DNA of 30,852 nucleotides from the IMG/VR virus record IMGVR_UViG_3300049009_000679, positions 1 to 30,852 of that record; one strand, given 5' to 3'. The position numbers and the translations under genes are program-made. The notes beneath the pieces are model-generated. The model made no database searches. It had not been told where the DNA came from and saw nothing but the letters and a program-made list of their open reading frames with translations. Numbering within the stretch: position 1 is the stretch's first letter; the number at the start of each line of letters is the position of its first letter. This DNA comes from a virus. Its lineage: Duplodnaviria; Caudoviricetes. This document shows positions 1 through 30,852 of the stretch, piece after piece.

Positions 1-36
1 GCCGCCACCGCCGAGCTGGCAAAGGTGTGGCCATGA
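1..36 (+). CDS. 3' end of an upstream small early gene (partial, ...AATAELAKVWP*)
   Basis: Frame 1 is open with GC3-rich codons; its TGA (34-36) overlaps the next ATG (ATGA). Confidence 0.55.
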   Translation, partial: AATAELAKVWP

Positions 37-260
37 AGTGCCAATGCGGGTGCATCCGGGACAGGGTCATTGAGACCCGCCGGCTGGACGACGTCATGTG
101 GCGCAGGCGGGAATGCTACGACTGCGGCGCCAGGTGGTGGACCTCCGAAAAGCGTGCCGACAGGCCCCCGACCGCTTTGCACAAAATCAGCAAGGGCGTG
201 GCCGTCAAGCCCGACCCCGCCCCCTCAACTCCGAACGAACTTTTCAAGGTGTGGCAATGA
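33..260 (+). CDS. Zn-ribbon protein, NrdR N-terminal-like (possible transcription regulator)
   Basis: MKCQCG...RVIETR...WRRRECYDCGARWWTSE matches the NrdR-type CxxC/RRREC-xx-C-x-RFTTxE ribbon; no ATP-cone. ATG at 33 is preceded by AAGGTG. Confidence 0.75.
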   Translation: MKCQCGCIRDRVIETRRLDDVMWRRRECYDCGARWWTSEKRADRPPTALHKISKGVAVKPDPAPSTPNELFKVWQ

Positions 261-418
261 GCAAATTGATCCGCGCTGTGCAGCACAGCAAGAGCTTGGG
301 CGACCTGAACCCTGAGCGCGAAAAGCCGCAGGGAACTTCGCCGGCGCAGCTGCGACGCGACAAACGGCAGCGCGAGGCCTCGGCCCTGCTGCAGCAGGTC
401 TGGGCCGCGCGTGCGTGA
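257..418 (+). CDS. Small hypothetical protein (53 aa, MSKLIRAVQH...)
   Basis: ATGA overlap with the upstream stop, AAGGTG SD, and overlap with the helicase start. Confidence 0.65.
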   Translation: MSKLIRAVQHSKSLGDLNPEREKPQGTSPAQLRRDKRQREASALLQQVWAARA

Positions 419-1796
419 GTTCAAGCCGCGGGACTACCAGACCGCCATCATGCGGTTCGTGGCCGAGCATGAGCGCTGCAACGTCTGGTCGGGCATGGGC
501 ACCGGCAAGAGCGTGTCGACCCTGACCATCTTGCAGGGCCTGGCGCTGGTCGAGGACCCTTTCCCGGCGCTGGTGCTGGCGCCGCTGCGGGTGGCCCAGT
601 CCACCTGGCCAGACGAGGCCCAGAAGTGGGCCCACCTGAACGGCCTCAGCATCGGCGCCGCCTGCGGGGACGCACCCTTCCGCCGGGGGGTGCTGCGCCG
701 CCGGCACGACATCGTCACGACGAACTACGACAACCTGCCCTGGCTGGCTGAGGAGGTCAAGGACGGCTGGCCCTTCCGCACCGTGGTCGCCGACGAGGCC
801 ACCAGGCTGAAGTCCTTCAGGGTGCTGCAGGGCGGCATCCGCGCCCGGGCCCTGGGGCGCGTGGCCCACAAGCATGTGCGCCGCTGGGTCAACCTGACCG
901 GCAGCCCGGCGCCAAACGGGCTGCTGGATCTGTGGGGCCAGCAGTGGTTCATCGACGCCGGGGTCAGGCTGGGCCGATCTTTCAGCGCGTACCAGAACCG
1001 GTGGTTCAAGACCCAGCGTGCGCCCGGCCAGGCCTTCGGTGGCGTGACCACACCGCTGCCTGGTGCTGAGGATGAGATCTACCGGCTGCTGGCCGACTGC
1101 ACGATCACCGTGCGCGCGGCCGACTACCTGGACCTGCCGCCTCTGATCGAGAACGTGATCGAGGTCGCTATGCCGGCTAAGGCCCGGGCCCTCTACAAGG
1201 AGCTGGAGCGCGAGATGTTCCTGAAGCTGGACACCGGCGCGGAGGTCGAGGCCTTCAACGCCGCCAGCCTGACGATGAAGTGTCTGCAACTTGCCAATGG
1301 CGCGCTCTATACCGACGCCGACGGCACCTTCGAGGAGATCCACGATGCAAAGATACAGGCTCTTCACTCCGTGGTGGAGGAGGCTGCCGGCGCGCCTGTT
1401 CTGGTTGCATACCATTTCAAGTCGGACCTCGCCAGGCTTCGCCGTGCACTACCTATGGGTCGGTGGCTGGACGCTGATCCTCAGACGATCCGGGACTGGA
1501 ATGAGGGCAAAATTCCAGTTCTCTTTGCGCACCCAGCGAGTGCTGGGCACGGTATATCGCTCCAAGACGGCGGCAACATCATCGTGTTCTTCGGCCTCTG
1601 GTGGGACCTCGAGCAGCACGAGCAGATCATCGAAAGAATAGGCCCGACCCGCCAAGCGCAGTCGGGCTACAACCGGCCGGTGTTCGTGCACCGGCTGATC
1701 ACCAAGGGCACCGTCGACAAGCTGGTGCTCGCACGTTTGCAAACCAAGGCGTCGGTGCAGTCTCTGCTGCTAGACGCGATGAAGGAGCAGAGATGA
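411..1796 (+). CDS. SNF2-family (superfamily 2) DNA helicase/ATPase
   Basis: Motif I GMGTGKS, Ia VLAPLRVA, II VVADEAT, III LTGSP, V HPASAGHGISLQ, VI QIIERIGPTRQ. Confidence 0.95.
   Translation: MREFKPRDYQTAIMRFVAEHERCNVWSGMGTGKSVSTLTILQGLALVEDPFPALVLAPLRVAQSTWPDEAQKWAHLNGLSIGAACGDAPFRRGVLRRRHDIVTTNYDNLPWLAEEVKDGWPFRTVVADEATRLKSFRVLQGGIRARALGRVAHKHVRRWVNLTGSPAPNGLLDLWGQQWFIDAGVRLGRSFSAYQNRWFKTQRAPGQAFGGVTTPLPGAEDEIYRLLADCTITVRAADYLDLPPLIENVIEVAMPAKARALYKELEREMFLKLDTGAEVEAFNAASLTMKCLQLANGALYTDADGTFEEIHDAKIQALHSVVEEAAGAPVLVAYHFKSDLARLRRALPMGRWLDADPQTIRDWNEGKIPVLFAHPASAGHGISLQDGGNIIVFFGLWWDLEQHEQIIERIGPTRQAQSGYNRPVFVHRLITKGTVDKLVLARLQTKASVQSLLLDAMKEQR
1345..1641 (+). CDS. Putative overprinted +1-frame ORF inside the helicase (98 aa, MQRYRLFTPWWRRLPARLFWL...)
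   Basis: GAGGAG lies 7 nt upstream of ATG 1345. Helicase codons switch to A/T-ending over this interval, and rare AGA-ATA codons create the TAG stop. Confidence 0.45.
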   Translation: MQRYRLFTPWWRRLPARLFWLHTISSRTSPGFAVHYLWVGGWTLILRRSGTGMRAKFQFSLRTQRVLGTVYRSKTAATSSCSSASGGTSSSTSRSSKE

Positions 1797-2200
1797 TGCA
1801 TAAAGAATGCGCAACCATGCCGTGGGTTGAGCGGTGCCAGCAGTGCCGGCAAGAGCAACCCGATCTGGTCGCCCTCCGGTGGCCCCTGCCCAAAGCCGGC
1901 GAGCCCTTCCAGAAGATCGACATCAAGATGCCGGGCGCCTACACGCCCCCCGGGCGCCCAGGCCCCATCGAGATGATCGAGCCCCCGACGGCACTCGGCC
2001 ACCAGGAGGGCGGCGACCACTACAAGGCGATGAAGATCCAGCCGATCGAGTTCATCCACGCGAACGGCATCCCCTTCGCCGAGGGCTGCGTCATCAAGTA
2101 CGTCAGCCGGTGGCGCAGCAAGAACGGCCTGGCCGACCTGAAGAAGGCCCGCCACTTCCTGGACCTGCTGATCGAGCTCGAGGAGAAGGCCCGTGTCTGA
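1793..2200 (+). CDS. DUF3310-family protein (T7 gp1.7 nucleotide kinase / SaV-like) with a Cys-containing N-terminus
   Basis: GGDHYK...QPIEFI...FAEGCVIKYVSRW..KNGLADLKKARHFL signature; AAGGAG SD; ATGA overlap with the helicase stop. Confidence 0.85.
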   Translation: MMHKECATMPWVERCQQCRQEQPDLVALRWPLPKAGEPFQKIDIKMPGAYTPPGRPGPIEMIEPPTALGHQEGGDHYKAMKIQPIEFIHANGIPFAEGCVIKYVSRWRSKNGLADLKKARHFLDLLIELEEKARV

Positions 2201-2429
2201 CTGGTCTGAACGGACGAAGGACGCCCAGACCCAAGCCGGGCTGCGCGACCTGGAGTGGGCGAACCGGCAGGCGGACCCCGTGCAGCAGGCCGTCGACAAC
2301 TACCTGCTCATGGAGCGCAAGGCCCGGGCGTGGGATGCCTTGCGAAAGACAGCCAACACTTGGGTCACAGAAGACGGCGTGACCATTGCGAATCTGGACG
2401 TCGTTCTCTTGGGCTTGTCTCGTGACTGA
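2193..2429 (+). CDS. Hypothetical protein (78 aa)
   Basis: GAGGAG upstream, GTG start overlapping the previous gene, GC3-rich 5' half. Confidence 0.65.
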   Translation: MSDWSERTKDAQTQAGLRDLEWANRQADPVQQAVDNYLLMERKARAWDALRKTANTWVTEDGVTIANLDVVLLGLSRD

Positions 2430-2586
2430 CGCCCGCCGCATCGCCAAGCTGGAGGCTCAGGTGGCCGCGCTGCGGGCCAGGTTGTCGGCCCGCACCGACC
2501 AGCTCCTGCTGGTGCTGCTGCAGATCGACGACCTGAAGCGCGAGCTGGAGCGGGCTCAGGAGTTGATCGCCAACGCCCAGCGGTGA
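2422..2586 (+). CDS. Small coiled-coil protein (~54 aa); last gene of the + strand arm
   Basis: GTGACTGA start/stop overlap; heptad-like IAKLEAQVAALRARL...IDDLKRELERAQELI; start position uncertain. Confidence 0.55.
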   Translation: MTDARRIAKLEAQVAALRARLSARTDQLLLVLLQIDDLKRELERAQELIANAQR

Positions 2587-4751
2587 CGGGTCACTGCGGC
2601 GCCGGCCGATGTCACCAACCGCACCGACAGGATGTTTCCTGCGGTGACGGTGAACGCGTGGGTGTCATCGACTGCTTGGAACGCCGCCCCGGTGATGGTG
2701 CCCGTCATCGTGGTGGCCACGTTGTTGAGCATCACGGTGTAGGTGAACGTCTCGGCACCTACCGGGTCGTCTTCACTCTGCACCAGCAGCTGGCGCACCA
2801 CCCCGCTGGCCTGGCCGACCACGATCACGGTGTCGTTCTCGACAGCCTTGGCCCCGTTGCAGCCCAGGTAAACCGTGGCCCCGGCGGCGACCGTGCCGCC
2901 CGATGAGCCGGTGTGCTCGACCCCGCGCGTCACGTTGACCCCCGCCACCGAGCGTGGCAGGTTGGCTTCCATCGTGAAGTCCGCGTTGGTGACCCCGTTC
3001 GCCACCGGGGACTTGCCAGTGCCTGGCAGCGTAAAGTCGCAACCCACCACCCGCCAGCCGGTGCTCGCGCCGGCGTCGACCTTCAGCCCCTCAGCCTGCT
3101 CGGTGGTCACGATCCCCGTGCTGAAGTTGCCCGACTCCACGCCGATCAAGCCCCAGTTGCTGACACCTGCGCGCACGCGGATGCCTGCGTGGGTGTTGGT
3201 CGCTGCCTTGCTGTTGCGGGTGACCCGTGTGCCCTTCAGGAAGCAGCGCTGGCCGCCCTGGTGGTCCCACCCGTTGACGCCGTTCTCGCGCAGCTTGCCG
3301 CCGACCCAGACCATGTCGTCGACGCCCGAACCAACAGTGACCATACCGGACCCGCCGTTGAACGAGGCCCAGCAGTTGACCAGCTCAGAGTTCACGACCT
3401 GGCCCAATGAGCCGTCGAACTCCCAGCCGTTGCCCAGGTTGTCGTCGGCCAGCACCGTCGAAAGGAACAGGTAGCGAACCCACGAAGTGGCCGTTGGTTT
3501 GAACTTGATGCCGGTATTGCAAGACGCGACGTCGACGGTGTCCCAGTACGAGCCCGAGGCTTGTTCGCACAGGATGCCCACCGAGGCCGCCCGGCTGCCG
3601 GCGAAGTCCAGGTTCGTGACGTTGACGTTGTTCATCCGGGTGCCGATCGAGTCGGTCCCCGCCCCGGTGTAGCCCGACTCGTAGATGCCGTAGTCGGTGA
3701 ACGATCGGATGATCAGCTCGCGCAACGACACATAGAAGCTGCCGTCGATGCGCAGCCCCTTGTTGAAGCGCTCGATCACCACGTCGTCAACCAAGAAGGC
3801 GCTGTTCGCTTTGACGATCTGCAGGCCGATGCCGGTCGAGCCTTCGTTCAGGAACGGCACGAAGCCGAACAGGCTCATGCCGCGCACGCCGGCGCCGCGC
3901 GCGTAGTTCAGATCGAACTTGAGCAGGCCCTTCGTGAGGTCGGTCTGGAACAGCGTGGTCGCGCCCGAGCCTGACCCTGTCAGGTAGCCGTTGACCCCGT
4001 TGGGGATCGTGACCAGGTTGTTGAACTTGTAGTCGCCGTCACCGAACACCGCCTCGAAGCGCGTGTTGCTGTTGAACAGGCGTTGCAGCCCGGTCGTGTT
4101 GAGCGCGGGGGTCTGGTCCGGGTCGAGCCCGAAGTTGACCACCGGCACCTTCTGGATCAGGTTGACGTAGACGTTCTTCTCGTCGGCGCCGGTCTTGGGG
4201 TGGGTGAACTCGACGTTCGTGCCGTCAACCAGGTCGGTCGTCAGCGGGGTGTCGCGGTTCACCAGCGCGGTGCCGGCGGGGTTCCAGGCAATGACCTGGT
4301 TGGCTTGCGGCAGGGGCAGCTCGGTGCTCACGCCGACCGAACTCAGCGCCAGGCGGATGCCTCGCTCGTTCTCTTCGGCCAGCTGCTGCACCTGCATCAC
4401 GATGCGGTCGAGCTCGTTCTCCAGCGCGGTTGGATTGAAGTTGCCGCCGTCAGGGATGTCGGCCGGCTGGTCGTACTCCAGCGCGCCGGCCGCGGTGAGC
4501 GTTTCACCCGTTGCCAGCGGATCGCCGCTGATCGGGTAGGTGATCGTGCCGCCGGGGTTGGCGACCTGGTCCCCGTTCAAGGTCACGCTGTAGTCGCTGT
4601 CCAGTGTCAGCGTCGACTCGACGCCGTCCACGTCAGCGAGCACCACGCGGATGTCCTCTTCGGCGAACACCTTGAAGGTGAACGCGAAGGAGGTGGCCGA
4701 GCCGTTGCCGTTGAACGGCCCGGCGCGCCGTGGTGTCGATGGGAGCGTCAT
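2556..4751 (-). CDS. Tail fibre/tailspike: T7 gp17-like N-terminal anchor plus parallel beta-helix (pectate-lyase-like) body
   Basis: N-terminal GNGSATSFAFTFKVF...DIRVV...DYSVT...GGTIT...LENELDRIVMQVQQL; N/G/S/T-rich beta-helix repeats; last gene of the virion operon. Confidence 0.88.
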   Translation of the reverse strand: MTLPSTPRRAGPFNGNGSATSFAFTFKVFAEEDIRVVLADVDGVESTLTLDSDYSVTLNGDQVANPGGTITYPISGDPLATGETLTAAGALEYDQPADIPDGGNFNPTALENELDRIVMQVQQLAEENERGIRLALSSVGVSTELPLPQANQVIAWNPAGTALVNRDTPLTTDLVDGTNVEFTHPKTGADEKNVYVNLIQKVPVVNFGLDPDQTPALNTTGLQRLFNSNTRFEAVFGDGDYKFNNLVTIPNGVNGYLTGSGSGATTLFQTDLTKGLLKFDLNYARGAGVRGMSLFGFVPFLNEGSTGIGLQIVKANSAFLVDDVVIERFNKGLRIDGSFYVSLRELIIRSFTDYGIYESGYTGAGTDSIGTRMNNVNVTNLDFAGSRAASVGILCEQASGSYWDTVDVASCNTGIKFKPTATSWVRYLFLSTVLADDNLGNGWEFDGSLGQVVNSELVNCWASFNGGSGMVTVGSGVDDMVWVGGKLRENGVNGWDHQGGQRCFLKGTRVTRNSKAATNTHAGIRVRAGVSNWGLIGVESGNFSTGIVTTEQAEGLKVDAGASTGWRVVGCDFTLPGTGKSPVANGVTNADFTMEANLPRSVAGVNVTRGVEHTGSSGGTVAAGATVYLGCNGAKAVENDTVIVVGQASGVVRQLLVQSEDDPVGAETFTYTVMLNNVATTMTGTITGAAFQAVDDTHAFTVTAGNILSVRLVTSAGAAVTRHRWALAINS

Positions 4752-4757
4752 GGTTGA

Positions 4758-4790
4758 ATTGTCCTGTGGTTGTGCTGGCGCAAACGCACG
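4758..4790 (-). promoter_or_regulatory. Putative late promoter copy A (CGTGCGTTTG-N17-GACAAT)
   Basis: One of four copies with an identical 10-mer and exact 17-nt spacing to a -10-like hexamer; directly upstream of the tail fibre ATG. Confidence 0.7.
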
Positions 4791-7700
4791 TCAGTCGCGC
4801 GGCGGGGGGCCAAAGAGGATGGCCGTGGCCGGTGCGTCGCCCTCGCTCCAGGCCTTCCAGCCCTTGTAGCTGCGGGTGGCCTGGATGGTCGGTATGCCAA
4901 AGGCAGTGCCCAGCAGGTTGATCGTGGCCAGCACGGCCGGCTCATCGATCTCGCCCTGGCCCGCCTGCGAGACCGCCTTCTTGCCGTCGCCCACGATCTT
5001 GCCCGCCGGCGGCCCGGCATAGTCGAACGGGGACCACAGCGTGGGCAGCTCGCGCAGGCCGACGAACATGCCGAACAGGTAGCCGGCCTGCCACTCGAGC
5101 ACGCGCTTGGCCCACTTCTCGGCATCGTCGTCCTCGCCCCCGCCCTTGAGCAGGAAGGTCAGCAGCGCCGGCAGGATGGCCGGGATCACCGTCAGCAGCG
5201 CCATGTCGGCCATCCAGCCGGCAACTGCCTTGGGGTCCTTGAACTCGGTGGTCGCGGTCTTCTCCGCCACCAGGTTCAGCGTGGTGTTGAAGTAGCTGTA
5301 GAACTGGGTCAGGAAGGGCATGTTGCGCTGGACCGCGGACAGGTCCTTGGTCGTGCCGCCGCCCTGGCTGCCCAGCACCGCCTCGTCGGCCAGGCTCACC
5401 GCGGCGCTCTCGTCCACGCCGCCGGCCAGGGCCTTCTCGTAGGCGCCCACCCAGGTCGGGACGTCGGCCACCAGCTGCAGCTTCTGCATCAGCATGAAGA
5501 GGCTGGTGTCGTAGACCTGGGCGATCTTCGACTTGCCCTGCACGCGCTGGCTGATCTCGCGCAGCTCGCGGTTGAAGGTCTTTGAGCGCAGCCGCATGAA
5601 CTCCGACTTCTCGTTGATCCAACCGACCGTCGACTCCATGCGCACAGAGTCGCCGGCCCAGCGCGCGGCGCCCTTCAACACCGGTACGACGCCGACCCGG
5701 GCCATCGACTGGGTCAGGCCGAAGGGCTGCATCAGCGCGGTGGTCAGGCTGGCGCCCATGATCGAGCGGCTCACGTTGGAGCGCATAAGCAGCAGCAGGC
5801 GGTCGATCTGGCCCTGGTGCACGGCGTCACCCACGGCGATCGCGTCGGCGGTCTCCTTGAGCGTGCGCGCGGTCTCGTTGTCGTGGTACTCGCGGATGGC
5901 CACGGCAATGCGCGGGTCGTTCAAGATGCGGTTGGCGTCGATGAACCACTCGTGCCAGGCCAGGTCGTGCACCACCTGGTTGACGTGCTGGGTGATGACC
6001 GACAGATCCTTGCGCACCGGCCGGCCCTTCACCTCCTCGACCCGGGCCTTGGTGTGGCCGCGCCGGGTGGTGGGCCTGGCAACCATGCCCTGCATGATCT
6101 GCTTGGCGGTCTCCAGCGCTTCCTGCTTCTCGGCCTTGATCGAGCGCTCGGTGTCGTACTTGATGGGATAGTAGCCCCCGCGCATCTGCACGCCGTTCAG
6201 CTCGAACGGGACCGCCTCGACCTTGTCCTCGGCCACGCCGGTGACGCGCTCCTGCTTGGCCTTGATGTCGGCCCAGTAGGTGTCGATGTGGGCCCAGACG
6301 TCGTTGACGAACTTGAGCTCGACCGGCGACAGCGTGGCCAGGATGGCGTTCACCTGGGCCTCGGTCCAGCCGTCGCCGTCCATCACGCGCTGGCGGTTCT
6401 GCGGGTTGCCCCAGTTCAGCGCGATCGACAGTCGGCCGGCGCGCGACAGGCTGTTGCGGATCTCGGGGATGAAGACCTTGGCCCCGGAGAACCCGCCGGC
6501 CAGCTTCTCGATCGGGGCGTAGATCTTGGCCAGGGCTTCGGTGGCCTGCTCAAGGCGCGTGGCCTCGGAGGCGCCGGCATCGTTCATCGAGCGGACCAGG
6601 ATGCGGTACATCGGCCCGTTGTCCAGGCCCCCGTCCATCTGCCTGATCAGGCTGTTGAACTTGCGGTGGTCGGCCCAGGCGCCCTTGAAGAACTTCTTGA
6701 TGCGGCCGTCGGGCTCGAGCTGCACCGGGCGCGGCTTGCCGCCGTGCTCGCGGATCGAGTCGACCGCCTCGGCCACGATGGCGTCGAACTCGCGCTTGTC
6801 CTTGGCGGCCAGCAGCTTGCTCTTCAGCCTGGCCAGGTGCTCGACCGACTTCACGCCATCGACCAGGCCGCGGAACTCCTCGACCGTCATCTCCTTGTAG
6901 GAGGTCAGCCTGGCGTTGTCCAGCAGATCCTGGGGCACCACCGGGTCCAGGCCCATCTCCTGCTGCTTGGCCACCCACGACGCCAGGCTGGCACGCCGGT
7001 CGATCTCGCGCGCCGTGGTGCTGGTGCGCAGATCGAAGCGCTCCAGCATCTGGTCGATCTGGTCGAGGTAGTCGGCCGGCAGCTTCTCGCGCACGCTGGC
7101 CTTGTCGAACTTCTTGAGGTAGTCGATCGAGCGCTTCACCTCGGCCGCGGCCTGGGCGGTGTAGCGCGCGGTGTACTCGCTCAGGAGCTGATCGCGCTTG
7201 GCCGCGATGGCGTCGGCAGTCTTGCCTTCGGCCTGCAGCTTCAGCGCCTTGGCAGCGGCGCGCGTGGCCGCCGCGGCGTGCTGCGCCGGCTTCAGGTCGA
7301 GGATCTTGCGACGGTTCACCACGGTCTCGGCAAAGCTCTTGGCCGCCTGCACGATCACGTTGACCGACAGCGGGCGGCCCTTTGCCGTGGTCTTGCCGGT
7401 GGGCGCAGTGGCCGACATGGCGCGCTGCATGGCGGCCAGCTCGGTGGCCACGAACCGGCGCCGGGCCTCGTTGTGCACCGCCTCGTTGGCGGCCCGGGCC
7501 ATGCCGTCGGCAGTGACCACCTCGCCGTAGGTCTCCAGCAGGCGCTGCTCGGTCAGCGCGTCGATGAACTGCGCAGCCGGCGGCTGCTCGACCAAGGCCT
7601 TGGCCAGCTCATCCCCGGAGGTGAAGCCGAACTGCTCGGCGATGGCGTCCATCTGCGGCTCGGGCAGGACCGGTGTCGGGCGTGGGTTCTGCTGCTCCCA

Positions 7701-10700
7701 GGCGATGACCTTGGCCTCGGCCTGGTTCTCCAGGGCCTTCTTGTTCTTGGCCAGCAGCTGGCCCTTCTTGATGCCCTTGACGGCCTGGGCTTCGGGCGTG
7801 GCCATGAAGGCCGCCTTGACCTCCTCGCGCGCACGCCCCAGCGCCGCCTCGCGCCGGTCGCCCCAGTCCTTCAGGGCATCCCGCTGCTCGGGCGTGCTGG
7901 TGCGCAGGCCCTTGATGTAGGCCCGGGCCTGCTCCACCGGCAGGGCCTCGACCTCCGCCTTCACCTCGGCCCGCATCGCGTCGCGCTTTTCCTTGACGTC
8001 GGCCTGGGCTGCGCGCAGGGCCTTGCCCCGTGCGGCCGCGGCCCACTTCATGTCGGCCAGCGACTTCTTCTGCAGGTCCTCGGTGGCGTCGGTGGTGGCG
8101 GCCGCGTTCTGCTCCTGGTAGGCGGCCCACTCCTCGGGCGTCATGCCGGCTTCCTTCGCCGACTTGAACACCGCCTCGAAGTTCGCCAGGCTCTGCGCCT
8201 CGGCGATCTGCTCGTCGGTGGCGATCAGGCGATCGAACACGCCACGCACCTCATCGGAGAGGCGCAGGTTGCGGCCCTGCATGAAGGCCTTCAGCGACTT
8301 GTAGGCCGACAGCATGAACTGCCGGAAGCGCTGGAACACACCGCGCATCTCGACGCTCGGCGCCTTGCCCTCGAACAGGTACTGCTCGAACGACTCGGCC
8401 CAGCGCTCGTGGTAGGCACGCTTGCCTTCCAGGTCCAGGCCGGCCCACACCTGCTCCGGCGTCTGGCCGGTCTTCTTGTCGGCCTTCACACCGAACCATT
8501 TCAGCGTGGCGGCCAGGTCGTCCTTGATCTGCTGCGGCGCGTCGGGCTGGGTGGCCAGGTCGGCCTGCACCTCGAGGAAGAAGTGGCCCATCTCGTGCAG
8601 GAACGAGGACAGGTCGGCGTTCTCCAGCAGCGTGATCTCCAGCTGGCTGGGGCTGAACGTGGCGCGGGGGGCCTGTTCGCCTTGCGCCAGGTCAGCAGCC
8701 GGTGCGCCCTCGTCAGGCACCACGCCCTCGGTCCAGGTCCACGACGGCATCAGCCCGGTCTTCTGCTCGGCGAAGACCGTGTCCTCGACCTTGGCGTTCT
8801 GGTTGGTTTCGCCGTGCGGCCCGTAGTTCAGCCACGAGTTCTGACCGCGGGTCTCGGTTGTGATCGCGCCCAGCGCGCTGCCGGTGAACAGCCGTCTGTG
8901 GGCCTGCCAGGCGTTCTCCTCGCCCTGCGCGCGAAAGCCTGCGCCCTCCAGGCCGTGGCCAAAGGCGTCGTGCACCGCACGGAACAGGTCGTTGGCCAGC
9001 ACGGGGCGCTGCTCACCGTCGGGCGAGCCGTAGGCCCAGGTGATGCCGGTGTCGGCCAGCAGCGGGTTTGCCACCTCGTCGCCTCGCGCACCGGTCGGGG
9101 TCACGAAGTAGGTCGGGTTGAAGGGCCCCCACTGCTCGGCCTTCGGCCCGAACAGCGCGCCCTTCTCATCGCCCGTGCGCTGGGCGATCGCCTCCTGGTC
9201 GGCCAGGCCGCTCAGGAAGTCGCCCTGCCGCTTGGTCAGTGCCCGCTTGACCTTGACCACCAGCGTCGGCTCGGTGTCGGACGAGAAAACGGCGGAGGCC
9301 TCGACCTCGGCACCGACCACGCGCAGCGCCTCGAGCACCACCGCGGGGTCGAGGTTGGGGCCGCCGTTCGGGTCGGCCAAGCCGATGTTGACCTGGCCGC
9401 CGGTGCCGAAGCCGGCCTCGGTCGGGAACACCGCCATCGACTGGTTTGCGCGGAGGTCGCGCATCGCGTTCCAGGGGTTGCCCTGGTACGGGTCGCTGGC
9501 CGGGTCCATGAACCAGAACTTGTAGCCGGCAGCCTGCAGCGCCTGGTACTGCTCGGTGGTCTGCCGCAGCAGGTCGGCGTAGGCCTCCTTGACCGCAGGG
9601 TCCCGCGGCGCGTGCGGCATCGCCTCGTAGGCTGCCGCGATGCGCGCGGCCCGCTCAGGGTCTACTTGGGCGTAGGCGGCCTGGCGTCGGAGGTTGACGC
9701 CGTTGTCTCGGGCGTACTGCTCGGCGACGGCGACGAGGCGGGGGTCTGGCCCGGCCGCACCAGCGACTGCAGGAGCACCTTCGAGCGGCGCAAGGCTTCC
9801 GCTTGAATACCGTCCTGCTCCGTTTCCGGTTCCGGTTTGTTCGGGTCGTCCATCGGTCAGGCCTCCAGCTTGCTGTTCCAGAAGGCCAGCGCCTCCTCGA
9901 ACTCCGTCTGGCTGTCGAACTCCTCCCGCTGGGGCTTGGCCAGTGGGACCCTCTCCGAGACCCGTTCGTCCTGTTCCTGCTGCGCTGTCTGCGGCTCGAA
10001 TTTCATCATCTACCTCCTGGAGGGTTCGGGCGATGTCGGCATCCGACACGCCCTTCTCGCGGGCCAGCTTGGCGGCCGCATTTGCGTAGTCGGGGGCGGC
10101 GTCATCTTCGTAGCCGGTGTCGCCCTCGCCGGCCTCTTTGGCGGCGTCGTAGAGCCGCTTCTCAGGATACCAAAGCAGGGCCTGCAAGTCGCTCATGGTG
10201 AGCGCCGGGTACTTCTGCTGCAACTGCTCGAGCACCTGGCCAAACACCTTGCGGATTCGGTTGCGCTCAGGCGGCCCGCTTGGGGCTTCCTTCTGCCCGT
10301 CGTTGTAGTTGGTCAGCGCGTTGCCGACTTTGCGCAGCTCGTCCCCGAAGGAGACCCGCCTCTGCCCCTTCTTGAGCGGGCCCATGATCGATGCCAGGCG
10401 GGCCTGGCCGGCTTGGTCGGTAGCGTCAGCCACCTCGGCCATGCGCGCACGGTTGATGGGCTTCTGGCTGGACTTCCAGATGGCCAGCGCCACGGCATCA
10501 GCGTCGCCCACCGTCAGCTTGCGCTTGATGATGGCCTCGAAGGCCTTCTTCTGGTCTTTGTCCAGGCCCTGGATCAGTGCGCGCAGTTGCACACGCTTCG
10601 CCCGCACCTGCTCCGGGTTGGTCTCGACCAGAGTGCCGGTCCACCGGCCCCAGGTCCGCATCAGCCAGCGGTCCATTGTCAGCTGCTCGAAGCGGCCATA

Positions 10701-13700
10701 AAGGTTCGAGAAGAACCCGTTGCCGATCTTCGGGCCCAGGATGGCGCTGCCGTAGACCTCGGTGGTCAGATTCTCGCCACCAACCTCCAGGTCGCTGAAG
10801 GCCTCGATCTCCTTGACCGTGGCCTTGGTCGTCATGAACGACTGCAGCTGCTCGAATCCGTGCTTGGCCAGCATCTCGTTGAAGAGCGCCAGCCCGTTGT
10901 TGATGGCCGCCTGCGCCTTGCCGGCCTGGACATCCGTCGGCATTTTGCCGGTGGTCTTGAAAGTGGCGTAGGCCTGCTCGGCCAGCTCGAAGTTCTTATC
11001 GACTTTGAGCCCGTTGCTGGTCACCGCCATCGCCCACACGAAGGCGAACTTGGCCTGCGGGTCGGTCTGGATCTCCGGGTGCACCAGCGCCACCACGCGG
11101 AGGGCCTTGGTGACCTTCTCGTTGTACCAGCCCACAGCGTTGGGGTTGGTGCGCAGCGCGATCTCGGCGTCCATCGTGGCGACACGCACCAGGTACTGCT
11201 CGGCGCCGCCGTTGAAGTCCTCGAGGTTGACCTTGGCTGCCTTGAGCGCCTCGAGCACGCGCTCCTGCAGCGCGAGCTTCAGATCCCGGTTGGTCTTGAA
11301 TTGCTGCCCGTTGGCCAGTTCGAACGCCGACTCCACATTGGCAACAGCGTCGACCGTGACCGGCACCGGCTTGCCGGGCTTCTGCACGCCACGCTGCTCG
11401 AGCACGTCGCTCTTCTTGCGCACCTGCAGCTCGCCGCCCACCACCTGCATGTCGTAGCTCGACCAAGAGGCGTTGCCCTGGCGGCGCTCCAGCAGGGCCT
11501 GCATCGCCTCGGGCGTGCCGCTGGCGCTGGTCTGCCATTGCGGCGCCTGCTGCGGCAGCGGTTCGACCCGCTTGCCGTTCTCGATGCGCGACTGCGCGCC
11601 AAGCAGCTCGGGCTGGAAGGTCTGGGGCCCGAGCATGATGACCTGGCCGGGCTGGCTGCCGTCCATGCGCGTGGCGTAGCCGCGGAAGCCTGCGTCCAGC
11701 AGGCGGGACTCGAAGGCCCGGGCGTCGCCGCCCTTGAGCTTCAGCGGGTCCGCGTCGGAGTCGTAGACGCCGGTGAGCTGCACGCGGTGCGCGCGGCCGC
11801 CCACGCCCGACTCGGGCCTGATGCCGGTGCCCTTGTCGAAGTAGAACGACAGGCGCTGCTTGATGCGCGGGTCGGTCGCGTTCTGGATGTCCTCGCGCGC
11901 ACTGCCCTTGAGCCCGGTGCCGAAGTAGCCGGTCGACAGCGTCGGCCGGTCGGCCATGCTGAAGTGGTAGCCCTCGACATTCATCTCGCCCGGGCGCAGG
12001 CCGCTGTCGTTCAGGACCCCGCCGCCCGGCTGCTCTGCCGTGATGCGCAGCGGGTACTTGGCGAACATCTCCTCGGGCGTGATGCCCAGGCGGCCAGCCA
12101 TCGTGGTGTAGAAGGCGCCGGCCAGGCTGGCGTAGCTCTCGTTGACCTCTGGCCGGAACCGCATCGTCTTGTTGAGCTGGCCCAGCACGTTGGCCTTGAC
12201 GACCTCGGAGCTGGTGCGCATCGCGTCGGCGTTGGTCGCCTCCTCGATCACGCGCGTGGCCTCGGCCTGGAGGTAGCTCTCGGCCTGGCCAGCAGCCTCT
12301 TGGGCTTCCAGCTGCGACAGCGAATCCGGCGCCGTGCGCAGGTTCTGCAGCAGCACCTTCTCCAGGGGCGTGCCGCTGGCGTGCGCCACCAGATCGCCGA
12401 TGGGCAGCTCGACCGTGCCGCCGCTGGCCAGGGCCTCGGGCAGTTGGTCCTGCACCGACTGCGGCATCTGATTGAAGACCTCGGCCGCCTCGGGCGACTT
12501 CAGCGCCTCGGCCAGGGTGGCGGCGTCGATGAACACCGACTTCGGCGCGCCGTCGGTCTGGTCGGCCACGCCCTGCACCAGCTCGGCGAAGGTCGACGGG
12601 TCGCGCTCGCGCAGCTTCGACTCGCCGGCTTTGGCGAAGAGCTCGGTCAGCCGTTGGGCGTCGCCCTCGGCGTCGTTCACCCGGCTGGTGTCGCGCATCG
12701 CACGGCGCGCCGCGGCGCCGGCCCCAGCCATGACAGCCGACTGCGTGATGGTGGCCACCAAGGTCTGGTAGGCCGCCTCGGGGCGCTCGTTCAGGTACTG
12801 CTGCCAGGTCTTGTCGGGGTTGGCGATCGCCGTGTCGATGGCATCCTGCAACAGCGTGGCCACCTGCTCGGTGGGCAGCTCGCGCGCCAGCATGCCGGTG
12901 AAGAACTCGGTCATCCCGGTCTTGCCCAGCTTGTTGACGAGGAAGCCCATCGGCAGCAGCTCGGTGCCCACCTCGACGGCGCCCTCGGCCAGGCCACCCA
13001 CCGCGGCCATGCCTGGTGTGGCGCCGCGTGCCCGGTACTTGCCGTAGGCCTCGGCCTGGGTCTGCACGCCGATGCTGGCCAGAGCCGGCACGGGGTTGCC
13101 GGTGGCCACAGACAGGGCGATGCCGGGCGCCTGGCGCAGCACGCTGGTCAGGCCGCCGTAGACGGCGCCGGCGGTGCTGCTCTCGAACTCGGGCGTGGTG
13201 TAGGCGCTGGCGCCCTGGGCCTGGGCGGTGCGCCGCAGCTGTTCGGCCTTCTCCTGCTCGGTGCGGGGCAGGATGCCCAGCGTGTCGAACAGGTCGCCCA
13301 TCTGCTGGCGCAGGCCCTCGCGCATCGCGCGCAGGCCCTGGGGCAGAGACTGGGCCAGGCCGGTGAGCACCGAGCCGGTGGTGGGCTCTGGGCCCTTCCA
13401 GGCCTTCAGCTCGCCGTACTGACGCACGGCCTGCTCGATCTCGGTGAGCTTCGGCGCGTCGTCATGCGCCAGGCGCGCGAAGTCGGGCTCGAGGTATTTG
13501 TTCTGCAACGCCGGGCTGTTGGCCGTGGCGTCGGTCACCTGCTTCACCGCGGCCTGGGTCTTGGTCTCCTTGGGCAGCGCCTCGACGGCGGCCGTCGGGT
13601 AGCCCAGGTACTTGGCCACGCGGCGCTGCGCGCTGAACGCGTCCGGGTTGATGTCGACCGCAGTCGAAAGCGACCCCGCCAGCATCGCGCGCTGGCGCTG

Positions 13701-13745
13701 CTGTTCACCATCGAGCAGGAGGTCGTAGGGGTTATCGTTTGGCAT
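4791..13745 (-). CDS. Giant internal virion/ejection protein (2984 aa), polyvalent multi-domain
   Basis: Position after the internal virion genes and before the tail fibre; helical Ala-rich termini; embedded motifs GYHFS...FY...E, GPKIG.FF.N...TMDRW...QALLW, AVHDAFGH...EE, FLHEMGH...E. Confidence 0.9.
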   Translation of the reverse strand: MPNDNPYDLLLDGEQQRQRAMLAGSLSTAVDINPDAFSAQRRVAKYLGYPTAAVEALPKETKTQAAVKQVTDATANSPALQNKYLEPDFARLAHDDAPKLTEIEQAVRQYGELKAWKGPEPTTGSVLTGLAQSLPQGLRAMREGLRQQMGDLFDTLGILPRTEQEKAEQLRRTAQAQGASAYTTPEFESSTAGAVYGGLTSVLRQAPGIALSVATGNPVPALASIGVQTQAEAYGKYRARGATPGMAAVGGLAEGAVEVGTELLPMGFLVNKLGKTGMTEFFTGMLARELPTEQVATLLQDAIDTAIANPDKTWQQYLNERPEAAYQTLVATITQSAVMAGAGAAARRAMRDTSRVNDAEGDAQRLTELFAKAGESKLRERDPSTFAELVQGVADQTDGAPKSVFIDAATLAEALKSPEAAEVFNQMPQSVQDQLPEALASGGTVELPIGDLVAHASGTPLEKVLLQNLRTAPDSLSQLEAQEAAGQAESYLQAEATRVIEEATNADAMRTSSEVVKANVLGQLNKTMRFRPEVNESYASLAGAFYTTMAGRLGITPEEMFAKYPLRITAEQPGGGVLNDSGLRPGEMNVEGYHFSMADRPTLSTGYFGTGLKGSAREDIQNATDPRIKQRLSFYFDKGTGIRPESGVGGRAHRVQLTGVYDSDADPLKLKGGDARAFESRLLDAGFRGYATRMDGSQPGQVIMLGPQTFQPELLGAQSRIENGKRVEPLPQQAPQWQTSASGTPEAMQALLERRQGNASWSSYDMQVVGGELQVRKKSDVLEQRGVQKPGKPVPVTVDAVANVESAFELANGQQFKTNRDLKLALQERVLEALKAAKVNLEDFNGGAEQYLVRVATMDAEIALRTNPNAVGWYNEKVTKALRVVALVHPEIQTDPQAKFAFVWAMAVTSNGLKVDKNFELAEQAYATFKTTGKMPTDVQAGKAQAAINNGLALFNEMLAKHGFEQLQSFMTTKATVKEIEAFSDLEVGGENLTTEVYGSAILGPKIGNGFFSNLYGRFEQLTMDRWLMRTWGRWTGTLVETNPEQVRAKRVQLRALIQGLDKDQKKAFEAIIKRKLTVGDADAVALAIWKSSQKPINRARMAEVADATDQAGQARLASIMGPLKKGQRRVSFGDELRKVGNALTNYNDGQKEAPSGPPERNRIRKVFGQVLEQLQQKYPALTMSDLQALLWYPEKRLYDAAKEAGEGDTGYEDDAAPDYANAAAKLAREKGVSDADIARTLQEVDDEIRAADSAAGTGRTGLGEGPTGQAPAGGVRQPDGVRGGAGLLEQQAGGLTDGRPEQTGTGNGAGRYSSGSLAPLEGAPAVAGAAGPDPRLVAVAEQYARDNGVNLRRQAAYAQVDPERAARIAAAYEAMPHAPRDPAVKEAYADLLRQTTEQYQALQAAGYKFWFMDPASDPYQGNPWNAMRDLRANQSMAVFPTEAGFGTGGQVNIGLADPNGGPNLDPAVVLEALRVVGAEVEASAVFSSDTEPTLVVKVKRALTKRQGDFLSGLADQEAIAQRTGDEKGALFGPKAEQWGPFNPTYFVTPTGARGDEVANPLLADTGITWAYGSPDGEQRPVLANDLFRAVHDAFGHGLEGAGFRAQGEENAWQAHRRLFTGSALGAITTETRGQNSWLNYGPHGETNQNAKVEDTVFAEQKTGLMPSWTWTEGVVPDEGAPAADLAQGEQAPRATFSPSQLEITLLENADLSSFLHEMGHFFLEVQADLATQPDAPQQIKDDLAATLKWFGVKADKKTGQTPEQVWAGLDLEGKRAYHERWAESFEQYLFEGKAPSVEMRGVFQRFRQFMLSAYKSLKAFMQGRNLRLSDEVRGVFDRLIATDEQIAEAQSLANFEAVFKSAKEAGMTPEEWAAYQEQNAAATTDATEDLQKKSLADMKWAAAARGKALRAAQADVKEKRDAMRAEVKAEVEALPVEQARAYIKGLRTSTPEQRDALKDWGDRREAALGRAREEVKAAFMATPEAQAVKGIKKGQLLAKNKKALENQAEAKVIAWEQQNPRPTPVLPEPQMDAIAEQFGFTSGDELAKALVEQPPAAQFIDALTEQRLLETYGEVVTADGMARAANEAVHNEARRRFVATELAAMQRAMSATAPTGKTTAKGRPLSVNVIVQAAKSFAETVVNRRKILDLKPAQHAAAATRAAAKALKLQAEGKTADAIAAKRDQLLSEYTARYTAQAAAEVKRSIDYLKKFDKASVREKLPADYLDQIDQMLERFDLRTSTTAREIDRRASLASWVAKQQEMGLDPVVPQDLLDNARLTSYKEMTVEEFRGLVDGVKSVEHLARLKSKLLAAKDKREFDAIVAEAVDSIREHGGKPRPVQLEPDGRIKKFFKGAWADHRKFNSLIRQMDGGLDNGPMYRILVRSMNDAGASEATRLEQATEALAKIYAPIEKLAGGFSGAKVFIPEIRNSLSRAGRLSIALNWGNPQNRQRVMDGDGWTEAQVNAILATLSPVELKFVNDVWAHIDTYWADIKAKQERVTGVAEDKVEAVPFELNGVQMRGGYYPIKYDTERSIKAEKQEALETAKQIMQGMVARPTTRRGHTKARVEEVKGRPVRKDLSVITQHVNQVVHDLAWHEWFIDANRILNDPRIAVAIREYHDNETARTLKETADAIAVGDAVHQGQIDRLLLLMRSNVSRSIMGASLTTALMQPFGLTQSMARVGVVPVLKGAARWAGDSVRMESTVGWINEKSEFMRLRSKTFNRELREISQRVQGKSKIAQVYDTSLFMLMQKLQLVADVPTWVGAYEKALAGGVDESAAVSLADEAVLGSQGGGTTKDLSAVQRNMPFLTQFYSYFNTTLNLVAEKTATTEFKDPKAVAGWMADMALLTVIPAILPALLTFLLKGGGEDDDAEKWAKRVLEWQAGYLFGMFVGLRELPTLWSPFDYAGPPAGKIVGDGKKAVSQAGQGEIDEPAVLATINLLGTAFGIPTIQATRSYKGWKAWSEGDAPATAILFGPPPRD
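9662..9853 (-). CDS. Nested +1-frame ORF 2 inside the giant protein (63 aa, MDDPNKPEPETEQDGIQAEALRRSKVLLQSLV...)
   Basis: GGAGG 8 nt before ATG 9853; starts 3 nt after the stop of nested ORF 1; the main frame uses atypical GGA/CGA/CAA/GTA codons here. Confidence 0.55.
   Translation of the reverse strand: MDDPNKPEPETEQDGIQAEALRRSKVLLQSLVRPGQTPASSPSPSSTPETTASTSDARPPTPK
9857..10009 (-). CDS. Nested +1-frame ORF 1 inside the giant protein (49-50 aa, MMKFEPQTAQQEQDERVSERVPLAKPQREEFDSQTEFEEALAFWNSKLEA)
   Basis: Not in the supplied ORF track (<60 aa). AGGAGGT SD before ATG ATG (10009/10006); codons are almost all G/C-ending, while the main frame over the same bases is A/T-ending and low-complexity. 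Confidence 0.7.
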   Translation of the reverse strand: MMKFEPQTAQQEQDERVSERVPLAKPQREEFDSQTEFEEALAFWNSKLEA

Positions 13746-15477
13746 CAGGGATCAGTTCTGCAGCGCGTGACTGCTTGGTGAGGTACAGCCGGCGAATGGC
13801 CATGTCGTTGACGGCCATGCCGCGGGCCTTCAGCGCTTGCTCGATCTGCGCGCGGTCGACCGGCGGGACGATCACGTCCTTGATCTGGTCCGGGGTCAGC
13901 GCGATGACGGGGGTCTGCTTCTCCGAGGAGAACCAGCCGGCGTCGGTGGTGACCGTGCGCGCGAGCTCGCCGCGCATCAGCTCGACCTTCTCTTCGCGGG
14001 TGAGCGGGCCCTTCTTGTTGCTCTGGGCCCGGTCGATCAGGGTCTCGACACGGTACTGCAGCTCGCCCATGCGCTCCTTCGCCGCCGGTGTCTTGGCGTC
14101 GAACGGCTTCAGGCCCATCTGGCTGGCGACGTGGTCGAAGTCCTGCTTGTCGATGCGGGCCTCGATGAGCTTCTCGGGCGACTTGGTGAAGCTGTCCTTC
14201 TTGGCCAGCAGCCGGTTCGTGTTGTCGGCGCCCAGCGCCGGCAGCATCGCCTCGATCTGGGGGCGGGTCATCGACTGCAGCACGTCCGGGTCGCTGTAAC
14301 GCATGTAGGCACCCATCGTGGCCCGCTCCTGCGCGCGCTCGCTGCGCAGGATGCGCGACTCGGCCCGGCTCTCGGCGGCAGCGGCCCGGCTCTCGCGGGC
14401 GGCCAGGCGGCTCTCTTGCGTCGCGGCCCGGGTCTCGATGTGCTGCAGGATCGCCGCACCGCCGTCCTGGAGGTCAGCGAACTGCGGCATCTTCTGCAGC
14501 TGGGCCAGGGTCGCACCGCCGGCGTAGGCCGCCATGACCTCCTTGGTGGCCTTGGCGTTGCGCTGCTGCGCGTCGGCCAGCTGCACGCTGTGCCGTTGCA
14601 GCACGTCGGCGCGGATGGCCTGCTTGACCTCGGCCGGCTGGTTCAGCTTGTCGATGGCGGCCAGGGCCTCGGCGCTGTTGGTGTAGCTGTACTGGCCCGC
14701 GAGCTCGGCCCCGATCTTCAGCGCCATGTCGGCCTTGCCGGCCATGTCGATGCGCCGGGTGATCTCGGCGTGCACCTTGCCGTCGATCTCGCCGCCGTAG
14801 CGGGTGAAGTAGGCGCGGGCAGCCTCGGGGTCGGACTGCATCAGGCCCTGCAGCACGTTGCTGTGCAGGGTGCTGGTGTCCTTGAGCTGCTCGGCCGCCA
14901 GGGTCTCGGGCGCCCACCCGCGGCGCGCTGCCTGCTCGGCGTTGCGCTGGCGCAGCTCCTGCACCGTGGCCTCGATGGCCGCGGGCTGGGGGTTGGCCGA
15001 GGTGGTGCTGATGGAGGTCAGCTTGGCCGCCGCCCACGACTCGTCCAGCGCCCGGTCGAGCTGCTGGTTCTCGAAGCTGCCCGCGCCGGCCAGGGCCTGC
15101 AGCTTGGCGTTGGCCAAGGACTTGCTGGCCAGCTGGCGCGCCATCGGCGGCAGATCCTTGCCGTAGGTTTCGGCGGCCTTGCCCCACCACTGGTCGACCT
15201 CGTCGGTCAGGCCCTTGGCGTTGGCGCCCTGCCGGGTCTTGCGCGCGTTCTGCTCGAAGGTCAGGTAGTCGGCACGGATCTTCGACTCGACGTCGTAGGC
15301 CTGACGCTGCGCCTCGCGCGTGGCGATCTGGTCAAACGCCTCGCCGGTGTTGGTCAGGGCCTGGCCGAGCTGGCCGACAGTCCGCGCGCCGGCAGTGAAC
15401 TGGCTGGCGTTCTGGTAGACCGGCTGGCTGGCGGCGTCGCGGACCTGGGGCCCGTCAAGCGTCGGAACGCGCGGCAC
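13732..15477 (-). CDS. Internal virion (ejection) protein, 581 aa
   Basis: MPRVP... start typical of this gene slot; helical and Ala/Gln-rich; GGAGGG SD with GTG start. Confidence 0.8.
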   Translation of the reverse strand: MPRVPTLDGPQVRDAASQPVYQNASQFTAGARTVGQLGQALTNTGEAFDQIATREAQRQAYDVESKIRADYLTFEQNARKTRQGANAKGLTDEVDQWWGKAAETYGKDLPPMARQLASKSLANAKLQALAGAGSFENQQLDRALDESWAAAKLTSISTTSANPQPAAIEATVQELRQRNAEQAARRGWAPETLAAEQLKDTSTLHSNVLQGLMQSDPEAARAYFTRYGGEIDGKVHAEITRRIDMAGKADMALKIGAELAGQYSYTNSAEALAAIDKLNQPAEVKQAIRADVLQRHSVQLADAQQRNAKATKEVMAAYAGGATLAQLQKMPQFADLQDGGAAILQHIETRAATQESRLAARESRAAAAESRAESRILRSERAQERATMGAYMRYSDPDVLQSMTRPQIEAMLPALGADNTNRLLAKKDSFTKSPEKLIEARIDKQDFDHVASQMGLKPFDAKTPAAKERMGELQYRVETLIDRAQSNKKGPLTREEKVELMRGELARTVTTDAGWFSSEKQTPVIALTPDQIKDVIVPPVDRAQIEQALKARGMAVNDMAIRRLYLTKQSRAAELIPDAKR

Positions 15478-15478
15478 G

Positions 15479-15994
15479 TCAGCCCCTCCCGCCGTACTTC
15501 ATCCAGCGGTCAGCCACCGGGCCCGCGCTGTTGAGCAGGCTCGCCGTGGCCGACAGGGCCGGGCTGTAGCCGGATGCCTCGGCCCGGTAGTTGGCGCCCT
15601 GGCTGCGGAAGCCCTGGGCGTCCTTGAGCGCGTTCGTGCGCTGCGTGGCGACGTCGGCGGCGGCGAAGAAGTCGGTCTGGTCCTGCAGCTGCGCGGCCGT
15701 GCCGGTGCCAAGGTCCAGGCCCTTGGCGGCCATGTTCGAACGCTGCGCGCCCTTCAGCATCGCGGCGCGGCGCTGGGTCTCCTGCACGTCCTTCTCGCCA
15801 CGGCGCAGTGAGTCCTGCGCCGAGATCTCGGCCATCGCGGCGTTGTTGCTCGCCACGGCCTTGGCCACGCTGTTCTGCTGGTAGGCGCTGTAGGCTGTCA
15901 GGCCAGCGCCGGCCGTGGCGCCGACGGCCGCGATCGTGCCCGCGTTCGCCGCGGCCCAGGTGCCGATTGCCGTGAGGGTAGCTGGCTCGCAGAT
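15479..15994 (-). CDS. Internal virion protein (T7 gp14-like slot), apparently starting at a non-canonical ATC
   Basis: (M)CEPATLTAIG... hydrophobic Gly/Ala N-terminus then AQRSNMAAKGLDLGTGTA; GAGG SD 8 nt before ATC 15994. The upstream ATG 16045 gives an implausible extension overlapping the GNAT gene. Confidence 0.75.
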   Translation of the reverse strand: MCEPATLTAIGTWAAANAGTIAAVGATAGAGLTAYSAYQQNSVAKAVASNNAAMAEISAQDSLRRGEKDVQETQRRAAMLKGAQRSNMAAKGLDLGTGTAAQLQDQTDFFAAADVATQRTNALKDAQGFRSQGANYRAEASGYSPALSATASLLNSAGPVADRWMKYGGRG

Positions 15995-15995
15995 T

Positions 15996-16457
15996 TTAGG
16001 TGCCTCGCATCTCGAATGGGTGGAACAACGCGCCGTGCGGGCCATACGGCACCGCCGCGCCCAGCGTGAACCCGTGGTGGCGCAGGAAGCGCACCGCGGG
16101 GGCGTTCTCGGCGTGGACGCAGTTCACCAGGTGCGGGTAGGCCTGTAGCATCTGCCGAATGTAGCGCGGCGCGTGCCGAGCAAACGCACGGCGGTTCGCA
16201 GTGAGCACGGGCGTGCCCAGCAGCCAGACCGCGGCGACCGGGTTGAGCAGGCTGCCCAGCGGCCGGGCACCGAAGATGGCTGCCACCTTGCCGTCGACCA
16301 GGCCGGTCCAGCAGAGGTCGCTGTTCTGCACGCCGTCGGCGATGCACTCGCGCAGATCGACCACGCCGGCGGCCTGGCACTCGACCACGTCAGCCGGCCG
16401 CATGTTGGCGGTCAGCTCGTCGATATCTGCAGAAAGTGGTTGACGAAATTCAAGCAT
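15996..16457 (-). CDS. GNAT-fold acetyltransferase-like virion-module protein (T7 gp13-like)
   Basis: NMRPADVVEC...AIFG...VWLLGT...LVNCVHAENAPAVRFLRHHGF signature; conserved slot after the nozzle gene. Confidence 0.85.
   Translation of the reverse strand: MLEFRQPLSADIDELTANMRPADVVECQAAGVVDLRECIADGVQNSDLCWTGLVDGKVAAIFGARPLGSLLNPVAAVWLLGTPVLTANRRAFARHAPRYIRQMLQAYPHLVNCVHAENAPAVRFLRHHGFTLGAAVPYGPHGALFHPFEMRGT
16158..16190 (-). promoter_or_regulatory. Putative late promoter copy D (CGTGCGTTTG-N17-TACATT), inside the GNAT CDS
   Basis: Same 10-mer and 17-nt spacer as the three intergenic copies; points toward the internal virion genes. Confidence 0.65.
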
Positions 16458-16467
16458 GTGCTACATT
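16440..16467 (+). promoter_or_regulatory. Sigma70-like promoter for the tRNA cassette (TTGACG-N16-TACATT, with extended -10 TGn)
   Basis: TTGACG 16440-16445, TGTGC then TACATT 16462-16467; AT-rich island in a GC-rich genome. Confidence 0.65.
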
Positions 16468-16473
16468 TATGTC

Positions 16474-16548
16474 TGACGGGGGTTGATAACCAGAACCTCT
16501 TGGAACAGACAATGCGTTTGTATCTGGCCAGTACGGCAACCCTCGTCA
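16474..16548 (+). ncRNA. Structured RNA candidate / tRNA leader hairpin
   Basis: TGACGGGGGTTG (16474-85) pairs with CAACCCTCGTCA (16537-48; one G-U); inner helices CCAGA/TCTGG and ACAGAC/GTTTGT. Confidence 0.45.
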
Positions 16549-16551
16549 ACT

Positions 16552-16627
16552 GTCTCATTCGTCTAGTGGTCTAGGACACCGCCCTTTCACGGCGGGTACA
16601 GGGGTTCAAATCCCCTATGAGGCACCA
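16552..16627 (+). tRNA. tRNA-Glu (anticodon TTC), 76 nt, encoded CCA
   Basis: Acceptor GTCTCAT/ATGAGGC, anticodon arm CCGCC-CTTTCAC-GGCGG, T arm AGGGG-TTCAAAT-CCCCT, 3' ACCA; closely resembles proteobacterial tRNA-Glu. Confidence 0.97.
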
Positions 16628-16632
16628 TTTTC

Positions 16633-18858
16633 TCAACCCCCGGTCGTGACATCGAGCGTCATCGACAGCACGGTGAGCGGCAGCGGCTGGTCCTGCTCGA
16701 CGCAAACCGCACCGTCCTGGCCCCAGGTCGGGGTGATCTTGAACGACAGCTCGCCGGTGCGCAGCGCGGGCGGCTGCCCATAGTCGTCCGACACGGCGCG
16801 GGCCGGAAAGCTGGTCAGCTTGTCGAACGTCGGCCCGGCTTTGACCAAGCTCGACTGGGCCACGCGGATGTGCACCTCGTTCACGTTCTTGCGGGTGCCC
16901 TGCCCCGCGGCCGCGGCCTCCATCGACAGCGGCAGCGTGCGCAGGCGGCTGCGGTACGGCAGGCCGATGTGCACCACGCTGTAGCTGGCGTCCAGCGTGA
17001 CCGCGCCGTTGGTGACGACGCGTGTCGGGTGCACCGCGGCGTCGGCCAGGATGCTGACGGTCTCGCCCTCCAGGTGCCACAGGCCCGTGATGCTGCTGGT
17101 GGGCACGCCGTCGTAGGTCATGCCGCTGTCGACGTAGAACGCGTCCTCGGCGTCGACCCAGAGCCGGCTGCGGCGCCGCTCGATGAGTTGCATCGTGCGC
17201 CCGTTGATCGTGCGCTCGATCACTGCGTAGAGCACGTCCTCGCTGCCCTCGGCCACGGTGCACACCGACTTGAACAGACCGTCGGTGGTGTGCTGGTGCC
17301 AGCCGTACACCTGCTGGTCTGGGACGTAGCTCAGGCCCAGCAGCACGCCGTCGCTGCGCACCGCCCAGAGGGTCTGGTCAGGCGCCCGGCTGTAGGCCAT
17401 GTCGATGATGGTGTAGCCGTCGAAGAGGTGCGGCGCCAGGATCGACACGTCGACCGACTTGAAGCTTGCCGTGGCCGACTGGCCGTCTGAGGCGAACTCA
17501 CGCACGCGCGAACCCTGGGCCTGGACGTAGAGGATCGACCCACTGGTGAGCACCGGCTGCACGTCGCTGGCGCCGCTGAAGCCCTGGGGCTTGATCGACA
17601 GGCTGGTCGGCGTGATGCTGGGCGCGTTGTCGCTGAACACGCGGAACTCCCCGCCGGCCGTCAGCGCGATCATGTCGGTCAGCGGCAGCAGGTGCCGGAT
17701 GGCGTTCTGCTGCTGGGCCGCGATGCGGAACTCCAGGCCGTCGTCGTCCTGGCTGGGCAGGCTCGAGGTCAGGTTGCTCTGGGTGCCGTTGCGTGTGGCC
17801 CAGATGGTCTGGGGCTCGTCGGCCGTGCCCGCGAACCAGCGGCGCTGCTCGTAGTAGGTGACCGCCGCCGGGTAGTCGCCTGCGCCGGTGTTGAGCTCGA
17901 AGATGTCCTCGGGCGGCGACTTGGTCAGGTCGGCCAGCACGTTGTCATCAACGATGCTCAGGCTGACGGTCTGGCCGATGTAGCCGAAGCTGCCGCCGCG
18001 CTGCTTGTAGACGTTGTAGCGCGTGGCGCCCGCCACGGCCGACCAGCTCAGGGTGTTGTAGTTGCCCGCGATCGACAGGTTGTTGCTGGCCGTGGCGATG
18101 CTGCTGGCCAGCGACTCGGTAACCTGGTCGGCGGCGATGGCCGTGACGACGTACTTCTGCGGCGACAGGTTGGTGGCCGTCGGCACGGTGGCCACAACAC
18201 CAACACCGGTAGGCACCGCCGCGCTGGGCGCGAAGTCGATGTCGGTGATCGTCCAGCTGGTGGCCCCGCCCCGGGCGAGGTCGCGCGCGGGGTAGAGGGT
18301 GGACGCCACGGTCAGGACGTCACTGTCCTGGGCGTAGTGCAGCTTGAACAGGTTGGCCGTGGCGTAGCCGGTAGCAATCTCGTAGACCTGGGCCGCGGTG
18401 GTGCCCGTCGGCGCGCCGTTCGTGCCGTCCAGGTTGTCGATGGTGAAGGTGTCCGCGCTCGGCGTGGTGGCTACCTTGTAGAAGCGGCCGCCGATGAAGA
18501 CCCACTTGCCGACGGTGTAGCCGTGGCCGGTGACGGTGACCAGGTCGGCGGCGATGCTGACGATCGCCTTGTCGGCCTCGAGCAGCGTGTCGCCGGCGAT
18601 GTGGAAGCGCAGGTAAGTGTTGCCGAACTCGAGCACCACGGTCTGGTCAGCGCTGAACGCGAACGGGATCAGCCGGGCCCCGGCGGTCTTGACCTCGACG
18701 ACGTGCTCATACCCTGGGCGGCGCGTGGCCGGGCCGTGGGGGCGCACCTCGAAGTTCTGGCACAGGGCGAGACCTGTCTGGTTCTTGGTGAGATCGACCC
18801 GGCCATACAGCTCTGGGGTGATCTCGCCCCCAGCGAACGAGCGCAGCAGGATCTTCAT
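16633..18858 (-). CDS. Tail tubular protein B / nozzle (T7 gp12-, P22 gp10-like)
   Basis: SFAGGEITPELYGRVDL...GPATRRPG...RLIPFAFS; YPAAVTYYEQRRWFAG; QQVYGWHQH; QDQPLPLTVL. Confidence 0.92.
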   Translation of the reverse strand: MKILLRSFAGGEITPELYGRVDLTKNQTGLALCQNFEVRPHGPATRRPGYEHVVEVKTAGARLIPFAFSADQTVVLEFGNTYLRFHIAGDTLLEADKAIVSIAADLVTVTGHGYTVGKWVFIGGRFYKVATTPSADTFTIDNLDGTNGAPTGTTAAQVYEIATGYATANLFKLHYAQDSDVLTVASTLYPARDLARGGATSWTITDIDFAPSAAVPTGVGVVATVPTATNLSPQKYVVTAIAADQVTESLASSIATASNNLSIAGNYNTLSWSAVAGATRYNVYKQRGGSFGYIGQTVSLSIVDDNVLADLTKSPPEDIFELNTGAGDYPAAVTYYEQRRWFAGTADEPQTIWATRNGTQSNLTSSLPSQDDDGLEFRIAAQQQNAIRHLLPLTDMIALTAGGEFRVFSDNAPSITPTSLSIKPQGFSGASDVQPVLTSGSILYVQAQGSRVREFASDGQSATASFKSVDVSILAPHLFDGYTIIDMAYSRAPDQTLWAVRSDGVLLGLSYVPDQQVYGWHQHTTDGLFKSVCTVAEGSEDVLYAVIERTINGRTMQLIERRRSRLWVDAEDAFYVDSGMTYDGVPTSSITGLWHLEGETVSILADAAVHPTRVVTNGAVTLDASYSVVHIGLPYRSRLRTLPLSMEAAAAGQGTRKNVNEVHIRVAQSSLVKAGPTFDKLTSFPARAVSDDYGQPPALRTGELSFKITPTWGQDGAVCVEQDQPLPLTVLSMTLDVTTGG

Positions 18859-19505
18859 TGGCGGGCCCTGATCGACGAAGGCATCGGTTCATGCCGCTCG
18901 GTGCTGCTGTTGGCGTCGAGGACCCCGGCCTGGGCCATGAGCTCTGTGGCCTGGTTGCGCAGCGCCTGCGCCAGGCGGACCCCGTCCATGCCCTTGACGA
19001 TGGGGCCAGCCAGGAACGAGCCCAGCAGCGTGCCCAGCGCCAGCACAGTGGTGGGCGTGAACTTGGTGGTGTCGGTGACGTCGCGCCGGTAGATCAGCAC
19101 GGCCTCGGGCTCGTGGGTGTAGAGCACCTGGCCCTCGATCTGGTACTCGGCCCCGCCCTGCTCGTTCGGCTCGAAGCTCGTGAGCACCTTGTCGATCTCG
19201 TAGATCGAGGCGTTGGTGTAAGGGAAGTCCAGTGCGCGCAGGACGCGCAGCGGCTTGATGCAGTCGGCCGGCAGGACGTAGGCGTAGCTCCACACCTCGC
19301 TGGCGTTGTCTACCTCGGCCAGCTCCGCGCGCTTCAGCGCGAACACGCATGGCCCGGTCTCGATCATCAGCTTGCGCGCGAGCGGGTAGAACCTGGCGCA
19401 ATGCCCCGCCTCGACGCTGCCGTCAGGGGGGCTGATCGAGGTCACGACCGCGTCGGCGCCGACGGCCGACAAGGCCACATTGCAAATATCGGCGACTGAG
19501 GCCAA
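18855..19505 (-). CDS. Tail tubular protein A / head-tail adaptor
   Basis: SVADICNVALSAVG...EAGHCARFY...WSYAYVLPADC; AGGAG SD with TTG start. Confidence 0.88.
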   Translation of the reverse strand: MASVADICNVALSAVGADAVVTSISPPDGSVEAGHCARFYPLARKLMIETGPCVFALKRAELAEVDNASEVWSYAYVLPADCIKPLRVLRALDFPYTNASIYEIDKVLTSFEPNEQGGAEYQIEGQVLYTHEPEAVLIYRRDVTDTTKFTPTTVLALGTLLGSFLAGPIVKGMDGVRLAQALRNQATELMAQAGVLDANSSTERHEPMPSSIRARQ

Positions 19506-19520
19506 GGCGATGCTCCTGTG

Positions 19521-19545
19521 AAAAGGGCCGCTCGTGGCGGCCCTT
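19521..19545 (-). terminator. Intrinsic terminator after the capsid/cement genes
   Basis: Minus strand AAGGGCCGC-CACGA-GCGGCCCTT-TT hairpin with a short U tract. Confidence 0.75.
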
Positions 19546-19564
19546 CGGGTTCAGCGGGCCTGGG

Positions 19565-19792
19565 TCAGGCCAGGTTGTTCAAGTCGGCGGCCTTCTTCTT
19601 GACCGCCTCCTGCGCCGCCTTCGGTTTCGTGTCGCCCATCTTTGGCTCGACAGGAATGTCGGACGGCTTGAACTTGTCGCGGCTCACCGCCCACTTGGGG
19701 ATCTTCGCCCCCTCGCGGAAGGTGATCTCCTCGCCCTTTCGGACGAAGAGACCGCGATGGTCGAACGTGTCACGGGTGGTGATGTACGCCAT
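19565..19792 (-). CDS. Small hypothetical protein of the head module (75 aa)
   Basis: GC3-rich ORF between the cement gene and the terminator. Confidence 0.75.
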   Translation of the reverse strand: MAYITTRDTFDHRGLFVRKGEEITFREGAKIPKWAVSRDKFKPSDIPVEPKMGDTKPKAAQEAVKKKAADLNNLA

Positions 19793-19805
19793 CGCTCAGG
19801 CCCGG

Positions 19806-20261
19806 TCAGTTCGCTGCGTCAGCGTAGTGGCGCCAGTTGCTCGGGTCAGGCGTCAGGAACGCGTTGATCTTGCCTGCGGTGAAGGCCGCCACAGCGGTCG
19901 TCTGCAGGATGCCGAGGTAGCGCTCGTACAGGCGGCCGCGCGGCAGCTCGATGATCGCGATGACGTAGCCGGCCACCAGCGTCGCGACCGGGATGGCCGA
20001 GGTGCTGAAGTGGTAGGTCGCGCTGCCGTCGGTGGCCACGCTGGCGGTGCTGTCGCTGGCCAGGTGGAAGGCCGCCGTGGCACTGCCGCCCGAGGTCGCG
20101 GTCGTGTCCACCTGGAGGACCAGGTAGAGGCTGTCCGCCGACTCGCCCAAGTCGCGGGCGACCGAGCCCGAATCGATCTGGTCGCCCAGCAGGTAGGAAC
20201 CGGCGGCTCCGGTGTTCAGCGACGTGGCATCGCAGAACTCAGTTCTTTCGTCTAAAATCAT
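19806..20261 (-). CDS. Capsid cement/decoration protein (Bbp16-like)
   Basis: MILDERTEF...DLG...LYLVLQV...ERYLG...TAGKINAFLT pattern; directly follows the MCP; AAGGAG SD. Confidence 0.85.
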   Translation of the reverse strand: MILDERTEFCDATSLNTGAAGSYLLGDQIDSGSVARDLGESADSLYLVLQVDTTATSGGSATAAFHLASDSTASVATDGSATYHFSTSAIPVATLVAGYVIAIIELPRGRLYERYLGILQTTAVAAFTAGKINAFLTPDPSNWRHYADAAN

Positions 20262-20298
20262 TTCTGATCTCCTTGCGTGTTCGTTGCTGGGCCGCGGC

Positions 20299-21297
20299 TT
20301 AGATGCCGGCCTCGGTGTACAGGATCTGGTCGACCCGGCGGAACGGCACGCCGTCGAAGGTCATGACGTGCTTGCCGGCCATGTTCTCCATCGACAGGGT
20401 CGACTGCTTGGTCTTGTTGGTGATCTGCCGACGCAGCCACGACTTGGTGCCGCGGTTGCCGTAGAACGCCAGACGGACGCCGTTCTTGTTGGGGATCAGC
20501 TCCATGGCCTGAGCCATCAGGTCGGTGAGGTCGGGGCCGGTGGCCGCGTCCTTGACCAGGTTCTCGTAGTCGAAGTTGATCCGCACCACATAGCGCCAGT
20601 CGCGCACGCACAGGCCGCAGTCCCAGCGGTAGTGGGTCCGGTAGGCTTCCATGCGGCCGCCGTTGGAGTCCACGTTCTCGATGGTGACCTGGCCCTTGTC
20701 GGCGATCTGGATGCCGGCGGAACTGCCCTTCGGGTAGATGCCGTGCACGGTGTTAGGGCCCCAACCCACCAGCCAGATGGAGGTGTTGTCGGTGCCGTCA
20801 GGCGTGGCGGAATCGGTCAGGATGTTCTCGCCGTTGGCGGCCGACTGGTCGTTGAAACGCGGGGCCAGGCCGGTGAAGCCTTCGGGCTCGCTCGCCTCGT
20901 TGCCGTAGATCACGTAGCGGGCGACCTTCTGCGCGAAGCCCTCGATGTGCGGCAGCTCTTCGGACATGCGCCAGGCGGCGCTGTTGCCATTCAGGTCGGC
21001 CAGGGCCTTGTCGACCTCGGCGTAGGCTTCCAGCATGCCGGTGCCCTCGCGGATCTTCGCGCTGGTGCTCTTGGTCGGCTGGACGCCACCATACAGCTTG
21101 CGGAAGGTCGGCTCAGGGATGCCGGTGCGGATCGAGGTCTGGTGACCCGTCAGCTCGTTGCCCTCGATCCAGACCATGTCGTCCAGGATCTCGTTCTGCT
21201 GGTTCAAGATCTCGATTACGCGGGCGACCTTGTCGTCCGGGTCCAGGCGCGCCTTGAAGTCCAGGAGCGTCGGGTGGGTGGTGCTCAGAGCAGCCAT
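20299..21297 (-). CDS. Major capsid protein (BPP-1/epsilon15-type)
   Basis: PTLLD...IEILNQQNEILDDM.W.EGN...RTGIP...EGFTGLAPRF...TSIWLVGWG...GIYPKG...DWRYVVRI...FDGVPFRRVDQI. Confidence 0.95.
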   Translation of the reverse strand: MAALSTTHPTLLDFKARLDPDDKVARVIEILNQQNEILDDMVWIEGNELTGHQTSIRTGIPEPTFRKLYGGVQPTKSTSAKIREGTGMLEAYAEVDKALADLNGNSAAWRMSEELPHIEGFAQKVARYVIYGNEASEPEGFTGLAPRFNDQSAANGENILTDSATPDGTDNTSIWLVGWGPNTVHGIYPKGSSAGIQIADKGQVTIENVDSNGGRMEAYRTHYRWDCGLCVRDWRYVVRINFDYENLVKDAATGPDLTDLMAQAMELIPNKNGVRLAFYGNRGTKSWLRRQITNKTKQSTLSMENMAGKHVMTFDGVPFRRVDQILYTEAGI

Positions 21298-21317
21298 GTT
21301 TCTGTCCTTTCAGCGGC

Positions 21318-21902
21318 TCAGGGAGCCATGTTGCTGTTGTCGTAGAACGATTTCGCGGGCGCCACCGGCGGCTTGCCGGTCACGACCGTGTCTTCCTTGA
21401 GGGTCGAGCCGACCTTGTGGAGGAACTTGATCACCTCCGGGTGGCTGCCCATCTTGCTGCTGTCGAGCAGGGCCAGCAGCGCGGGGCTGCCGTACTTGTC
21501 GATCGCGGTCTTGGCGACGGTGATGGTCTCGGCGAGCTTGTCGCCGCCCAGGGCCGGGTCCTTCTTGACCTCGGTCTCCCAACCTTTGACCATGTCGGTG
21601 AACGCGTTGGCTTGGGCCTGCACGCGCTCGGCGTACAGGTCGACGAGCTTCTGGGCTGCCTCGGGAGGCAGCTTGTGCTCGCGCGCCAGGGCTGTGAGGC
21701 CCTCAGCGCCCTTCTCGTCCAGGTCAACCCCCTCGGGCAGCTCGAACGCGTACTCGACCGGGGTCTCCGGTGCAGCAGGCGCCGCGGCCGGCGCCGCGGT
21801 GGTCGCGGTTGCCGGTGCTGCAGTCGTGGTGGTAGCCGTGACATCGGCGGGGGCTGGCGTGTTGGGGGCGCCCTCCGCGGTTGTCGTGGTCTCGGTGGTC
21901 AC
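21318..21902 (-). CDS. Capsid assembly scaffold (Bbp18-like)
   Basis: Thr/Ala/Pro-rich N-terminus, YAFELPEG, W...VKKDP.LGG, G.HPEVIKFLHKVG..LKED; immediately before the MCP. Confidence 0.85.
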   Translation of the reverse strand: MTTETTTTAEGAPNTPAPADVTATTTTAAPATATTAAPAAAPAAPETPVEYAFELPEGVDLDEKGAEGLTALAREHKLPPEAAQKLVDLYAERVQAQANAFTDMVKGWETEVKKDPALGGDKLAETITVAKTAIDKYGSPALLALLDSSKMGSHPEVIKFLHKVGSTLKEDTVVTGKPPVAPAKSFYDNSNMAP

Positions 21903-22213
21903 TGTCGTTGCTCCTTCAGCATCAAGAGAAATTCTTCGGGGCAGTGCTCGGTGATCTCTGCCACAAACAGCAGGCCCACGTTGCGCTCCCCCTCGCGGAA
22001 GAAGGTCTCGGAGTTACCCGTGAAGCTCGACCGGTAGATGCCTGCTTTGTCCATCAGACGCTGCATGACTCGCCGACCGCGCTGGTCCTTCATCAACCAC
22101 TTCAAGTCCGAGATCTGCCGGTTCCTCTCTTCGCTGGCCTCGAGGTTCTCTCGCTGCTCATCGTGCTCAAGGCCCGCCAGATCAGTCGGGTTTCGGTGGT
22201 GCTTGTTGCGCAT
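21899..22213 (-). CDS. Bbp19-like head-module protein
   Basis: DLKWLM.DQRGRR...RL...G.YRSSF....TFFREGERNVGL motif. Confidence 0.88.
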   Translation of the reverse strand: MRNKHHRNPTDLAGLEHDEQRENLEASEERNRQISDLKWLMKDQRGRRVMQRLMDKAGIYRSSFTGNSETFFREGERNVGLLFVAEITEHCPEEFLLMLKEQRQ

Positions 22214-22244
22214 TGTGTGTTAGGTCGGCTGTAGCAAACGCACG
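22212..22244 (-). promoter_or_regulatory. Putative late promoter copy B (CGTGCGTTTG-N17-CACAAT)
   Basis: Identical 10-mer and spacing; upstream of the scaffold/capsid genes. Confidence 0.7.
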
Positions 22245-22247
22245 GGG

Positions 22248-22589
22248 TTAGCGGGGGATCAACTTGCCGTCAGGGCCGGGCTTCATCCAGCGCAGGCGCG
22301 TTGGCTCGTAGCCTTCAAACACCTGCACAGCCTCGGGGATGTTTCGCCCGAATACAGAGGCAATGCTGTGTGCCAGTGGAAGCGCTCGCGTGGTGCTGTA
22401 CTGCGGTTCATCAACACGGGCTTGGCCTTCGCGGGCGATGTGCGGGCGAATGCCTGCAGCGCGCTCAAGCCGTGCCAGTTCCTCAACCCTTGCCGCATAG
22501 CGCGGGTCCGCGTCTGTGCCCATTGGGTCGCGGCCTGCCAGGTGTTTGTGGTCGGCCAGCCACTGGCGGAGTTGGTGCGGGGTGGTCAT
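22248..22589 (-). CDS. Hypothetical protein (113 aa)
   Basis: TGATG overlap with the upstream gene; fills the gap up to promoter B; no recognisable motif. Confidence 0.55.
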   Translation of the reverse strand: MTTPHQLRQWLADHKHLAGRDPMGTDADPRYAARVEELARLERAAGIRPHIAREGQARVDEPQYSTTRALPLAHSIASVFGRNIPEAVQVFEGYEPTRLRWMKPGPDGKLIPR

Positions 22590-24193
22590 CAGAACCCCAT
22601 CACTTCCGCGCTTGGCGTGGAGCTGTGCGTGATGACGACAGACCGTCCGTGAGGCACTGTGACTGCCGTATTTGTTGCCGTCGCAACCGTTCGCCCGTTG
22701 AGCGTCACGCTTGACACCGTGCCGCCGTAGATCGCCAAGACCGCGGTATCGCCCGTGGTGTTGGTGTAGGTGTACGGGGATGCTCCGACCGACACGGCAG
22801 CGGGAGCAATCGGGTTGTAACCAAGGTTATGGCGGACAATTTTGGTTGTGCCGGTGCCTTGATCCAGCATCGCGCCCACGGTGTTCCCAAGCAGGAAATT
22901 GCCCGTGATCGAGTAGTTGTCGTGGTTCGTGCCGAACACGATGATTCCGCGCTGGCTGTTGCCAGTCAGCCCATCTGCCGCACCGCAGCGAGCGCCCATG
23001 ATTGAGAAGCCGCAGACGTTGTTCCCGATGGCAATGCCGTAGCTCGTGTTTTGTGCAAAGGCCCCGCCGAGAACATTGAAATCAGCCAGCAGCGTTGTGC
23101 TTGCTGCGCTCACATCCACACCGCTCCCGGCGTTCAAATGCCCTTGGTGGTTTACCAACCGAACACCTGTAACGGAAGCCGTGCCCGCCTGGATGATCTG
23201 GAACCCTGATCCCGTCATGCTGCAGGTCCAGCAGTCCACAAAGTCAACCCGCTGCACCGAACCGCCACCGGCCGCAGGTTGGATCAGGACGCCAGTGCCT
23301 GCCGTGTCAAAGAAGCAGTCATGGACCTTGAGTGAGTAGACGGTTTGACCGGCCCCAGGGTCGATCAGCAGGTCAACACCTTGAGCGATCACCGATGTAT
23401 CGGAGATGGTTAGCGCGGAACTGTCTTGAACCCGAATGCCGCACAGCGGGTAAGGTGCAGACTGCGCGCCGATCAAGCAGCCGTGAATCAGTTGGGTGGT
23501 ATCTCCACCACCGGCCACGATCCGCGAGCCCCCAGATGCGCCCGTTCGGAAGATGCAATGCAGCACCTTCGCATTGACCCCGACCATGTAAACGCCAGTG
23601 AAGTCGTTGTTGAACTGGCAGTTGTCGGCCTTGGTGTAGGCCCCGGTCAGGGTGACGTAGTTGCCAGCCGTGCGGGTGACGGTCGAATCGAACCCCACAT
23701 GCTCGATTGAACTGTTCCAAGCGATCAGGTCTAGCACCGAAGCGGTTGCGCTGTTCGTCCAGATAGTGGTGTTCTGGTTTCCGCTGCCGATGATTCGATA
23801 GCTTTGACCGTCCGCCGTGCTGATCGTCGGGGCCAGATAGCCACCCGGAGGCATCCACACAGCCCCACCGCCTGCAGCCTGCACAGCAGTGAGGCACGCC
23901 GCCATTGCAGTGGCAACGCTGATTGACTTGGTTTTGGCACTCACATCAGCGCGCTGTGCGTCGGTGAAGTAGTCAAACATCGACACGATGTCCAGCGCTT
24001 TGCTCTGCAGCGTCCGGGCCACCGCACCTGTACCTGATGCAATGTGCCCAACAAGGGCTGATCCGGTAGAGGCGGCAAGGTCTTGCGCGTCGACGATCAG
24101 TTGGTCCTCATCCGCTGGCGTGCGAAAGCCCCGGATCTTGCCGGTGGCTTGGTCAATCAGTGCGCGAACGTAGTCGCCGACTCGGTGGCTCAT
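22589..24193 (-). CDS. Second tailspike-like beta-helix protein (534 aa)
   Basis: Neck motif DLAASTGSALVG...GTGAVARTLQSK..DIVS..DY, then GGGAVWMPPGGY (pectate_lyase_3-like start) and beta-helix repeats. Confidence 0.8.
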   Translation of the reverse strand: MSHRVGDYVRALIDQATGKIRGFRTPADEDQLIVDAQDLAASTGSALVGHIASGTGAVARTLQSKALDIVSMFDYFTDAQRADVSAKTKSISVATAMAACLTAVQAAGGGAVWMPPGGYLAPTISTADGQSYRIIGSGNQNTTIWTNSATASVLDLIAWNSSIEHVGFDSTVTRTAGNYVTLTGAYTKADNCQFNNDFTGVYMVGVNAKVLHCIFRTGASGGSRIVAGGGDTTQLIHGCLIGAQSAPYPLCGIRVQDSSALTISDTSVIAQGVDLLIDPGAGQTVYSLKVHDCFFDTAGTGVLIQPAAGGGSVQRVDFVDCWTCSMTGSGFQIIQAGTASVTGVRLVNHQGHLNAGSGVDVSAASTTLLADFNVLGGAFAQNTSYGIAIGNNVCGFSIMGARCGAADGLTGNSQRGIIVFGTNHDNYSITGNFLLGNTVGAMLDQGTGTTKIVRHNLGYNPIAPAAVSVGASPYTYTNTTGDTAVLAIYGGTVSSVTLNGRTVATATNTAVTVPHGRSVVITHSSTPSAEVMGF

Positions 24194-24744
24194 AGTGCTG
24201 CCTCGTTCGTGGTGCTGGCCTGGTCGGGCCAGATCCTGTTGCTCTTCGCCTGGTTGTCGGGGGTTGCCATGACAGCCAGGTTGTGATGGGTGTGCAAGCC
24301 GCAGACGAGCGGGCTTTGCAAAGGCACAAGGTGATCGACTTGACAGTCAATACCCGCGCGGCGGCACGCGTCAGCAAAGCGGTAGACCGCCGCTATCCGC
24401 GCGGGGTCAGCCCATGCCGGCGTGGCGTTCTTTTTTGACGCTCGGCGCCGTGCGGTCAGCGGGGCAACCTTATGCCTGTTGATGCGGCGCCATTCAGCGA
24501 TCCGTTCTGCGACAGCGGGGCTCTCGGCGAACTTGCTGCGCGCACGGGAGTTCGTCTGTTCCCGGTTCTGTGCGGCCCAGGCGCGTTTGTGCTCATCAGC
24601 TGCGGCCTTGTTCTTGCCCGCCCACGCACGGGACTGAGCGCTTCCGCAGGCCTTGCAGTACGAGCGCAACCGGGTTGGCCCGCGAGGCATCGGGTTGAAC
24701 AGCGACTCGTCCTTGGCCGCGTGGCATTTGCTACAGGTCTTCAC
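24190..24744 (-). CDS. Free-standing HNH homing endonuclease with N-terminal Cys4 Zn finger
   Basis: KTCSKC...YCKAC; ATPAWAD; VDHLVPL...VCGLH..HNL......N..KSN. Confidence 0.9.
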   Translation of the reverse strand: MKTCSKCHAAKDESLFNPMPRGPTRLRSYCKACGSAQSRAWAGKNKAAADEHKRAWAAQNREQTNSRARSKFAESPAVAERIAEWRRINRHKVAPLTARRRASKKNATPAWADPARIAAVYRFADACRRAGIDCQVDHLVPLQSPLVCGLHTHHNLAVMATPDNQAKSNRIWPDQASTTNEAAL

Positions 24745-26435
24745 AGCGCCGCCTCGTTGGTGGTCGAGTAGCCGGTGAGGCGCTGCATCACGTCTTCGAG
24801 GTTCTGGGTGTCGATCTCACTTGCGGTCTTTGCAGCGGCCGGTAGTTCTGCGGCAGCCAGGGCTGACTGCTGGGCTTGTTGCGCTTCTGCTCGCTGCTTG
24901 CGCACGTTGGCGACCTGGTCGTCGGGAATGACGATCTCAGGGTTCACGCCAAACATTTCCGCATAATCTTCGACGGCCTGGTCGGTGTCGACCTTGTCCC
25001 AGACCGCCATGTTGCCGCTGGCGGCCGCGATCTGGCCGACGTTGGCCAGCAGCCTGTCCATGCCCTGGGCGGCCACTGCGCGTTGGGCCTGGGCCAGCAC
25101 CGAGATGAACTCGACGTTGAGCTCCATGCCCTGCAGCTCAGGCGGCGGGGGCGGCAGGATGCCGGCCCGGCTGCAGTAGTCGAAGGCCAGGTCGATCATG
25201 GGCGACAGCAGCTCGTTGTGCAGACGCTCGAGCACCGGGCCCAGCATCAGCAGCTTCTCTTCGTGGCGCTGCGCCACCTCGGTGGCCGTCACGTTGGACC
25301 GCGTGTCGTTGGCCAGCATCAGGAAGAGGTCGGCGTAGTAGCCGGTGCGGATGCGGTCGCGCACGTCGAGGATGTCCTCGCGCAGGTGCTGCAGGTTCAG
25401 GTTGACGTTGAACAAGCTCTCGATCTTCGAGGTGCCCGCGGTGTCGATGTAGCTGACGCCGCCTGGCAGCCGGTTGACGGCCTGGTTCTTCATTGCCGTG
25501 GGGACGCCGATCGGTGGGTTGACCTGGTAGTCGATCGCCTGGGCCTTGCGCAGCTGCTGGTGCTGGAGTTGCTTCACCGAGCCCAGCACGTCCATGCCGG
25601 GGCTGGCTCCGTAGACGTCGTTGCCGGTCACCGACCAGCGTGGGCACAGCGCGGGGAAGCGCTTGAACCCCGACTCGCTCAACCACTTGTTCTCGCCGCA
25701 GGCGGCCGGCTCGAAGTAGCAGCTCTTGAACCGCATGTTCTTGTTGTCGGCCTTGGTGACGTCGCGCTGCTGGCGCGGCTCCACCAGGTGCACCACGTCG
25801 ACCCAGGTGTGCAGCTTGCCCATCGAGTGCATGTTGCGCACCGACTCGCTCACGGCGGCGAGGCCGAAGCGCTCGACCATCTGGTGCACGGTCATCTTGA
25901 ACTCGCGCACCAGCGTGTCGACGTTGCCCATCTCGTCGTTGGCGATCGCGTACTCGCCCACCGTCATCGGGTAGTGGTGGATGACCGTGTCGAAGTTGGG
26001 CAGCAGGACCGTGGCCCCGGTGCCAAACAGGCCCAGCTCTTCGTAGATCGTGTGCAGCGTGCGGTAGGTGTTCGACGCGGCGAAGATCGCGCGCATGAGC
26101 TCCGCGGTCTGGTGCAGCCAGGTCTTGACTGCGCCCGCCTCCATCAGATCCTTGTCGGGCAGGGCCAGCTTGAACCAAGGCCTGGCCGGGCTGGTGACGC
26201 CCGACATCATGCCGGCGGCCAGCGTGCGCAGCGCCCAGGTGGCGGTCTCGTCGAAGATGTGGTTGTGCCGCTTGCCGCCCTTGTTGACGTCCGACGTGAA
26301 AAACCGCCCGCCACGGGGCTGCTGAGTCTCGCTCAGTTCGCGCCAGTGGCTGATGTGGCTCGACCGCTCGTTCCACAGCTCCTGCTTGCGGTGCAGGGCC
26401 CTGGCGAGCGGTGTTTGGGTGTTCAGGTCGGCCAT
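24741..26435 (-). CDS. Portal protein (head-tail connector, Bbp21/T7 gp8-like)
   Basis: LAAGMMSGVTSPARPWF; PRW.....VYG.SP; TATEVAQRHEEKLLMLGPVLERL; VEFISVLAQAQR. Confidence 0.95.
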   Translation of the reverse strand: MADLNTQTPLARALHRKQELWNERSSHISHWRELSETQQPRGGRFFTSDVNKGGKRHNHIFDETATWALRTLAAGMMSGVTSPARPWFKLALPDKDLMEAGAVKTWLHQTAELMRAIFAASNTYRTLHTIYEELGLFGTGATVLLPNFDTVIHHYPMTVGEYAIANDEMGNVDTLVREFKMTVHQMVERFGLAAVSESVRNMHSMGKLHTWVDVVHLVEPRQQRDVTKADNKNMRFKSCYFEPAACGENKWLSESGFKRFPALCPRWSVTGNDVYGASPGMDVLGSVKQLQHQQLRKAQAIDYQVNPPIGVPTAMKNQAVNRLPGGVSYIDTAGTSKIESLFNVNLNLQHLREDILDVRDRIRTGYYADLFLMLANDTRSNVTATEVAQRHEEKLLMLGPVLERLHNELLSPMIDLAFDYCSRAGILPPPPPELQGMELNVEFISVLAQAQRAVAAQGMDRLLANVGQIAAASGNMAVWDKVDTDQAVEDYAEMFGVNPEIVIPDDQVANVRKQRAEAQQAQQSALAAAELPAAAKTASEIDTQNLEDVMQRLTGYSTTNEAAL

Positions 26436-26438
26436 GCG

Positions 26439-26621
26439 TCAGATTACGGCTTGCGCCGCCGTCCACTCATCCTCGTAGGCGTCTGCGTACGCTTGGAGCT
26501 GGTCGGCCAAGGCTTTGCCGGTTTTGCTGTACACCAGCACTTGCTCAAACATTTGATTGGCAAACAAAACCTGAACTTGCAGGTATGGCGCAGCGTTGGA
26601 AACGATAGCGTACTGAGCCAT
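26439..26621 (-). CDS. Small hypothetical protein (60 aa), possibly a chaperone or partner of the upstream fibre-like protein
   Basis: TAATG overlap with the upstream gene, GAGGA SD, shares the lower GC. Confidence 0.65.
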   Translation of the reverse strand: MAQYAIVSNAAPYLQVQVLFANQMFEQVLVYSKTGKALADQLQAYADAYEDEWTAAQAVI

Positions 26622-28669
26622 TACACAGTCCTCGACAACATGACCTTGACTTGACCGGCGGCGACAGCAGTGGTGTCCGCATCAGCAGCGCCACCTGTAA
26701 TGGCGATCCCTAGCCCGAGGGCAAATCGGAAGCCTTGGTATCCAATGGGCAGCAACGCAACGCCAGGTACCCCGGCAACAGCCGCGGCGATTGGGAGAAT
26801 CATGGCCGGAACGTCGGTGCCAACCGTCGGTGCAGTAGCTTTGTTGTACAACTTGACGTACGCGGCAGTTGCGCCCGTGTTCGTCGCATAGAAGGCGTGC
26901 AATCCGCTAGTGCCAGTCAAAATCAACGCGCCGTTGGTAGATGCTGCTGAGTTGAGAATGAAAGGCGTCGCCGGGGCTACTGGTGTGCCCTGCGTAGTGA
27001 CTGCAGTTACTGCTAGGCTGTTTTGCACAGCTACTGGAAGCGCTGAGGCTGCGTCTGAGCCTGGGCGCGCAAGACCCTCAACACGCAGCCGCTCGTAATC
27101 AAACACTCGGACGAACGAGATCCGCAAGCATGTGCGCTTGATGACGCCGCCGCCGCAGTTGACAGAAGCAAAGTCAGCAGGGAGAGTTCGCTGGCCCGTG
27201 AACGGAAGCACCAAAGTCAACGCAGTGGTGGCACTGTTTGCCACCTTCCACGGCCCATCTACAGACAGCGTCGCTCCGTCCGTTGCGTTGCGGCACCCGA
27301 CCACGTTCAGCATGTCGCCGATGCTCAAGCCTGCCCAGCTGGTGTTACCTACCAGCACAAGTTGACGAGTGCCGTCTGAGAGGGTGGAAAGGGTTGCCGA
27401 TTGCGCAACCACTGCGTTACCGCCCAGCGAGGACATCAGGTTGCCGCCCTGCACCCCGGCGACATACCCACCGTAGCTAGTGACCGTTCCGGCAGTGCCC
27501 TGAACGATTGTGAAACTAGTCGGACTTACTATTGATGCCACAGCCGTGGCGACCAATAGGTTTGGGAATGAAGTTGCCGCCTGGTCTCGGATTCCGTAGA
27601 TAACTACAGGGTCAGCCAGCACAAGGCCGTGCGGTACATCGGTAGTGATGGTTGCAGTGGTCGTTCCAGTTTTAACTGCAGAAACGATCTGAGCAGCAGG
27701 CACAGTCAAGGCCTTGTTGTTCGTGGCACGGAAGCGCAGCTTGTAGGACTCGTCCGGGTCGGGGCAGACTTGGGTACGGGTCGCCCGCGCAGTGAGTTGC
27801 GTAACCGCATCGACGGCCGCATCAGCGACTTGCACCCGGTCACTTTGCAGGAGCATCCGGTATTCGGTGGTCGCGCCGAATGCGTATGTGTTTGCGCTGT
27901 TGACCAGTTGAATAGATGCAGTGGTTCCAACTGTCGTAGTGTGATTGCCCGCAATCGTGCCGCTGGGCAGCGCATCACCGGACTCACTGCGTAGGTAAAT
28001 GCTCGCGTTGGTGACCGTGGTGTTCTCAAAAATCTGAGACACCCCGTTGCTGGCACGGCCGAGGCGCTGGCGGAAGTAGATCGAGCCCTTGGCGCCGGCC
28101 GGGTTGGCGATGGTCTGTGACGCAATCGTGCCGCTAGGGCCAGCGGTGCAGGTGATTTGCGTTGGCGTGGGAATGCTTGCGACGACCAGAGCGGGGTAAT
28201 TAGCCCGCAAGTCAGAGCAGCCATAGATGCCGATGCTCTTACCGACACTGAGGCCGTGGGGGGACACGGTGTCGATGGTCAACGTGGTGGTCGTCTGGGC
28301 GATGCTGGCGATGGCAATGTCAGGCACATCCGCCAAAGGCTCGGAAGTGTCCACCGCCTCGATGGCGAACTCCTGGCCCAGCGTGCGCTGCGACATCGAG
28401 CACGCAACGGCAATCTCGGTGGGCATACGGAAGTGCAGGGCCTCCAGCTGCTCGATGAAGCTCTCGGTCCCTGCGGACAACGGGTCCTTGCTGATGACCA
28501 GATAGCTTGCCGCTGCTGCGTTGCCATCAACGAAAATCAAGTCGCCAGTAGCTTTGTTTTCGATCCAGCGGCCACCATTGATGGGGTCATAGACCTCAAA
28601 CGCCTCACGGAATTTGCCCGTAATGTTGTAGGAAGCGGCGGGTGAGCCCCCCGGCTTTGCCCAGCTCAC
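26621..28669 (-). CDS. Fibre/adhesin-like beta-rich virion protein with internal repeats (682 aa)
   Basis: Thr/Ala/Gly-rich; repeats TTTLTIDTVSPHGLSVG.SI.IYG / TTTATITTDVPHGLVLADPVVIYG; C-terminal YVKLYNKATAPTVGTDVP domain; GGAGG-like SD with GTG start. Confidence 0.7.
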   Translation of the reverse strand: MSWAKPGGSPAASYNITGKFREAFEVYDPINGGRWIENKATGDLIFVDGNAAAASYLVISKDPLSAGTESFIEQLEALHFRMPTEIAVACSMSQRTLGQEFAIEAVDTSEPLADVPDIAIASIAQTTTTLTIDTVSPHGLSVGKSIGIYGCSDLRANYPALVVASIPTPTQITCTAGPSGTIASQTIANPAGAKGSIYFRQRLGRASNGVSQIFENTTVTNASIYLRSESGDALPSGTIAGNHTTTVGTTASIQLVNSANTYAFGATTEYRMLLQSDRVQVADAAVDAVTQLTARATRTQVCPDPDESYKLRFRATNNKALTVPAAQIVSAVKTGTTTATITTDVPHGLVLADPVVIYGIRDQAATSFPNLLVATAVASIVSPTSFTIVQGTAGTVTSYGGYVAGVQGGNLMSSLGGNAVVAQSATLSTLSDGTRQLVLVGNTSWAGLSIGDMLNVVGCRNATDGATLSVDGPWKVANSATTALTLVLPFTGQRTLPADFASVNCGGGVIKRTCLRISFVRVFDYERLRVEGLARPGSDAASALPVAVQNSLAVTAVTTQGTPVAPATPFILNSAASTNGALILTGTSGLHAFYATNTGATAAYVKLYNKATAPTVGTDVPAMILPIAAAVAGVPGVALLPIGYQGFRFALGLGIAITGGAADADTTAVAAGQVKVMLSRTV

Positions 28670-28971
28670 AGCGACACCTCACCGACACCCGCCGCAAGGG
28701 TCGTGGTGAATCGGACGAACAGGCCCTTGTAGAGGATCTCGTTGGTTGGTGTGCTCACGGTGCCGCTGCTCCAGTCGTGCCAGATGGCTGCCCCCGCGGC
28801 GACATCGGCCGGCGAGGAGTAGGTGGCTTGCGCCAGCATTTGACCCCCGCTGCCAGGCGCGCAGGAGACCACGCACTCGGCAGACACAGGGATGGGGTTC
28901 GAGGTTTCGCCAGCGCCCACGCTGACCTTCACTTGCTTGCCGTCGAGGCTGCGGAGTTCAGTGGTGGCCAT
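28666..28971 (-). CDS. Small beta-rich putative virion protein (101 aa)
   Basis: GGGAGG SD before ATG 28971; GTGA overlap with the next gene. Confidence 0.7.
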   Translation of the reverse strand: MATTELRSLDGKQVKVSVGAGETSNPIPVSAECVVSCAPGSGGQMLAQATYSSPADVAAGAAIWHDWSSGTVSTPTNEILYKGLFVRFTTTLAAGVGEVSL

Positions 28972-28972
28972 C

Positions 28973-29167
28973 TCAGCCTCCCAGCAGCGAAGTGCCACCC
29001 GTGTTCAGCGCGGTGGTCTGGATGCCAGAGGGCCCGGTGAGCAGGCTGCCGCTGGCCATGCCCGTGCGCTTCTGCGCCTTGCGGGTGGCTGCGTTCGCGG
29101 TGTCAGCGGGTTTGACGTCCTGCACCGGCGGTGGGGGCGCGGGCATCGAAGGTTTGCTCATGCACAT
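28973..29167 (-). CDS. Small virion protein (MCMSKP...TSLLGG; T7 gp7.3-like slot)
   Basis: MC-x-x-P-rich N-terminus and LLTG...LLG C-terminus typical of the pre-portal small protein; AGGA SD. Confidence 0.8.
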   Translation of the reverse strand: MCMSKPSMPAPPPPVQDVKPADTANAATRKAQKRTGMASGSLLTGPSGIQTTALNTGGTSLLGG

Positions 29168-29195
29168 TGTGTTGGTCCTGTAGCAGGTTGCCGGC

Positions 29196-29228
29196 ACTGT
29201 AGCGGCGAAGGCCTGTAGCAAACGCACG
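29196..29228 (-). promoter_or_regulatory. Putative late promoter copy C (CGTGCGTTTG-N17-TACAGT)
   Basis: Identical 10-mer and spacing; immediately after the terminase stop. Confidence 0.7.
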
Positions 29229-30824
29229 TCAGCGCGAGTAGGGGTCGTAGTTCAGGATCGCCGCCTGCGCGTCGCGCTGCTGCAGCAGGTGGATCTTCGG
29301 CGTGTCGATGCGGGCCAGGATCACCGCGGTGGCCCGGTCGGGGCTGCGGCCGGTGCGCTTCACGATGTCGTCGCGGCTCTCGACCTTGATGGTGCGGCCT
29401 GACATCTCCCACATGGGCGCGCACAGCTCGGCCAGCAGATCCTGGTCGGGCGGCAGCGCGATGCCGGTGTCGTTCGCCGGGTCGAGCTCCTCGCGCATCT
29501 TCCACCACAGCTCGCTGCGAAGGTTGAAGAAGGTGAGGCGGCCCGACTTGTCGGTGGCCGTGCTGCCCTCGGCCACGTTCACGCCGTAGACCGGCAGCTT
29601 GGCCTGATTTAGGAAGTCGTAGGGGCTCGAGCCCACGCCGATCACGTCCAGCATGATCGGTGCGTGGTCGCGGTTCTCGGCGATCACCAGGCCGGCAACG
29701 CGCGGCCCGTCGGGCGTGTCGGTGCCCGGGTAGACGTGCAGCTTGTCGTACCAGTTGCCGACGTGCCTGGTGGCCTGCACGGTCTGGTCCCGGCCGCCGC
29801 GGGCCACGTCCACGCCCTGGCACATCATCTCGCCACGTGGTGAGCGCGGCCGCCACCTGCCCATCGCAGCCTCGACCCAGGCGGTAGGGATCACCTGGAA
29901 CGCGCTGTCCTGCATGCCGGCCTCAAAGTCGCCGTTCAGCATCTGGCTGCGCAGTGGCTCGGGCAGGGCCTGCAGCTGGCGCAGGTAGCCTGATCCGCTG
30001 AGGTAGGCGTTGTCGCTCACCCGGCTCGGGATGAAGGTGCGCGACTGCGGTGTGATGATCTCCTCGGGCCTGTGCTGCTTCGGGTCGAAGCCGTAGATGC
30101 GGTCCTCCCCGTCCATCACGAATGGCGCCGGGCTGGTGACCCAGAGGTCCCGGGTCTCGCCGTTGGGCGTGGGCAGCATGGCCACATACCGGATCACGCC
30201 AGGCGGCGTGGGGTAGAGCCTGTGCTTCTTGTCGAGCCAGGGCCCGAAGAAGTCGATGACCCAGCGGCCTGCAGCCTCGGCCGGGGGATTGAACGTGAGC
30301 AGGGTCTGGCACCGCTGGCCGGGCGTGGTGGTCCGGTTCCAGGCCATCAGGAACTGCACCTGGAAGCGCGTGAGCGAGGTGGCCTCGTCGAACACCAGCA
30401 GGTCGTGCGGGCGGCCCCGGTACTTCTCCTCGTCCTTCGGGTTGGGCAGTGAGCCGAACTCGATCTGCACCTGGCGCGGCCCGGCGTCGCGCCACATGCC
30501 GTCCTTGGTGCTGAACCCGTCGCGGGTGCCCAGCAGCTCGGTCATGCGGTCGACGAAGCCCGTGTGCTCGGTGCCGTTCTTGCGGACGATGAAGGTGCGC
30601 TGGTGCTGGTTCAGGGCCTTGCCCAGTGCCAGGTCGGTCTTGCCGCCGCCGGCCGCGCCGCCGAAGCCCACCACGTCGGCGGTGCTGTTGTAGGCGATGT
30701 CCTGCGGCCCGGCCTGGCAGCGCCAGACCACCTGCTTGGCGTCCAGCATGGCCAGCTCGTGCAGCTCCTGGCGCTCCTTGGGGGTGAGGTAGCGCTCGAG
30801 CTCGAGGACGTCGCCAGCCTTCAC
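29229..30824 (-). CDS. terL: Terminase large subunit
   Basis: Walker A GGAAGGGKT, Walker B LLVFDEA, coupling motif TFNP, nuclease GVDVARGGRD, DVIGVG, RSPDRATA. Confidence 0.95.
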   Translation of the reverse strand: MKAGDVLELERYLTPKERQELHELAMLDAKQVVWRCQAGPQDIAYNSTADVVGFGGAAGGGKTDLALGKALNQHQRTFIVRKNGTEHTGFVDRMTELLGTRDGFSTKDGMWRDAGPRQVQIEFGSLPNPKDEEKYRGRPHDLLVFDEATSLTRFQVQFLMAWNRTTTPGQRCQTLLTFNPPAEAAGRWVIDFFGPWLDKKHRLYPTPPGVIRYVAMLPTPNGETRDLWVTSPAPFVMDGEDRIYGFDPKQHRPEEIITPQSRTFIPSRVSDNAYLSGSGYLRQLQALPEPLRSQMLNGDFEAGMQDSAFQVIPTAWVEAAMGRWRPRSPRGEMMCQGVDVARGGRDQTVQATRHVGNWYDKLHVYPGTDTPDGPRVAGLVIAENRDHAPIMLDVIGVGSSPYDFLNQAKLPVYGVNVAEGSTATDKSGRLTFFNLRSELWWKMREELDPANDTGIALPPDQDLLAELCAPMWEMSGRTIKVESRDDIVKRTGRSPDRATAVILARIDTPKIHLLQQRDAQAAILNYDPYSR

Positions 30825-30852
30825 TTCGTCACGCCCTTGCGCTTCTCGTAGG
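30821..30852 (-). CDS. 3' end of the gene upstream of terL (partial, ...YEKRKGVTK*); possibly the small terminase
   Basis: TGA overlaps the terL GTG (GTGA); identity inferred from position only. Confidence 0.4.
   Translation of the reverse strand, partial: YEKRKGVTK

What the first reader, a model, noticed from the sequence alone, without database searches (positions are those of the whole stretch)
9662..10020. Two hidden tandem +1-frame genes overprinted inside the giant virion protein: candidate built-in inhibitors of its effector domains
Seen in the sequence: between the glycosylase-like and HDxxGH domains, the main frame becomes a low-complexity G/R/A linker full of codons rare in this genome (GGA, CGA, GTT, GCA, CAA). 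The +1 frame over the same bases reads AGGAGGT-AG-ATG-ATG AAA TTC GAG CCG CAG...TGA (9857-10009, 50 aa, acidic, KPQREEFDSQTEFEEALAFW) with nearly all G/C-ending codons. Three nt later, GGAGG-N8-ATG opens a second ORF (9662-9853, 63 aa), whose TAG is formed by the atypical main-frame codons CAA-GTA. The codon bias has therefore moved to the alternative frame, as expected if the small ORFs are under selection and the giant protein reads through them as a linker. Inference: each enzymatic module travels as a cassette with a small nested partner, for example an acidic DNA-mimic or immunity peptide. That partner would silence the domain while the virion protein is made in the producer cell, and would be absent after ejection into the next host. 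I know of no description of this arrangement, and gene callers would miss it.
Basis: partly seen in the sequence, partly recalled or inferred. Interest (0 to 1): 0.92.

Follow-up and report, generated by a model that had tools for sequence, protein, structure and literature searches.

The report
Hidden partner peptides inside phage gene
Two small genes written one base out of frame inside a giant phage virion-protein gene each travel with one particular enzyme domain of that protein, and one of them is predicted to plug its enzyme's active site, which suggests a hidden built-in off-switch that gene annotation misses.

Summary
Confirmed and extended. Both ORFs lie on the minus strand, +1 frame, in a linker of a 2984-aa LPD22 virion protein of a podophage-like genome. 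Selection there has moved to the +1 frame. ORF1's N-half (PepA) follows an HhH-GPD-fold domain A in 100 of 107 loci; ORF2's core (PepB) precedes an HDxxGH domain B in 58 of 61 (partly circular counts). Scans by peptide pattern alone find the matching domain in 11 of 12 and 38 of 38 hits. Five more domain families carry their own peptide; ART-like domains none. Co-folding places ORF1 on domain A's HhH motif and putative catalytic Lys/Asp (0.81, best control 0.00; mark reached by 116 of 157 solved, 2 of 215 mismatched pairs). Best reading: out-of-frame, domain-specific inhibitors (0.62). No expression or activity data. The scan noted nested genes in seven other giant phage genes before; nine paper searches found no description.

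The parts
4791..13745 (-). Giant multidomain virion (ejection-type) protein gene, 2984 aa, LPD22 at the N-terminus, in a head-tail operon
   Evidence: LPD22 E 9.1e-16; phrog_9880; neighbours: internal virion proteins, tail tube, head-tail adaptor, major head protein, terminase
10011..11204 (-). Domain A (aa 848-1245): HhH-GPD fold; invariant G-P-K (Lys1006) and Asp1025, 19 residues apart
10012..10018 (-). Ribosome-binding site AGGAGGT of ORF1, written into the last helix of domain A (main frame Q-E-V)
   Evidence: a start with SD of -5 or stronger at this site in 51 of 58 distinct loci
9857..10009 (-). ORF1, +1 frame, 50 aa (49 aa from the ATG at 10006), pI 4.4; fusion of PepA and PepC
9947..10000 (-). 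PepA core (P-x-S/T-A-Q-x-E-x-N/D-E, invariant Gln10): partner of domain A, predicted to cover its HhH motif and Lys/Asp
9860..9937 (-). PepC module (P-x-R-x-x-F-x-S-x-x-E-F-E-E-A-x-x-x-W), shortened; elsewhere sits before the other clade (B2) of domain B; probably a relic here
9862..9866 (-). Ribosome-binding site GGAGG of ORF2, inside the end of ORF1
9662..9853 (-). ORF2, +1 frame, 63 aa; conserved PepB core in about the first 33 codons (P-E-T-E-x-D-G-x-x-A-E-A-L-R-R), unconserved tail
8724..9794 (-). Domain B, clade B1 (aa 1318-1674): invariant H-D-x-x-G-H (aa 1592) and G-E-E-N-A; fold not determined; carries an inserted small domain (phrog_11722, aa 1452-1551)

Best explanation
The nested ORFs are real genes for small, domain-specific partner proteins, most likely inhibitors. 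An enzyme domain inside a polyprotein cannot have a separate immunity gene next to it, so the partner gene is written in the +1 frame of the adjoining linker, with its own strong ribosome-binding site; domain and partner are then swapped between giant virion genes as one cassette. In the producing cell the late mRNA yields the giant protein and an excess of peptides; PepA binds the HhH-GPD domain across its DNA-binding motif and catalytic Lys/Asp and keeps this DNA-base enzyme off phage and host DNA; PepB does the same for the HDxxGH domain. After ejection into the next host the domains act without fresh peptide. Shown by computation: coding selection, cassette co-travel, fold of domain A, a predicted PepA-domain A complex. 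Inferred: translation, excess of peptide, inhibition, PepB binding, release at packaging or ejection.
For: Isolated substitutions between nearest pairs: PepA core 36 main-nonsynonymous/+1-synonymous against 9 main-synonymous/+1-nonsynonymous of 67 (control inside domain A: 15 against 221 of 260; 39 pairs); PepB core 80 against 41 of 159 (control 3 against 239 of 273; 42 pairs). PepA profile hits 100 of 107 domain-A loci, PepB 58 of 61 domain-B loci, control segments 0 of 107 and 0 of 61 (profiles built from these loci). Peptide-pattern scans of IMG/VR: matching domain in the main frame in 38 of 38 (PepB) and 11 of 12 (PepA). The other neighbour varies freely. Five further domain clusters each carry their own peptide type (6, 6, 4, 4 and 3 loci; judged by eye). 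PepB and PepC split the domain-B tree at one branch (60 against 10 rows, 100/99). Complex: score 0.81, best of 3 controls 0.00; mark reached by 116 of 157 solved and 2 of 215 mismatched pairs; runs agree in at least 95% of contacts; partner pLDDT at least 82; interface includes domain residues 154-160 and 177-179, peptide Gln10 beside Gly157-Pro158-Lys159. Domain A: the 23 best of 48,161 chains are HhH-GPD-fold proteins, best Z 11.2, rmsd 4.5, 199 aligned. Nested starts have stronger SD than the giant gene's first ATG (-11.6 and -9.3 against 0.2).
Against: No expression, binding or activity data. L168 and L200 keep the G-P-K and Asp of domain A but show no PepA; Octadecabacter virus 1 shows no peptide before its domain B: the partner is not always needed. 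7 of 58 domain-A loci keep the peptide but lack a start with SD at the usual site. The complex score is a model's confidence, made with my own alignments, and cannot tell an inhibitor from a subunit or chaperone. Z 11.2 lies under the tool's caution level of about 13 for helical proteins, and the list includes a base-modifying transferase and queuine-salvage enzymes, so the activity of domain A is open. Domain B has no assigned fold. The giant gene's true start may differ from the first ATG, which weakens the SD comparison.
Confidence: 0.62

Rival explanations
1. The peptides are cognate folding chaperones or structural subunits: they bind their domain to stabilise it, keep it ejection-competent or complete it, and may be packaged with it.
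For: Cassette co-travel and a confident complex fit any cognate partner. Out-of-frame products that bind their host-gene product without known inhibition exist (GndA, 10.64898/2026.10.22.760973, abstract; Slr0489L/S, 10.64898/2025.12.20.695498, passages).
Against: The predicted interface covers the HhH motif and the invariant Lys/Asp; domain A alone models at pLDDT 91; some loci lack the peptide.
Confidence: 0.17
2. The peptides are inhibitors aimed outward: they protect an infected or lysogenic cell against the same enzyme domains ejected by competing phages (superinfection immunity), more than against the phage's own protein.
For: Orphan modules are kept: PepC sits here without its B2 domain and trains of fused modules are common among PepB proteins, as in arrays of orphan immunity genes (recalled). 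One relative lies in a 1.18-Mb Polynucleobacter contig.
Against: The genes sit inside a late virion gene; no sigma-70-like promoter in 9500-10700. PepC here is shortened and takes 2 amino-acid changes in a related strain (S33N, L48P), which suits decay.
Confidence: 0.12
3. The +1 peptide is an alternative C-terminus of a shortened giant protein made by ribosomal frameshifting, not a separate gene.
For: In 7 of 58 loci there is no SD at the usual start and the +1 frame is open 61-101 codons upstream.
Against: In the window and many relatives a +1 stop lies directly before the ATG; 51 of 58 loci have a start with SD; no shared slippery sequence is visible; PepB lies before its domain, not after it.
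Confidence: 0.04
4. The open +1 frame is a by-product of main-frame constraint or of linker composition and is not translated.
For: Main-frame P-L-x-G-A-P at the start of domain B is itself conserved and shapes part of PepB.
Against: Substitution classes and column entropies favour the +1 frame; conserved SD and start; 253 independent gene-call clusters match the PepB profile; the peptide docks on the catalytic site in a model.
Confidence: 0.02

Closest known systems
Rpn intragenic antitoxins (Zhong et al., 10.1101/2023.05.02.539157; abstract and section 5 read)
   Same: A small protein made from an internal start with its own RBS inside the gene of an enzyme; there it binds and blocks the long product.
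   Different: RpnS is the C-terminal tail of RpnL (same frame), one per gene, in a bacterial defence system. Here the peptides are out of frame, unrelated to the host protein, several per gene, each tied to one domain of a phage virion polyprotein; inhibition is not shown.
MuF polymorphic toxins of phages with downstream small ORFs (PMC5576092; abstract and section 8 read)
   Same: Phage head-module protein carrying variable enzyme domains, with a small putative immunity gene beside each toxin domain.
   Different: MuF toxin domains are terminal and the small ORF follows the gene. Here the domains are internal and the partner is nested in the linker, after (PepA) or before (PepB, PepC) its domain.
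Polyvalent proteins of phages (Iyer et al. 2017, PMC5512222; abstract and searched passages)
   Same: Giant multidomain conflict protein with LPD22; shuffled enzyme domains; proposed delivery into the next host.
   Different: The main text has no occurrence of 'overlap', 'linker' or 'glycosylase' and its 'immunity' passages concern other matters; no nested partner genes are mentioned in the passages seen. Its FTP supplements were not seen.
Out-of-frame genes-in-genes whose products interact: embedded spanins (lambda Rz/Rz1, recalled; mentioned), Synechocystis Slr0489L/S, E. coli Gnd/GndA
   Same: Same-strand out-of-frame gene wholly inside another; the two products interact.
   Different: Fixed pairs of membrane or lysis function; not a modular code of many peptide families matched to swappable enzyme domains.
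HhH-GPD DNA glycosylase superfamily (OGG, Nth, MutY, AlkA) and phage DNA-mimic inhibitors of glycosylases such as Ugi (recalled)
   Same: Domain A has the fold and a Lys/Asp pair 19 residues apart, as K249/D268 of hOGG1 (PMC4207560, passages); PepA is acidic and docks at the HhH motif.
   Different: 10-13% identity to solved members and a large helical insertion; substrate unknown. Ugi-type proteins target a host enzyme of another fold, PepA the phage's own domain.

Membership tests
Polyvalent proteins (host gene) | Large polypeptide with an LPD domain and several conflict-type domains | tested here: met
   2984 aa; LPD22 E 9.1e-16, 58.3 bits against cut-off 28.6; domain A HhH-GPD fold; domains shuffled among relatives
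Polyvalent proteins (host gene) | Zincin-like MPTase (HExxH) domain | tested here: inconclusive
   The sequence has F-L-H-E-M-G-H near aa 1737, but Pfam gave no hit for that region
Polyvalent proteins (host gene) | Packaged in the virion and delivered to the host | not testable with these tools
   Only gene position beside internal virion protein and tail genes
HhH-GPD superfamily (domain A) | HhH-GPD fold | tested here: met
   Model pLDDT 91; ranks 1-23 of 48,161 chains are of this fold, best Z 11.2, rmsd 4.5, 199 aligned; next unrelated row Z 5.4. Foldseek found nothing at E <= 0.001
HhH-GPD superfamily (domain A) | HhH Lys and downstream catalytic Asp | tested here: met
   G157, K159, D178 invariant in 53 of 53 rows; spacing equals hOGG1 K249/D268. 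Matched by spacing, not by a residue-level superposition
HhH-GPD superfamily (domain A) | Base-excision activity | not testable with these tools
   The fold list also holds a base transferase (8z2m) and queuine-salvage enzymes
Rpn-type intragenic antitoxin | Small protein from an internal start with its own RBS | tested here: met
   By sequence and conservation only: SD plus start in 51 of 58 domain-A loci and 50 of 61 domain-B loci
Rpn-type intragenic antitoxin | Small protein is the C-terminal part of the long one (same frame) | tested here: not met
   +1 frame, unrelated sequence
Rpn-type intragenic antitoxin | Binds and neutralises the toxic long product | tested here: inconclusive
   Binding of ORF1 to domain A supported by a model only (0.81, best control 0.00; 116 of 157 solved, 2 of 215 mismatched); neutralisation untested
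Polymorphic toxin-immunity cassette (MuF type) | Cognate small gene travels with its enzyme domain | tested here: met
Polymorphic toxin-immunity cassette (MuF type) | Terminal toxin domain with a separate downstream immunity gene | tested here: not met
   Internal domains; partner nested in the main ORF, which stays open in 38 of 38 and 11 of 12 pattern hits
Polymorphic toxin-immunity cassette (MuF type) | Toxicity rescued by the small protein | not testable with these tools
   Needs co-expression
Embedded two-component spanins | Embedded gene encodes a lipoprotein, host gene a membrane protein | tested here: not met
   Neither peptide has a cysteine or a hydrophobic signal; no Pfam or PHROGs hit

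The most novel reading that the evidence does not exclude
Giant phage virion proteins carry a hidden second layer of genes: a modular code in which each dangerous enzyme domain brings its own out-of-frame inhibitor peptide in the adjoining linker, so that domain and antidote are shuffled as one unit, old antidotes linger as orphans, and the presence of a peptide marks which uncharacterised domains are toxic effectors. PepA would be a peptide inhibitor of an HhH-GPD enzyme's active site.
Probability: 0.5. Interest if true: 0.93.

Novelty: new variant of a known kind. Interest (0 to 1): 0.85.

Why it matters
It would explain how phages make virion polyproteins with DNA- or protein-attacking domains without harming themselves, show that the 'low-complexity linkers' of these proteins are coding in a second frame, and add many unannotated peptide families (PepB alone: 253 clusters at 50% identity). 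Peptide-domain pairing gives a way to flag active effector domains, and provides the reagents needed to clone and study them. A short peptide that blocks an HhH-GPD active site would be of interest to the DNA-repair field. Cultured phages carry related cassettes unannotated, so the idea can be tested.

Tried and rejected
Single-sequence model of domain A: pLDDT 45, not used. Foldseek against PDB: no match at E <= 0.001. Sequence searches of PDB for domains A and B: nothing meaningful. Pfam on members: only weak DUF7178 in 11 of 53 domain-A rows (best E 3e-4), nothing credible for domain B; ESM Atlas: unnamed viral clusters, DUF7178 on 20% of one cluster for A. Peptides: no Pfam or PHROGs family. 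Direct search with ORF1 in IMG/VR: 1 weak locus of 36 candidates, not examined. No RNA holder listed. No internal sigma-70-like promoter, but none expected by chance either. PepA and PepB profiles gave no hit at E < 0.01 in three cultured phages; the resemblances there are by eye. PepC pattern: 45 of 57 hits are not nested; many of them are in-frame parts of unrelated acidic proteins, so that motif alone is not diagnostic. PepB with domain B was not co-folded (one job only) and domain B was not modelled. The idea that loss of the peptide goes with loss of catalytic residues failed: L168 and L200 keep them. Rejected: assembly frameshift (main frame open in relatives); the ORF2 stop as evidence. 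Literature: (and 86 for hOGG1 residues) returned no description of nested partner genes in virion polyproteins; only open-licence PMC and bioRxiv are covered, supplements were not read, and the Iyer 2017 FTP supplements may name domains A and B.

Full report
Setting. The window is a head-tail operon on the minus strand: terminase, head-tail adaptor, major head protein, tail tube proteins, two internal virion proteins and tail fibres. The giant ORF 4791-13745 (2984 aa) has LPD22 at its N-terminus and matches phrog_9880. I read it as the large ejection protein of a short-tailed phage (inference from position; 'BPP-1-like' is my recalled label for the Bbp16/Bbp19 hits). The best DNA holder is a freshwater metagenome that may be the window's source.

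Observation. Both small ORFs are present as described, in the +1 frame of the giant gene. Over ORF1, 33 of 52 main-frame codons end in A/T, against 6.2% in the rest of the gene and at most 9 in any other window of that size; the +1 frame has the gene's normal codon use. These are the only 2 of 25 out-of-frame ATGs with a strong SD. The bias returns to the main frame at about codon 36 of ORF2, where domain B proper begins.

Selection. I collected loci for the flanking domains from three collections (each returns at most the best 80 of 209, 472, 20 and 91 confirmed stretches). After domain A the +1 frame shows a conserved motif, P-x-S-A-Q-x-E-x-N/D-E (PepA), while the main frame drifts. Among 39 nearest pairs, isolated substitutions in the PepA core were 36 main-nonsynonymous/+1-synonymous against 9 of the opposite kind (67 in all); inside domain A they were 15 against 221 (260 in all). 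Before domain B the +1 frame shows P-E-T-E-x-D-G-x-R-A-E-A-L-R-R (PepB): 80 against 41 of 159, control 3 against 239 of 273, 42 pairs; the last third of this core is constrained in both frames. A start with SD lies at the usual site in 51 of 58 distinct domain-A loci and upstream in the same +1 ORF in 50 of 61 domain-B loci. A PepB profile finds 253 clusters among 1.84 billion representatives; the 150 listed are all short proteins of 39-225 aa.

Cassettes. PepA follows domain A whatever lies downstream and PepB precedes domain B whatever lies upstream; where A and B are adjacent the two ORFs are often fused (L001, L038, L098). Profile counts: 100 of 107 and 58 of 61, controls 0 of 107 and 0 of 61. 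These profiles were built from the same loci, the 107 include near-duplicates, and I left out four rows (L138, L159: wrong end anchor; L109: frameshifted; L200: see below) and hits that did not reach the domain's end. The reverse test does not use the domains: DNA patterns for the peptides, scanned over IMG/VR, gave the matching domain in the main frame in 38 of 38 and 11 of 12 hits; many of these contigs were also in my earlier sets. Clustering the 61 domain-B loci by their upstream domain showed a one-to-one pattern: 13 loci with domain A or a relative (PepA by pattern in 9, by eye in 2 more, diverged in 2), and five other clusters of 6, 6, 4, 4 and 3 loci each with its own peptide type (by eye; my patterns tagged 1, 4, 3, 3 and 3; one member of a four-locus cluster is divergent). 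Two of these five clusters look like further HhH-type domains by motif (my reading). Three loci with an ART-like domain upstream (label recalled) showed no peptide; the same domain in this gene (about aa 590-730) has none. The remaining 25 loci fell in small clusters without a clear pattern, or none.

It forms the C-half of ORF1 and occurred in only one other of the first 259 loci, L164, in a Polynucleobacter contig. A pattern scan gave 57 hits, 12 nested (10 distinct); 9 of these 10 lie just before a related HDxxGH domain. On a tree of 70 domain-B fragments the PepC rows and the PepB rows fall on the two sides of one branch (100/99; 112 columns only). The window has clade B1 with its own PepB, so PepC is an orphan here, lacking the C-terminal R-x-G-R of its relatives. 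The simplest history is that an A-PepA-PepC-B2 arrangement like L164 had B2 replaced by a PepB-B1 cassette (inference; direction not tested).

The domains. Domain A models well (pLDDT 91) and its 23 best structural matches are HhH-GPD-fold proteins, led by Thermotoga 8-oxoguanine glycosylase (Z 11.2, rmsd 4.5, 199 aligned). G-P-K and an Asp 19 residues after the Lys are invariant in 53 rows, the spacing of hOGG1 K249/D268 (PMC4207560, passages). Its substrate is unknown; a base-modifying transferase is among the matches. Domain B has invariant H-D-x-x-G-H and G-E-E-N-A, which suggests a metal-dependent hydrolase (inference); no search named it.

Binding. Co-folding domain A with ORF1 scored 0.81 (runs 0.81, 0.80, 0.83), best of 3 controls 0.00; the mark was reached by 116 of 157 solved complexes and 2 of 215 mismatched pairs, counts that hold only roughly with my own alignments; runs agree in at least 95% of contacts, partner pLDDT at least 82. 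The closest contacts join peptide residues 9-21 (PepA) to domain residues 100-107 and 154-160; the invariant Gln10 lies beside Gly157-Pro158-Lys159, and residues 177-179 are in the interface. No solved relative was found by sequence, so a pass from memory is unlikely but not excluded. This supports binding; it does not show it.

Mechanism. Most likely the peptides are cognate inhibitors that keep the enzyme domains silent in the cell that builds the virion (0.62). Rivals: chaperone or subunit (0.17), immunity against competing phages (0.12), frameshift product (0.04), by-product (0.02). Against the best reading: L168 and L200 keep the catalytic pair without a visible PepA, Octadecabacter virus 1 has no peptide before its domain B, 7 of 58 loci lack an SD at the usual start, and there are no expression data.

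Comparison and novelty. It works like an effector-immunity cassette and like the Rpn intragenic antitoxins, but fails membership of both: the partner is out of frame, unrelated to its host protein, and serves an internal domain. Interacting out-of-frame products are known; MuF toxins have downstream small ORFs. In Iyer et al. 2017 the searched words and passages show no such arrangement, and eight topic searches found none (listings only, open-licence literature only). This scan has noted nested genes in giant virion genes of seven other genomes (unchecked notes, one of which found no tie to the neighbouring domain); none matched this sequence. What this locus adds is the domain-specific pairing in both directions and a predicted active-site complex. 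Annotation misses these ORFs: three cultured phages list only the giant CDS, although DC33 has an SD, an ATG and a PepA-like start after domain A and Pag-Yong1 a PepC-like stretch before its domain B (by eye).

Verdict. Real, conserved, unannotated nested genes forming domain-specific cassettes; inhibitor role likely but unproven. New variant of a known kind; interest 0.85.

Noticed in passing
window 9093-9392 (-): A small domain (phrog_11722, aa 1452-1551) is inserted inside domain B; L002 and L003 have a domain B of the same enlarged length, most relatives do not. Its Q-E-A-I-A motif reminds me of SAM-lyase-like proteins (recalled; Pfam gave no hit). No nested peptide accompanies it.
   Followed up: partly
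window about 11540-12000 (-): Domain with Y-H-F-S ... R-L-S-F-Y ... E-S-G-V-G, ADP-ribosyltransferase-like by motif (recalled); no Pfam hit, no nested partner here or in 3 of 3 related loci.
   Followed up: partly
L006, L007, L008, L011, L020, L031, L042 around the end of domain A: PepA is conserved without SD and in some with ACG in place of ATG; the +1 frame is open 61-101 codons upstream with weak G-A-G-G starts. Start migration or another entry route is unresolved.
   Followed up: partly
L049-L080 after domain A: Marine AT-rich relatives have a 125-136 codon +1 ORF in which PepA is fused to a further conserved helical module that overlaps a whole small main-frame domain.
   Followed up: no
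L036, L037, L039 after PepA: A second nested ORF of 62 aa with its own start follows PepA and overlaps the start of the next main-frame domain.
   Followed up: no
L268, L273, L274, L278-L280, L294 and others: The PepC motif also occurs in frame in acidic 300-350 aa phage proteins that look like scaffolding proteins (my reading); possible origin of, or convergence with, PepC.
   Followed up: no
L255 (before domain B), L245, L250; proteins P0002, P0020, P0026: A short recurring +1 module (L-x-N-L-P-F-D-P-A) sits before PepB; its cognate domain was not identified.
   Followed up: no
window 24190-24744 (-): An endonuclease VII / HNH-like gene lies between the head-tail adaptor and a tail-fibre-like gene.
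   Followed up: no
L368 (PQ492659.1): Limnohabitans phage DC33 is filed under Inoviridae in its record although it has a 39-kb genome and this giant virion gene.
   Followed up: no
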